64,000 bases of DNA from a virus. This document shows positions 1 to 64,000 of the stretch, one piece after another. The notes beneath the pieces are model-generated. The model had not been told where the DNA came from. It made no database searches and saw nothing but the letters and a program-made list of their open reading frames with translations. A program made the position numbers and the translations under genes. Position 1 is the stretch's first letter, and every line of letters begins with the position of its first letter. The DNA is taken from IMG/VR virus record IMGVR_UViG_3300044712_002690, positions 114,985 to 178,984 of that record. The stretch is one strand, 5' to 3'.

Positions 1-285
1 TGGCCATTCAATGTCTTCTATAGCATCATAATGTTTTTCATAGAATTTAATGAAAACTTTAAATACTACTTCTGTTAATCTAGAATTATAGTTAGATAAG
101 ATATAGTAGAATAAAAATATACTGAGAGATACAGAATTACAGAAATGTCTTAATCCCTTCTTTACTTTTCCAATTTGTTGTCTAACAAAAGATTTACTTT
201 CTGTATAAAAAACTATTCCTAATGCAAATAAACCGAAACAAATAATAAGTAATACTATAACACGAGCAATGTTAGTACTTTCCAT
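1..285 (-). CDS. Partial (3'-truncated) membrane protein
   Basis: Hand-translated open frame from ATG at 285 to the window edge: MESTNIARVIVLLIICFGLFALGIVFY...; hydrophobic N-terminal helix; absent from the ORF track. Confidence 0.5.
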   Translation of the reverse strand, partial: MESTNIARVIVLLIICFGLFALGIVFYTESKSFVRQQIGKVKKGLRHFCNSVSLSIFLFYYILSNYNSRLTEVVFKVFIKFYEKHYDAIEDIEWP

Positions 286-341
286 GTTGTTCTCTCTATA
301 TTAATTTAATATTAATATATCAAGAACAATTTCTTTTCTAA

Positions 342-839
342 TTACCAATTAATACTATTTACTTCCGCTTCTGTTGTAGCAGCATCAATTTGAGCTTCAA
401 GTGTCCATCTTTTTTGATAAAGAAGAACACCATGTACTTGCATTTCGGTAATTAATTGTCTTAGCTCAGGTATAGTAACACCTGGTTTAGTTTCTGTATA
501 TCCTTTGTAGTCAGTAGATGTTAAACCTTGTAATTCCATGACAGCAATAAGACTATCAACATTCTGTAAGTCGTTTTTAATATCTGATCTTCTAAAATCT
601 ACTTCTATTCCTAAAGATGTAGACATAAAATGACCAGCTCTAAATTCATTTTCAAATGAAACTAAGATTTCTTTTTTCTTATTTTCTTTGAAAGGGTTTA
701 AATTAAGTACCCAATCAGTATAATCTTCATTAGGTATATGAAATTGTGACGGTCTTTGCTTTTTCATTTCTATATCAAGGTAATAACGTAGATCACCTTC
801 ATAATATTCGCCATCTTGTCTACTTATATAGAATCCCAT
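342..839 (-). CDS. Tail fibre assembly/chaperone-like protein (DUF4376-like)
   Basis: Directly downstream of a tail-fibre gene; short RPSQFH..W N-terminus and helical C-terminus ending ...IDAATTEAEVNSINW, typical of these proteins. Confidence 0.6.
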   Translation of the reverse strand: MGFYISRQDGEYYEGDLRYYLDIEMKKQRPSQFHIPNEDYTDWVLNLNPFKENKKKEILVSFENEFRAGHFMSTSLGIEVDFRRSDIKNDLQNVDSLIAVMELQGLTSTDYKGYTETKPGVTIPELRQLITEMQVHGVLLYQKRWTLEAQIDAATTEAEVNSINW

Positions 840-3059
840 TTAGAAACCTCTTTTTGCTATCATGAATATTTTCCATTTAGATGCTGTAGCGGCAGCAGCG
901 TTTCCAGTAGGGTCAAGAATATATGGAGTATTTGCTGCTGACCTATATTGAGCTGTTATTTTAGTTATTTTTACTGGACCTGTTGCAAATACACCTGCTG
1001 CACCAACAACTATAAATTTAGCTATATCACCAGGTACATGTCCTAATTCTGCTGAAATATTCCTGCCATATACTTCTACGTCAGTTATTAAAGAAGTACC
1101 CATGTTATGGCTAAAAGATTGGGTTACGTTTGCCGCTGGCATAATTACATCTGCTGATTTATAAGTTCCATTATAAGCATAAGTTCTTACATCTGAAACT
1201 GCTGCTGCTAAGTTTGTAGAATTATAGTAATTTACAGTTGTATTTGCTGCATTAAGTGCTGTCGTTGCTCCTACAAAGTTTCCATCAGATTTCATAACAG
1301 TAATATAACCTAACAGGATATGTGAAGCTGTGGGGGCTGGCTTAGCATTTATAGCGTCAGTTTCAGTTGTATATCCAGCAGCATTTCCTGCAGCATCCTT
1401 ACTATGTATAGTTCCATCAACGCCTATTTCCCAACCGAATAATCCCCATTTATTTTGAGGTACAGTAGTCGCTGTTAAAGCTTGCCCTGTTACAGCAGCC
1501 TTATAATATCCTAAAGAAGCTATCTGATAATAGAAAGCATCTGTCTGAACCTGTGTAGTAGTTCCACTTATTCTTAGATTAGGGCTGGAAATATTTCCAT
1601 CACTTGTGCTTCTTCCACTTTCACACTGACCAATATAAACTGTTTGATCTTCAGACCACGAAGCAGGATTTCCATAATACATTTTATAATCATTTGTATT
1701 AAGCCAATGCACCGAGGGTGTAGTTAATGTAGTAGGAGCAACAAAATCAGCTGTCCACAATGCATATGGTAGAAATTCATAGTTATCAATATACCCTGTC
1801 ATTGGATAACCAAAATCGGCATAATAACCAAGCTGGATATATTGTGTCATATACAATGTTGCACTACTACTAATAACTGCATCAATAGTACCATCAACAA
1901 ATACTCTATAACAAGTACCATCAAACACTAAAGCTAAGTGATACCATTGATTTTGAGTCCAAGAAGTTTTAGTTCCAGTTACTCCGTTAGCAATAGTCCA
2001 ACTACCAGTTGCACTTGTTAAATGAATAATTAATCTAGTTCCATTGTGATAAATAAGTGTACCAAATTGAAGATCATTTGATAGAATTGTTTGATTACCA
2101 CTAATAGCATCTAGTCTAAACCAGCAATGTTGTGTCCATTTCGTTGATGGGATAGGTTGATTAAATCTCACATATCCATTAGTTCCTTTCAATCTAAGCG
2201 ATGACGATCCTGATTTATATTGAGTAGTAGATATTTCAGCGTTAGCTGCTGAAAAAGTAGCTACATTATTCATTAAATCAGTATATGAAGTTGCTGTATT
2301 TAATCCTTCAAAAGTAGCACAAATAGAACCAATCTGTGAACCTATGAAAGTAGTATCTGCATGATATGGGTAACTAGAGCGACCGGCTGAAAAATTTCCT
2401 GCTGATACTCTCTGAAAAAATAAGTAGTGTGTTGTGAAAGAAGAATATAAATTAATAGTTTGGTCCGTTGAAACTGATTCAATATAATCAACAGCACCTC
2501 CATTATTATAACCACCAGCAAAACCAATAACTGCAGCGGTCGGGGTGTTATCCATATCAACAGCAAGACCACTACCAGCAGCAAGGGCTGAAGGTAATCC
2601 AGAAGTATCAACTTTTCCAATAAAAACAGTATTTCTTACAGTTGTATTAATTGGTTTTATTGTAGAGTACAATACTTTCTTTTTAGAATAGGTGTCTGCA
2701 CTATCTTCAATAACAAATACATCTGCATCAACTAAAGAAGTTTTTTCTGTTAATGTAGAAATTTCTCCAGAAGACGTTAAATGTATAGCATTTAGGTCTG
2801 ATGCTGAAACAACAGCCCACGTTCCATCACCTCTTAAATACATTGATGTGTCATTAGGAGCTTTAGGTGTATAACCATGTTTAGTTATTGAAACATCGTT
2901 AGTTGTGTTATTTGTAAAAGAAATTTCTGTTTCAGCAATACTATTTCCACCACTTAATACACCACTTCCATTATTTTTAACAATACCAGTAGAAGTAAAT
3001 GTAGTAATGATTAATCCAGTAGCTGTAGCATTACCTATTGATGGGTTATCAATAATCAT
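840..3059 (-). CDS. Tail fibre-like protein with LamG/concanavalin-like domain
   Basis: 739 aa, Thr/Ser/Gly-rich; LamG-type segment WTQHCWFRLD...WYHLALVFDGTCYRVFVDG...GYIDN; C-terminal part paralogous to 8120..12634. Confidence 0.8.
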   Translation of the reverse strand: MIIDNPSIGNATATGLIITTFTSTGIVKNNGSGVLSGGNSIAETEISFTNNTTNDVSITKHGYTPKAPNDTSMYLRGDGTWAVVSASDLNAIHLTSSGEISTLTEKTSLVDADVFVIEDSADTYSKKKVLYSTIKPINTTVRNTVFIGKVDTSGLPSALAAGSGLAVDMDNTPTAAVIGFAGGYNNGGAVDYIESVSTDQTINLYSSFTTHYLFFQRVSAGNFSAGRSSYPYHADTTFIGSQIGSICATFEGLNTATSYTDLMNNVATFSAANAEISTTQYKSGSSSLRLKGTNGYVRFNQPIPSTKWTQHCWFRLDAISGNQTILSNDLQFGTLIYHNGTRLIIHLTSATGSWTIANGVTGTKTSWTQNQWYHLALVFDGTCYRVFVDGTIDAVISSSATLYMTQYIQLGYYADFGYPMTGYIDNYEFLPYALWTADFVAPTTLTTPSVHWLNTNDYKMYYGNPASWSEDQTVYIGQCESGRSTSDGNISSPNLRISGTTTQVQTDAFYYQIASLGYYKAAVTGQALTATTVPQNKWGLFGWEIGVDGTIHSKDAAGNAAGYTTETDAINAKPAPTASHILLGYITVMKSDGNFVGATTALNAANTTVNYYNSTNLAAAVSDVRTYAYNGTYKSADVIMPAANVTQSFSHNMGTSLITDVEVYGRNISAELGHVPGDIAKFIVVGAAGVFATGPVKITKITAQYRSAANTPYILDPTGNAAAATASKWKIFMIAKRGF

Positions 3060-3064
3060 ATTTA

Positions 3065-4453
3065 TTACTCATATATCAATGTAACATTTATATTATTAGA
3101 ACAAGTATAACATAAACCTGTATAGAACGGTAAATCTTGAAAATCAATACTAGCTACACCTGCTCCTGTTGCAATACCTAAAGATTGGTAAAGGATAGTC
3201 CCACCTGTTGTAGTACCATCGTATATAGTTAATACAGCAGAATTGTTTCCTGAATGCACAACAGCACCATGTAAATTCCCAGCACCATATTTGCAAATTA
3301 CAGCTGCAGTTTGAGTACCAGAAGTAAATTTAGATGTAGGTTGTGAAATAAGCGGACCTAATCTCCTAATTGAAGCAACACGACAAGTTAAAGTATTGTT
3401 ACTTGTAATACCACCTGAGTTAACATTATCCATATAAACATAATGACTCATAGTAGCAGACCATGTAGCAGATGAGGCGCTAACTGTATGTAAAATTTGG
3501 TCACTTACTATAAACCAAACTTTTGAATTAGTCCAATAAATTTCATATGTATGAACTGTTATACCAGGGTCATATGTTAAACCTAACTTTCCATTAAATG
3601 ATCCTGAACTAATTCTTGCTTCTGAAGTTCCCTTATTTGTTACAATACTAAAAGTTGATCCATCTAATTCAAAATATGCTCCATCAGTAATAGCAGGCAT
3701 TGTAGCTCCCCACGCTATCCCCCACCTTCTTTTGTTATTTGTAACTCCTGTTGATAATTGAACTACTACTCTAAAAACCATACCAGAAGCAGAAACATAT
3801 CTTCCTCTTCTTATCGATGTTAATACTGTAGCACCATTTGGAGAAGTAGTATTAGTAGCTAAAACAACTTGAGCATTAGCTTGTGTTGTTGTGCCACCAG
3901 CAGTATTTGTTACAGCCCAAAAGTTAGGGTCTACTGTAGTACCGTCAAATGAGGCTCCTACTAATCTAACGGGTTCAACTACTCTCATCTCCCCTATAGG
4001 AGTATTTTCAACTCCAAATCCATATAAATCTTGTATGCTTTTTATACCAACTTTGAAATTACTTTGTGCATCTAGTGTTCTAGGTACAGCTTCAACAATA
4101 GGGCATAAAATTGATGTTATTCTAAAAACTGTTGTAGCTGCAGAAGCATTATTATTTACAACTCGAACTCTAAAATAAGAATTAGTCGCTTGAACTGTAA
4201 TTCCAAAAGAAGAACTAGCATAATAAGTATATGAATCCGATATATCCCAATGAGGCCCAGTTGGTGTTGTGTCAGGTGATTGATCTACATATACAGTACA
4301 GTTTTGATCAGCATATAAGTTTACTTGTATTCCAGCTATTCCCAATGTACTATCTACAGTACCTGTATATGTACCACCAGCAGCCAAAATACCTGTTGAG
4401 GTATTAAGTGTCGAAACAACTATATTTTGTTGGAATTTACTAAAGTAACTCAT
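3065..4453 (-). CDS. Virion structural protein (beta-rich)
   Basis: 462 aa, T/S/G-rich, located between fibre genes; lectin-like middle (HTYEIYWTNSKVWFIV). Confidence 0.6.
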   Translation of the reverse strand: MSYFSKFQQNIVVSTLNTSTGILAAGGTYTGTVDSTLGIAGIQVNLYADQNCTVYVDQSPDTTPTGPHWDISDSYTYYASSSFGITVQATNSYFRVRVVNNNASAATTVFRITSILCPIVEAVPRTLDAQSNFKVGIKSIQDLYGFGVENTPIGEMRVVEPVRLVGASFDGTTVDPNFWAVTNTAGGTTTQANAQVVLATNTTSPNGATVLTSIRRGRYVSASGMVFRVVVQLSTGVTNNKRRWGIAWGATMPAITDGAYFELDGSTFSIVTNKGTSEARISSGSFNGKLGLTYDPGITVHTYEIYWTNSKVWFIVSDQILHTVSASSATWSATMSHYVYMDNVNSGGITSNNTLTCRVASIRRLGPLISQPTSKFTSGTQTAAVICKYGAGNLHGAVVHSGNNSAVLTIYDGTTTGGTILYQSLGIATGAGVASIDFQDLPFYTGLCYTCSNNINVTLIYE

Positions 4454-4465
4454 TTAATTTAATCC

Positions 4466-7400
4466 TTAATATATTCTATATTTAGATCCAGTTGAATATA
4501 TATTCATTGCACTATTAGAAGGAATTGTTTGTGAAGTTTCGTCTTCAATTGTTTCAGCACCAGTGCAAATAACATATATATCTCCAGGTGAATTATTGTC
4601 AATTATAAATTCTCTTCCTGTGTTTCCAATAGCTGTAGGAAGTGTTAGAGTTTTTCCTGCAGCTGTAACTAATAAAATCCTATCAGTTATATTAATATTA
4701 TAATCTGTAGATATAGTTTTAAGTGCTTGAGGTTGTGGGGAACCTAATGATGCTATAATAGATCCAGATTGAGAAGCACTAAATGTTACTGTAAAAGCAT
4801 TAACTGTACTATGCGTTATGGTATATGGAATAAATACTACACCAGTAGAAGTAATAACTTGTACTATTGGATATGATCCAAAATTATGAGTTACTGTTAC
4901 AGATGTTTGAGTTGTAAATGTAGTTAATGAATAATCATTTTCGGATGCCCCAGTTGGAGTAGCCCAGTTTCCTGTTCCATCTAAAAATTGACTTGAATTA
5001 GCTGACAATCTGGGTAAAAACCCATGACCTGTACTTGTAGCATTCCATGTTGTAACATCATTTAAAAATAAATGAGTTTCTTGAATAGGAATAATATCAC
5101 TATAATGATACCCATCCCAATAATCAGCATTTAATAAAGTAACTACAGTGTTTGATGCTACAGTAAAAGGAGAAGTTCCAGGAGATACGTCACTTCTAAA
5201 TGTTTCAGCTCTTATTTGGAAGGAGCCTGCGTCCCAATTAGCTGATAAAGGTCTTGTTCCATTAGCTAATAAATATTGTGTATGATCATCACTAGTTAAT
5301 CCAGTTAATAAACTATGATTAGTTACTATTGCGGTATCTCTTGGGTGCACATGATCAGCTCTAGCAATTGTATCTAATGAACCTGTGCTAGATACACCGT
5401 TCATTTTTATATTACCAGAAGATGTTTCAAAATTTTGATTAAATGCAGTATTTTGAGATATACCCGTTATTGTAGTTGTTCCAGTAAATTGTGCAAATTG
5501 TCCAGTTGATCCAGTACCTGTAATAGGATTTGTTAAAGCTTCTTGTTTATTATTAAATGTTATATAACCAGCAGAAGTTAAATAACCGGCTTGTGTTGTA
5601 GAAGCAGGTTGAGTAGCTATTGTATATCCGGCTGATGTTAAATGATAATATTCATCAGTAGTTCCACCTTGTAGACCAGATAAACCATTGTGTATATAAG
5701 TAGAAGATAAAGATATTGACTCTGTTATACTATCAATTTGTGTAGCTGTAGAATCACCTTTTTTAACTATAATTCTTCCAATTAAAATACCAAAGGATGC
5801 AGTTAATGAAGGGAGTTGTGCTGGTGGTTTGCTATTAATAGCTTCAGCTAATACATAGTTTCCTTGTCCTAATACAATAACAGGTCTGTTATTTTGTTGT
5901 GATACACCTCTATAAACCCAGTTAACTGCATATCTATTTGGATTAAGAGCGACTCTATTTAATCCATTATCATAGTAAGTATTATCATACTGAGTAGTAG
6001 TTGTTCTTGTCCATACTCCTCCAACATGATACCAAAGAGCAATCTCTTGTCCAGGTGTAGAAGAATTTATAGGAACTAATGATGTGTAGCAAGCTCCGTA
6101 CCAAACATTACCACTTGTAATAGTAACATATCTTGTTGCAGCTTCGCCTAATTTTAAACCACCTTGTTCTGGACTAAATCTTTCTGTTTTAACTAAACGA
6201 TGACAAAGTTTATTTGCTAAACCATTTGCCATTTCATCCCAATCAAGATATAAAATAACTCCTGAAAGATTATAAACAGTAGCAATAGGAATAATATCAC
6301 TTTGGTTAATCGGGGCTACTGTATCAATCAATTCAATAATTGGATTTCCACTATTGTAATTAGCTACAACATAATGGGATATTCCATCATCTGGAACTAT
6401 AAAAGTATTTCCAGAAATAGTATATCTATTTAATGTTGCAGTTAAATAGTCACTAGTAGAATATATTAAATAGTCACCTTGACTAACAATGATAATACCA
6501 GTGCTAGTAGATATTGTTGGTTTAATTAAACCACCCGCATTATCGTAATAAATTGATTCAGGTAACTCATCTATATGGTCAAATTCAGGATGTACTACAC
6601 CGCTACTGGATAATTTTTCAACACAAACTCTACCAATGTATACACAATGATCTCTAAGAAGAATCGGTGTTGTAGGGGGTAATTCATTAAAAGACTCATC
6701 TTCATTGTAAAACTGTGTTCTGCCAAGAGTATAAAAAACTTGTTTAACATCTCCTATACTTCTATAAAAAAATCTATTTGCATATCTATGTTCAGTTAAT
6801 TCAATAGTACCAGTAGATCCTTGATAATTTGTATTACCATAAACAAGTCTATCTTCATAAACCCAACCAGTACTAGTATAAGTAACTCGAGTTAGTTGAT
6901 CAGTGCTAGAATTAAAATCTTGAACAACAATTGATGTAGCTCCTACATATACAAGACCACCAGAAACAAGAACAGTTCTTGGTGAAGGAGTCGATGTTAC
7001 AGATAAAATTAATCCACCATCAATAGATCTTCTGTAGGGTTCTGTATTATATAAAGATCTATTTGTTTTTGAAACAAGACCTAATCCAAATTCTCCTTGA
7101 TCAACAGAATGTATAGTATTACCTTGTCTCCAACAGACAAATATTGTAAAAATATTACTGCCATTAATTAGGGTCTTATCATTTTCTAATCTTATGATAG
7201 GAATACCTGAGTTATAATCAACGACTATATACTGCTCTATTCCATCAGTAAGAGTGAATGTACCACTTGCAATTGTATATTTGTGCAGTAATCCTGAAAA
7301 ATCTGTAGTTGAATATACATAAGCATCGAATGAATTTACTGTAGCAGTCCCATCTCCATTATCTGTTAATATAGTCGAAGTAACTGGTCCCGCATTTCTA

Positions 7401-8089
7401 TGAGAATAAGCTACTAAATTTTCTAATGTTATTTTTTTCTTAGAAAAAGAATCAATTGAATCTTCTAAAAGGACAATGTCTTCTTCATTTATATTTAATT
7501 TTTCTGTAAATGAATTAAAATCTCCTGAAGAAGTATTTAAAAAATAGGATTCATGGTGTCCATCAAGTGTATCAGCATTTCCGCTGGAAGTAGAATATCC
7601 AGAAGTTGTTGAATACCCTGATGAGGTTGAATAATTTGAAGTATTAGAGTTATTAGAATACCCAGAAGAAGTTGCAAAATCTGCAGTGGCCGAAGTTATT
7701 GAACTTAAAGCAAATCCAGAAGAAACTGCATATCCAGAAGAGGTAGAATAATCTGATGCATTTACAATACCATCATCATTGGTATCATAAACTAATTTGG
7801 TCATATCACCAGAACCTGCTCCTAATGAAGCATAAAGATGTTTACCTGTTGAAGTATTCCAAATTAAAATTCTTCCATTTGCTTTTGCAGAAGAATCAAC
7901 ATCAGAGAGATCAGATAAATTATGATTATGTCCAGTTGAACTAAAAAATGTAGAATCATATCCATCTAACTTATCAGAATTACCACTAGTCATCGAATAT
8001 CCGCTACTTGTAACAAAACCACTACTAGTAGTAACAGAGGAACCTCTTTGTAAAAAAAGTCTCTGTGTTGTATTATAAATAGATTTCAT
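4466..8089 (-). CDS. Tail fibre-like protein with internal duplication and TSSG repeats
   Basis: 1207 aa; TSSG[YF] repeats, DGY/DGH and HxH motifs (ADHVHP, TGHNH), and modules shared with neighbouring fibre genes. Confidence 0.7.
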   Translation of the reverse strand: MKSIYNTTQRLFLQRGSSVTTSSGFVTSSGYSMTSGNSDKLDGYDSTFFSSTGHNHNLSDLSDVDSSAKANGRILIWNTSTGKHLYASLGAGSGDMTKLVYDTNDDGIVNASDYSTSSGYAVSSGFALSSITSATADFATSSGYSNNSNTSNYSTSSGYSTTSGYSTSSGNADTLDGHHESYFLNTSSGDFNSFTEKLNINEEDIVLLEDSIDSFSKKKITLENLVAYSHRNAGPVTSTILTDNGDGTATVNSFDAYVYSTTDFSGLLHKYTIASGTFTLTDGIEQYIVVDYNSGIPIIRLENDKTLINGSNIFTIFVCWRQGNTIHSVDQGEFGLGLVSKTNRSLYNTEPYRRSIDGGLILSVTSTPSPRTVLVSGGLVYVGATSIVVQDFNSSTDQLTRVTYTSTGWVYEDRLVYGNTNYQGSTGTIELTEHRYANRFFYRSIGDVKQVFYTLGRTQFYNEDESFNELPPTTPILLRDHCVYIGRVCVEKLSSSGVVHPEFDHIDELPESIYYDNAGGLIKPTISTSTGIIIVSQGDYLIYSTSDYLTATLNRYTISGNTFIVPDDGISHYVVANYNSGNPIIELIDTVAPINQSDIIPIATVYNLSGVILYLDWDEMANGLANKLCHRLVKTERFSPEQGGLKLGEAATRYVTITSGNVWYGACYTSLVPINSSTPGQEIALWYHVGGVWTRTTTTQYDNTYYDNGLNRVALNPNRYAVNWVYRGVSQQNNRPVIVLGQGNYVLAEAINSKPPAQLPSLTASFGILIGRIIVKKGDSTATQIDSITESISLSSTYIHNGLSGLQGGTTDEYYHLTSAGYTIATQPASTTQAGYLTSAGYITFNNKQEALTNPITGTGSTGQFAQFTGTTTITGISQNTAFNQNFETSSGNIKMNGVSSTGSLDTIARADHVHPRDTAIVTNHSLLTGLTSDDHTQYLLANGTRPLSANWDAGSFQIRAETFRSDVSPGTSPFTVASNTVVTLLNADYWDGYHYSDIIPIQETHLFLNDVTTWNATSTGHGFLPRLSANSSQFLDGTGNWATPTGASENDYSLTTFTTQTSVTVTHNFGSYPIVQVITSTGVVFIPYTITHSTVNAFTVTFSASQSGSIIASLGSPQPQALKTISTDYNINITDRILLVTAAGKTLTLPTAIGNTGREFIIDNNSPGDIYVICTGAETIEDETSQTIPSNSAMNIYSTGSKYRIY

Positions 8090-8119
8090 TCAACTTAATC
8101 CTTACCAGGAACCTATATA

Positions 8120-11100
8120 TTAAAATGCCCTTTCAGCTGTAAATTGTACATTCCATTTAGATGCTGTAACATTACCATAACTGTTGGCATCTAGTCTTTG
8201 TATACTGAACGAAGTATTTACACCACCTTTGAATAAAAAAGTATTTCGTCTTAATTGTGTAGGAACAGGAACATTGACTGCTGATGTGCCGTCTGTCATT
8301 GTTAGTGGAGATTTATCACCGGGGAAATATCCATATTCACTACTAACATTAATTATGTAACCAGTAGGAAAATATTTTCTAGTTCCAAGATTATGAGAAA
8401 ATGATACAGTAGTATTTGCTGCTGGACAAGCTGTTTCTGCTGATTCATATCTTCCATTATAAGCATATGTTGTTACGGAATTAACAGTAGTCGCTAATAT
8501 TGTAGCAGTTGTTATATGGCATGTAACATTCGCTGCATTTAAAGCAGTTGTATTTCCTACAAAGTTTCCATCGCTCTTCATTACAGTTAGATAAGTAAAT
8601 AAAATATGCGATGCTGTAGGAGCAGGAACAGCAGCTAAAGCTAGTGCTTCGCTAGCGTAACCAGCAGCATTACCAGCAGCATCTTTTGAATGTACTGTAC
8701 CATCAACTCCTATTTCCCAACCAAATAATCCCCACTTACCACTTGGAACTGTTGTTGCTGTTAAGGTAGCAACTGCTGCTGCTTTATAATATCCAACTGA
8801 AGCAATTTGAAAGTAAAAGTTATTATGAACTACTCTTGCTGGTGTTATAACATCAATGATTGTTCCTGTACTAGTTATAACTCCATCTGTTGATACTCTT
8901 CCTGTTTGACATTCACCCATAAAAGTACGATATTTTTGTGTCCAACCAGCAGTAGGATTTCCTTCGTACATTTTATACTTAATTGTATCAAACCAATGTA
9001 CTGTTGGGGCAGTTAAATCAGTAGGAGGAGTAAATGTAGTAGTCCATCTTGCATAAGGTTCGAATTGGAAATTGTCTATATATCCTGTCGCAGGAACAGA
9101 ACCAGCCCCAGAATACCCAAGTCTGAAATATTGATGTGTAAATATTTGTAATGCAGAAGAAGCTATTTGATCTAAAACACCGTCAATGAAGAATCTATAA
9201 CAAGTTCCATCAAACACTATGGCGCTATGGTACCAAGTTGCATTACTGTAAGTTGTATCATAACCAGCAAGAGCATTAGCAATATTCCAAGTTGATGCGT
9301 CACTGGATAGATAATAAGTCAATCTATTGGTTGCAAAAGTAATACCTAAACTCACATCTGCACTGGCATTGATAAGAGATTGTGTTCCTGAAGCGGAATC
9401 TAGTCTCCACCAAAAATGAATTGTCCATTTTGAGGGTAAATTATATGGTACAGGTAACTGTACATATCCATTAGTTCCAGCCACTCTAATTGATGAAGAG
9501 CCAGATTTAAACTGAGCAGTTGAAATTGTACAGTTTGCCGCTGAAAATACAGCAGTATTACCCATTAAATCAGTGTAAGAGGTTGCTCCATTCGTACCTT
9601 CAAATGTAGCACAAATAGACTGACCTTTATATCCTATATAAGATTGATCATATACGGGAGGATATAAATTAAAATTAAATGTACCGTCTCCATAATCTGG
9701 ACGCAATTCATCAGTAGTATCGCAATAAATAAAAGGAGTAGCATATTCAGTTAGAGATCCTACACCATAATAATTAGGGAAATATCTAACAAAATCTACA
9801 GGACCGTTATAACTATTACCTCCAGCAAAAGTAATACCAAACGGTGTTGAACCACCAAGTCCCTCTACAAAATCATTATCTAATGTAATAGTTAGACCAC
9901 TTCCATATGTATACGCTGCTGTAGATAAAATACTTGGTACATTACTAGTATTTTTTCCATATATGACTGTTTGTCTTTTTATAGGAGCACAGGGAATAGC
10001 AATAGGTGACCAATATGTAGGTAAATCTATTTCAAAGTCAGAGCCCGATGTATGAGTAGAATACGCAATATATAATTGTTCTCCATACCTAACAAGAGAA
10101 TATGCAACATATTCTGTACTTGCTGCCCATTGTGGGAAACGAACACCTTGAGAAGTAATACCTAAAGTAAATCCATATATAAGTTTTTTACTATAAGAAT
10201 CTTCAGAATCCTCTATTAATAAAACATCAGTTTCTACTAATTTATTTTTATTTGTTAAATTTACAATTTCACTACTTACAGATTTATGAAAAGCATCAGC
10301 ATCACCTGTGCTACTAAAGAAATTACTTACAAGTATTTTCTTTTTGTTATATGAATCATTACTATCCTCTATTAAAAGAATGTCGTTGTTTTCTGGAGTA
10401 ACTTTTAAAGTTAAAGCATTAAGCTCGCTAGATATAGCTTTATGAAATACAGCTGTATCTGTTGCTTTAGTTGTGTCAGATGGGTGTCGGTGATCACCTC
10501 TAGTTACTGTATTTAAAGACCCTGCCCAACCTGCACCATCCATTTGCAGATTGCCATCTGTAATTTCAATCTGCAAATAATCATCTACTCTATCTAATGC
10601 ACTTTGTACAGTAGTTTGTGATGTTGTAAAAAATCCATTAAAGTTAGTAGTGTCAGTATTAACCATAGAAGCGGAAATAGTAGTAGTTGGTGAACCTAAT
10701 ACTGAACCTGATACTGTAGCTACACGAACATTTAAGAAAGTAGCATCTACTAATCTCATTCTATTTTGATTAAACCCAGCAGTAGTGTTATAATGAAAGG
10801 TAAGCCTATAGAATGGTACAACTTCTTGGATACTAAGTCCAGCTAATCCTACTAAATTTGCAAATTGAAATGCTGCTTCTCCGAGTGTAGTTGTTAATGT
10901 CGCACTAGTGGATTGACCTTGTCCTAATATAGCTATTACAGGTTCGCTAGTTGTATTAGTAGCACATAGATATATAGGAAAATATCTATTTGCTGTCATG
11001 GCAGAAAATCCGCCAGCAATAGCATTGTTAAATTGATAAGTTGCTGTAGCTATTGTTGCTGCAGTAATAGCAGCACCACCAGAAACACCAACAAAGTCAG

Positions 11101-12634
11101 TAGTAGTTAATTTTCTCCATGTATAATTTGAACCACTAACATTTGAAATGTAGTAAACAGGTATTCTGGCACCTACTACAATAGCATCACCAGAAGCTAA
11201 TCCTGTAACAGTAGAAACAGTAAATGAAGTTCCAGTTCCTCCTGCACTAATTGTAGTTGTACCTCTAACAGTAGTTGTATTACCTTGCATTACTGTTATA
11301 GCTTGGCCTGTAACTAACGTTCTACTTGTTGTAAATACTATAGTAGTTGTGTTTGTTCCAGTTGTAGCTAATGCAGTAAAGCCCAAAAATTGATTTACAG
11401 TTAGATTCCAATCTGTTGATGGTGTTGTTACTGTAGAAGATATTGATGCATCTGTATGTGCAATATTATTTAATATATCTTCGTCATAAAAAGCGCCACC
11501 AGAAATTTGAACTTGTGCTCTTCCAAAATTATTATCTGTGTTAGTTGAAAAAGCAGTTAATCCATTGTATTGACTAAAGAGTAAACCTGACTTATAGACA
11601 GCTCCTTGAGCATGATTACGAGCATGGTTAAAAATATCTCTACCAGCTGTATGCCTTTCTTCTCCTACCCAGGTAAAAGTAAGTGCATTTGCATTAAAAT
11701 ATGCGTCCCATAGCAACACATCAGGATCATAAATATTCCAAGCTTGTTGTGAAAGTGCTAAAACAGGAGAATCTGCATTTGTAGTTGATTGTGAAATATA
11801 AAAGAACCAAGTACCTTCCGCAGATGTTTCTGTCTTTGTGTATGCAGCTATATTTCCTGAAGTAACAGTAAACTTTTTACCATTGATGTAATAACTAAAT
11901 GAAGTGTTTGCACCTACAAATGAAATAGTAGCAGTAACATATCCAATAAGTGCTGGTTGTGAATAAGTAAATGCAACTTTAAATTTGCCTCTTTCGCTCC
12001 AGGGAATACCTGTAGCAAGTTTTGTATCTGAACCATATGTAACAAAATTTCTATTTAGATTTCCTATAGTAACATCAGCAAATGTAAGTTCTCCAGTACT
12101 AGTAAGATCCTGAGGTAAACTTACAGTCACATTGCTTCCGACTAAAACACCTGTACCACCAGAAACAATTAATCCTGTTGAACCAAGTAGATTTCCTTTA
12201 GAAAAACTAGGTTCACGTGAAGTATCAGTAGGATGTATATGATCTGATCTAGGAACATTACTTGAGGCCCCAATAGAAGCGGAGCCATTCATTTTTATAT
12301 TAGATACAGATGTTTCAAAGTTTTGATTAAATGCAGTACTTTTTGCACCACCAGTTATTGTATGTGTACCATTAAACTCTGCATACTGTCCAGATGTTCC
12401 TGAACCTGTAATTTGATTAACTACAGCACCTGTTATCTCACTCCATTGTGTATTACCAGTTCCGATTTTTTGATATAAAGTAGGATTACCAATTCCAGGC
12501 ACATAAATAAGTAATGATCCTACAGGTGCTATAAAACCAGATCCAGAAGTTGGGTCTGTGTCTGTATAAAGTATTCCAACAGTTTCGTTGATACTAAATC
12601 CGTGTTTACTATCAAATGCATTTGAATAGGACAT
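8120..12634 (-). CDS. Long tail fibre-like protein with LamG domain
   Basis: 1504 aa; DHIHP/DHRHP motifs; LamG segment WTIHFWWRLD...WYHSAIVFDGTCYRFFIDG...GYIDN; C-terminus paralogous to 840..3059. Confidence 0.8.
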   Translation of the reverse strand: MSYSNAFDSKHGFSINETVGILYTDTDPTSGSGFIAPVGSLLIYVPGIGNPTLYQKIGTGNTQWSEITGAVVNQITGSGTSGQYAEFNGTHTITGGAKSTAFNQNFETSVSNIKMNGSASIGASSNVPRSDHIHPTDTSREPSFSKGNLLGSTGLIVSGGTGVLVGSNVTVSLPQDLTSTGELTFADVTIGNLNRNFVTYGSDTKLATGIPWSERGKFKVAFTYSQPALIGYVTATISFVGANTSFSYYINGKKFTVTSGNIAAYTKTETSAEGTWFFYISQSTTNADSPVLALSQQAWNIYDPDVLLWDAYFNANALTFTWVGEERHTAGRDIFNHARNHAQGAVYKSGLLFSQYNGLTAFSTNTDNNFGRAQVQISGGAFYDEDILNNIAHTDASISSTVTTPSTDWNLTVNQFLGFTALATTGTNTTTIVFTTSRTLVTGQAITVMQGNTTTVRGTTTISAGGTGTSFTVSTVTGLASGDAIVVGARIPVYYISNVSGSNYTWRKLTTTDFVGVSGGAAITAATIATATYQFNNAIAGGFSAMTANRYFPIYLCATNTTSEPVIAILGQGQSTSATLTTTLGEAAFQFANLVGLAGLSIQEVVPFYRLTFHYNTTAGFNQNRMRLVDATFLNVRVATVSGSVLGSPTTTISASMVNTDTTNFNGFFTTSQTTVQSALDRVDDYLQIEITDGNLQMDGAGWAGSLNTVTRGDHRHPSDTTKATDTAVFHKAISSELNALTLKVTPENNDILLIEDSNDSYNKKKILVSNFFSSTGDADAFHKSVSSEIVNLTNKNKLVETDVLLIEDSEDSYSKKLIYGFTLGITSQGVRFPQWAASTEYVAYSLVRYGEQLYIAYSTHTSGSDFEIDLPTYWSPIAIPCAPIKRQTVIYGKNTSNVPSILSTAAYTYGSGLTITLDNDFVEGLGGSTPFGITFAGGNSYNGPVDFVRYFPNYYGVGSLTEYATPFIYCDTTDELRPDYGDGTFNFNLYPPVYDQSYIGYKGQSICATFEGTNGATSYTDLMGNTAVFSAANCTISTAQFKSGSSSIRVAGTNGYVQLPVPYNLPSKWTIHFWWRLDSASGTQSLINASADVSLGITFATNRLTYYLSSDASTWNIANALAGYDTTYSNATWYHSAIVFDGTCYRFFIDGVLDQIASSALQIFTHQYFRLGYSGAGSVPATGYIDNFQFEPYARWTTTFTPPTDLTAPTVHWFDTIKYKMYEGNPTAGWTQKYRTFMGECQTGRVSTDGVITSTGTIIDVITPARVVHNNFYFQIASVGYYKAAAVATLTATTVPSGKWGLFGWEIGVDGTVHSKDAAGNAAGYASEALALAAVPAPTASHILFTYLTVMKSDGNFVGNTTALNAANVTCHITTATILATTVNSVTTYAYNGRYESAETACPAANTTVSFSHNLGTRKYFPTGYIINVSSEYGYFPGDKSPLTMTDGTSAVNVPVPTQLRRNTFLFKGGVNTSFSIQRLDANSYGNVTASKWNVQFTAERAF

Positions 12635-12643
12635 ATAAATACC

Positions 12644-13309
12644 TTAAAATGCTGTTGTCAATCTTGTTAATGAGTAGTCAATAATAGCAGAGCCTGTTAG
12701 TCTTAATCTAATTGTTCCACCGCTTATATCTACTGTAATATTTAAAGAAGAGATAGCTGTACCTAATGTATTTGCAGCAAATACTGTATAATCTAATAAT
12801 GAACCATCTGTAACTGCTATTACTTTTCTAGTAGAAATATTTGTAGGCGTGCTTGTTTGTCTGATTGTAACCATCCATTCAACACTATTAAGATCAGTAA
12901 CTGCAATAGTATCTGCTGTATATCCTGAACTTATATTTTTATTAGTTTCTTTCTTTTTATAAATTGCTACAGCATCTAATTTACCAATTGCAGCCCTTAA
13001 ATCATCACCATCACTAATTACAATCGAACTAGAGTAATCAGGAAGTTCACTACCAAGTGAAGTTTTTCCCATAAATGTATTTTGATAAGCATCATCTGTT
13101 GGAATACTTGACCCATCAGTAAATTTAGTCCAGGCAGTATCCCCAGTACCAGTTTTATGCCAAAGGTCACCATTTGATGTTTGTGCGTAGAGTGAACCTT
13201 TATTAGCTACAACACCCGTACTTGTAGTTGGATCAGTAGAGCCATATCTAACGATAACACTACCGTCGATACTTAATCCTAAGCCTACTCGAAATAATTC
13301 TAATGACAT
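12644..13309 (-). CDS. Virion structural protein (fibre-related N-terminus)
   Basis: N-terminal TDPT...GSL...LW.K.GTGDT.W matches the N-terminus of 8120..12634. Confidence 0.55.
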   Translation of the reverse strand: MSLELFRVGLGLSIDGSVIVRYGSTDPTTSTGVVANKGSLYAQTSNGDLWHKTGTGDTAWTKFTDGSSIPTDDAYQNTFMGKTSLGSELPDYSSSIVISDGDDLRAAIGKLDAVAIYKKKETNKNISSGYTADTIAVTDLNSVEWMVTIRQTSTPTNISTRKVIAVTDGSLLDYTVFAANTLGTAISSLNITVDISGGTIRLRLTGSAIIDYSLTRLTTAF

Positions 13310-13310
13310 A

Positions 13311-13775
13311 TTATACCAAGAACCTTCTGAATCTAATTAGTAATGTTGCTGCTTCATTATTTGTAACAGAAAGTTTTAACAATGTTTTTTCTAAAACGTG
13401 TGTTTCATCATTGTAAATATATTCTACAGATGCGGTTATATCATAATTTATTGTATCACCAACATACGCATAAGAAGAACCAGAAACTATTCCATTATTT
13501 TCCATAGCAATAAATTTCTGCATATTTTTTCTAGTATCAATAGTTCCTGTAATAAGCCATTCACAGAAATGTGTAACAGAAACATCAAGTGAACTGATAA
13601 CAACAGTTACACCTGCATTTATGCTAACAGAGACACCAGAGGATTCACTTCCTCCGGTACTTGTTCCAAAAACATAGTCTCTTATGCCTACAGCAACACC
13701 TGTAGCACAGTCATCCCATGTTTGTGCAGTGAACGCATATTGTAGTTGATCAATAAGTTCGTAGAAGTCGGACAT
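13311..13775 (-). CDS. Probable virion protein
   Basis: First gene of the structural run; beta-rich composition similar to the C-terminal part of 12644..13309. Confidence 0.4.
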   Translation of the reverse strand: MSDFYELIDQLQYAFTAQTWDDCATGVAVGIRDYVFGTSTGGSESSGVSVSINAGVTVVISSLDVSVTHFCEWLITGTIDTRKNMQKFIAMENNGIVSGSSYAYVGDTINYDITASVEYIYNDETHVLEKTLLKLSVTNNEAATLLIRFRRFLV

Positions 13776-13870
13776 AGTTATCCTTTAAACAGTACTTGTG
13801 TGTACTTTATTCAATAATAGAAATTGTCATAGAGATTTTAATGATTATGGATAAATAAAAGAGAAGATTT

Positions 13871-14083
13871 TTAATCAGTTCTCCATTTACGAATTTTTAT
13901 CCAGCCAATACTTGTTTCCCAGTCAAAATGATAATGTAGATATCCTTCTTTTGATTCTAAACTCTTCTTCCAAAAAAATTGAGGTTTATTTATCATGATA
14001 CAAATTTGACTGTGATCTTCCTCATAATAAATTTCTCTGTAGATTGGCCAAATCCATAGAAACTGATAAGTTTTGCGTTCCAT
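13871..14083 (-). CDS. Hypothetical protein
   Basis: 70-aa ORF in the co-directional gene run with an upstream GGGAG. Confidence 0.5.
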   Translation of the reverse strand: MERKTYQFLWIWPIYREIYYEEDHSQICIMINKPQFFWKKSLESKEGYLHYHFDWETSIGWIKIRKWRTD

Positions 14084-14093
14084 TAAACTCCCC

Positions 14094-14501
14094 TTATTTG
14101 TTAATGTATATAATTATATCATTGTAATCATTTATATAATGAATATCAACATTATAAGAGCCATGGTCTCTTTTTTTATAACAATACGTATCTATTTTAA
14201 CACATTCGGGATCAATGTTCACAAAGTATTTAATAAATTGAATAGATGTAGATACACCGTTTCCAATATAAACCTCAAATATAGTTGTAGCTTTAAAACA
14301 AGGATATGACCAAGAATGAGAAACGTCAAACATTCTTGTCTCTTTAGGAAATATAATTATATGATTATCTCTAGAGGAGGAACAGTTTGCAGGATCAGAA
14401 AAAGTGATAGGTATTTCATCTTCTGTTTGATTTATAAACGAAAGTGTATGATTAGAGCAGCTAGTAATAAATAAACATAAAAAAAGAACGAACCGTTTCA
14501 C
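14094..14501 (-). CDS. Putative lipoprotein
   Basis: MKRFVLFLCLFITSC: basic N-terminus, hydrophobic core, lipobox-like ITSC. Confidence 0.6.
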   Translation of the reverse strand: MKRFVLFLCLFITSCSNHTLSFINQTEDEIPITFSDPANCSSSRDNHIIIFPKETRMFDVSHSWSYPCFKATTIFEVYIGNGVSTSIQFIKYFVNIDPECVKIDTYCYKKRDHGSYNVDIHYINDYNDIIIYINK

Positions 14502-15161
14502 CTAAACCTCAATAATTTTCCACCAACAAGTAGAACCAGACATATTGAGCATTGTCCATTTTGTATTTAAATGTTGTCCTTTTTCTGTTGAATGGAAATG
14601 TCCAAAAAACCATTTACTTGGTTTATATCGATGTAATAAGTAGGATAGAGCTTTTTGAGTGGGATCATCAAATTTATCGTCATCATATCTTTTCTTATTT
14701 AATTTAAATTCATCTGGACAAGTATGACTGACAATGATATCAGCTCTATCTACGTTAGCTAAAATATAATCTAAATCAGTATTGTTTAAGGTTTCTTGTC
14801 TCCACCAAGTAATAAATTCTTGTCTTACAGCTTTGTCAATAGAGTCAGCCCCGCCTACAAATAATATTTTCTTTCCATTTACTTCAATAGAAGAACCAAT
14901 AGGACAATGATAAATATTTTGTTCAAGTAAAATAGGAGTCATACCTCTCCTACCTACTTGATCTATCATATCCCAATCCTCATGATTACCTGGAACAAGA
15001 TAAACAGGGCTGGCAGACTTAATTTTACCCATATAAGCTCTACCAGCCCAAAAGTACGCATTATCTCCTGCTTGGATAGTTATATCAGGTTTAGTTACAT
15101 TAATTAATGCATTAAGTTGACCAAACTCTTGATGTATATCTCCAGCAATAAGGATTTTCAT
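14502..15161 (-). CDS. Calcineurin-like metallophosphoesterase
   Basis: GDIH, GDN, GNHE, SHTCP and FGHFH motifs; start re-assigned to MKILIAGD at 15161. Confidence 0.9.
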   Translation of the reverse strand: MKILIAGDIHQEFGQLNALINVTKPDITIQAGDNAYFWAGRAYMGKIKSASPVYLVPGNHEDWDMIDQVGRRGMTPILLEQNIYHCPIGSSIEVNGKKILFVGGADSIDKAVRQEFITWWRQETLNNTDLDYILANVDRADIIVSHTCPDEFKLNKKRYDDDKFDDPTQKALSYLLHRYKPSKWFFGHFHSTEKGQHLNTKWTMLNMSGSTCWWKIIEV

Positions 15162-15241
15162 TTTAACAATACCATAAAAGCAGCAATTCCACAACATCCA
15201 CAAACAAATCCAATAAAGAAAGCTATAATTACATTTTTCAT
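15158..15241 (-). CDS. 27-aa membrane micropeptide
   Basis: MKNVIIAFFIGFVCGCCGIAAFMVLLK; ATGA overlaps with both neighbouring genes. Confidence 0.5.
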   Translation of the reverse strand: MKNVIIAFFIGFVCGCCGIAAFMVLLK

Positions 15242-16026
15242 AAACCAAACCTACCTTTAAGAATAGTTATGCATAGCTCATTTATTTCATTTAGGTTCGG
15301 TTCATCTGGTAAACTTGATTTATTCTTTTCTATTTCAGCTAATTTAATTAATTTATCTGCTTCTGCTTGTATTTGTTCTAAAGACCATTCTCCTTTTTTA
15401 ATACTAAGAAGTTCGTCAGCATCTATTCCTTTTCTATTTACATGAAACGTTTGATCTTTTAAAAACTCTATTCCCATGCGAAGAATACGTATTCCATGAG
15501 CACCATTTTTAGTATCGAAACCAAATTTATCTACAAGTGCTTTTCTCTTTTCACCCATATAGCCTTCGCACTTAAAATGGGTCATACGTTTTAATTGACC
15601 ATATGCGTATCCAATGAACGAAGGATAAACTCTTTTTGAAACAAATAAATCTCTGTTATCAACAAGTATTTGTCCTTCTTTCGTTTTCTTAAGGAACATG
15701 TCTTCATCAAGCCAAAGCATAGATAGAACATTTGGATTATTTTTTATTAAAAGATCTACAAACTTTAAAAATTCGTATGTAACAATATCCCATTCGTTTG
15801 TAGGGGAGGGATTAATTTCTTTAGTACCCTTAGAACCAAATTCATTTAATCCAAAATAATGATCAATACATGGAATAACAATAGCCATAGCATCTTTATC
15901 ATCTATTGAATTTGGATCTGTGTTAGGAATATACATTCCATGTGCAATAGATCCACGGTATCCAATAAGAATACTATCCTTCTCTAAATAAGGATGTTGG
16001 CTCAGAATAGTATTTGTTATACTCAT
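15238..16026 (-). CDS. DNA polymerase beta-superfamily nucleotidyltransferase (RlaP/PF10127-like)
   Basis: RGSIAHG...DDKD, EFLKFVDLLIKNNPNVLSMLW, GYAYGQLKR, K...H.IRILRMG.E.L. Confidence 0.85.
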   Translation of the reverse strand: MSITNTILSQHPYLEKDSILIGYRGSIAHGMYIPNTDPNSIDDKDAMAIVIPCIDHYFGLNEFGSKGTKEINPSPTNEWDIVTYEFLKFVDLLIKNNPNVLSMLWLDEDMFLKKTKEGQILVDNRDLFVSKRVYPSFIGYAYGQLKRMTHFKCEGYMGEKRKALVDKFGFDTKNGAHGIRILRMGIEFLKDQTFHVNRKGIDADELLSIKKGEWSLEQIQAEADKLIKLAEIEKNKSSLPDEPNLNEINELCITILKGRFGL

Positions 16027-17183
16027 TTTTTATCTTTTGTTTTTGTAGATTGAATATCTTTTACATCTTCATATTTTACTGCATTAGTAGTAGAATCATA
16101 TTTAAAGTAATTAGGTATACTTGTAGAAGTAACTGCAGTAGTCCATGATCTAACTGCATAAGCTAGTACTAACATATCTTTAGGATCGTACTGTGGTCTT
16201 ACACCGTAATATATAACTATAGGTTCTTCTTGTTTCCAAGGCTGTACAGCATATACTGTTATAGTATGATCATTAGGGCTAAAAGGAGAAGAACCTTTGT
16301 CTGGTTCAATATAAGGTATATACTTTGCAATGTATTTATTATTAGTATGATCTTTGCAACATTTAAATTGACAGAATCTATAATTTTGGAATTTGTTTTC
16401 CCAAATAAACCTGAGACCCTTTTCTAGAATATTTCCTTGACTAACTTCTTTAATATCTCCTTGCCAAGATCTCATTGATAGACAAGGAACAATAGACCCA
16501 TCACTTAATATACCAAGAGATCTAGTCCCAGCAGGACATGCATTAGCATTCATATTATCAGCAATAACAATTTTAATCCCCTGTTTAATAGCTTCATCTA
16601 TTTTTTGAGCAAGGAAATTAAATGCATCATTATTGTTATAGATTGCTCTAATATCTTTAGGGTCATTAAAAATTGTATATTGTATTTGCCATGACAAATT
16701 ATGTTTGTTTACAAATTGTTTAATCTTCTCAAAATCAAAAATATTGTTGATGTTAAAGTTAGTTATTGCTACAAGCTTCCCACTAAAAAATTTAAACTGC
16801 TCTATTTTCCATTCTTCCATAAGTTCAATATCTGATGGATGATTAATTGAGATACCTATATAATCATAATGATTAAGGATTCCAATTTCTGTTCCACTTT
16901 TAATTGATTTAGGATTAACAATAATTTTACAACACGTTCCCACTTTTTTTAATGTTGTAACAATATACTTATGCAGAGTAATAGAAAGCAGAAGGGGGTC
17001 GCCTCCGCTAATATCAATTTCCTTTGGAGGGAATTCAGCAATTTGATCTGCAATTTGTTTAATCTTATGTTCATCTATTGGTTCATTCCAACCCTCTTTA
17101 GAACCACAATAGCTACAATGATTCCTACAAGCACCTGTTACTTCCCAGATTACTTCTTGTAGTTGGATATATGGATATTGCAT
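16023..17183 (-). CDS. Radical SAM enzyme with SPASM/twitch domain and Tyr-repeat C-terminal tail
   Basis: CRNHCSYC (CxxxCxxC), SGGDP, CPAG...DGSIVPC...QGNI...IW. Confidence 0.9.
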   Translation of the reverse strand: MQYPYIQLQEVIWEVTGACRNHCSYCGSKEGWNEPIDEHKIKQIADQIAEFPPKEIDISGGDPLLLSITLHKYIVTTLKKVGTCCKIIVNPKSIKSGTEIGILNHYDYIGISINHPSDIELMEEWKIEQFKFFSGKLVAITNFNINNIFDFEKIKQFVNKHNLSWQIQYTIFNDPKDIRAIYNNNDAFNFLAQKIDEAIKQGIKIVIADNMNANACPAGTRSLGILSDGSIVPCLSMRSWQGDIKEVSQGNILEKGLRFIWENKFQNYRFCQFKCCKDHTNNKYIAKYIPYIEPDKGSSPFSPNDHTITVYAVQPWKQEEPIVIYYGVRPQYDPKDMLVLAYAVRSWTTAVTSTSIPNYFKYDSTTNAVKYEDVKDIQSTKTKDKK

Positions 17184-17185
17184 AC

Positions 17186-17347
17186 TTATTCCTCTTTATT
17201 TGTATCTTTAGTAACATCATCAATAGATTTATCTAATGACTTTTTTATAACTTCTTTAAAACAGGTATCAGAACAATACCACCAACCAGCAAAGGTAAAT
17301 TTTAAGTTTTCTTTTGATCCACAATTTCTACACACTTTTTTACTCAT
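17186..17347 (-). CDS. Small zinc-finger protein
   Basis: CRNC...YCSDTC; start re-assigned to MSKKV. Confidence 0.5.
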   Translation of the reverse strand: MSKKVCRNCGSKENLKFTFAGWWYCSDTCFKEVIKKSLDKSIDDVTKDTNKEE

Positions 17348-17705
17348 CTTTAATCTCCTCAATCCATTCAAGCTCACCATTAGTAAATCTAGCTTTGAAT
17401 TCTATTTCTGAATTATAAAAAATTATATCGCCATGGTAATTAGTATCTTTTAAACCAAGAACAACTCTTTTAATACTTCCTGCTATTCTACATACAGGTC
17501 TTTCATTCCATTCAGGTTTACCGTAGTAATATCTTTCCTCTTCAGGAATAGATATAAATTTAGCATTCTCTATTAATAGTCTTCCTTCTTGTGTAATAAT
17601 ATAATGATCTACTGCAGGATCAAAAGACTTAGTTTGAAATTCTTTATCAGAATAATCAATTTCATTGATAGGAATTCTAACTTGTATTGTATCAAATAGG
17701 CCCAT
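17340..17705 (-). CDS. Conserved phage hypothetical protein
   Basis: MGLFD...QTK...Y.I..EGRL...YHGDI.FY pattern resembling a common phage protein. Confidence 0.55.
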   Translation of the reverse strand: MGLFDTIQVRIPINEIDYSDKEFQTKSFDPAVDHYIITQEGRLLIENAKFISIPEEERYYYGKPEWNERPVCRIAGSIKRVVLGLKDTNYHGDIIFYNSEIEFKARFTNGELEWIEEIKDE

Positions 17706-17881
17706 TAACTTTCCTCAAATACTTTAATCATAGAATTTATCTTTTTAAGAATAGCAGCAGTGTGTTTAATTTTTTCTGGTGAAGCAGTTCTAAGAAGTAA
17801 TGATTTATACTTTCTTAATAGTTTTACATTATCCTTTGCTACTCTTTCCCAATCTAGATCTTTTTCTCTAAAACTTCCCAT
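17705..17881 (-). CDS. Hypothetical 58-aa protein
   Basis: Hand-translated MGSFREKDLDWERV...; fills the gap with TAATG overlaps on both sides. Confidence 0.55.
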   Translation of the reverse strand: MGSFREKDLDWERVAKDNVKLLRKYKSLLLRTASPEKIKHTAAILKKINSMIKVFEES

Positions 17882-18192
17882 TACATATCACTCCCACAAT
17901 AAGTACATTTATCAATCTGACTAGGAGCACCACAATGATCACATTGTTTCTTTTTCTTTATATGTGTTTCAGTAGTATTAGTATATTTAAGAGCTTTTGC
18001 TAGTTTTTCTTGATTAGTTTCTCTACCATAATTAATCCATTCCCAATCAGAAACATAAATCATTCCAGAACTCGTTAACATATAATTAGCGCGTTTATAC
18101 TCTCCAACTTCTACTTTTGGAAAAACCATTTCAGTAAGTTTAATAGGATCTATCTTTTTTTTCTTACTAAAGAAGGGAATGGATAAAGTCAT
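17881..18192 (-). CDS. Hypothetical protein with C-terminal zinc ribbon
   Basis: CDHCG...CTYCG. Confidence 0.55.
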   Translation of the reverse strand: MTLSIPFFSKKKKIDPIKLTEMVFPKVEVGEYKRANYMLTSSGMIYVSDWEWINYGRETNQEKLAKALKYTNTTETHIKKKKQCDHCGAPSQIDKCTYCGSDM

Positions 18193-18203
18193 TGTAGTTT
18201 TTC

Positions 18204-19434
18204 CTATTTAATTTTCTTTCTTGTAACTTTACCTGTACTATCAATAGAAACTCTAGTAATTTTAATTCCTTCTACTTCTTCGCCCTTAGCATGTTTAAGA
18301 GCTTGATTTAGTACTTCCATAACATCTTCATAGACATTAACTTTATCTTTGAGTTTCTTTTTAACTTCTTTCATCATCTTGCCTTCTTTCTTTTTCATAT
18401 ATTCCTCACTTTTGGTTCACCGTTTTCATCTAAAGGAATATGACCATCCTCTATAGCATATTGAATAATACTAGCAGTATATTTATTTTCAGTATTTACA
18501 TAAATGTGTGCACTTTTGATATATCCAAAAGGTTCATCATTTTCGTCTCTAATACATAACTGATTAGAAGTAGCCATTTCAGGTTGTTCATGATTACAGG
18601 ATTTTTTTCCACATTCAGGACAAATAGTAAAAATATGAACTAATTTTCCTTTTGTTGTTGTGCAGTACATATCTAATTTAGATATTGGTACTTGAATTGT
18701 ACCAAATATTTCATCAGGTATACTACTATCAAAAGGACCTAGATTAAGAGAAAGAATATTTTTATCAGTAATAGTACAAGATTTATCTGAAACTATTTCC
18801 ATTTCATTTTACCTTAATCCCAAAGATATCCTCGAAGACCTATAAGTTTTTGAGCCATTTCTGTATCTACTTGTTCAATAGCATCTTCAAGTTTAAATAA
18901 ACAATCTGTTTTATAATCAACTTCTTTGTATGATGTAATATCAAGTCTACCATCTTCATCAAACTTCCAAGTCATTTTTATATTCTTAAAAGCACTTATC
19001 ATATCATTTATACTGACATTAGATTGTCTAACATCATTAAAACAATAAGTAAGAAGAGCATCAAAAATTTCTTTATTATATTTTCTATTTTCTAATACGT
19101 AATGAGCAATAGAAGTAATTTCCATATACTTTTGTATTGACTCATCGCATCCTTTTTTCCATTCTTGAATTTCTTTTTTAGTTGTAAATCCATAATCTTT
19201 GCATTTCTTTTTTTCTTCCTGTTGCCATTTAATTTGATTAGATGTTCGTTCAGGATCTATGCTCCATAGTATTTCAAATTGAGCAAAAAGGATATTAATT
19301 GATGAATCTGATATATCAAAAGATATGTAATCCTTTTCAATCTTTTTCCATAGCCTATACCACCACAATGGTTTTCTAATATAATTGTAGATTATATCAT
19401 CACAATAAGCTAAGATCATTTTAAAAATATTCAT
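18204..19434 (-). other. Three hypothetical genes (18204..18398, 18395..18802, 18814..19434)
   Basis: Contiguous co-directional ORFs; no recognised motifs except CPEC in the second. Confidence 0.6.
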
Positions 19435-19743
19435 TTACTGCTCTCCAATCATCTTCTTAATATTCTCTACAGATTGAACACCGATCATTCTATTAACTTC
19501 AATTCCTTCTTTAAGTAGAATAAGAGTTGGTACAGATGCAATTTTAAACTTAGTAGCTAGATCTGGTTCTTGATCTACATCAACCTTACCAAAGTAAATA
19601 CCTTTAGTATCTTTTTCAAGTTGATCAAGAATAGAAGATAATTGACGACAAGGTCCACACCAAGGAGCCCAAAAATCTATAAGTACTGGTACATCATTAA
19701 CAAGAACTTCTTCCTCAAAAGAGGAGGTGGTAAATACTTTCAT
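19435..19743 (-). CDS. trxA: Thioredoxin
   Basis: VLIDFWAPWCGPCR, KVDVD, SVPTL; start re-assigned to MKVFTT at 19743 (GGAG RBS). Confidence 0.95.
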   Translation of the reverse strand: MKVFTTSSFEEEVLVNDVPVLIDFWAPWCGPCRQLSSILDQLEKDTKGIYFGKVDVDQEPDLATKFKIASVPTLILLKEGIEVNRMIGVQSVENIKKMIGEQ

Positions 19744-19828
19744 ATCTTTCTCCATTTAATAGTATAACTAAAAATAAAACAATACTCATAATAGCAATAG
19801 TTAAAAGAAGAAATTTTGTTTCACTCAT
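19715..19828 (-). CDS. 37-aa membrane micropeptide
   Basis: MSETKFLLLTIAIMSIVLFLVILLNG...; TAATG-coupled to the upstream gene. Confidence 0.45.
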   Translation of the reverse strand: MSETKFLLLTIAIMSIVLFLVILLNGERYESIYHLLF

Positions 19829-20319
19829 TATATCTTACCTTTTCTAAGAAGAGAAAGACATTTATGGGTAAGAGCTTCTCTTGTATAAATTTTTTCTTCT
19901 TTCAACTTTTCAATTTTTCTTGAATTCTTATCATTTATAAAAGATACCATTTCCCCTATTGCTCTAGAAAAAGCAATTTCCTTTCCTATTTTTTCATCAA
20001 ATACATCACCTTCAGTTATATTACAATAGGATTTACCTTGAAAGTAATGAGGTTCACGAAGTACATCATAATCAACTACAATAGTACAAATTGTAACTGT
20101 GTTATTAAAACTTTGAAAGTATACTGTAAAGTCAGCACCAAGTATATTAATTGAAAATCCTTTCTTTTTTCTAGGTGGTGTTTTAATCAATTCTACTTCA
20201 TCAATACTAACAACGAAAGTAGCACCAGACAAATCAGAAGTACAAACAACTGTTGGTTTTCCTTCTTCATATTGTTTAATTTGAAATACTTGACCTGTTT
20301 CTTTTAATTTGGCTTTCAT
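19828..20319 (-). CDS. Phage protein with Gp49/Sf6-gp66-like C-terminal motif
   Basis: YC...GDVFDEKIGKEIAFSRA. Confidence 0.45.
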   Translation of the reverse strand: MKAKLKETGQVFQIKQYEEGKPTVVCTSDLSGATFVVSIDEVELIKTPPRKKKGFSINILGADFTVYFQSFNNTVTICTIVVDYDVLREPHYFQGKSYCNITEGDVFDEKIGKEIAFSRAIGEMVSFINDKNSRKIEKLKEEKIYTREALTHKCLSLLRKGKI

Positions 20320-20330
20320 TTTTCTGATCC

Positions 20331-22327
20331 TTACTTAAGAGATTTAAATTTAGCTATGATCGGATTGGCAAGAGCTTTACATGGTACAAATAGATCTATA
20401 AGAAAGTCTTTTTTACTTTCATACTTATTATCCATTAGATTCCAAAATGCTTTCAATATACTCCAAAAGAATGCTACCCCAAATGTTACTATGATAGCAA
20501 AAGTAAATGTAAGGAATATTGAAAACAACCCATCAGTAAATCTTTCAACCATTCTGTTTCTCCTCAAGTAATTTAATTAGATTATCTATTCTAGATAATG
20601 ATCTTTCTAAATAGTGAATGCTAGATTCAGCAGAACTACAAACCTCATTAGATTCGTCATCCATAAAAGGACTAAGGTCGCGTATCATATTTGTAATAGA
20701 CAAACTAACTGATTTAAGTTTACCTAAACTTAATTTGATACTCATTTTTTAGTTTCCTTTTTTATTTTCTTATGAGCGTAATCTGTTACTAATTGATCCA
20801 CACTATTAACTAGTGCATCTACTACTGCTTCTATATTAGGACAATGTGTTTTGTTAACAACAGGACCACATAAACTAGTTATATATGAATGTATAATATC
20901 TTTTTTAAACTTGTCTCTTCTGAAATGTGTATCGTTTGTCATGAAACTCAATTCCTCCTAATCTACGAATAGTCCTCTTTTTTGTCTAAGTGATTTAATG
21001 CAAAAAGAAACGCATAATTGATCAGTATTAACAGTTTTCATTTCTTCCTCATTAAATTTTAATGTGTTTAAATTTTTTGTAAGTGATTCTTTACATTCTT
21101 CAAAGCAATCTTTCCATTCACTAGTAGTAAAAGGTTTTTCATAGTTCTGTGCACAGCACAAAAAAGAAAAACAAACAATACTAGTAGTTATTATCCACCT
21201 CATACTGAACCTATTTACAAGTAATATAGCTTATTTCATTGTTACAAGTTCTATGTATAACATATGTTCCTGTATACTTTTCGCAGTAGTATATAGTTTC
21301 TGCCCACTGCCGTGTTAATTTTTCACCATCACATGCTTGAGTCGATACACAAGTTGATTTAGCTGAGCACCCAATAATTAAAGTAGCTACTATACAAAGA
21401 AGATATTTCATTTAATTTCTCCACTACTGATCTTTTTATTATAATAAAGAGATACAATTAAAGTAACTACGATTGTAACAGGAATAAAACTACAAGCAAA
21501 AGCAAAACCAATAACTAAACTTACAAGTAGTAAATTATTAAAAAAAGGTTCATTTGAAAAACATAATGCATGGCTACACATAAAGTCGGTATATGTAATA
21601 GCAAGAGTTAATAAAACAATTAAAACAAGACCAACAAGAAAAGCAATTCCTTCTATTTTTAAGACTTTAATAGCTATCTTTTTTAACATTTAATTCACCT
21701 GATTTTTATCATATTCTCTAATTAATTCAATAGCACGAAATACACCTGTAGCTTTTTGCTTCATTCCTGCTATTGTTAATTTTTTATAGTCTTCTTGTAG
21801 AATACTAATTATTTCTTTTATTATATCACTGTTCATCTTTTTCCTTCCATTCGATTAAAATGTCATCACCTTTTTTATTTTTTACTTCAGTAAGTACAGG
21901 TTTTTTAAAAGCAGTCCCCATAAGTTTATATCCAAGTTTTAAATCCTTAACATTGTCCCCACCAAGTTCTTTGGGGTCAATAGTCCATCCTTCAACTTTA
22001 CCTTTTTTATTGTAATAAACTTCATGTATACCAAAAGTAATACAATCTTCTTTTGCAGAATCAGGAAATTGACTACTTAAATCTCGTCGAATAATTCTAT
22101 AATCCCAATTCATTTCATATCCTTAGTTATTCAATTTTATCTACAATATTAGAAACACATTCTAACATTCTTTCGATTACATCCTCAGAACATTCCATTT
22201 TTTTATTGTAAACTTTAATTAGTATTTCTCTTAGAGTAACTAAAGTGCTATACATCTCTGAACTATTATTGAATATTTTATATTCTACTGCTTCTTCTGG
22301 CAAATTAAATTCTATTGTAGCTCTCAT
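20331..22327 (-). other. Run of about 9 small hypothetical genes, including membrane and secreted proteins
   Basis: Tightly packed 48-95 aa ORFs; 21211..21411 has a lipobox-like LIIGC; 21408..21689 has two TM helices. Confidence 0.6.
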
Positions 22328-22917
22328 TTCTTTATACCTGTTAATTCTATAAAATAAGGAAGTGTCTCAATCCATTTACAAAAGGTTCCCCAATCCTCTT
22401 TTAATTTATGAGTATGTCTTTGATTCCAAATAGTAAGTAATTGCATATAGTTTGTACTAACACGCATAGTTAATTCAATTCCCATTGGACAATTAGAAAG
22501 CAATCTCATATAATTTTCATAAGTAGGATTAGAATTATATTCATCTTGAAGAATTTGTAAATTTCTAATAACATCTTCTTGAACATATTTATTCATACAT
22601 TCTTCTAAATTCATTTTACTGAGCTTATGCATCTTACTCGAGCTAGACACGATTTGAGCGAAGTGATATCGTTGAAATTGCATAGACCAATAAGCAGGGT
22701 AAGTAACATCAAATTGAACTATAACTCCCGTAAGGAAATTTCCGTGCCCAGAATTAGAAGGAGTGTTTCCTAATTTTTGTGAACGTAAGAATCTTGGATC
22801 TGCACTTGATAGCTTTTCCTTTTCTACATCTACAGGAAATTCAGTACGCATTGGGTAGCCTGAAGCAATCATACTTTCATCTAATCCATATACATTTACA
22901 TTACTTATTGTTAGCAT
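22324..22917 (-). CDS. ThyX-like flavin-dependent thymidylate synthase homologue (divergent phage family)
   Basis: SGHGNFLTG...QFD...QRYHFAQIVSSSSKMH...STNYMQLLTIWNQR...LKEDW; RHRx7S motif present as RYHx7S. Confidence 0.6.
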   Translation of the reverse strand: MLTISNVNVYGLDESMIASGYPMRTEFPVDVEKEKLSSADPRFLRSQKLGNTPSNSGHGNFLTGVIVQFDVTYPAYWSMQFQRYHFAQIVSSSSKMHKLSKMNLEECMNKYVQEDVIRNLQILQDEYNSNPTYENYMRLLSNCPMGIELTMRVSTNYMQLLTIWNQRHTHKLKEDWGTFCKWIETLPYFIELTGIKK

Positions 22918-23492
22918 TTTATATCCTTAGTCATTTCATCAATAATTTTGAGGTAAAATACGTATTCATTTACTTGTTCTGCTAAGTACTTATTATCCTT
23001 ACCTAAGTTCTGATGTTTTTCAATCCATTCTTTTACAGGATATTTTAAACAACCAATATCAACTATACCATCTGAATATAAAAGTGTGTGTCGTGTACCA
23101 TATATACAAATGATTGGAAGTTTAATGTTTTTAGCTTTAAACAGATTTGCTCCAAAAAGATTGGCACCAAATATATTAACTCCCTCTAAATCAGCTTCTC
23201 TTAAATCTGCTGCATATAGGTTAGCACCTGTAAAGTCTACATTTTTTAGACAAGCTCCTCTAAAGGTGGCACCAACTAAATTTGTACCCATCATAACGGA
23301 ACCAGTAAGATTAGAGCCTTGAAAATCTGCTTTAGATAAGTCATTACCAGAAGCAACAAGACCTTGTAGATTAAATCCTTTTAAATCAGCACCCTCAAGA
23401 TTTTTATTCTTTTCAATAGCTTCTCTTATTCCAGTATATTCACCTGAAAGGATAATTTTATTTTCAAGTCTACTTTTAATTTGTACTAACAT
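22911..23492 (-). CDS. Pentapeptide-repeat protein
   Basis: A(D/N)Lxx-type repeats (ADLKG FNLQG ... ANLYA ADLRE ADLEG ... ANLFG ANLFK) followed by an IGC..W tail. Confidence 0.9.
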   Translation of the reverse strand: MLVQIKSRLENKIILSGEYTGIREAIEKNKNLEGADLKGFNLQGLVASGNDLSKADFQGSNLTGSVMMGTNLVGATFRGACLKNVDFTGANLYAADLREADLEGVNIFGANLFGANLFKAKNIKLPIICIYGTRHTLLYSDGIVDIGCLKYPVKEWIEKHQNLGKDNKYLAEQVNEYVFYLKIIDEMTKDIKC

Positions 23493-23995
23493 TACTTAGT
23501 TCTCCTCATTATAACAAACTTCCAATTTCCATTATAGTGTCCTTCTGAATCAGAAATATAAAATAAAATATATTTAAAAGAAAACCAAGTATCTAATTGT
23601 TTACATAATGTAGATTCTTCTGCATGAAATACAACAAACTCAGGCAGGCTTTTAAGAGATCCTATCATTACAGCCATACCTTTATGTACAAAGGATACAA
23701 TATCAATGATATAATATACGTCATTAAATCTATTATAAAATTGATTAAATTGAATTGGAGAAGAAGTAGAAAATGTTTGATGATCGATTTCTCTAATAAA
23801 ATCAAAAAAATCATCACTAGGATAAGATAGTTTTCTTAAAATAAGAAATCCTTTATATTCTCCATTGATTTGAATATATTTTACAATATTAGGTTCTTTA
23901 CATTCATCTGAGAATTGTTCATAATCAAATTGTATATCCTCATCGAATGCTTGTTGTTCTAATTTGTATAGTTGTTTAACTATTTCTTCTTTCAT
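23492..23995 (-). CDS. Hypothetical protein, possibly GNAT-like fold
   Basis: LEQQAF...KGFLIL...YIIDIVS pattern; weak. Confidence 0.3.
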   Translation of the reverse strand: MKEEIVKQLYKLEQQAFDEDIQFDYEQFSDECKEPNIVKYIQINGEYKGFLILRKLSYPSDDFFDFIREIDHQTFSTSSPIQFNQFYNRFNDVYYIIDIVSFVHKGMAVMIGSLKSLPEFVVFHAEESTLCKQLDTWFSFKYILFYISDSEGHYNGNWKFVIMRRTK

Positions 23996-26900
23996 ATTAT
24001 CTTCTTTTTCTACGTTTTTCTAATTTTTTGATTTTTTCTAAAAGTAGTCCATTTACTTTAATATGAAGACTAATAGTATCTTGCTGCAATTCATCGATTT
24101 TTTCCCAATAGGTTTTCTCCGCTTTTCTCTTTATATAGAAATAAATAGAAGCGATTGTAACACCTACATTTATACCAAGTAGACAAAATAGTATATTATA
24201 TAATATATCCATTTTTAATTTCTCTCCTTATGAACTTAAAATTAATCAACTCTACCACATCTTTTCATGCCAAACTTTTAATACAATACCTAGAAAAATT
24301 AGAAGTGCTAGTAGACTTAGTATTGCTATTGCTTTAAGGATAATCATTTATTTCCTACACCTTTCATGATTGATTTCGCAATAAATACAATTACAATGAT
24401 GTCCGAAATTATCCCACCAAATATAATGTTCTCTATTTCCTTCTTCTATAACATGAGGAATAATTATGTTACCACAAGTACAAATTTTATGTTTTTCAGA
24501 ATGCATAGTAATAGATATTGAGTCAAGCATTAAATTTCATATCCTCCTCTTATTTCAATAGTCTTAAAAAACTCTCTTTCTGCTTCAAGTCCTTTAACAT
24601 AAATTTCAATTAGTTTCTGTAATCTAGCAATTTCTTTTTTGTCTTCTTTTGTATTATTGTCAACATATTTAAGAAAATCATACATTACACCAATAGCTTC
24701 CCATGCTGAATCATTATATAGCCATTCTTTAGGATCATCTAATAATTCGAGTTCCTCATTAAATTTTTCCATTTCATCATATGCAGTATTATATCCTTCT
24801 ATGAAATCAAGATATTGCTTACGCTTATTTTTAATATCTGTATAGGGATTCCATTCAACAAAATCTATCCAATTATCTTTTTTATACGGATTCAAATTAA
24901 ACTTCTTGAAATAAGCTTTAATTTCTTTGGTATTATCTCTACCAATCATGTACATATAATCATAACCTTCTTGATAGGCTTTACTTTTCTTTTTCATTTA
25001 TTGTATTCTCACAACATTTTTTATTTTTTTCTGGAAACAAATTAGGGGGATTACTTGTTCCACTTTGCTGTTTATTTAAATACTCCATACAAGATTCTAA
25101 AAATTCATATAAATTGCTTTTCATATATCCCCCTTAATCACATAAGGAAATCTAGGTATTCCTTCTTCATATTCAAGTTCTATACCTCTAATTATTTTAT
25201 ATTCTATTGATTCAGGTTCACCTGATTGTTCCATATCATTTTCACATTCTTCTCTTGTATCATATTCCCCAAAATAACGCCAATGATAATCACCCCCATG
25301 AGGATATTTAGAGAATAAGAAGTATGTTTCTTTTTGTTTTGGTATTTCAACTTCGACAAGATTACTTTTCTTTTTCATTTTTACCTCTATGCTTATTATA
25401 TCGTCTATCTTCTCTTTTAATCTCTTCTTTTATTCCTTTGTCGATAATAGTTCCTTCATATTGTTTAAGAAATTTAATCTTCTTTTTATGTTTTTTCATT
25501 TAATTATGCCTCGTACTAAATGAGATTACAGCTTCCTTATATTCTTTTAATTCTTTTTTAACTTTATACAATTCTCTTTTCAATTGTCTATTCTGATATA
25601 AAGCAGATTCTAATTCTAATCTTAGTACTTCAGAATCCATATTATCTAGCCATTCTTTTTCTTGTTTTGCATTCATAATTTAATTACTCTCCGAACAAGA
25701 GGAACAATGCGGAATAATAATACCATCTTTTTCAGAAAAGAATTCTTTATGAAACTCACATCTTGCTCCATATTCTCGAGGATAAGAAGGATACCCTTTA
25801 TCTGAATCACCGCCCCAATTATAATAATAACAGGATGAACTAGTGTGATTTTTATTATCATCGTTCATTTGTCTTCTTTATACCTTGTTTTAATTATACG
25901 AATAATTTCTTTAATAAGTAACTGTCTATTATGATTACTATATCCTGTATTTCCTACATGGAACGTCCACCATTGATCTAATACACTCCCCAACTGTTCC
26001 TCTATAGGGATAAACTTCTCATTCTCTTGAACTATAAAGCCACCTTCAAATGAAATTTTATCGCTATCAATATTTTCTTGTGTAACATCTTTTAATGTTT
26101 TCATTTTTCGTCTTTCTTAATCCATCCTCTAAGTTTATCCTCTTCATCCATAGCATAAATCTTAAACCACATTAAAGTATCTATCATTTCATCATGCAAT
26201 TCTAGTGTTATAGTTCCATTCAAATATAAAAAGTGTATAAAATTGTATAACTTACGCCATTCATCCCACATACTTATAGATTCTCTTATTTTTTCCATAC
26301 AATTATCACATTTCATTTTTTATTCCTCCTGATGAGGTACAGTTATAGTTATTCTTTTTCTTGTATACATATTCATTCGATAATCACAATCACTCATAGC
26401 CCATGCCAATATATCTTCAATTGGTTGATCCCTTGAAAATATTTTTGTTTCCTGCCATGCTTCACCAGTTTCAGAATTTCCAGCAGACATATCTTTAATT
26501 GCTATTACTGTTCTTATCATTTTTCTTCCTCCCAATCTTCCCAATATTCACACGATCCCCATTTGTCAATTAAAAGATGAGAACCAATACCTTCAGGAAC
26601 AGGTTTATGACCACACCATGTTTCATTATGAAAAGAATCATAGTTTCTATGTTTACAATTCATACATGGTTTATCCTTACAAGGTTCTTCATACATTATT
26701 TTTCTCCCAATACTCACACTCAAAATCTTCAGCAGTTTCCTTTTCAGTTAAAGTCATACAACCATGCATTAAACAAATACCCATAAATCTATCATTTGCT
26801 TTACAGTTGAAACAACCCCTTTTACTTTTACATGTATGTATCTTAGAACCAAATATAGTTTTACCACATTGTTCACAAACATGATGACCTCCACCATATT

Positions 26901-29336
26901 TTACGTCTTTTTTCATTTCTTTTCTTCCTTATATAAAGGTAAAGGACACCAATCAGGTATTTCATTCTCATAATCGCCGGTAATTAATTTTCCTTCGTTA
27001 GATTCAAAAGTACATATATGAGTAGCTCCATATGAATCATTAGGACACATATCACTACACTGAAAACAATTAGATATTATTCTTTTAGTCATAAGTTACC
27101 TTCAGACAATTTCTTTTTTAATGTGGAGAAATCTATTTCTGGTTCTGTTTTTACATGTTCTATAAATCGTTCTATTATGTATTTAGTTCCTTTACCCATT
27201 TCAATTAATATATTATCTCTTCTCATAAAAGAATTATAACAAGTTAAACATTTATAACTACTCATATCTATTTCATGAAAAAATGATTCTACTTTTGTCA
27301 AACCATATTCTCTGCAAATAGGACAAACAATATTTACTTTTTCAACGTTCATAATGTTTTCTCATGCATCCTATTTCTTCTTTTTCTTAGATCAATTAAA
27401 TAAGCATCCTGCTCTTCTTTAGTCATTACCATCATAGCAAAAATATCCATATCTAATGATTTATGGAACTCATCATTACCATTATATTTTTTATCAATAG
27501 CAAGTTTAATATTCTTATTCCAAATTTTCCATTTAGTTCTTCGATAAAAATCTTTTACATTATAAAGAAAGATATCAGTAGCATAAATAGCTATATTAAT
27601 ATCTTTCCATATACCCCAATTATAATCACTCATACTTCTTTTTCAACCTGTTCTTTTTAAAAAATTCATGCAAAGTACAATCATCAATATCACACCCTTC
27701 ATTGCACAGTTCTAATTTCTCCGTAATAATTGTATGATATTCTTCCTTTTTGTTTACATAAGTTTCGATTACTTCATATACATACTTGCCACCTCGCCAT
27801 GCTTCTTCCGCACGACCAGAATCAATAGCTTTAGTTAGATTACTAAATATTCCTAGTAGATAACTATGATTCTCATGTGATCCCCAACGGTACATCATTA
27901 CTACATATAGTCTTTTATGAAAGAGTTTGTTTAGTTTGATTAGAAATTTCATCCTAAATCTCCTTTGGAAATTGCATACATTCCTGCACCTAATAAATTA
28001 GATAGAATTAAAACACCAAAAGAAATATTTCCATATATTTGATATATGAATAGGTCAACCAGCACTGCAAGTGTAAAACAAACAATAGTTCTCATTTCGC
28101 TAACCCTTTCTTTTTCCAATCTTTTAACATATTTGTTAAACTTTCAATATCTTTTCGTTGTTCCTCTACCGTCATCTTCATTTTCCAAACATCACAATCA
28201 CTACAAAAATCAAGCCCCTCTTCACTATGTTCTACATCAACAGGTTCGCAATCTGCACATTTGATTTTCATAATGTTTCCAATATGGGTTCATTATTTGT
28301 CGGCATTTTCTTTCCTTTTCTCACTAACAAATCCTTTAGCAATATCCTTATGACCACAATCCAAACAAATACCAGTATCATCAAAATTACTTTTAAGATT
28401 CACACTATAACACTTCGGACATTGAACAATCATTTCAATTTTAGTTTCCATTTTGTTACTCCTCTATCTCTTCAATTTGCATATCAGCATTAGACCAACC
28501 TTTATCATAATCAACTGAAGGAGGAATAGTTACTTCTTCAGCAAACTCTTTAATGTCTTCCCAATTTATATTATTATAGGCCCAATCAATTAATTCAGAA
28601 TTATCACTCAAGGAATATTCATACTCTTTTTTGTACTCTTCCGAATTGGTATCAAAACCATCTACATTACAAGCATAATAATAAGCTCTAGTTCTTGCTA
28701 TTATTTCTGCCGGTATTTTATAGGTTCTTCTGTCTGTAAAAGTAACAAACAAATATTTTATTTTCATTTTTTATTATACCAATCCTTTATAGATTCTCTT
28801 AATTCAACACAACACTTGTAGCAAAGATCATCATATTTAACAGTATCTCCTGAACCACCACAATCCTTTCCCATTTTATATTTAAAATATAGTGATCCTT
28901 CTCCTTGCCAACCGTTATACATAGTGGTTATATCTTGTTTACATTTATCACAAATTACTTTGGTTGTTTTCATTTTTAGTATTCCGTCGAACAAATTATA
29001 TAAGGTTCAGTTTTTTGATCCAGAATTAGTGCATTTTGAAAAGAAAGAAATACAGATAAATAAAAACCTCTGCAATCAAACTTAACTTCCATTTTTAATG
29101 GAGTATTTTCAATGTCTTTTATATTTCTATCAGTTAAGATAAGTTTTTTTAAGGAATCCCATGTAGGTACTTCTTCTTCATTAAATCCGTACCACATTCC
29201 TTCTTTATTAACATCTACTTCTCTGCAAAAAGTAAGTTCAGCATCATCACCATATTCTTTAAAATAAAACTCTACTGCATCTTTTTTTGATTTAGCCGCT
29301 ACATGATCAGTAGTATTCATTTTAAATACTTTCATT

Positions 29337-29549
29337 TCATACGGATTCATGATTAGTTACCTTATTCCAAATTTTTTCTGCTGTCTTTATATCTTTGTAA
29401 TAACCTGTCCTTCCACCACATTTTTTACAATACACATATCTAAATGGGTTTCCTAATTGCTGTTCATGTGTATCATATGAAGAAAATATAGTACTAGGAT
29501 CATCATTTCCACAAAAAGGACAAGCACCTAACCTATATTTTGAATCCAT
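29337..29549 (-). CDS. Lar-family (restriction alleviation) zinc-finger protein
   Basis: CPFCG...VYCKKCGGRTG...AEKIWN. Confidence 0.7.
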   Translation of the reverse strand: MDSKYRLGACPFCGNDDPSTIFSSYDTHEQQLGNPFRYVYCKKCGGRTGYYKDIKTAEKIWNKVTNHESV

Positions 29550-32500
29550 TTTATTTCTCCTGTAATTCTTCTAAAAGAAATTTAATCATCTCCAAAGTAC
29601 TTTGTTCAGTATCACTTATCAGCATTCCACCAAATCCCCACTCATTTTCACACAGTCCTTCAGATTTTAACTTTATACAATACCTGATAAATTCTAATTC
29701 TTTTTTATAATCTGGTTTCATTATCCCTCCTACGATAATAAATGATTATACTTTCTGTAATACTCAACAACTTTTTCTAAAAATTCTTCAGAGTCTTCTC
29801 TTTTCATTTTATAAAAAGATTCCATTGTATTTTCTACGGAGGTACCGGAATGAGTTAAGTTAAACATTAATGTATTTGAATAAGGATTCTCAATTCTTCC
29901 TCCACCACAATAAGCGTGATCTTTTTTACGCTTGTTTATTACATTTTTTATATAAAAAGAGTAAAAGACAATAAAACAAAAAAACAATGTAGTTAAAAAG
30001 GTTGTAAGAAAAATAAATACTTCTGTTGACATAATTAACCTATCCTTTTAATATCTGGATTTTCTTTCATTCCTTCTGCCATCCAATCCATAATGTCATA
30101 CAAATACAAATCCTCATCAACTTTATATAGTACCTGATTAACAAGCAATACAGGAGGTTTTATTGCTAACAGTTCAATTTTTGCTCTATCTGAAATAAGT
30201 AAATAAATCTTTTTAGGTGTGCTCATATTACTTCCTCCAAGTTAACCCAACAAGGTTCTTCCATATCACCTAAATCTTCTTTAGCATCATGATTAATACA
30301 ATCAGGATTAGAACAATACCATCTATAATCCCATTGTTTACCTTGAGTAACTACTACAGGATAACCACAAGATTTACAATGTCCGGTGAACCATGAGCAA
30401 GTTGGTTTAGGTTTACTTGGTAGATGGGCTATTATTTGCATTTTTTCCACTCCTTCAATATCTCTTCAAACAAATAATCAGTCAATGTATGAATTTCTGC
30501 TTTACCTGATTCTGAATCAAGTTCTCCATTAGAGAGCATATCAACTAGAGGTCTTCCTACTTTATCATTATAACATCTATATTCTAAAAGCAAAGTTTCA
30601 ATTTTATCGCACAGTCTACTTACAACAGACTCTTTCCACAATCCACCCATAATAGCTTCTTCTTTGCAAAGCTTATTTATGGTGATAATATTATATCCTT
30701 TATTTATATACTTACCAGCATCTTCATTAATAGTATATTCAGTAGATAGAATGTATCTATTATACACATCTTTTTTATTACCAACAACATCGGTATTTTG
30801 ATTAGAATACCAAATTTCAAATAGATAAGCTTCTTCCATTTTCATTCCATCCTTTAAGTAGTATATAGGATCATCTATTGTTCTTGCTGTCCACATATTA
30901 ATTCTTCTTTATAAATAACATGGTGAGTCATCAATAGTAAAATTTTCATCTAATGCTCTAATCCTTTCCCTATAACTTTCAATACCAGTATCACCAGACA
31001 TATACCACTCAAGCTCATAAGCACGTTTAGCATCTTCTCTTAAATCTTTAATGAGATTAATTACTTCTGCTTTTATCCATGCTTTATCTCTATTATCATT
31101 ACAATTATTATAAATTTCACCAGAATTAAGATCAGCTTCTATTTCATCAGCTAGATCATTTAAAATTTGATATTTATAATTATAATGTCCACCACTCATT
31201 TTGCTTCCTCACTAAAAAAGTATTCTCTATATCCTTTCAACCACTTTTCAATAACACACAAATAACAAGTATGAACCATATCTGTACAATCACCACAATG
31301 TTTTGCACTTAGTTTATCAGGATTAGGTAGAAAAGATAAAAAGGATGTTAGCCATTCTTCAGAACAATCTTCTTTTTGAATAATCCAATCTTTGAATGAT
31401 AGTTTATTCATTTACAAATATCCTGATAAAGCATTATTGAAAGTTTATAAATACTAAAACAACCTGCCCCAATAATAAAAGGCAGTAAACCAAATACCTA
31501 ACGCATAAAATAGTTTGAATTAGTAAAACTATCATTACCTAATTTCATAATTATTTTATCCATGAGATATCCAACTAGATAAGGAATAAAAATAATTCCT
31601 ATCCAAAAACCAACTACACCAATAATTCCTGATATACACATGTTATTTATTCTCCTCTTTTTTCTTTTCTTCTATATAAGCATCAAATTGTTTACCAGCT
31701 TCTAACAATTCATTATAATGTTTGTACATTCTATCCATTGTCTCTTGATCTAATTTCTCAGGATTATTCATTCTGTCAAGAAACTTTTTTGCATCATCAC
31801 CGCTAATAATACCTAATTCAGTAAATTTCTTTTTATAGTATAAACTAGTTACCCACCATCCAAAAAACATTCCACAAAAGAAAAGTAAGATACTGTTTAT
31901 AATAAGCAACGGTATATTCATTTAATTAACCCCAATACATCATTTGAATCATTATAAATAATAGTATTCCTAATACTGCTCCACCGATGCAAAGATATTC
32001 AGTTTTCATTTTTGTCCCTCAATTCTAAATTATAACAATCTTTAGCTATAGCAATAAGCTCTTCTTTACTACTTAAACATTCATCGAATACAAGATGAGT
32101 TAAACCACCACTTTCACTGAAATAGCTCCATCCACCAGCTTCATTTTTAACTTTGTATAAAGATATGCCATTAGATAATTCACCTACTTTATGTAAGTCT
32201 TCTGGTACATGTATCATATCTTGTAGACTAGTCATTTTTAGTATTCCTATACGGTTCGGTTAATTCACCCGTTTCAGTATATATACCTGTAGACATAAGA
32301 AACCTTCTTGCTTCTTCTTTATCTACAGATACTCTTTTAGCATAAGCTTTTATTTCTTTAAGTAATTGTTTATATTCTTTATCAGTCATTTATCATCCCC
32401 CAAAGGACACCAAGGCGGATAATCTATAACACTAAATAAATCAGTGTCCCTATATTCTTCACGATGTTCAATACCACAAGCCATTATTTCTGACCGATTA

Positions 32501-32563
32501 GTTCCATCACTAATTGCTTTACGAACAAAGCTTCTATGAGGGCAATGATGACAACTAGATACT

Positions 32564-33379
32564 TTAATTATTTTCATTTCTTTGCCTTTTTTCAAATGCA
32601 TCTTTAATAAGAGCAGTAATACCTACAAGTTCAAGATATGTTAGTTTATCAATAGATTCTTTTGCATATTTTTTCATTTCTTCAATTTCAATCATTCTTT
32701 TAAACCCATCATCACTATTAAATTCATCCATCAATTTCTTTTCATATTTAAATGTAACAGGCTTTATAGGAGTCATTATTTGACCGATATTCATACCACA
32801 ATGTTTACATTTACCACCATCATTTTCAAAATCATGATTACAAGTATTTTGTAGAGCAATCAATTTTTCCTCAATAACTTTTATTCTATTTTCAATGCTT
32901 TTTCTATCAATAATTCTTTCTTCCAGTGTTTGAGCTAGTAGTGTTTCAAGTGTATATAATTCACACTCTAATCCTTCTTTTTCTTCCATATACAAAAAGT
33001 TAGCATCTTGCCCCATTGTTTTAACTGTTTCCGCCATAACTTTACCATCACTACATTCACATTCTACTATAAGATCAGGATCAGTAGGATGATCTACCCA
33101 ACCAGTACCGTTACAATAAGTACAGGTTGTTATGCTATATAAATCTTCTCTAATAAAATTAAAAACTTTATCTACTTCTTTATACGGATCAAATATATTT
33201 GCAAATCTAACTTTTAATTCTTCTAAGACTTCTTCTACATCAATTGTCTTAAATTGTTTTATTTTTGTTTTAACTTCAACTATATGTTTTGTGTATTGAC
33301 GTCTAGGGCCATCAATTGCAACAGCCATATGTTTTTCAAGTACATTTATAACTGCACTAGTATTAAGTAGAAATTTCAT
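32564..33379 (-). CDS. Coiled-coil protein with zinc-binding motifs
   Basis: CTYCNGTG...CECSDG and CNHDF...CKHCG. Confidence 0.55.
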   Translation of the reverse strand: MKFLLNTSAVINVLEKHMAVAIDGPRRQYTKHIVEVKTKIKQFKTIDVEEVLEELKVRFANIFDPYKEVDKVFNFIREDLYSITTCTYCNGTGWVDHPTDPDLIVECECSDGKVMAETVKTMGQDANFLYMEEKEGLECELYTLETLLAQTLEERIIDRKSIENRIKVIEEKLIALQNTCNHDFENDGGKCKHCGMNIGQIMTPIKPVTFKYEKKLMDEFNSDDGFKRMIEIEEMKKYAKESIDKLTYLELVGITALIKDAFEKRQRNENN

Positions 33380-33575
33380 TTTTCTTCCTCTTCAAATGTA
33401 AAGCAACTACAATATTTACAACCTACAGCTTCCATAACTTCATGATATATATTAGGATAGCTGTCAAAATGCCTATAATAAGGATGACCGCACTTACAAA
33501 TACGATCATCACCATATTTAGGATTATATTTCCTAACAATTATAGTTTCTTCAAGATAAGGCTTTTCGTTGTTCA

Positions 33576-34286
33576 TTATAATTCCTCCATATATTCCCAA
33601 CCATCAATAAGCCATTGCAAATATAATTCGTGTTGTTTACCATACCAACCACAAGCAAAAGGATGCTGTACTTCTATTAAAGCAAATTTATAAGGAATAC
33701 TTTCATTTACTTTCATCATTCCAAAATCTACTGCTCCACAAAATCCTTCAGGGAATTTAATATGATCTATATTTGGTGCGTCAGGAGTATTCACTTCATT
33801 ACCCCAATACCATTGTCCGCATAAAACTTTTCCATTACTTATATAATACCTCCATTCGTTTTCAAAAGTAACTATATCTGAACAAATGAAAGGAGGCTTC
33901 TTTTTCTTTTTATGTGTTCCTGTAGTACAAAAACCTGTGAACCTTTTATATCTATCCGATGGTTTAATAAATACTTTTTTACCTAAAGGCCATTTGTCTG
34001 TTTCCCAAACATTTCTATATAAATACTCATTTAACCACATCGGATAATAGTTTGGTTGAATATGAAAATTAGATTCTACTCCTAATATATTATATCCCAT
34101 ACTTAATTCACACCACTCTACTGATCCGCAAGGAATATATTCTTTAGGACATGGTTTATTCTTATCTACTCTAGCTAAAGGAATATCCCAAGTATTACAC
34201 ATCATAGAAATAACTTGAGATTCTCTTGATAAAAGGTCATTTTTCATCAAGGCAAATCCTTTGTAATGTTTTAAATCAATATTCAT
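33576..34286 (-). CDS. ATP-grasp protein (R2K/DUF4343-like clade)
   Basis: VFIKP...KRFTG...SDIV.FENEWRYYI...AVDFG...LIEV...GWYG. Confidence 0.75.
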   Translation of the reverse strand: MNIDLKHYKGFALMKNDLLSRESQVISMMCNTWDIPLARVDKNKPCPKEYIPCGSVEWCELSMGYNILGVESNFHIQPNYYPMWLNEYLYRNVWETDKWPLGKKVFIKPSDRYKRFTGFCTTGTHKKKKKPPFICSDIVTFENEWRYYISNGKVLCGQWYWGNEVNTPDAPNIDHIKFPEGFCGAVDFGMMKVNESIPYKFALIEVQHPFACGWYGKQHELYLQWLIDGWEYMEEL

Positions 34287-34838
34287 TTTTTCTTATTTTT
34301 ATTTATATCTACTTTCAAAGCTGATCCCATAAATTTTATAGATGATGTTCTTAGTCCTATATCCTTGTTAACTTCTTCTATTCTTTTTTCTAGTTTATTT
34401 AATTTTAGTAACAGATAAATACAGACAATAACTAATCCTATTATCTGACCAGTATGTATAGCAGACCAATTAATTTCCATTATTCTACTCTCCTAAGGAG
34501 CTACTCCTTCATCCCATTCATGACTTTGTTTTAGTTTTTTATACATTTCTTTTGAAGCAAGTTGTTTTAATGCTTCCTCTAACGCCCATTGTTTATGTTG
34601 AGCTCCATCAGTTAGTAGGCCTTGTATTAAAATTTCAACTACTTTCATTTTCTTTTTGCCTTTTTCTTATTCTGAGTATCAATACGATTTAACTTTTTAA
34701 GCATTGTTTCTGTGATGCCTTTATCAACAATTTTCTTACACATTTTACATTCAACTTCTTTCGCTTCTTTAGTAAGATAGATTTTATAGCCAGTGGCACC
34801 ACAAGCAGCATAAGGAGCATCTTCTTTCTTATAGTGTA

Positions 34839-35279
34839 TCATGATTTAACTTTCTCCCATGATTCTATATTACCTTCTATCCTATAAAAGATAGGATGAG
34901 GTTCAGGTTCAATTATATTAACTAATACTTCTCTAAAAAATCTAGGTTCACGTAGGGAAACTTTTTCTTTTAAATGTTTTGCTTCATATACTAATTGACC
35001 AATAGTAACAGGAATAGATTCAAATGCAACATTTCTTGTATTTATTTTACTTCTATCGAAGTTATAGTTTCTTTTAACCGATTCTAAATATAAGAAGTAT
35101 AAGTATACATTCATAATACCAACAGGATCTGGATGTTTATAGAATCTTTCTAATTGTGGATGGTGTTTATAGCCAGAAGTATCGCCCATAAGAACTTTTC
35201 TAGCTAAAAGAGCCTCACGCCAGCCACCACTCAATCCTTTAGCATCTAAGTACTTTGGATGTAATGACCAGAGCCTCAC
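34839..35279 (-). CDS. Pyrimidine-dimer DNA glycosylase / endonuclease V family
   Basis: MRLWSLHPKYLD..GL...WREALLA...GYKHHPQLERF. Confidence 0.85.
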   Translation of the reverse strand: MRLWSLHPKYLDAKGLSGGWREALLARKVLMGDTSGYKHHPQLERFYKHPDPVGIMNVYLYFLYLESVKRNYNFDRSKINTRNVAFESIPVTIGQLVYEAKHLKEKVSLREPRFFREVLVNIIEPEPHPIFYRIEGNIESWEKVKS

Positions 35280-35299
35280 TGTCTTCTCCTTTAAATGTC

Positions 35300-35327
35300 A
35301 AAGGATTTAGACGAACCTAAATCCTTT
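35300..35327. terminator. Perfect 11-bp hairpin (possible terminator or RNA-stability element)
   Basis: AAAGGATTTAG-acgaac-CTAAATCCTTT; minus-strand loop contains UUCG; only a short U run. Confidence 0.45.
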
Positions 35328-35366
35328 AATCTATTATAATATAATAACATTAGAAAAAATATGTAA

Positions 35367-35543
35367 CTAGTATGAGCCGTGAGCCCTCATATGTTCTGGT
35401 ATAATAATCTTTGCTTTACCAAAAACACGTTTACTAGTTTTACCACATTTCTCACATTTCACTTCTGTAGGAAAGTCTTCTCCATACGGTTTTTTATACT
35501 CTGTTATATGCTCGCATTCAATACATTTATAGTCTTCAAACAT
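35367..35543 (-). CDS. FmdB-like zinc-ribbon protein (58 aa)
   Basis: Hand-translated MFEDYKCIECEHITE...CEKCGKTSKRVF; absent from the ORF track. Confidence 0.65.
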   Translation of the reverse strand: MFEDYKCIECEHITEYKKPYGEDFPTEVKCEKCGKTSKRVFGKAKIIIPEHMRAHGSY

Positions 35544-35555
35544 TTAGAATCTCCT

Positions 35556-35589
35556 AAAAATAAAAATGGGTCTAACCTAATAGACCCAT
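35556..35589 (-). terminator. Intrinsic terminator
   Basis: ATGGGTCTA-ttaggt-TAGACCCAT followed by TTTTATTTTT on the minus strand. Confidence 0.75.
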
Positions 35590-35823
35590 ATATAAATATC
35601 TTACTCTTAATTCTTTCTAACTAATACTTGATTTTTACTTCTTCGTAATCTTCTTTAAATCTTTCGAATATGATCTTTAGACATTGCTTAATATTTTCAG
35701 GATCAGCATGTTCATGTAAAGACACTGTGTAGTCAACAGCAAAATCAACACATCTATCAAAATCAAGGATAATACTCTTCTGTTTCTTATGTCGATAGAA
35801 ATCTATAAATTCAATATTTTCTT

Positions 35824-36525
35824 TCATAAGTTTACATTTGAATATACTAATTGTGAAAGTAAAAGATTGTCTTGTACAAGTTGGGTTGGTGAAGGATTAA
35901 GAGATCTTGAAACAGGTCTACCATTTCTATAAAATACATTTGCTACCTGTTCACTACAATACCAAGCTCTTTCGTCATCAAAAGCTCTTTTCATCCACCA
36001 AAATGCTAATCCTGTAAAATCATAAATAGTACTCATTGATTTCTCAGAAAGAATATCACGTAATATTGCTTGTTGTTGTTCTTGTGTGCAAGGAACTTTA
36101 AATATAACTTGTCTACGTAATTGATACTGACTAAAATCAAAGTAGTTCATTCCATTAGCATCGGCACTACCTAATACTAATATATTGATAGTTGAAAGTA
36201 ACCAGTCTATATCATCTGTAGGGGATGTTATATAATATGATTTATATTTGTCTTTTAATCTAGCCCATTCCTCATCAGTAACTAGCTTTTTAATATTGTT
36301 AGCATGTAACATCATTATAGAATGTGAGTAAGGTCCTGAAATAGCAGCAATAGCTTTTGATACTATATTATTCATCTCACTTTTAAGACAAGAAATATAC
36401 AGACCCTCACCATGCATTTCAAATACCTGATCCATTCCCTCAAGAAGAGGTTTTCTATAACCAGGTTTATATTTCTTCTTTTCAATCTTATCAATGAACA
36501 AATTAAGTCTATGAGATAATGACAT
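35824..36525 (-). CDS. Permuted papain-like amidase (YiiX/YebB, NlpC/P60 superfamily)
   Basis: GPYSHS (His), then YDF...WYCSEQV (Cys), in permuted order. Confidence 0.75.
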   Translation of the reverse strand: MSLSHRLNLFIDKIEKKKYKPGYRKPLLEGMDQVFEMHGEGLYISCLKSEMNNIVSKAIAAISGPYSHSIMMLHANNIKKLVTDEEWARLKDKYKSYYITSPTDDIDWLLSTINILVLGSADANGMNYFDFSQYQLRRQVIFKVPCTQEQQQAILRDILSEKSMSTIYDFTGLAFWWMKRAFDDERAWYCSEQVANVFYRNGRPVSRSLNPSPTQLVQDNLLLSQLVYSNVNL

Positions 36526-36527
36526 AT

Positions 36528-36965
36528 CTACCTTCCTCCCTTCCTTCTATCGTTGACCCAAACAAGTGTTCCAGACTCATCAATTTCTACAGGTATAAGT
36601 AAATGATCGGATTCATATTTTCTATTTAAATGATTAATAGCTTCTTCTTGTGTTGGAAAACATGTTACAAGTTTACAAATGTTATGTTGAAGAAGTTTAA
36701 GCAGTCGTTGTAGTTGATCCGTTTTTTGACAGATAACTAAATCAAAGTTATGTTTTTGTGCGTGGGAATAGAAGTTAAGAAAGAGACCTAAAACAGAAGA
36801 TGATACATCCTTTACATTTTCCAAATTAATAACTAAAGGAATATCATAGTTGAAGTTAATCTTATTTAAATTGTTAGATAAATGACAAGAAAATTCAAAG
36901 GTTAAGTGTGAAGGAAGTATTTTAAATACTTTTATCTCCGGAGTAGATGAGGGCCTGAATGACAT
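36528..36965 (-). CDS. STAS domain protein (anti-sigma antagonist-like)
   Basis: LVINLENVKDVSSSVLGLF...FPTQEEAI. Confidence 0.8.
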   Translation of the reverse strand: MSFRPSSTPEIKVFKILPSHLTFEFSCHLSNNLNKINFNYDIPLVINLENVKDVSSSVLGLFLNFYSHAQKHNFDLVICQKTDQLQRLLKLLQHNICKLVTCFPTQEEAINHLNRKYESDHLLIPVEIDESGTLVWVNDRRKGGR

Positions 36966-36969
36966 AATA

Positions 36970-37287
36970 TTACACCATGCTTCTAATATTAAAGAGTTTA
37001 GTTAATTTGGTGTATTTCAGTGTGTCAAATATATCTTGATGCATATTGTCTAATGATATTAGTAGGTTTTTTCTATTTAAAGAAGTACGAATTGAAATAA
37101 GAAGTGCTAAACCAGAAGAATCAATTTTATTGACTTTTCCTAAATCTATTACTACATCCTTATCAATTTCTGGTATTCTGTTTTCCAAAAGAGATTTAAT
37201 TCTAAAAACATTCCCTATAGTTAAATCAATAAGGATAGCAATATTAATCTGATCTTCATCAGATTTAAATGTAATATAGTTATTCAA
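36970..37287 (-). CDS. STAS domain protein (anti-sigma antagonist-like)
   Basis: VVIDLGKVNKIDSSGLALLI...LKYTKLTKLF. Confidence 0.9.
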   Translation of the reverse strand: MNNYITFKSDEDQINIAILIDLTIGNVFRIKSLLENRIPEIDKDVVIDLGKVNKIDSSGLALLISIRTSLNRKNLLISLDNMHQDIFDTLKYTKLTKLFNIRSMV

Positions 37288-37576
37288 TGTTAAATATCCT
37301 GTCGAATGAAGATAGTTTTAAGATATCTAGTATATGTTTGCTTGGTTGTATTGTTAATGTAAGATTCTTTTTAGTTAACTCTTTCTGAGCTGTTACTAGT
37401 AATCCTAAACCACTAGAATCCATATAATCTGTTTTAGTTAAATCGAGCAGGATATTTTTATCGGCTAGTTCAATTTCATGTAAAAGATATGTTTTCATTT
37501 TTCTAATAGATACAAGATCTATGTTCTGATAAACACAGATAATGATCTTGTCGTCTTCAATGAACTTAGTAATCAT
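37280..37576 (-). CDS. STAS domain protein (anti-sigma antagonist-like)
   Basis: ILLDLTKTDYMDSSGLGLLV...LKLSSFDRIF. Confidence 0.9.
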   Translation of the reverse strand: MITKFIEDDKIIICVYQNIDLVSIRKMKTYLLHEIELADKNILLDLTKTDYMDSSGLGLLVTAQKELTKKNLTLTIQPSKHILDILKLSSFDRIFNIE

Positions 37577-37772
37577 GTTTTCTCTTTTACAGATAGTAAT
37601 GAAATATGAGCCGCTGTCATCTCAACATACTTATAGGCTTCTAAATCTTTATTGATTTTATCTACTGTTTTTTGTAAATACCACTCAATGTCATTTCTGA
37701 CACTGGGTGGTATTTCTTTTGTCTCAATATTGCACTTAATATCTATTGTAGCTGCAATTTCAAGTTTATTCA

Positions 37773-38108
37773 TTAGTCTGCTCGTTTAAAGTTTTTCTTT
37801 TCAAACTTCTCACTAGGACAAGCATACGTTTTCTTAGACTCTACATCTTGATAAACAACTAGAATATCAGAAGTAATAACTTGTGTTATTCCTTTTGTTA
37901 CTGCTATTACTGCGCCATCTTTATGAAGGAAGAGATCAAGAATCTCTCCTGTTTCTGTATGTTCTGCTTGACCTTTACGTTGATACTCATGAGCAAATTC
38001 ATCTTTGATTTTAAGTACGTGAAGAACTTCACCCATCATTATGTAGTAGTTGTCTTTGTCGTCACGATACATTCCACCAGCAAAAATATCCATAGCAATC
38101 TCCTTCAT
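37773..38108 (-). CDS. DUF1653-like SH3-fold protein
   Basis: GGMYR...Y...AEHTETGE...VVYQD...ACP..KF. Confidence 0.55.
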   Translation of the reverse strand: MKEIAMDIFAGGMYRDDKDNYYIMMGEVLHVLKIKDEFAHEYQRKGQAEHTETGEILDLFLHKDGAVIAVTKGITQVITSDILVVYQDVESKKTYACPSEKFEKKNFKRAD

Positions 38109-38150
38109 GTAATTTACTTAAATATTAGGTATTTTAAGTTCTTTTTAAGG

Positions 38151-38178
38151 AAAAAGCCCTAGGGTAACCTAGGGCTTT
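38151..38178 (-). terminator. Intrinsic terminator
   Basis: AAAGCCCTAGG-ttac-CCTAGGGCTTT then TT on the minus strand; perfect 11-bp stem. Confidence 0.85.
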
Positions 38179-38182
38179 GATA

Positions 38183-38545
38183 TTATCTTCTGTAATATTG
38201 AAGAACCTCTTGAGTTCCTTCATATGAATCAACAACAAATATAATTTGAGTTAGACAAAGTAATTCAATAACTTTCTTTATATATGTTGTTAAACTAAGC
38301 AGCACTAACTTACCTCCCCTTCCTCTACAAATCATTGCTGCATCCATTATACACTTAATTGCAGTTGAATCTAATATATGTACTTCTTTAGCATCGAGTA
38401 TGAGATTTTTATATTGACTATTTTCATGCAGTTTTTCTTTTAATGATTTTGATACTTCAGAGACATTATCAATTGTAATCATTTTTTCTTTAAGTTCTAT
38501 CATGAGTGTATGTTCATTTATTTCAATTGAGTCGAGTGGTAACAT
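38183..38545 (-). CDS. STAS domain protein (anti-sigma antagonist-like)
   Basis: LILDAKEVHILDSTAIKCI...GGKLVLLS...VIELLCLTQII. Confidence 0.85.
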   Translation of the reverse strand: MLPLDSIEINEHTLMIELKEKMITIDNVSEVSKSLKEKLHENSQYKNLILDAKEVHILDSTAIKCIMDAAMICRGRGGKLVLLSLTTYIKKVIELLCLTQIIFVVDSYEGTQEVLQYYRR

Positions 38546-38666
38546 ACACTACCCCCAAAAATTATACTTTACTCCATTAATATTAATTGATTTATATTAT
38601 GTTCTCCTTGTTATAGTTTATTATCAGTATTTAATTTAAGATAACTTAATTATCTTAATCTGTTTT

Positions 38667-38942
38667 CTAGTCAAGAAGATCATCAAATTCTATCCAGCCC
38701 TTTTCAATTAACAATAAAGCTGTGTACCCAAAAATATCAGCTAGATCATTTTTCTTTAAATCTGAGCTATTTTTAATCCTACTAAGTTTATCATCCAATC
38801 TATTACAAATTTGACTACCAGCATCTGATTTAGTAAAAATCTTGATAGGTGCTATTGCTGAATCACCATATCTACGATTTTTCTCTTTAAGAAAGTCTTT
38901 AAAATTATCAAATAATACTTCAATTTTTTCTTGTGTATTCAT
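38667..38942 (-). CDS. Nucleotide-modification-associated domain protein (Nmad1/DUF1599-like)
   Basis: KNRRYGDSA...RLDDKLSRI...DLADIFGY..L; start re-assigned to MNTQEK at 38942 (GAGGA RBS). Confidence 0.65.
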   Translation of the reverse strand: MNTQEKIEVLFDNFKDFLKEKNRRYGDSAIAPIKIFTKSDAGSQICNRLDDKLSRIKNSSDLKKNDLADIFGYTALLLIEKGWIEFDDLLD

Positions 38943-38959
38943 ATATCCTCTTAAAAGAT

Positions 38960-38984
38960 GAACCGAAGGGGCAACCTCCGGTTC
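38960..38984 (-). terminator. GC-rich intergenic hairpin (weak terminator or processing site)
   Basis: GAACCGGAGG-ttgcc-CCTTCGGTTC (one G-U pair on the minus strand) followed by ATCTTTT. Confidence 0.45.
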
Positions 38985-39009
38985 AAAAAAGTAGAACAAG
39001 GAGCATGTA

Positions 39010-39225
39010 TTATGCAGTGGGTGTTTTTGATTGGATATACTTGATAATACCGAACACCATACCAGCGACGATAACACCAACAATTCCAATACCAACAATC
39101 CATTTCCAATTAAGAGCAACAAAGGTAATAAGAGCAATAACCAAACCAAGAACCAATAAAGCTAGAACACCCATAATGATAGCATCTTTCTTATTAAGAT
39201 TGCTAAGCATGTTTTTAATATCCAT
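39010..39225 (-). CDS. Small two-helix membrane protein
   Basis: Two long hydrophobic segments; GGAG RBS. Confidence 0.6.
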   Translation of the reverse strand: MDIKNMLSNLNKKDAIIMGVLALLVLGLVIALITFVALNWKWIVGIGIVGVIVAGMVFGIIKYIQSKTPTA

Positions 39226-39301
39226 TTTTAACTCCTAACTTATTATTTACTTAAATCCACACCCATGTGGGTGAAATTAACTAATATAATATCTATTATA
39301 T

Positions 39302-39730
39302 TCAGTTCTCTAGATTTTTTAGTTTAATCATATCACCTATACTGCATGTTGATTTAGGTGCTTCTAAGTTAACAGGTTTCTTTAAAAGAGTAAGTTCAAG
39401 TATCTTTAAAGAAGTTTGAAGTGTTTGTTCTGTAACATTATATCGTTTACAAAAATCATAAGCAACCTCATGAAAAGCATCAATAGCATCACCGGGTTGG
39501 TCGCTACCGTCACCATCTCTAGCAGCTATAGCTAGAGGAAGCATTTCTTGAAGTTCCTGAATTGCTTTATCCGTCATAGTATCAATATCAGCACGCATTT
39601 TGAATGTGTTACCTGATATGTTTTCAAAGACTGAGTCAAATTCCTCTTGGCTCACTTGAAATGTATAGCCATTATCAAATTTGACTATCATTTGTTGCCC
39701 TTGCTTTTCAAGGACTTCAACAGTATTCAT
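39302..39730 (-). CDS. Hypothetical protein
   Basis: 142-aa ORF with AGGAG RBS. Confidence 0.6.
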   Translation of the reverse strand: MNTVEVLEKQGQQMIVKFDNGYTFQVSQEEFDSVFENISGNTFKMRADIDTMTDKAIQELQEMLPLAIAARDGDGSDQPGDAIDAFHEVAYDFCKRYNVTEQTLQTSLKILELTLLKKPVNLEAPKSTCSIGDMIKLKNLEN

Positions 39731-39793
39731 TGAATAGACTCCTAGGATTAATATACTACTAAATATTATAGTTATATAATATAACTTAAGGTT

Positions 39794-40468
39794 CTATTTT
39801 CTAAAGAAAGGAATTGACCCCATGATGATTCGTCCCGTTTCATATTGGTAGGGTTCTCCAATTTTCCAGTCTCTGTTTAAGTAGACCGAAAGAAGTCTAT
39901 CTCTTTTAAATACCTCTATCGCTTCATTTAAAGTTAGCCTTTTGTTTCTCGTTCGTATAACTGTATTACAAATCACCAGAACCTCATGCGTATTTGCAGA
40001 GATAAGCAAAGAGAGTATTTCTCCGAGTGCATGAGAGATAGTTTGTGGCATTTTGCATGAGTCATAATGTATAATACTTGGATTAAAATTTCCTTGAATA
40101 GATGCAGATGTCATTGCTGATACTAAATCGTCATGAATCCAATTAATTCCTTTAATTGTAGAAATACTTTTAAAAATTTCTGGATTAATCTCAACACCAT
40201 AAATTTGTTCTTTTGTAACAAATCCACAATTAAGTAGTTGATCTAATTCTGTACCCGGATCTAAACGAGAATTACTACCGCACTTGCCGCATAGTGTCCA
40301 GTATTGTCTATCTTTTGGAATACTACTATAACCAAACAATTGACGATACTTTCCCACTATGCTTGCAAGGCGGTACATTTGCTTGACTGGAGTATCCCAA
40401 GGCTTATCCACAATTTTACGTGCATGCGCATAAGCTTCTTTTTTTATTGGAATACTCCGCTTAGTCAT
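39794..40468 (-). CDS. Class I SAM-dependent methyltransferase-like protein
   Basis: Order YWTLCG / IYGVEINPEI / WIHDDL / IIHYDSC resembles motifs I-IV; motif I degenerate. Confidence 0.45.
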   Translation of the reverse strand: MTKRSIPIKKEAYAHARKIVDKPWDTPVKQMYRLASIVGKYRQLFGYSSIPKDRQYWTLCGKCGSNSRLDPGTELDQLLNCGFVTKEQIYGVEINPEIFKSISTIKGINWIHDDLVSAMTSASIQGNFNPSIIHYDSCKMPQTISHALGEILSLLISANTHEVLVICNTVIRTRNKRLTLNEAIEVFKRDRLLSVYLNRDWKIGEPYQYETGRIIMGSIPFFRK

Positions 40469-41230
40469 CTACTTGCTCCTTTTTCTACGATTTTTTGTTT
40501 GCTCGGCATACAAGCTGTTTAATTGATCAAGACCATTTTCTACGATCCTAATAACTTGTTTTACTGTATCAGGTCTAGATGCAGTTTTCATTTCTCGATA
40601 TGTTGCATCCAAACGTTTTTTAGCACGAGTAGCAAGCTCAGAAGAAACATCTGTTGGTGTTTGACTCGCTTTCTTTACTTCTCTACGTGCCCTAGTAAGG
40701 TCAGACCGTACAAGACGTTCAGGAAGACCAAATCGTCTAGCAAGTTGTTTTGCAGTTTCCTTAAAAGTAAGAGTCCCTTTACTTCTTGCTGCAGGTCTTG
40801 AAATAATATCATTATAAGACGCTTCAAATCGTTTGTAAAGATCCATTCGTTGCTTTCGAGTCATTTGACGACGAATTAGATTATCTACAACAACAAGACC
40901 AAGTTCATCGGATTGATCTAAAACCTCTGCAGTTTGAATAACAGGAACTGTTTCCATACCTTCTTGTTCAGCTACAAGCCACCGATGGTGTCCACAATAA
41001 ATAGTACCTTCAGGACTGATTACAAGAGGTTGAAGAATACCATTAGCTTTTATAGACTTACGAAGTTCTTCAAATTTCTCTGTAGACTCAGGATTACTGA
41101 TATGATTGAACTTGGAAGGCACCAATTTTTTAACAGGGTATTGAATGACTTTAGAAGTCATCTTAACACTAATTTTAGGGCTAACTTGTTCAGGTGTTTC
41201 CACTACTTGTTTTTCCATACTACTTTCCAT
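40469..41230 (-). CDS. ParB/Srx N-terminal domain protein
   Basis: FEELRKSIKANGILQPLVI...IYCGHHRWLVA...VPV...DNLIRRQMT; probable HTH after it. Confidence 0.85.
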   Translation of the reverse strand: MESSMEKQVVETPEQVSPKISVKMTSKVIQYPVKKLVPSKFNHISNPESTEKFEELRKSIKANGILQPLVISPEGTIYCGHHRWLVAEQEGMETVPVIQTAEVLDQSDELGLVVVDNLIRRQMTRKQRMDLYKRFEASYNDIISRPAARSKGTLTFKETAKQLARRFGLPERLVRSDLTRARREVKKASQTPTDVSSELATRAKKRLDATYREMKTASRPDTVKQVIRIVENGLDQLNSLYAEQTKNRRKRSK

Positions 41231-41393
41231 AAGTACCTCTCGTAATATGAGCAAGGACACCAGCTACTTGCATCTTTTTAAGATGGGTAAGCTTCCCCAC
41301 AATCTTTTTGGAGTTAGCTCCAAGTTTCCTTTCTTTAGTAATAAAAGAAAGATCCGACTTAGAAATCTTGTTCGCGTAGCGTTTTTTCTTCAT
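41220..41393 (-). CDS. Small basic, probably DNA-binding protein
   Basis: 57 aa, K/R-rich; start re-assigned to MKKKRY (AGGAG RBS). Confidence 0.45.
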   Translation of the reverse strand: MKKKRYANKISKSDLSFITKERKLGANSKKIVGKLTHLKKMQVAGVLAHITRGTYGK

Positions 41394-41512
41394 GCTCCTA
41401 CTCCTTGTTTTTATTATTTTCAATATAGTTAAATCTAGAAACAAAAGTAACTAGACTTAATTAATCATATCAATTCTTTATATTTTCTCTGACAATCACA
41501 TGGAGAGAAATT

Positions 41513-41956
41513 ATGTTTAGACTTAACTCTAATATATATGTTGCAGAAATCCGGGGAAGTCAGTACCTTTTTCGTGTCGCTGCTATAGGTGATGAAGGTT
41601 TTGTTGAAGTTCCAACTGAAGGAGATTCTCCTATAGAAGAAACCCCTATAGTACAAGAACCTCAACCCATGGGTCTAGATGTGGAAGGTGGGGAAGCCGT
41701 TAATAAAAGTTGGCCTGATTATGTTGTTGAAGCAGCTAAATTTATAGCAACTAATCCTGGATTGTTTACACAACCAGAAGGTGCTTCAAAAGCATTTGCT
41801 CAAAATATCATTGATCAAGTAGAAAAAGTAAGAGAAGAATACGAATATGCTAAAGAGAATGTACAATCATTAGAATTCCATTTTCAATCCTTATATCAAA
41901 ACATAGAAGACTTTTATAATAGCTACATGGTTGACGAACCTTCAGTTGTTGGATAG
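41513..41956 (+). CDS. Acidic hypothetical protein (only convincing plus-strand gene)
   Basis: 147-aa ORF occupying a gap in the minus-strand run; GGAGAG RBS; 26 D/E vs 9 K/R. Confidence 0.75.
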   Translation: MFRLNSNIYVAEIRGSQYLFRVAAIGDEGFVEVPTEGDSPIEETPIVQEPQPMGLDVEGGEAVNKSWPDYVVEAAKFIATNPGLFTQPEGASKAFAQNIIDQVEKVREEYEYAKENVQSLEFHFQSLYQNIEDFYNSYMVDEPSVVG

Positions 41957-42526
41957 CAACCGTAAATGTGGTTTCCTTCCTGGTAACATCCTTTCAATCA
42001 CTTCTACAAATTCATTCTTCGAGGGGGTATCCTCTACCTCCTCAAGATTTTTCATAAAGTTACTAAATATCTCTGCATTTTGAAGAAAAGTTCTATCCGG
42101 GTAGTCAGATAGAATATAGAAACCTCTAGGTTTGTTTCTAAAGATATTTAATAGCTTAAGAGTTTCTTCGATATTATTAACACGTATCTTTTTGTATTTA
42201 AGAGTTTGAGGATCGAATAGTCCAATCACATCAGATTCCTCTTCTTGTTCTCGTGTGTAAATAATAGGAAGATTCTTGTTAAAGGTTTTAGATGTATCGA
42301 AATCCTTTTTAACTTTTAATTCAAGCCAAGACTTCTTTTGATCATCAGTAAGAGAACGTTTAGTTACGGGAGTAGAAAGAGTATTAGGATCGTAGGTATT
42401 TCGATTTTCAATACATACTACAGGATTATATCCAGGAGGATATTCCTTTTGCTCATCAGGCTCTCGTTCTTTATAAAAGCAATCAAGAGCTTTAGCAATT
42501 CTAATTGCATGTTCTCTGGTTATCAT
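41942..42526 (-). CDS. Hypothetical protein
   Basis: 194-aa ORF. Confidence 0.6.
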   Translation of the reverse strand: MITREHAIRIAKALDCFYKEREPDEQKEYPPGYNPVVCIENRNTYDPNTLSTPVTKRSLTDDQKKSWLELKVKKDFDTSKTFNKNLPIIYTREQEEESDVIGLFDPQTLKYKKIRVNNIEETLKLLNIFRNKPRGFYILSDYPDRTFLQNAEIFSNFMKNLEEVEDTPSKNEFVEVIERMLPGRKPHLRLLSNN

Positions 42527-42546
42527 ATGACATCCTTTGTATGAAA

Positions 42547-43038
42547 TTAATCACTTCTAGTATTAGTACGTTTATATTGTTTCATTGGTTCTACTGCAGG
42601 AATAGGACCTATAGGTTTCTTTTTATCCCAAATAAATCTAATATCTGGTTCCTGATTTTTTGCCGGTGGAGGAGGCAATTCACCTGTTTGGATATAATGA
42701 TGTATTCCTCTTATTAATTCCATATATTCATCTTTTTCTAAAAAGCCAGAATACATAATAATATATTTATAACCTTCTTTAGATTTTTCTCTTATTATTC
42801 TTATGCCTGTAGAGAACTCATTTCCTTTTCCTGAAGCTATAGAAGTAATTACATATGGTGTAATTAAAAAAGGATTATAATAATGATATTGTGCGATAAA
42901 ACTATGTGCCCTATTCCACGCTAATTCTCCATCTTTTTCTGGTATTATGAATGAACCTTTATATCGAGTAGCACAACTGGAAAATGTAATTACAACTAGT
43001 AAAGGAATAGTAAAAACTTTTATTTTATTATATTTCAT
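42547..43038 (-). CDS. Putative lipoprotein
   Basis: MKYNKIKVFTIPLLVVITFSSC lipobox-like signal. Confidence 0.6.
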   Translation of the reverse strand: MKYNKIKVFTIPLLVVITFSSCATRYKGSFIIPEKDGELAWNRAHSFIAQYHYYNPFLITPYVITSIASGKGNEFSTGIRIIREKSKEGYKYIIMYSGFLEKDEYMELIRGIHHYIQTGELPPPPAKNQEPDIRFIWDKKKPIGPIPAVEPMKQYKRTNTRSD

Positions 43039-43200
43039 ATCATTCCCCTTCCTTCAATGGTTCCAACTTACTTTGATCGACATAAGCATCGAAGTGATCA
43101 CAATTAGGCACAGCAGGAGTTAGCCACCGCCCAACTTTGCAACCGAGTAAACAATCGGCTTCACTTATAACCTCTCGTTTATATTTCATACAATATCCAA

Positions 43201-44163
43201 TCATTCTCCCTCCTTCAATCGCTCTTGTTTAAGAAGTTCTTTAATCTCATTTTGTATTCTAAGAGCGTCATCCATAGTTTCAACATGAACACCACCCACA
43301 GAAAAATGACCCCCTCCTCCAAACTTCTCACAAATTTCCTTAATGTTATGTTCTTTCTCACTAACATTCCAAGGATTGTGACCTACACCAATATGACAAC
43401 CTCGTTTCATCCAACTAAAATCTTTGATATAAACAGCGTACTTAGCTAATGGTTTCCATCTGAAAGCGAAATATCGATCTGTCCGAACATAAGGAGGATC
43501 AGTATAAAAAACTATTCCATCTTCTTCTTTAGCTACAGTAACGAACTTCTTATACCCTTCTTCGATTTTAACTTTACATCTATTATATCGCCAATCAATA
43601 CTCCAAGGAAGATGACCATCAAGCAACTTATAAAGTAGTGAGCGATCTTGCGTAAACATTCGTACTATCTCAGTCATAAAAGAATCATCTGCATTTTCGA
43701 GAAAAGCCATTCTCATTTTAGGTCCGAATGTAGTAGGATCATATACAGTATCCACAGTAGGATAAAGAGCGTAGTCAATCATGTTAACTTCATCCACGAT
43801 CTTCTTAACCATCCCCTCATCCAAAAATTTATCTCTACCGGGTGTGTCAAAGAAAACCTGGGCGCAGCTATAAGCACCCGGAACAAAATTCCCAGGAACG
43901 CCAGCCTCAGCGAATTTTCCTAAGCCACTAAGATGATGATCCCACCAGAAGTTAGCTGTTGGATTATAAGGATAATCCAATACAACTGTGGTTGTATCAG
44001 GTTCCCTAATATCTTTATCCTGCCAGTCTTTCTCATCGTAATTAATAAATTTATATCTAAAGTCAATTTTAGTATTTCCATTATCCACAAATAGCTTTCC
44101 ATATAATATAGCAGAGAAAACTCCATCAATATCATTATGAGTATAGACTTTAATTTTCATCAT
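43201..44163 (-). CDS. DHH/DHHA1 phosphoesterase
   Basis: HNDIDG, VLD, WDHH, GGGHFSVGG. Confidence 0.9.
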   Translation of the reverse strand: MMKIKVYTHNDIDGVFSAILYGKLFVDNGNTKIDFRYKFINYDEKDWQDKDIREPDTTTVVLDYPYNPTANFWWDHHLSGLGKFAEAGVPGNFVPGAYSCAQVFFDTPGRDKFLDEGMVKKIVDEVNMIDYALYPTVDTVYDPTTFGPKMRMAFLENADDSFMTEIVRMFTQDRSLLYKLLDGHLPWSIDWRYNRCKVKIEEGYKKFVTVAKEEDGIVFYTDPPYVRTDRYFAFRWKPLAKYAVYIKDFSWMKRGCHIGVGHNPWNVSEKEHNIKEICEKFGGGGHFSVGGVHVETMDDALRIQNEIKELLKQERLKEGE

Positions 44164-44254
44164 TGTTCCTTACTTTAATTTTTACTATAATATAAAGAAT
44201 AGCTATCACAATAATAACTAGTATTTCAACCCAAATGAGAGCTAGGAATTTCAT
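44150..44254 (-). CDS. 34-aa membrane micropeptide
   Basis: MKFLALIWVEILVIIVIAILYIIVKIKVRNNDEN. Confidence 0.45.
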   Translation of the reverse strand: MKFLALIWVEILVIIVIAILYIIVKIKVRNNDEN

Positions 44255-44256
44255 AA

Positions 44257-45677
44257 TTAAGCTCCTTCTTGTATAGGTTCTTCAATAACAGTTCCTTCCT
44301 CAATCATTTCCTCTGCTGCAGTATCTACAAGAGGTTCTTCCGTTCCGTCATCTACCTCCCCCTTTTCAGCAGCTCTACTAATGTTAGCTTTACAACGAAA
44401 ACAAGTTACTGTTCGAGGCGGCTTGTAAAGGTGATCAACATTATAAACAATCTCACAACCACATTTACATCTGAATCTATAATGCATCTTTTTCTCCTTT
44501 CTATTATTTTGTGTTGGTGTCTTTCGGTTTCCATTGAGAGAAAAATCCACTAAAGTGACACAAGGAGCTCGGGTGTTTACAATAACCCTTTTTACCCCAA
44601 CCACAAGTAGTACAGTCTTTTTTAATCTTGGCTTTCATAAATTACTTCCTCTTTATTAAAGTGAAGTTTGAATAGCTAATTTTTGAAGTCTCACTATTTC
44701 TTTTTCAAGCTCTCTAATATGCATTCTTAGTTCACCATAATCTCCACGACAAAGCATCCAAGCTGTTTTAGCATTTTCAATTTCGGATGCTTCAACTAGT
44801 TGACCAATTAAGTTCCATCGATCATCAATTTTATTAATGTCCATATTATTAACCACCCATCAACAATTTTCATATTCCAATTCCATCTCTGTTGCCTAAT
44901 ATATTCTCTTTGATAGTCATATACAAATTCTTTTTTACATTTATTGCAAACTCTTATTTGAAGTGTTTTATTTAATTTTCCTGTTTGTGTTGATGTTCCT
45001 TCACAATCAGGACATCTTATTCTTTTATGTTTTAATCTTGATAATTCATGTCTTGGCATATACACCTACCTTTTAAATTCTGTACCACAATAATCACATA
45101 AGTAATTATTTGTTTTGTTAGCTCCACAAGACGGACAAACTTTATTACTCTTTCTTATTAAAGGTAGGTCAGTAATTACTTGACCAAGCTGTTCTAGTGC
45201 AGCTGAAGTATTTTTTATAGCTTCTTCTACACTATCCGTTTCCTCATGAGGATCTCCCGACAATACATATTCTCTAAATTTTCTAGATTCCTCCTCATTA
45301 TAATAATTACAATTACAACAATACGGTCGGAAACCTTCAGTAGGGAAACCACAACTAGGACAGATAACAATATAATGCTCTTTCTTAATAGTATCCATTC
45401 TTTCATTAATATCGACAATCATCCAATGGTGAACAGCTCGATACTTATATGAAGTATGATTGTTTCTATCACCTATACAAATTATCGAATACCATATGGA
45501 TCGAGTAATATGCCATACCATAACAACAATACGTTTTAGAATATTTAAGTCATGATAGGACATAGTAAATTTACCAGAGATAGTTTTTTTATAATATCTT
45601 TTAATAGAGGAGAGAGATTTTTCAAAGAATACTTCTTCGTTATAATCAACAAGTTCCATTAACTTTTTAAGTTCCAT
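44257..45677 (-). other. Cluster of small zinc-ribbon proteins (44257..44487, 44808..45065, 45066..45677) and other small ORFs
   Basis: CKCG...CFRC; CPDC...CNKC; CPSC...CCNC and CPSC...CDYC. Confidence 0.6.
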
Positions 45678-46300
45678 TGTCTCCTCCTTTATTAAATAAC
45701 AAAAGGTGGAATTAATCCACCTAAGATACATACAATATATAAAAAAGTTATCTTCTTTCTAACTCCTTAGCTGCTAGAAAGTCAAACAACTCTGAGTTGC
45801 TCTTCTTCATGCTAATTGGATCACCAGGTATTTCTATCTCATTTTTTCTAGCTGGTGTATAGGGTTTGTTTTGTTGTTTAGTAACAAAGATGATTGTAGC
45901 TACATACTTACTTGAGAAGTGTGTAATTCTTAAATCTAAAATTTCATGGTCAATCTCAATATGATTACAAAGTGAGGTAACAGCATAATCAAATTCATCT
46001 GGCTTAGTCATTTCAATAGTCTTGATTTCCATAAGGATCTCCTTCTAATATATAGAAGAAGATATATCAATATATTGAATTAATCTATCTAATTTCGCTT
46101 TCTCTAATATGTTTTAATATCTTTTCTATTCCTTCAAAATCATTAATTGTCTTTAAATGTTTTATTCTATCACAAACAGCTTTTTCAAAATGATTGTCTT
46201 CTTTAGTAATGTTAGATGTAGAAATAGAATTATACTTTCCAAACATTCCAGGCTTTGATTTTTTCATTTTATTTCTCCTCCCAATAAAAAAGAAAAAGGA

Positions 46301-46383
46301 AGGGTGTAGGGAGAGTAGAGAGTTGGAGGTTTACCACCACGGCAAAAGTGTCATGGAAAAGGGAGATGGTAACCCTACACCCT
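46301..46383 (-). ncRNA. Candidate structured intergenic RNA closed by an 11-bp stem and followed by a U-rich tract
   Basis: AGGGTGTAGGG...CCCTACACCCT inverted repeat, internal TTACCA/TGGTAA stem, then TCCTTTTTCTTTTTT. Confidence 0.5.
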
Positions 46384-46466
46384 ACTTTATACTTAGAGAG
46401 GAAACACCAAAGGAGCTAAATATAAAGCTTAATAAACATAAAATATATCAATACAATTTTAAGTAT

Positions 46467-47300
46467 CTAGTGTACTAGATAATTTTTATAACCATTAATT
46501 TTACCTAAGTAAGTAGTTGTTACATTTGTTGTTGAAGTACTTATGTCTGTAAAAAAGAATACACAATCTTTATTAGCAAACATATTATACCTCTGACTAT
46601 GATAGGTGTACATATACAATACATACCTATCAAACTTTCCTTCTTGAATCATCTTAGCATTATTAGCTATAATTGTATTGATTGTATTCTTAATCACACC
46701 TGTCTGAACTAATTGCTTAACTCTAATACATGAAATATTTTTAGGCCAATGACAAACAGGAATGTTACTTGTTACAATATTATTACATTCTAACTTATTT
46801 TCAAATGTAGAACAAGTCACTACAGTTGTTTCTAAAAACATTTTATCTTCTCCCCCATCATTCACAATGAAATAAGGAGAAACATTAGTAAAGCTTTCTC
46901 CCTCTACTTCACCAGGAAAATAGGGTCCATTTGTAGCAGAAAGACAAAGCGAAGTAACTAATACAAAAAATATACTAAGTTTAGTTTTCATTTATTGACC
47001 TCTTTCTCTAAGTGTTTCTTCTATAAAAGCATTTCCTTTTTCACAACTTTGTTTTGTTTTAAAGAAATAAATCCAACCTGCCCCTTCACATTTAAGTGTC
47101 ATAAAAGGACCTATTCCTTCAAGCACACCTGTTCTATCGAGAGAGCAACCAAGCCTAATAAGATCTTCAATAGACTTTCCAAATTGTACAACGGTTAGAC
47201 ATCCTGAGTTACCAGCAATCCATTTGTACTCAAGGAAGTCAGCAGCATAACTAATACTTAGAGAAAAAATAATCACGCAAATAACAATTATCTTCTTCAT
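46467..47300 (-). other. Two secreted proteins (46467..46991, 46992..47300)
   Basis: Both begin with Sec-type signal peptides (MKTKLSIFFVLVTSLCLSA; MKKIIVICVIIFSLSISYA). Confidence 0.6.
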
Positions 47301-47349
47301 GATAATCCCCCTATAAGTTTATAGTAGTTAAAATGTAATAGAAAAGTAA

Positions 47350-47559
47350 CTAACGAACGTGAGTTGAAATGTATTCTTGTAGCTGACTAGCAGTAGAGAA
47401 TGAAATTGATTCAGGAATACTAATATCAAAACTATTCTCAATAATCATGAATAGTTCTAGGAAATCTAATTCATCTGCTTCCAATTCAACAAAGGAAGTA
47501 GATGGTAGAACTGTACACTTGAAATAGCTTTCCAGTATTTCTTTTAGTTTTGTATCCAT
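47350..47559 (-). CDS. Acyl carrier protein homologue lacking the phosphopantetheine-accepting Ser
   Basis: SFVELEADELDFLELFMIIENSFDISIP aligns by eye with the ACP consensus [29 protein letters not shown]; DSL is DEL (codon GAA). Confidence 0.8.
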   Translation of the reverse strand: MDTKLKEILESYFKCTVLPSTSFVELEADELDFLELFMIIENSFDISIPESISFSTASQLQEYISTHVR

Positions 47560-47573
47560 TAGTTTTAGTTATA

Positions 47574-47903
47574 TCACTTCTTCATATTTTTCTTAACGAT
47601 TCGTTTTTCTCCTCTCTCAAAAACAAATATTTTCTCTTTTAATATCTCATTAACAATTTCAAATTTCAAATCTCTATGTTCCATAGACATAATCTTAACT
47701 GTTTTATATGGATGAGAGATTTCAGAATTAAATTCAACTGTAATACTACCCTGATCAAGATTGTCTTTTTTAACTGTAATGTCCATAGCTAAATCTTCAT
47801 CAGTAAGCATAGGAGCATACATTTTATTAAAGACAGATAATAATCTACCTAAATGTAATACACTTCCAGTAATAGTTAATGTAAACATATACCATCCCAT
47901 CAT
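47574..47903 (-). CDS. Hypothetical protein
   Basis: 109-aa ORF with AGGAGG RBS. Confidence 0.6.
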   Translation of the reverse strand: MMGWYMFTLTITGSVLHLGRLLSVFNKMYAPMLTDEDLAMDITVKKDNLDQGSITVEFNSEISHPYKTVKIMSMEHRDLKFEIVNEILKEKIFVFERGEKRIVKKNMKK

Positions 47904-47923
47904 ATTATCCTCCTTTTAATAAA

Positions 47924-48039
47924 TGGCTGGGTAGGGACTCGAACCCTACTTGATCTAACCAGACTACATTAGATCTGCGCTCTAGGGACCTGAGCAAGGA
48001 TCTGTCGTTTGCATTGGCGTAACCCTACCGCCTCCAGCC
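47924..48039 (-). ncRNA. tRNA-like RNA (116 nt) without a canonical anticodon arm
   Basis: GGCTGG/CCAGCC terminal stem, GGCG/CGCC D-like stem, GATCTAAT/GTTAGATC stem, T-arm GTAGGG-TTCGAGT-CCCTAC; entirely intergenic. Confidence 0.6.
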
Positions 48040-48046
48040 GAGTAAA

Positions 48047-48598
48047 CTAAACAGCTTTAAGAGCTTCTCTTCCATTATCCATTACACCTGTAAGGATAGC
48101 ATCGAGTTCCCATTCTACTTCAAGACTTTGTTTAAAATCATTTAAGTAACCATGAAGTTGTTGTAGACAAAAGATGCCTGTTGGCTCAGAACGAACTTCT
48201 GTTCCATCTTTAGTAGCATAGATAAGATAAGCAGGGTATGCTAAAGGAACACGACAAACAGAACATCTTTTACTCTCTTTAACTCTGACTTTCTCAATCC
48301 TAACAAATTCAATAGGAGCAACAAAGTTAATCATTTCATCAAGCTCAGTTAAGTAGTAAGGAATCTTATCAGGTCGCTGTTTAATGATATACATCTTAAA
48401 GTAAACAGCTAACTGTTTAACTACTTGAACAAGCTCAGGATAAAATAATTGTCTATTCTGCATCGAATAGTAAAGCTTGATTACTCGATTAAGAGCAAAG
48501 TTAAACTGCCTGTGTGTTTTAGGAACCTTCCATTTTGTAGATAGAAGAGAACCCTGATATGTTTTAAGCTTTTGTATAACTAATTCAGCGTTATTCAT
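48047..48598 (-). CDS. Hypothetical protein with possible zinc site
   Basis: CSVC...GIFC. Confidence 0.6.
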   Translation of the reverse strand: MNNAELVIQKLKTYQGSLLSTKWKVPKTHRQFNFALNRVIKLYYSMQNRQLFYPELVQVVKQLAVYFKMYIIKQRPDKIPYYLTELDEMINFVAPIEFVRIEKVRVKESKRCSVCRVPLAYPAYLIYATKDGTEVRSEPTGIFCLQQLHGYLNDFKQSLEVEWELDAILTGVMDNGREALKAV

Positions 48599-50551
48599 AA
48601 CGGTATATCCTCCCCTAATTCTTTATTAAGGTAAGCAATGATTTCGTCTTCCTCTTCTCCTGATGGTACTTCGCTTTGCATTACCTCATCAAATATAATA
48701 TAACTAGGCTCAGAGTTCTCGATATGCTTTCGTACTGTTACAAGATAATCATTTCCTTTATAAGCCATTGCATAACGATGTGTGGTTTCAATTAGAACTA
48801 CCATTTTCTATTCTCCTTATTTCTACAATAGTATTAGCTTCTTCTAAAACTCTGTCAATATTTTTTATACACTGATGACAGATAATCCATGATCCACTAA
48901 AGCTACCATGAACAGTTTTGAAGTGAACCATACCAGGACCTATCTTTTCTCTACAAATAGAACAGGTTCTTCCTCGAATAGACGTATCAAAGAATTCACT
49001 AAACGGTATCACTGATTTGCTCCTTAAGATAAGAATCAATAAAGGAACGAAGATCCTCACCATATAGCCTATTTGCAGAAACAAAGAAAACAGGAATATC
49101 AGGATCAAGACTTTTCGGTCTTTTAAGTTCCTTTACTTGAGTGATTTCCTTTTCAGAAACTAAACCTGAAGAAGCATCTGGATCTTCTAATTCAAAATAC
49201 CAATCTTTGATAGTGTCGAAACTACTGCTAACATCTTTAAAGAAGTCTTTAGCATCTTTCCAACCATAAAACTTAATAAGGAGATCAAATGTTTCTTCAC
49301 TATCTATACAATAGAAGCACTTAGCATAGGTATTGATAGTACTCATTTGATATTGCCCTCCAGTTTAAAGATAATTCTACCATTTTTCCTAATGGTAATT
49401 GATTTATTAAAGTCAGGATTGAAATGAGTATCAGAATACCATTCACACATCTCTTTTTGAGACACTTTATAAGGGTATTTACCTTCAATAATTTCACGGG
49501 CTGTTTCATAATCAAGATCATTTACAAGATATTCAGTTTGAGCTTCAACATAACTGTCATAGACTTCACTATAGTCTGCTGTAACTTCTGTTCCTTCATC
49601 TTCTTCTTTTTCTACTGCTCCTGCTTCTTGTATGAGAATATCCACTAATGCTGTTACTCTTGTAAATGTATCTTTTTCTTCTGTTTCAAGAGCAAACCGA
49701 TTAAGATAATCTACAATCTCGTGAATAGTTTCAACATCGATATTAATTGTTTTCATGATTAAGCTCCTTTTGAAACAAGATTAATTTCAGGAAGTGGGTT
49801 ATTGAGAAATGCTACTACTTGCTTAACAGAACTGAAATAGAATTCAGGAAATTGACCATCAGGTTCTTTCTTATCCTCAAATCCTTTAACAACTGCTACC
49901 GTCCAAGTAGCTCCGTTAGAATGAGGACAACGATAAGCAATCCAAAACTTGACGTCCTGACTTTCCATCTCACAGATACTCATCGAATCATATGTTGGAC
50001 CAACACAAGGACAGTTGTTCTTAAAAAACACATAGTTGTTAATCAAATCAACATTAAGAGATGATTTAAGGTTCTTAATGATTGGAATAAACTTATTGGT
50101 TCTATTAAGAAGGCTACTATCTGTGCAAAACCAATCCCACCATCCTGCATTGCAAGCAGTACGAACATCCATCCTAGCATTATGACTAGAACGGAATGCT
50201 CCTTCTTCGTACTTCATAAGCCATTCTGCAATGTTAATCCTGTCTGCCATTTTGTAGCCTCCAAATCTTTATTTTTTGAATTCGATCAAGAAGACAAAAT
50301 CTAAATTCTCTTCACCACCCCCTCTTCCTTTTTTTCAAGAGTGAGTATTTACAGCGAATTTAGAGTAGTTGTACAGTATCAACAGAATAAATTGGGATAC
50401 CATCTGAATCTTTTAACCAGTCAGTATCTTCAATTATATCCTGTTGATGTGTAGTAAAATAATTCATTACCTCTTCTAAACTTTTACTAGCAATAAAAGG
50501 ACGGTAGTATCCGTCCTTATCAACAAGTTGTAAAATATAAATGTTACTCAT
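48595..50551 (-). other. Run of hypothetical genes (48595..48804, 48788..~49000, 48999..49346, 49343..49756, 49759..50250, 50360..50551)
   Basis: Co-directional ORFs; 49343..49756 is very acidic; 49759..50250 has GWWDWFC...YVFFKNNCP. Confidence 0.6.
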
Positions 50552-52230
50552 ACTTGTCTCCTTAATACTTGCTTACCATGATCTTTTATAACTTTCATAA
50601 TGTCTTTATACAAAAGATTAGGTAAACGAGAAAGCTGGTCATTATTATATTTCAAATAATAATCAACACAATCTTTAACATTACTCCCACCACTAGAAGA
50701 AAATTCAAGATAAAGTATCTTGACTCCATAGCTCCTAGCTTTCAAGAAAGCTTTTCTTGCTTCCTCAGTATTGTCAGGATGACCATCAGTAACAACTACA
50801 ATAAATTTGTCTCCATCCTGTTTAAGCAGATCAGGTAGCTCAAGATTAAGTGCTCCTGCTGTAGGAGTACCGCCTTGGTGATGAACCAATTGCTCTAATC
50901 TATTGAAGTGACCAATCTTATCATCCCAATCTCTTGCTACTTGACATCTATCAGTAAAGTACATAATCTTAGCTTTTACATTATTCTTTACACTACAAGC
51001 CTGATCAATTACAACTGACGTTTGGAGAACTTTATTCATTTGTGCTTTAGTCATTGATCCTGACTTATCAAGCAGAACAAGAACCCGAAGACCCTCAGCC
51101 AAACTTCTTTTAGTAGATTGATATACTCCTCTATCCTTACCTCTGAGTTTTCCTTTATAAAGGAACTCAGGATCAATCTCTCCTTCCTCTACTTCAGTTC
51201 TAACTACTTGCCTAGGTGCTCGCCACCCACCAGCAAATAGTTTGCTAAAGGCTTGAACGGATGAACGATAAGTTTTCAGTATCTCGTTTCGATAGGTAAT
51301 GTTCATTGAAGGTCTACTAATATCTTCTTTAACAGGAATACAATGTCCACCTGCTAAAGCTTTTTGAAGTTTATCTTTAAAATCTTCTCCAAGAAGAACT
51401 TCAGTACCTTCAAGCTCTTCCATATAAGGAGTAGACACAAGAGTTCCTTCTCCTTCAATAGGATTACCATCACCAGCAACTTTTTGTGCTTTCATTGCTT
51501 CTTCTTGAGCTTTCATTTGTTCAGTAATTTCTTTTACTTCCTCTGGGAACAACTGTTTAAGAACATTTACTACCTCAATCGTAATACCAATAGTATGCTC
51601 TGGACTAGAGAAGTTTCCTTTATACTTCGCTATAATAGGCAGTAAATGATTAGCAAAAATTGATTCCAGTTCAGTAGAAAGATCAAGCCTAACATCTATC
51701 AAAGAAAGCTGTGAACGGAAAAGCAATTTATTCACATCAGTCTTACCAATACCTAATTGAGAAAAAATCAGCCTCCTAAATTCTTTAAAGGATAAAGGAA
51801 GTAATTGAGATAAAATCTCATGGTGTTGTTTTTCAAGATGCTTTTCTATTCTTATATCTTCGAATAGATTAAGAACATTTTTAGTGAAAGGATCTCCTTT
51901 ACACTTAAACTGGAATTCAGTTAACTGAACGTTAGAATAAGTGTAAAGGATATGGGCTACCTCGTGCGCAGCAAACATCTTTATTTTCTGAAAGAATTCA
52001 AAAGACATATTCTTGATTAGAGGAAGATAAATAGTATATGTTCCTCTAACCTCTTTAAGATTCTTTTCATCATAAGGATGAAACTGCGTACAAGGCCAAT
52101 GACCCAATTCAATTTTAGTTGAACGCAAAAGGTGACCGGGAAGCACAGATGAGACAATAAAAGAAACTACATCTACAATTTCTTCTTCTCTAGTATATTT
52201 CAATTTATTTTTTCTCATTTGCTTCCTCAC
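50548..52230 (-). CDS. vWA-domain protein with N-terminal HExxH motif (MoxR partner)
   Basis: AAHEVAH; MIDAS DKSGS, GGTPT, VVTDG. Confidence 0.9.
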   Translation of the reverse strand: MRKQMRKNKLKYTREEEIVDVVSFIVSSVLPGHLLRSTKIELGHWPCTQFHPYDEKNLKEVRGTYTIYLPLIKNMSFEFFQKIKMFAAHEVAHILYTYSNVQLTEFQFKCKGDPFTKNVLNLFEDIRIEKHLEKQHHEILSQLLPLSFKEFRRLIFSQLGIGKTDVNKLLFRSQLSLIDVRLDLSTELESIFANHLLPIIAKYKGNFSSPEHTIGITIEVVNVLKQLFPEEVKEITEQMKAQEEAMKAQKVAGDGNPIEGEGTLVSTPYMEELEGTEVLLGEDFKDKLQKALAGGHCIPVKEDISRPSMNITYRNEILKTYRSSVQAFSKLFAGGWRAPRQVVRTEVEEGEIDPEFLYKGKLRGKDRGVYQSTKRSLAEGLRVLVLLDKSGSMTKAQMNKVLQTSVVIDQACSVKNNVKAKIMYFTDRCQVARDWDDKIGHFNRLEQLVHHQGGTPTAGALNLELPDLLKQDGDKFIVVVTDGHPDNTEEARKAFLKARSYGVKILYLEFSSSGGSNVKDCVDYYLKYNNDQLSRLPNLLYKDIMKVIKDHGKQVLRRQV

Positions 52231-53192
52231 TTAATAAATTCTTCTTCAGTAACTCCTTCTTTATCTTCTACTCGATCTTCAAGATAAGGAGCAACCTCCT
52301 CCAACATGCCTTGCAGCTTATCAGTTACCAAGCAAGTTAAAGTAGTAACAAAGATACTTGTCTCTTGAGGAGACAGTAGCTTCGATACTTTGTCTATAAC
52401 TGCTTTTGGAGTATCGTCTTTGAAAGTCCAGACAGAAGATGAAGCACCAACATTCTTTTTAACAGCTTGAATACTTTTAGCTTCGTCTTCGGGAAGTCTA
52501 CTCAGGTAACCAATTTTAAATGCTTCCTCTAGACTCAATCCTACCCTAACCATTCGAGCGATAGAAATAAGACGTCGAGTAGAAGGAAGTATCGAATAGT
52601 TTCCTTTTCTAATAATTTTAGCAGAATCTAGAAGAGCTTTTGCATCCTCTTTAGTAAGCCCCTCTTCAATAAGAATGTCTGCCTCACGCTTAGTAAAGTT
52701 AAAGTGAACGAATTCAAAACGGTCAATAGATGCTAAGTCAAGTGCATTAGTATTATATTCAACCGAACCCTGCATGTCAGAGTTACCAGTAGCTATAATC
52801 CTAAAGTCCCCGCTAGCAGTAATAACTTCGTTAGTAGCTTCAACAAGAAGTTCTCCTGATTCAAGAACCTCATGAAGTTTAGAAGCTACATCCTCACTAA
52901 CCCTATCAAATTCATCAAGGATAAGAACTTTATTTTCCCTCATTGCTTTAACAAGAGGTCCATAAATGAATTTGGTTTGTTCATCAATCAATTCAAAGTG
53001 ACCGATTAGGTTAGAAGGTTTCATGTCATTAGAACATGAACAAAGAACGTAGTTACCAGGACCAGTCATAATACGAGCAAACGTAGTCTTACCACACCCA
53101 GCAGGGCCAAGCATATAAATGTTAAGTCCTGCCGAATAAAGTTTACGTGCAAGCGCATGTTCCTCTGTTTCATAATACTTATGCTCTTTCAT
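52227..53192 (-). CDS. MoxR-family AAA+ ATPase (CbbQ/NirQ/NorQ-like)
   Basis: Walker A GPAGCGKT, Walker B LILDEFDR, FRIIATGN, LDLASIDRF. Confidence 0.92.
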   Translation of the reverse strand: MKEHKYYETEEHALARKLYSAGLNIYMLGPAGCGKTTFARIMTGPGNYVLCSCSNDMKPSNLIGHFELIDEQTKFIYGPLVKAMRENKVLILDEFDRVSEDVASKLHEVLESGELLVEATNEVITASGDFRIIATGNSDMQGSVEYNTNALDLASIDRFEFVHFNFTKREADILIEEGLTKEDAKALLDSAKIIRKGNYSILPSTRRLISIARMVRVGLSLEEAFKIGYLSRLPEDEAKSIQAVKKNVGASSSVWTFKDDTPKAVIDKVSKLLSPQETSIFVTTLTCLVTDKLQGMLEEVAPYLEDRVEDKEGVTEEEFIK

Positions 53193-53230
53193 CTAAGTCC
53201 TCCTTTGTTAGTTTAAATATATGTATGATG

Positions 53231-53258
53231 AAAAGAATGGGCTAGCGGATGCTAGCCC
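53231..53258 (-). terminator. Intrinsic terminator
   Basis: GGGCTAGC-atcc-GCTAGCCC then ATTCTTTT on the minus strand. Confidence 0.7.
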
Positions 53259-53289
53259 TAGAGATAAAAAACGGAGGAAAAGATGATTA

Positions 53290-53511
53290 TTATGCCTCCC
53301 ATTGAATTGTAGCTATATTGCTTAATGACACTGCTCTCTTTGATTTAGTTACAATATCTCCTTTCTTATTCTTGACCCAGAAGGAGGAGAGAATAATCTT
53401 ATCCTCTTTGATTTTACTGTCTGCATAAACTCCACCACATCGAGATCCATTAACCATTCGGACTGCACATTGCTTACCAAGTTTGTCTTTTGAAAAGAAA
53501 GCTATATCCAT
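53290..53511 (-). CDS. Small Sm/Hfq-like protein (73 aa)
   Basis: LGKQCAVRMVNGSRCGGV...KIILS...AVSLSNIATIQW fits the Sm1/Sm2 pattern; start re-assigned (AGGAGG RBS). Confidence 0.55.
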   Translation of the reverse strand: MDIAFFSKDKLGKQCAVRMVNGSRCGGVYADSKIKEDKIILSSFWVKNKKGDIVTKSKRAVSLSNIATIQWEA

Positions 53512-53521
53512 TTGGTTCCTC

Positions 53522-53890
53522 CTAGAGTTCTTCAATAAGAATTTCTTCTTTGGTTTTAGGGATAACAACCCCTTTAGCTTGAACAGCAGCATTTTCACCG
53601 ACAGCTTTAAAAGCGTCAGTAAGATTGATTTTAGCTGCTTCGTTGAATTTTTCTTGTCCGAATGTTTTAAGGAATTTGTCCTTATCTATCGAACGAGCAT
53701 ATTCAACAATTTTACTAACAAGTTTGTATCCCCTGTCAACAACAACTTGAGCTTCCTTAATGATGTTAATCAGAGCTGCAAGTTCTTTCTTGTCAGCTTC
53801 AATTTCACGACCGAGACGATTATACTCTTCTCGTTTCCTATCAATTTCACGTTGACGACGGAATGCTTCAGCAAGAAGATTTTTACTCAT
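53522..53890 (-). CDS. Coiled-coil hypothetical protein
   Basis: Charged heptad N-terminus; GGAGG RBS. Confidence 0.65.
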   Translation of the reverse strand: MSKNLLAEAFRRQREIDRKREEYNRLGREIEADKKELAALINIIKEAQVVVDRGYKLVSKIVEYARSIDKDKFLKTFGQEKFNEAAKINLTDAFKAVGENAAVQAKGVVIPKTKEEILIEEL

Positions 53891-53956
53891 TTGTAGCCTC
53901 CAATATTTTTATTTAGTCTACATATTAAATATATAATATGCCAATATAAAAAATAA

Positions 53957-54244
53957 CTAAATCTTTTTTACTAAGTCAGATGAAATAAAAAAAGATTCTA
54001 TTTGACTATTACCGCTTATTCTTAAGAAAAAACCATCTTTAAATAATTCTATCTTTTTAGAGGAAGGAATTTTTTGTCCTAAAGTTGCTATCATTCTATC
54101 AGGAATATAAACTTTATATTCAGTTTGAAATCCTTGTCCTTTTTCTTTAACTGCTTCTTCTAAAGTAATAAGTCTAAAGTCTACAAAAGGACTAATAACT
54201 AAATAGAACATATCTCTAATAAATTCTCTAAAGTTTCTAGTCAT
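53957..54244 (-). CDS. Hypothetical protein
   Basis: 95-aa ORF directly downstream of the paralogue array. Confidence 0.55.
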   Translation of the reverse strand: MTRNFREFIRDMFYLVISPFVDFRLITLEEAVKEKGQGFQTEYKVYIPDRMIATLGQKIPSSKKIELFKDGFFLRISGNSQIESFFISSDLVKKI

Positions 54245-54245
54245 A

Positions 54246-54470
54246 TTAATCCTCTGTTATTAGTTCTGGTGTTATTGTCCAGGATCCCCTAATTGTATCT
54301 GTTTGTGATCTTAATCTACTTTTACCATTAGCAAGCATTTCTAAGTAGAATTTGTTTGGGATATGTTGACCAAATAGATGATCTTTACTATTAGACCACG
54401 TCCAAGGTAGTTTATCTCTAAAATCTTCTCCGAATTCTTTTATAAGTTCTTCTTCTGTTTTAAATCTCAT
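54246..54470 (-). CDS. KTEEE-EFG-W / LGQ family paralogue 13
   Basis: MRFKTEEELIKEFGEDFR...HLFGQHIP...WTI; start re-assigned. Confidence 0.8.
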   Translation of the reverse strand: MRFKTEEELIKEFGEDFRDKLPWTWSNSKDHLFGQHIPNKFYLEMLANGKSRLRSQTDTIRGSWTITPELITED

Positions 54471-54474
54471 ATAT

Positions 54475-54687
54475 TTAATCCTCTGCAATAATAGACTTAT
54501 TAATCCACCACCTACCACGATTACATTTAATTTCTGTCTTACCTGTTTGTTGTAAACGACGTTCTATTACTTTTGGTACAGGTTGTCCTAGTAAATAATC
54601 CATTTCTCCATGTTGATTCATAATACTATATATTCTCCAATTTCTACCATGACTTTTTATCATTTCTTTTTCTGTTTTAAATCTCAT
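54475..54687 (-). CDS. KTEEE-EFG-W / LGQ family paralogue 12
   Basis: MRFKTEKEMIKSHGRNWR...MDYLLGQPVP...WWI. Confidence 0.8.
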   Translation of the reverse strand: MRFKTEKEMIKSHGRNWRIYSIMNQHGEMDYLLGQPVPKVIERRLQQTGKTEIKCNRGRWWINKSIIAED

Positions 54688-54688
54688 A

Positions 54689-54904
54689 TTACTCCTCCGT
54701 TGTCATGTCACGTGAAATACTCCACGAACCTTCCATTTGTGATCTAATTGTTACCCAAGGAAATTTTTTAAGTACCTTTGCTTTTGAAGGAGGAAGTGTT
54801 TGACCAAGAAGATAATCCATTGCTTTAGGAAACGAACATTCTACTTTATTCCTCCAATTTCTGCCAAATTCTTTTTTCATTTCCTTTTCAGTCTTTACTC
54901 TCAT
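54689..54904 (-). CDS. KTEEE-EFG-W / LGQ family paralogue 11
   Basis: MRVKTEKEMKKEFGRNWR...MDYLLGQ...WSI. Confidence 0.8.
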   Translation of the reverse strand: MRVKTEKEMKKEFGRNWRNKVECSFPKAMDYLLGQTLPPSKAKVLKKFPWVTIRSQMEGSWSISRDMTTEE

Positions 54905-55151
54905 CTTGTACCTCTTTTATAAAGTAGAATGGAAAAGCGTACCCATCCCTTCCTCCATTAGCATTAGTTTGATGTGAGATAATTTTATATTTGCCTTCCC
55001 TGTAAGTCTCTATGTCATGGTTAGCAATACGTTGTCCAAGAAAAACATCTTTTTCTGGTTTCCATCTAATTCCAACCCTGCTCTTAAACACTTCTCTCCA
55101 ATCTATTCCAAATTCTAATATAAGTTCTTCTTCAGATTTTATTATCCACAT
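54888..55151 (-). CDS. KTEEE-EFG-W / LGQ family paralogue 10
   Basis: MWIIKSEEELILEFGIDWR...FLGQRIANH. Confidence 0.8.
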   Translation of the reverse strand: MWIIKSEEELILEFGIDWREVFKSRVGIRWKPEKDVFLGQRIANHDIETYREGKYKIISHQTNANGGRDGYAFPFYFIKEVQDESKD

Positions 55152-55392
55152 CTGATATCTCCTTTATCATATATCTTGGAATTAGCCACTCACCATTATC
55201 TATTCTCCATCTATTATTTACAAAAACTTGATGTCTAAATTGTATATATCTATCATCAGAATCTACTCTAAAATGATTTAATATTCGTTGACCAAGTAAC
55301 CATTCTTTATCTGGTTCCCAAAAGTGATCTTGATTTCTCCAATTCTTTCCAAATTCTTTAACCATCTCTTCATCTGTTTTTATGAATTTCAT
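55132..55392 (-). CDS. KTEEE-EFG-W / LGQ family paralogue 9
   Basis: MKFIKTDEEMVKEFGKNWR...LLGQRILNH. Confidence 0.8.
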   Translation of the reverse strand: MKFIKTDEEMVKEFGKNWRNQDHFWEPDKEWLLGQRILNHFRVDSDDRYIQFRHQVFVNNRWRIDNGEWLIPRYMIKEISDVDNKI

Positions 55393-55437
55393 TTCTTTTT
55401 GCTCCTACATCTTTTCCTTTTTCGTAGGCATGTATTT

Positions 55438-55671
55438 CTAGCGTATTTCGTCATCCTTTACCATATATGGATAAATAGTCCACGACTCCCTCTCTTCCCA
55501 AGTTTGGCTTCTAAGTCTTATGGTGTTATTATTTATTAGAGATTGTGCAAATTTATCAGGAACTTTTATTCCAAAAAGATAATTCATTTCGGGTATTTTC
55601 CAATCAACACTATTTCTCCATTGTTCTCCATATTCGTTTATGAATTCTTCTTCAGTTTTGAACCTCAACAT
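55438..55671 (-). CDS. KTEEE-EFG-W / LGQ family paralogue 8
   Basis: MLRFKTEEEFINEYGEQWR...MNYLFGIKVP...WTI. Confidence 0.8.
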   Translation of the reverse strand: MLRFKTEEEFINEYGEQWRNSVDWKIPEMNYLFGIKVPDKFAQSLINNNTIRLRSQTWEERESWTIYPYMVKDDEIR

Positions 55672-55936
55672 ATTCAACCTCCTTAATCATATATTTTGGA
55701 AGTAACCATTGACAAGCTTCTGAATTAGAAAAAATACCATTAAGACTAAGACCAAACATACGAAATCTAGCAACTATCCTATTTGGATCTGTTCTACTCG
55801 ATCCTATGCAATGGTTAGGTATCCTTTGACCAAGAATTATTTCTTTACTTGCTTTCCATTTAACATCTGCTTTGCGCCAATTTTCTCCAAATTCTTTTAC
55901 CATTTCCTCATTGGTCTTTACTATGTATATTTTCAT
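55652..55936 (-). CDS. KTEEE-EFG-W / LGQ family paralogue 7
   Basis: MKIYIVKTNEEMVKEFGENWR...ILGQRIPNH. Confidence 0.8.
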   Translation of the reverse strand: MKIYIVKTNEEMVKEFGENWRKADVKWKASKEIILGQRIPNHCIGSSRTDPNRIVARFRMFGLSLNGIFSNSEACQWLLPKYMIKEVEYVEVQN

Positions 55937-55939
55937 ATA

Positions 55940-56194
55940 TTAATCCTCTACATCAACCTGAATGATTATTTTATTATTTACAAAACTTGCACAAGGAGAG
56001 GAGCTACATATCTGAGTATTCCAACCGCTTGAACCATACCTAAAAAATTTTGTAATAACTCGTTCCGGGATTCGTTGACCCAAATAGGAGGAAAGCATTT
56101 GTCGACTATGACTACATGAGAACGCACTAGTAGACCAATTGTCTCCAAATTCTGATATAAGTTCTTCTTTAGTTTTAAATCTATATATTTTCAT
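55940..56194 (-). CDS. KTEEE-EFG-W / LGQ family paralogue 6
   Basis: MKIYRFKTKEELISEFGDNW...YLGQRIP. Confidence 0.8.
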   Translation of the reverse strand: MKIYRFKTKEELISEFGDNWSTSAFSCSHSRQMLSSYLGQRIPERVITKFFRYGSSGWNTQICSSSPCASFVNNKIIIQVDVED

Positions 56195-56418
56195 ATCTCC
56201 TCCTCTACAAGAAACGTTCTTCTAATAGCCCATAGATCCATTTGACTTCTCCAAGGTACCACACCCTGTTTCCCGTCTATAAGTAATTTTTTAATTCTAG
56301 ATGGGCACCTTTGTCCTAAAAGGTGATCTTTTAATATATTACTTCCCCAATTTCGTCTCCAACCTTCACCAAACTCTTTTTCAAATTCTTCCTTAGTTTT
56401 AATTCTATATATTTTCAT
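56191..56418 (-). CDS. KTEEE-EFG-W / LGQ family paralogue 5
   Basis: MKIYRIKTKEEFEKEFGEGWR...HLLGQRCP. Confidence 0.8.
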   Translation of the reverse strand: MKIYRIKTKEEFEKEFGEGWRRNWGSNILKDHLLGQRCPSRIKKLLIDGKQGVVPWRSQMDLWAIRRTFLVEEEI

Positions 56419-56660
56419 ATGTTTTCCTCTACAAGGAGTTTTTTAACAACACACCAGCTTCCATCATGCCCTGGCATTGAAGTGTACTCTTTGGTTTTTA
56501 AATCTTCTACAATTCTTGGTGTAACACGTTGACCAAGTAGGTGATTTTTACCATCAGACAATATCCAACAAGCTGGATCATTTCTCCATAACACACGTTT
56601 CCAATCCTCTCCAAAATCCTTAATCATCTCTTCTTCAGTTTTAAATCTATATATTTTCAT
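56415..56660 (-). CDS. KTEEE-EFG-W / LGQ family paralogue 4
   Basis: MKIYRFKTEEEMIKDFGEDWK...HLLGQRV. Confidence 0.8.
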   Translation of the reverse strand: MKIYRFKTEEEMIKDFGEDWKRVLWRNDPACWILSDGKNHLLGQRVTPRIVEDLKTKEYTSMPGHDGSWCVVKKLLVEENI

Positions 56661-56670
56661 AACCTATTCC

Positions 56671-57168
56671 TTAATGAAGTTTTTCAAGAAGTTTCTTTAT
56701 CTTATGTATATCACCTGTCTTCTTGAGTTTGTTGATGTCATTAATCATTTTCGTAATACGTTTATCTTCAGGAATAATTTGTTTAGGTAATGGTGCTGCT
56801 ATTTGATATACTTTTTGTATACAAGACAAACAAATATTCATATAAAATCCACTAATACCTGATTCATAATGAAGAAATGCTTCACCTTTAAGTACAGGAG
56901 TATCACAACAGGAACAACTCCTTCTATTAGATTTAGCAAGAATAAAAGGTCTTATATCAACTGTAGTAGAAGGACTATGTGTCTGTAGATATCTACTATT
57001 TTCATTTAATTTACTTAAGCAACTAGAACAAATCGTTGCTCCTGATTTAGACTGTATGGGGTATCTAAGATATAGGCAAAGATCATTTTTCACTACAGGT
57101 TGGCTACAATGCCAACATTTAGTTTTCTTTGCAGAGTAAGTAACTAAGTTATTTAATATGATAGACAT
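56671..57168 (-). CDS. Protein with two tandem zinc-finger repeats
   Basis: CWHC..PVVK.D...ICSSCL and CSCC..PVLKGE...ICLSCI. Confidence 0.65.
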   Translation of the reverse strand: MSIILNNLVTYSAKKTKCWHCSQPVVKNDLCLYLRYPIQSKSGATICSSCLSKLNENSRYLQTHSPSTTVDIRPFILAKSNRRSCSCCDTPVLKGEAFLHYESGISGFYMNICLSCIQKVYQIAAPLPKQIIPEDKRITKMINDINKLKKTGDIHKIKKLLEKLH

Positions 57169-57185
57169 ATATCACCTCCAGCTCT

Positions 57186-57386
57186 TTATACATCCTCTTC
57201 TACAATATCTTTATCAGTAAATGTATACATGTAAGGATGTTGACTCCTCCATCTATATACTCCGTAATTATCCTTAGTAGATAAAACATGATTAGGAATT
57301 CGTTGACCGAATAACCCGAACTCATGATTTGGATTACACATTTGATTCTTTTTCTCTTCCATTGTGACAAGTCTTTTTATTTTCAT
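57186..57386 (-). CDS. KTEEE / LGQ family paralogue 3 (degenerate N-terminus)
   Basis: MKIKRLVTMEE...LFGQRIPNH...WRSQ...IVEEDV. Confidence 0.7.
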   Translation of the reverse strand: MKIKRLVTMEEKKNQMCNPNHEFGLFGQRIPNHVLSTKDNYGVYRWRSQHPYMYTFTDKDIVEEDV

Positions 57387-57595
57387 ATATCTTCCTCTTT
57401 CTTAAGAAAGTTCCTATGAATAATTACATTATGAGCATTCGTTCTAAGTACAAATTGACCACTGAGTGTAAGTAAGGAAAGAATTGGAATCCTTTGACCA
57501 GAACGTATAATAATCCAACTAGGTATTAGTATCTTCCAATTCTTTCCATAATCTTTTTCAAATTCTTCTTCTGTCTTAATTCGATACCATGGCAT
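57383..57595 (-). CDS. KTEEE / LGQ family paralogue 2
   Basis: MPWYRIKTEEEFEKDYGKNWK...SGQRIP. Confidence 0.75.
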   Translation of the reverse strand: MPWYRIKTEEEFEKDYGKNWKILIPSWIIIRSGQRIPILSLLTLSGQFVLRTNAHNVIIHRNFLKKEEDI

Positions 57596-57597
57596 AT

Positions 57598-57873
57598 CTA
57601 ACCCCCGCATCCAGTAGCAAAGTAGTTATACTTTTTAAACCCTTCCTCATGCGTCCAAGTAATTAGGAATCGTCCGATACCGAACATCGTTTCTCTACCA
57701 ACTTGAATAATAATTCCTGCGTCCGACTTACAATTAGGAAGAAGATGAATGTTCCACTCAACTCCTACATTCCCTCGTTCTTTTATAAGACGAGGAGCTT
57801 CCAAACGAATCGGCCAAGGTTTATTAAAAGTAAGATATACACAACCATTAGAATATTTGTTAATCATTTTCAT
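57598..57873 (-). CDS. Hypothetical protein
   Basis: 91-aa ORF with GGAGG RBS. Confidence 0.55.
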   Translation of the reverse strand: MKMINKYSNGCVYLTFNKPWPIRLEAPRLIKERGNVGVEWNIHLLPNCKSDAGIIIQVGRETMFGIGRFLITWTHEEGFKKYNYFATGCGG

Positions 57874-57933
57874 CCTCCCAAAATCTTTAATTTTATCATT
57901 AAGAGCTTTTCTTAAAAAGCTTCTTTCTGATTG

Positions 57934-58131
57934 CTACCTTTTTACTTTCCTAGCAGCCACTCCAGCCTTAGCGAAATTCATTCGCTTATATTCAATCCAT
58001 CCTTTTTTAATCAATACACCAACAAGATAATTAACTGAACGATCTTGCATTGATGCTTCTTGTTCAATCTCTTTTGCTATAGACTCTTCAATAGAACCAA
58101 AAAGTTGTTTTCGTTTTTCGGGTATAGGCAT
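57934..58131 (-). CDS. Ribbon-helix-helix (Arc/CopG-like) DNA-binding protein
   Basis: QLFGSIEESIAKEIEQEASMQDRSVNYLVGVLI; start re-assigned to MPIPEK. Confidence 0.65.
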   Translation of the reverse strand: MPIPEKRKQLFGSIEESIAKEIEQEASMQDRSVNYLVGVLIKKGWIEYKRMNFAKAGVAARKVKR

Positions 58132-58136
58132 AATTA

Positions 58137-58355
58137 TTACTCCTTTATTTCCTCTTCGATAATATCTCGTACATCTATCCACCACTTACCACCATTAACA
58201 TTAAACCAAATGCGCTGCAATGGTCCATATTCATGTTTAGTAGCCCACACTGCGTTAGATACTCTTTGTCCTACCCAAGGTGCTAAAGACAGATTACCAT
58301 GAGTATAACTTCTTTTTGTTAATTCCTCTCTTGTTTTAACTCTTCTAATTATCAT
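58137..58355 (-). CDS. KTEEE / LGQ family paralogue 1
   Basis: MIIRRVKTREEL...WVGQRV...WWI...IIEEEI. Confidence 0.7.
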   Translation of the reverse strand: MIIRRVKTREELTKRSYTHGNLSLAPWVGQRVSNAVWATKHEYGPLQRIWFNVNGGKWWIDVRDIIEEEIKE

Positions 58356-58356
58356 T

Positions 58357-59496
58357 TTAATCTCCACCAGCTTTAAAGTTATAGATAGGCTTCATAACAA
58401 ACTCAATATCAACTGTATCCTGGATAGCAGAGATAATAAGTTCCTTATCTTTATATACCATAGGAGATTCATCTAATGTATCTTGATTAACACAAGAGGT
58501 ATAAATCCCATCCATAGACTTTTGAAAGTCTTCTAATACTATAACTTCTTTAGCTTTCTTTCTAGATAGAATACGACCTGCACCATGAGGAGCAGAATAA
58601 TTCCAATCTTTATTTCCTTTACCAGTTCCGATAATAACACCGTCACGCATGTTAAGGGGAATAATAACTCTTTCTCCCTCTTGTGCAGAAATAGCTCCTT
58701 TACGAATGATATTATCTTTTCCAATATAATTATGAACACATTCAATTGCAGGTGCAATAGATTTTATATTGAAGAACTTAGTAAGAATAGTACGTAGGAT
58801 CATATCTCGATTACGTTCAGCATACCATTGAGCAACACGCATGCTATTAAGATATTCGGTACCTCCATTATTAAGAGGTAGGAATTCAAGATTCTTATAA
58901 GCGTCTCCAATGAACATTTCATTCATTAGCGCCTTAGCTTTTTTTTGATAGTAATCACATACTTTCAATCCGAAGTTACGTGAACCAGTATGGATAACCA
59001 ACCAATTTTGTCCCTCATGATGATCAATCTCAATAAAGTGATTACCTCCACCAAGAGTTCCAAGCGACCTTTCGGCAAGGCCAGGAGTTTGTTCTACTCT
59101 ATTCGCTACTTGAATAACTTTACCTATTCCATATTCATACCCACTATTCTTTAAATACTCTTTTAACTCTTTCTCATTAGCATGAGTAGCGAACCCAGCA
59201 GGAATATTATTCTTAATAAACTCATCGAACTTCTCAAGATTAGTTTCAGGAATAGGATACATTAGCATACCACACCCAATATCAACTCCTACAATATTAG
59301 GTATGACATAGTTATTGAGAGTCATAGTAAAACCAATAACAGAACCTTTACCTGCATGAGTATCAGGCATAATACGAATACTAGTATTAGCAAAGGCAGG
59401 ATGATTCAAGAAGGAATAAATTTGTGAAACAGTTTCAGGATCAATTACATCTATGTAAACTTTAGCTACATTATACTTACCTTTGTATACTAGCAT
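58357..59496 (-). CDS. rtcB: RtcB RNA ligase
   Basis: MPDTHAGKG, VGVDIGCG, LGTLGGGNHFIE, HTGSR, HNY, HGAGR, DESP..YK. Confidence 0.95.
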   Translation of the reverse strand: MLVYKGKYNVAKVYIDVIDPETVSQIYSFLNHPAFANTSIRIMPDTHAGKGSVIGFTMTLNNYVIPNIVGVDIGCGMLMYPIPETNLEKFDEFIKNNIPAGFATHANEKELKEYLKNSGYEYGIGKVIQVANRVEQTPGLAERSLGTLGGGNHFIEIDHHEGQNWLVIHTGSRNFGLKVCDYYQKKAKALMNEMFIGDAYKNLEFLPLNNGGTEYLNSMRVAQWYAERNRDMILRTILTKFFNIKSIAPAIECVHNYIGKDNIIRKGAISAQEGERVIIPLNMRDGVIIGTGKGNKDWNYSAPHGAGRILSRKKAKEVIVLEDFQKSMDGIYTSCVNQDTLDESPMVYKDKELIISAIQDTVDIEFVMKPIYNFKAGGD

Positions 59497-59514
59497 GCTT
59501 CCTCCTGCTTTGTA

Positions 59515-59730
59515 TCAACTAATTTGAATTTTAACTTCCTTACCCTCATTCTTTTGATTCCTGCTAATCCATAAACAAAATTTCTCACCAAGAATAATTT
59601 CAATAGCTACCATTACTCTACTTTTAAACGATGACCTACTACATGTCAATATAGCAAAATTATATACAGACTTTTGTGTATCGCTATCAGCACTATCCAT
59701 AAACTTAATAAACTTATCTGTTATAATCAT
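59515..59730 (-). CDS. Hypothetical protein
   Basis: 71-aa ORF with AGGAGG RBS. Confidence 0.5.
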   Translation of the reverse strand: MIITDKFIKFMDSADSDTQKSVYNFAILTCSRSSFKSRVMVAIEIILGEKFCLWISRNQKNEGKEVKIQIS

Positions 59731-59741
59731 CGTACTACCTC

Positions 59742-60488
59742 CTACAATACTTTAACATCGAATGTCTGGCAGACATATTCGATAAGAGCTTTTTGATAAG
59801 CTTCTCTTGTTTTTGTTCTTGCCATACCAGGAGCAGAGTTTACTTCGAATATCCACCATTCACCAGTAAAGTAATTAACCCCAAGATCAACAGCCCCAAA
59901 TACAAGACCACAAGCTTTAACTGCTCTTACACAATCTTCTGTAATGTCTTTACCAAACTCGATATTAGTATCTTCGTATTTATAACCATGATCAAGATTT
60001 CGTATCCATTCCCTTCCAGCAGATTTAGTTTTAGGAACTTTAACTGTCTTATAGAAAATCTTATCTCCTATAACATGAACACGAAATTCAAGATTACAAT
60101 GAATCATCTTCTCGAAATAAGCTCCACGATGTTTCTTTCTAAGATCCTTATACCTATTGATACGCTCCATTCCAACTCCGCAAGAATGTTCTCTCTTTTT
60201 TAATACTAAAGGACATTCTTGCTCACCAGGAAAATAATCGAAGAAAGCAGGAGAGGATACGCCAGCCTCTCCAAAAGCTTTCTTCATTTTAATCTTATCA
60301 ACACACATCTTAATTCCTTCGATAGGATTAAGATCAATTTCTTTTCTTTCATACTGTGTAGCTCCGAAACGGAAATACACTTGTTTATTAAGAAAAGGAA
60401 ATTGAAGCTGCTTATGTGTATCATGGGGACTTATTATGATTGGCGTATACATTTCTTGTTTTCTAGTAAACAATTTAAAGATATTCAT
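59742..60488 (-). CDS. ATP-grasp amidoligase (RimK-like, phiEco32-type)
   Basis: DKIKMK...EFRVHV...IRN...GAVD...FEVNSAPGM. Confidence 0.85.
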   Translation of the reverse strand: MNIFKLFTRKQEMYTPIIISPHDTHKQLQFPFLNKQVYFRFGATQYERKEIDLNPIEGIKMCVDKIKMKKAFGEAGVSSPAFFDYFPGEQECPLVLKKREHSCGVGMERINRYKDLRKKHRGAYFEKMIHCNLEFRVHVIGDKIFYKTVKVPKTKSAGREWIRNLDHGYKYEDTNIEFGKDITEDCVRAVKACGLVFGAVDLGVNYFTGEWWIFEVNSAPGMARTKTREAYQKALIEYVCQTFDVKVL

Positions 60489-60789
60489 AATATTCCTTCT
60501 TAATTTTATCTTCTAGATCTTTCCAGATCTGATTAAAAGATTCATTATGAAGAGCGTCCCCTTGAACAACATGAGCAGCTTCATGTGCAAGAGCTTTAAT
60601 CGTTTTATCTAATGTCTTAACTAGATGAGCATTAAGCAAAAATTCTGCATTGCTAGGGTTAAAGACAACCGATGATATTGCTTGCTCATCTGTCTTATAA
60701 AACTTGTGAGTTGTGAGAGTAATGAAACAAGGTCTCTCACAAATTGTATAAAGAATTGCTTCGAGCCTTGTCCATTTGATTTTAGTCAT
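60475..60789 (-). CDS. Small zincin-like metallopeptidase
   Basis: LAHEAAHVV...H..SFNQIW. Confidence 0.6.
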   Translation of the reverse strand: MTKIKWTRLEAILYTICERPCFITLTTHKFYKTDEQAISSVVFNPSNAEFLLNAHLVKTLDKTIKALAHEAAHVVQGDALHNESFNQIWKDLEDKIKKEYYEYL

Positions 60790-61444
60790 AATCCCACTCC
60801 TTCATTCCTGACCAAGGATCTAAATAAGTTCGAGGATCTTGCTTATCTCGTTTCCAAGTATCGCTATAAGCATAAGTGTAAGGTTTATATTTATAGTCGG
60901 TATTGGAAAACTCAATTCCATCCTCTTCCGTGAAATCACCATAAGTGATAATCTGCTTTGGAGTAATTACAGCGAATTTACCTTTGGCATACTTAAGAGC
61001 ATCAACTCCAAGTACTCCAACAAGCATAGCAAGCGCTCGAGTATCACTCATAGCTCCAACAGGCAAACGACCTTGACTAATGCTGATAGATAAAACAATG
61101 GATTCGTAATCCGGATGGGTTCCATTATGGAACACAATCGGCTTAGTGCCTGCATAAGCAAGCTTAATAGGACTCATCGGTTCTCCAATGAACGGATGAG
61201 TAAGTGCTTGACATACCTCACCAGCACTTTTCTTACGGAAGTGAACAACATGAGATCTTTTCCTGCGAGTAATTTTACGATAAGCATCCCATGCTTGTTC
61301 TTGTTCCATAAACCCTTTCACATAAACAATCTTTCCTGCTGGGGTAGCATAACCCATTCCAACTCCATCTGAGTTATTACCCCAGCAGTATTCAAATTCT
61401 TGATCCGTCATTTTACGATCATTGCATACTGCAATTATACACAT
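60782..61444 (-). CDS. Class II (Ntn) glutamine amidotransferase
   Basis: Start re-assigned to MCII (N-terminal Cys, AGGAGG RBS); NSDGVG, HFR, HPF, FHNG, SDT. Confidence 0.9.
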   Translation of the reverse strand: MCIIAVCNDRKMTDQEFEYCWGNNSDGVGMGYATPAGKIVYVKGFMEQEQAWDAYRKITRRKRSHVVHFRKKSAGEVCQALTHPFIGEPMSPIKLAYAGTKPIVFHNGTHPDYESIVLSISISQGRLPVGAMSDTRALAMLVGVLGVDALKYAKGKFAVITPKQIITYGDFTEEDGIEFSNTDYKYKPYTYAYSDTWKRDKQDPRTYLDPWSGMKEWDYD

Positions 61445-61454
61445 TAGAAACCTC

Positions 61455-63305
61455 CTAGTTAGATTCTCCATCACGTTCACTGTCGTCACTTGGAACAGGG
61501 TCAACTTCTTCTCCGCACTGTTGCTCCACTGTATTATAATAGATAGGAGCACTACTGAAAGTAGCAGTAAACCTAGTTGTACTAGTGTCTTGAGACCAAG
61601 GTGGAGGAGTAGATACTCGTCCTAGCCTCAATGACTCTAAGACTCCTCTTGGTTCCCTTTCGCTGCTTTGATTTGAGAAATAACTTCTTACATCCATGGG
61701 ACAATCAGAAGGTAAAGAACGTAGACGAGAACGAATAGCTCTTTTTATATCCGAGATAATTTGTTCTACTTGACTACTTTCTAATCGACCCATCCTAAAG
61801 GCAAAAGGCAATCCAGCAAGGAGAAGGTATTGTGGATTACCTCCTTGAGGATAAGGAGTAGCAGAGAATCCTCTAATGTCCAAACCACAACAAACTAATC
61901 CTCTCTGTTCAGCAAGACCAAAGAACCTAACTGGTACGCTACGACGAGTTGTCCGAATACTTCTAACTGCTTCTGTAAGTCTAATCCTTATAACAGGTTC
62001 CCAATCATCACTAAACTGTATGTTAAAGTTAGGTGGAAGATTAGGAGCTGCCTTTTTAACTTTGGGGACAGTCTTCTTAAACTTTTTGTTGTCCCAATAA
62101 GAAGCAATGTTATACTTATACGGATCTTGTTCTTTAAACTTCTTGATATAATCAAGATAGTAAGAAGCTTCGCCTTCAGTTAAACCTACTTGCATTAATT
62201 CTTCTACACTAGGTTCGCCAGTAGGATTAACCCAGAAGCTATGTCTCTTGAAATACAACTGCATGATTTGTTGAGCAAGCTTCATCGTTACAAGAGTCAT
62301 TGTAGGGTGACCAAAGATTGCTGACGGGGGAGTACGATATTCAAAGCCATGAGGCTGAGTACGATACTGACCCAGTCGACAATATTGACCACGCGCTTCT
62401 CCACTAAGCTTTAGCGTAGGTTGACCAATAAAGTAATCGAAAAGAGTAATAAGATTTTTAGGAGGATCAATAGGATGACCAACTCCTATATGGATATGAC
62501 CACCAAGAGGAAAATATCTACCTCCTACACTAAAGACATCCTCTTTAGGAACCATACTAGAAAATATACTGCGCATATTTTCTACAAATTGCTTAGGGGA
62601 GTCAGCAGGATCAGGTCTCAGTTCTACCTGATGTCCTGAACCATCTACCCCAAGCTTTTCGTCCCTAAAGTAAGCAGAGACATCTCCATTGTCTTCGTCA
62701 CTACGAAGATCAACCGCGCAACCATTAGCCATCAATTCAAACTCAGGATCTGCTCCAAGAGTAATTTCAGGTATCTCATAATGTTCATTTACCGTATTTA
62801 CTTCTTCAAGCAATCCTTGGCTATGGAGAGCTTCAATTATCTTCCAGAGAAGGTCTACGCCTAAAAGCGTATGTGTTAGATCGCAGACATACAATACATT
62901 GATGTCAGGAAGAAGATAACCAATGTGCTTACCATTCATATCTGTTAGATGCAACAATTCAGAAGGAGCATCGTCAGACTTTTCTATCTCACAACGACTG
63001 AATTGTGCATAACCTCGATCCCTATAACGTTCAGGACGATGTTTATCTCCTGCATCCTCTAGATTAAAAGACAACTTTAATTGTCTTTCTTTTTTAACAG
63101 CAATCACTTCCTCATTAGTGCAGTTAATAAATAAAGCATTTGTCCAGTTATAACCATCGAACCAAATTTGGCAATGGTTATTAGCTGAGGAGAAATACTT
63201 TTTAGCTTCAGGATATTTTGAAACAAAGAGGGGAAGGTATTCCCTCCCCTCTTGTTCCCGGTCCTGCATGCTTCGAAGGTCTATGTCAGACATTTGTACA
63301 TGCAT
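61455..63305 (-). CDS. phiEco32-like COOH-NH2 ligase type 2
   Basis: LGADPEFEL, LGVDG..QVELRP, LGGHIHIG, FEYRTPPS. Confidence 0.85.
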   Translation of the reverse strand: MHVQMSDIDLRSMQDREQEGREYLPLFVSKYPEAKKYFSSANNHCQIWFDGYNWTNALFINCTNEEVIAVKKERQLKLSFNLEDAGDKHRPERYRDRGYAQFSRCEIEKSDDAPSELLHLTDMNGKHIGYLLPDINVLYVCDLTHTLLGVDLLWKIIEALHSQGLLEEVNTVNEHYEIPEITLGADPEFELMANGCAVDLRSDEDNGDVSAYFRDEKLGVDGSGHQVELRPDPADSPKQFVENMRSIFSSMVPKEDVFSVGGRYFPLGGHIHIGVGHPIDPPKNLITLFDYFIGQPTLKLSGEARGQYCRLGQYRTQPHGFEYRTPPSAIFGHPTMTLVTMKLAQQIMQLYFKRHSFWVNPTGEPSVEELMQVGLTEGEASYYLDYIKKFKEQDPYKYNIASYWDNKKFKKTVPKVKKAAPNLPPNFNIQFSDDWEPVIRIRLTEAVRSIRTTRRSVPVRFFGLAEQRGLVCCGLDIRGFSATPYPQGGNPQYLLLAGLPFAFRMGRLESSQVEQIISDIKRAIRSRLRSLPSDCPMDVRSYFSNQSSEREPRGVLESLRLGRVSTPPPWSQDTSTTRFTATFSSAPIYYNTVEQQCGEEVDPVPSDDSERDGESN

Positions 63306-63313
63306 ACAGCCTC

Positions 63314-64000
63314 CTAATACGAAATACCTTGTCTAGCACGAACAACCAGAGCAGCGATAATATCGCTATTTTCTTCAGGAGAAAGTGCGCCAGTCCGGAA
63401 AGCATAAGGCAGACCGACGACGACAGTTTCATCATTGTCGCCATGATTCGGATGACCAACCGTCTCGAAGTTAGTTACCGAGATACCAGCGACAACACGA
63501 CCGCGTTTAGCAGCCAAGCCGTAGAGAAGGAAACGATACGAGTCACGAGCTTTAAGATCTTTAATCGCTGCCTTCACTTGAGCTTTAATTTCTTCACTCC
63601 AGTCATCGCTAAAGTCAACTCGAATAGGTTCGTCAGGAACAGCAGCCATTTCTGCTTCTTTGCTAAACCGTTCGGGTACCCAAGCGGCACAGACATTCTC
63701 GGAAGAATGAACCGAACGGAACGAACGAACGTACTCGACATAGAAGGTAGCTTCCTCAGCAGTCAGACCCAAGGCAATCAGATCAGCTTGATTAGCAGAC
63801 CCTTTTTCCTTGATAGTAAATTCTTCCTCGTCAATATACTTTTTCATGACAAGGTCAAGAATTTTATAAGTCAGATAAGTCATCTGAGGATTGCTGAACG
63901 TACCCGACGACGGCGTACGGTATTCGAAGCCATGGGGTTGACCACGATGCGCGCTCAACCGACCATAATCTCCACGAGCAGTACCATTCATTTTCATGCT
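63314..64000 (-). CDS. Second COOH-NH2 ligase type 2 paralogue (5'-truncated by window edge)
   Basis: ARGDYGRL...QPHGFEYRTPSS...FSDDW...YGLAAKRG...GLPYAFR matches the C-terminal half of 61455..63305; frame open to the window end. Confidence 0.85.
   Translation of the reverse strand, partial: SMKMNGTARGDYGRLSAHRGQPHGFEYRTPSSGTFSNPQMTYLTYKILDLVMKKYIDEEEFTIKEKGSANQADLIALGLTAEEATFYVEYVRSFRSVHSSENVCAAWVPERFSKEAEMAAVPDEPIRVDFSDDWSEEIKAQVKAAIKDLKARDSYRFLLYGLAAKRGRVVAGISVTNFETVGHPNHGDNDETVVVGLPYAFRTGALSPEENSDIIAALVVRARQGISY

Follow-up and report, generated by a model that had tools for sequence, protein, structure and literature searches.

Phage-encoded acyl carrier proteins (ACPs) are treated in published work as carriers or as metabolic genes. 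Docking of a phage ACP on the FabZ of the host has been predicted in a preprint (10.64898/2026.03.01.708874), and islands in Flavobacterium jumbophages have been described that combine secreted-protein and lipoprotein genes with duplicated ACPs and a phosphohydrolase (10.64898/2026.04.22.720137). In the E. coli protein, AcpP, the carboxylates D35, D38, E41 and E47 contact AcpS (bioRxiv 10.1101/2025.01.28.635281), a screen for lost SpoT binding hit L42 and M44 (PMC3340395), and the S36T variant is not modifiable, is non-functional and does not support growth (PMC3340395). The ACP family is thus a known one; natural Ser-to-Glu or Ser-to-Asp ACPs in phages, an acid-substituted and non-carrier form of that family, were not described in any source found by full-text literature searches.

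We analysed a 64-kb stretch of viral DNA (the window), which is the final part of an IMG/VR virus record of 178,984 bp with a GC content of ~31%. IMG/VR classes the record as a 'provirus' cut from a 239-kb contig; the last genes in the window are still phage-like despite this class. The record encodes a portal protein, a large terminase, a family A DNA polymerase, an SbcC-like protein, RtcB and ParB. Relatives of the phage were found neither in IMG/VR, searched with its VWA protein and its DNA polymerase, nor in INPHARED, searched with its DNA and, judged from its sequence, it is a novel large phage. The record is ~76% complete, and within it we found no matches to a PPTase (ACPS), a ketosynthase or an AMP-binding enzyme. 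The sole PP-binding gene in its 179 kb is the ACP-like gene described here.

An earlier note on this DNA had placed an ACP mimic at the interval given for the coding sequence in Table 1. The open reading frame there is real, and it lies on the minus strand, which the note did not mention, within a long, densely packed series of minus-strand genes. The frame is closed by a TAA that lies 12 nt before the ATG, which leaves Met1 as the sole possible start. The predicted protein has a pI of 4.1, with 13 Asp/Glu against 4 Lys/Arg, lacks a signal peptide, and contains nine serines outside the site discussed below. No Shine-Dalgarno motif was found in the spacer before its ATG; ~44-60% of the phage's genes have such a motif, many of them AGGA or GGAG ~8-12 nt upstream. 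Because the spacer is so short and lacks this motif, translation of the ACP-like gene is probably coupled to that of the upstream gene, and the two genes are probably on the same transcript. Searches with Pfam and PHROG profiles and model comparison assigned the upstream 109-aa protein to no known family; in its Atlas model it is similar to ferredoxin-like phage proteins of the DUF1281_C type. The ACP-like gene is followed by two that encode signal-peptide proteins. A tRNA-like stretch immediately upstream of the gene pair, at 47924-48039 (-), contains no tRNA or tmRNA according to ARAGORN and nothing significant in Rfam (best match E 0.65). Use of an alternative genetic code was rejected, since every neighbouring gene reads open in table 11.

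Table 1. The ACP-like gene, its substituted site and its immediate flanks, in window positions
Feature	Position	Strand	Basis
Downstream gene, 102 aa, N-terminal signal-peptide-like segment, own GGGGGA site	46992..47300	-	
Coding sequence of the predicted ACP-fold protein, 69 aa	47350..47559	-	ORF call, homology, AF2 model
Asp29 and helix II (30-44), the ACP 'recognition helix'	47428..47475	-	alignment, model
Codon GAA, Glu30, at the phosphopantetheine-Ser position (E. coli Ser36)	47470..47472	-	sequence, alignments, model
Spacer, 14 nt, from the upstream gene's stop to the ATG of the ACP-like gene	47560..47573	-	
Upstream gene, 109 aa, strong ribosome-binding site AAGGAGG	47574..47903	-	

Profile, structure and model comparisons bear on the relationship of the protein. 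Pfam PF00550 (PP-binding) matches at 21.2 bits (E 3.5e-4), marginally above its cut-off of 20.8, and the PHROG hit, at E 6e-7, is to family 5934, 'acyl carrier protein'. Scores from the NCBIfam ACP models, at 28-34 bits, fall under their cut-offs (TIGR00517, 33 against 70.45; NF002150, 34 against 66). Matches to more than 50 solved ACPs range from E 8e-5 to 0.05, the best of them lying at E 8e-5 to 1e-3. An AF2 model, run with a 10-sequence alignment, has a mean pLDDT of 92.3 and a pTM of 0.75, with helices at residues 3-13, 30-44 and 57-67. Its top Foldseek matches in the PDB are all ACPs (TM 0.75-0.88, rmsd 1.1-2.7 A), and the best viral models matched in the structure search are phage 'carrier domain' or ACP proteins. 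Relative to AcpP, loop I is shorter by three residues and the helix III region by two, and no helix III forms in the model. We conclude that this is a real phage gene for an ACP homologue with a predicted ACP fold. The by-eye match to bacterial ACP on which the note had relied is therefore upheld by PHROG, solved ACPs and AF2/Foldseek, and narrowly by Pfam, and the structure prediction that it had proposed as a check returned the expected fold.

The note had also reported that the serine of the DSL motif is replaced by Glu, and the codon is indeed GAA. HMMER sets the D-E-L of the protein on the D-S-L of solved ACPs, and every alignment places Glu30 on the serine; when nine Ser-type ACPs are aligned with the query, column 30 has Ser in 9/9 of them and Glu in the query. 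The same alignment has D29, L31, D32, E35, M38, E41 and F44 invariant. Residues D29, D32, E35 and E41 correspond to E. coli D35, D38, E41 and E47, and L36 and M38 to L42 and M44, which are the AcpS-contacting carboxylates and the SpoT-screen positions cited above. The protein has kept the acidic and hydrophobic side of helix II by which ACPs dock on their clients. In the AF2 model, helix II begins with Glu30 as its N1 residue and is capped by Asp29. A single-base sequencing error was rejected as the source of the substitution: GAA is two changes from TCA and three from AGY, hence at least two from any Ser codon, and one miscalled base cannot explain Glu30. Since the serine is absent, and since even S36T ACP is unmodifiable, loading of phosphopantetheine at the canonical site is predicted to be impossible and canonical carrier function to be excluded in principle, in line with what the note had argued. 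Glu30 may imitate the phosphodiester charge of holo-ACP, or it may stabilise helix II and strengthen the acidic docking patch. Glu and Asp are favoured at helix position N1, so that a bias towards acidic residues need not mean phosphate mimicry. The carboxylate of Glu30 presumably adjoins the known ACP metal site (E30, D35, D38).

Searches for relatives of the window protein returned distant matches. With tblastn against INPHARED there was nothing, even at E 10; among 5.8 billion proteins searched by word index, the query matched none but itself; and no orthologue was found in IMG/VR. An exhaustive phmmer search of 1.84 billion cluster representatives likewise gave only the protein itself below E 1e-10, together with 21 further, distant ACP-type hits at E 2e-9 to 1e-3. 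All of the single-domain hits (P0005, P0007, P0010, P0012 and others) are Ser-type and 36-51% identical to the query. According to the note, homologues that mostly have Ser would have pointed to sequencing error or decay. The nearest relatives are Ser-type, as this would predict, but their sequences are too far from the query for us to count them as orthologues. One of them, P0007, adjoins a T4-like topoisomerase subunit gene and is probably phage-borne. Among the other hits, P0009 has one DEL and one DSL domain, and P0002, a lipoprotein-like protein of 425 aa, has ACP-like repeats with the readings DEL, DES and DEL, all without the serine; its gene (L003:1704-2981) adjoins that of a 357-aa protein also matching PP-binding. 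A tree of 77 Ser-type and non-Ser sequences over 78 columns is too poorly resolved for a count of origins, and the query pairs weakly with a Ser-type protein (SH-aLRT 88). The best tree has 10 Ser-to-acid changes, only two of which are forced by well-supported branches, a pattern that suggests independent origins of the replacement.

We surveyed the residue at the serine site in IMG/VR by scanning for the helix II motif D-x-L-D-x-h-E-h-x-M(-x-h-E), where h is hydrophobic and the codon for x was varied, and by keeping open reading frames with a match of at least 25 bits, across the site, to an ACP HMM made from ten sequences. The survey covers AcpP-like helix II sequences, with CTN, CGN, AGR and ATN codons left out, in a database that is redundant. 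For x = Glu, the shorter motif occurs in 71 stretches, 40 of which are ACP-like at 25 bits or more; two more reach no more than 13.6 bits. Any G-starting codon yields 93 stretches, Asn, Lys, Thr, His, Gln and Pro codons yield 7, and Phe, Leu (TTR), Tyr, Cys and Trp codons yield 11. Among the resulting non-Ser ACP-like proteins, Glu occurs in 36, Asp in 26 and Ala in 21, followed by Gln in 4 and Tyr in 2; Thr, Pro, Phe, Leu, Cys and Trp each occur once, and none of the ACP-like proteins of this survey has Val, Gly, Asn, Lys or His. Clustering at 50% identity leaves 23 Glu, 12 Asp, 2 Ala and 2 Gln clusters, the Ala set being essentially one family that has Gln and Asp members too. The Ser motif occurs in at least 591 IMG/VR stretches, relative to which the acid-type proteins amount to no more than about one tenth. 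We applied the same G-codon pattern to a bacterial sample with one genome per prokaryotic species (at least 120 stretches); the ACP-like proteins among the matches listed have Glu in 58 cases, Asp in 34, Ala in 6, Gly in 1 and Val in none. Across the phage and bacterial ACP-like lineages covered by these surveys, then, Glu/Asp is by far the commonest replacement of the serine. Glu and Asp are two or three base changes from Ser codons, and the one-step neighbours of Ser (Pro, Thr, Ala, Leu, Phe, Tyr, Cys, Trp, Asn, Gly) were seen seldom or never. Because the multi-step replacements are common and the one-step replacements rare, the distribution argues for selection for an acidic side chain rather than neutral loss.

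A 19-member IMG/VR cluster proved to be the Ackermannviridae 'acyl carrier protein', in which the site is Glu in 11 members and Asp in 8, and never Ser. The protein was found by tblastn in 271 INPHARED records, from Salmonella, Klebsiella, Escherichia and Dickeya phages, and its phiMAM1 version has 90 aa and reads D-E-L. Directly before its gene there is always one for a ~740-aa (746-aa) protein that has a VWA domain at its N terminus, as in Salmonella phage Mutine and Serratia phage phiMAM1. This domain scores 31 bits and has a MIDAS-like DISGS motif (L120:6680-8920 (-), L188/L189). Genes for an RNA polymerase ADP-ribosylase, for superinfection exclusion and for a spanin are also present in the region.

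Bacterial Glu/Asp-type proteins differ in architecture. Many have lipoprotein or Sec signals or membrane segments (L209, L206, L230, L191, L303, L200, L244), and others have long N-terminal regions, for example a Nostoc family (L203). Several Glu-type proteins exceed the NCBIfam ACP cut-offs and there is no dedicated NCBIfam model, so that annotation pipelines name such proteins plain ACP. The bacterial Glu/Asp-type proteins look like a family that is seemingly exported and unstudied, and to which NCBIfam would give the name 'acyl carrier protein'.

Gene neighbourhoods of the viral proteins show little in common. In an all-against-all BLAST of the +/-5 kb around 89 non-Ser viral ACPs, families were shared only inside two large groups. 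A Pfam tally of 114 flanking proteins from 28 phage lineages contained no FAS, PKS or PPTase genes; it contained miscellaneous nucleotide-metabolism and repair genes, none of them more than twice. The lack of a shared phage partner gene across the 28 lineages would be expected if the partner is a host protein. Neighbours encoding MazG, HD_4 or VWA proteins are each lineage-specific. In the viral Ala/Gln/Asp family, the ACP-like gene and the end of a gene for a MazG pyrophosphohydrolase overlap (L136:6661-7310). On a 235-kb contig (L077:3949-4811), a Glu-type ACP-like gene overlaps the end of a gene for a 191-aa protein that has a weak SpoT-type HD_4 match (23 bits, below the cut-off).

Several other genes of the window touch on these comparisons. 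An overlapping pair of genes at 50548-53192 (-), 3 kb upstream of the ACP-like gene and on the same strand, encodes a 321-aa MoxR/CbbQ-type AAA_5 ATPase and a protein of 560 aa with a VWA domain at its C terminus; we detected no pairwise similarity between this VWA protein and that of the Ackermannviridae. Four small STAS-like genes with SpoIIAA-like D-S-S-G-L and D-S-T motifs lie at 36528-38545 (-), 9 kb from the ACP-like gene. One STAS domain is known to bind E. coli ACP, and among the ACP entries matched by the window protein is PDB 3NY7, which we take to be E. coli ACP bound to a STAS domain. A gene for a DHH-family phosphoesterase-like protein is found at 43201-44163 (-), 3 kb from the ACP-like gene. 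Further away are an RtcB RNA ligase gene at 58357-59496 (-) (PHROG E 2e-126) and, where the window ends, two genes for phiEco32-like COOH-NH2 ligases, at 61455-63305 (-) and 63314-63997 (-).

We propose tentatively, with a probability of about 0.4, that the window protein is a non-carrier binding module and most likely a decoy for host ACP clients. It would act purely through protein binding, as a non-productive competitor of host ACP on those host proteins that recognise ACP. Candidate clients are AcpS, enzymes of fatty-acid, phospholipid or lipid A synthesis, and SpoT/Rel, and infection would damp or redirect the pathways that these clients serve. Judged by the survey counts, the acidic residue in the first turn of helix II has been selected and is no accident. 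We rank this reading first because the residues that dock AcpS and other clients are kept, because the phage versions are solitary, cytoplasmic and without a conserved phage partner, and because an excess of apo-ACP is toxic in E. coli: Keating, Carey and Cronan are said to have found in 1995 that overproduced apo-ACP strongly inhibits growth. Against it, the gene is an orphan without its own ribosome-binding site, and the deletion in the helix III region could weaken binding to some ACP clients. The earlier note had gone further and described a constitutive holo-like decoy. Its view of a true ACP homologue that is not loadable stands, and the acidic replacement has turned out to be recurrent; a holo-like decoy may be one form of such binding. 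We consider it rather unlikely that Glu/Asp look-alikes, this orphan among them, are as a class widespread, unrecognised phosphomimetic decoys, with the carboxylate standing in for the phosphodiester, that block lipid synthesis, the SpoT stringent response or an ACP-dependent defence. We know of no ACP client enzymes where the exported look-alikes work, and decoy action on cytoplasmic enzymes cannot explain a whole class that includes exported bacterial proteins. Similar phage and bacterial look-alikes may also work by binding other proteins.

Other explanations make different use of the same observations. The protein could be an adaptor or subunit for a phage-encoded protein, with the 109-aa upstream protein or a STAS or VWA/AAA protein as partner. 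The 14-nt gap without a Shine-Dalgarno motif suggests coupled, near-equimolar synthesis with the upstream protein, the Ser-less gene of the Ackermannviridae always follows that of the 746-aa VWA protein, and the window has its own AAA_5 and VWA pair 3 kb upstream on the same strand. There is also a precedent in Plasmodium, where a Ser-less mitochondrial ACP is a structural subunit of the Fe-S cluster machinery. However, no neighbour family is common to the 28 non-Ser lineages, the two VWA proteins share no pairwise similarity, and the 109-aa protein belongs to no known family; we regard a phage-encoded partner as rather doubtful. It is improbable, in our estimate, that the protein is an acidic helical module unrelated to ACP clients, serving in cation binding, in mimicry of an acidic macromolecule or in a chaperone-like role shared with the exported bacterial forms. 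Bacterial Glu/Asp-type domains are common and often lie behind export or TM signals, away from cytoplasmic clients, Glu30 presumably sits beside the ACP metal site, and two signal-peptide protein genes follow the window gene; yet the window protein itself has no signal peptide and keeps the exact enzyme-docking residues.

Those retained residues bear equally on whether the gene is left over from a phage Ser-type ACP, decaying or neutral and of no function today. Such a remnant might well be a single-copy orphan without a ribosome-binding site, with a marginal Pfam score, a shortened helix III region and Ser-type phage or metagenomic ACPs as its nearest relatives. The frame, however, is intact, the model reaches a pLDDT of 92 and all docking residues are retained, and the replacement is the favoured Glu, at least two base changes away, rather than a one-step neighbour of Ser, all of which makes decay clearly improbable. 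Least credible of all, to the point that we give it hardly any weight, is that the protein has remained a carrier and is loaded at some other residue or by other chemistry on Glu30. Nothing favours this directly beyond the presence of nine other serines, whereas PPTases act on the serine at the N terminus of helix II, which is absent here, the phage record has no PPTase or acyl-handling enzyme, and S36T abolishes modification in E. coli. A module that binds ACP clients of the host without being a carrier is the reading that we prefer.

ACP is among the most connected bacterial proteins, and a natural, encoded competitor of it, if this reading is true, would be a new type of host-takeover tool and a ready probe of ACP-client interfaces, themselves antibacterial targets, or a scaffold for inhibitors of them. 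At most about one tenth of motif-bearing phage ACP homologues, all of the Ackermannviridae 'acyl carrier proteins' and many bacterial, including exported, proteins are labelled ACP and are predicted to be unable to carry. Inferences about auxiliary metabolism drawn from such labels (a phage that supplies ACP and modulates lipid synthesis) would then be wrong in kind. Members of the Ackermannviridae infect E. coli and Salmonella, and the question can therefore be tested directly in these hosts.

The described proteins nearest to the window protein each share part of its character. Bacterial type II AcpP (for example E. coli 1T8K/1L0H), especially in its apo form or as S36A/S36T, has the same fold, an acidic helix II, a similar size and pI and ~35% identity; it has Ser and 77-78 aa, in contrast to the Glu and 69 aa of the protein from a phage in which no fatty-acid genes were found. 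Closest in sequence are the Ser-type phage ACPs (PHROG 5934; at least 591 motif matches in IMG/VR), including P0005, P0007, P0010 and P0012 at 40-48% identity, but these keep the serine and could be loaded by a host PPTase, unlike the window protein. The exported or multi-domain bacterial domains (L209, L191, L230, P0002) share the D-[ED]-L-D helix II and the ACP fold, and differ in being cellular and in having lipoprotein or Sec signals, TM segments or tandem repeats. The Flavobacterium jumbophage islands have a layout to which that of the window, with its ACP-like gene, signal-peptide genes and DHH phosphoesterase, is loosely similar. Most alike in the substitution itself is the 'ACP' of Ackermannviridae (Vi01/CBA120/Det7-like), with 90-107 aa, which is also phage-encoded with Glu or Asp at the site, is also solitary in an early or accessory region, and is also named plain ACP in databases. 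It is not an orthologue: the similarity is limited to the generic ACP helix II, the Ackermannviridae protein has a ~45-aa N-terminal extension that the window protein lacks, and its VWA gene is directly upstream rather than 3 kb away. The hosts of the Ackermannviridae are enterobacteria; the genes at the end of the window, being phage genes, gave no clue to the host of the window phage. The window protein thus appears as an independent, orphan example of the acid-substituted form, from an unrelated large phage.
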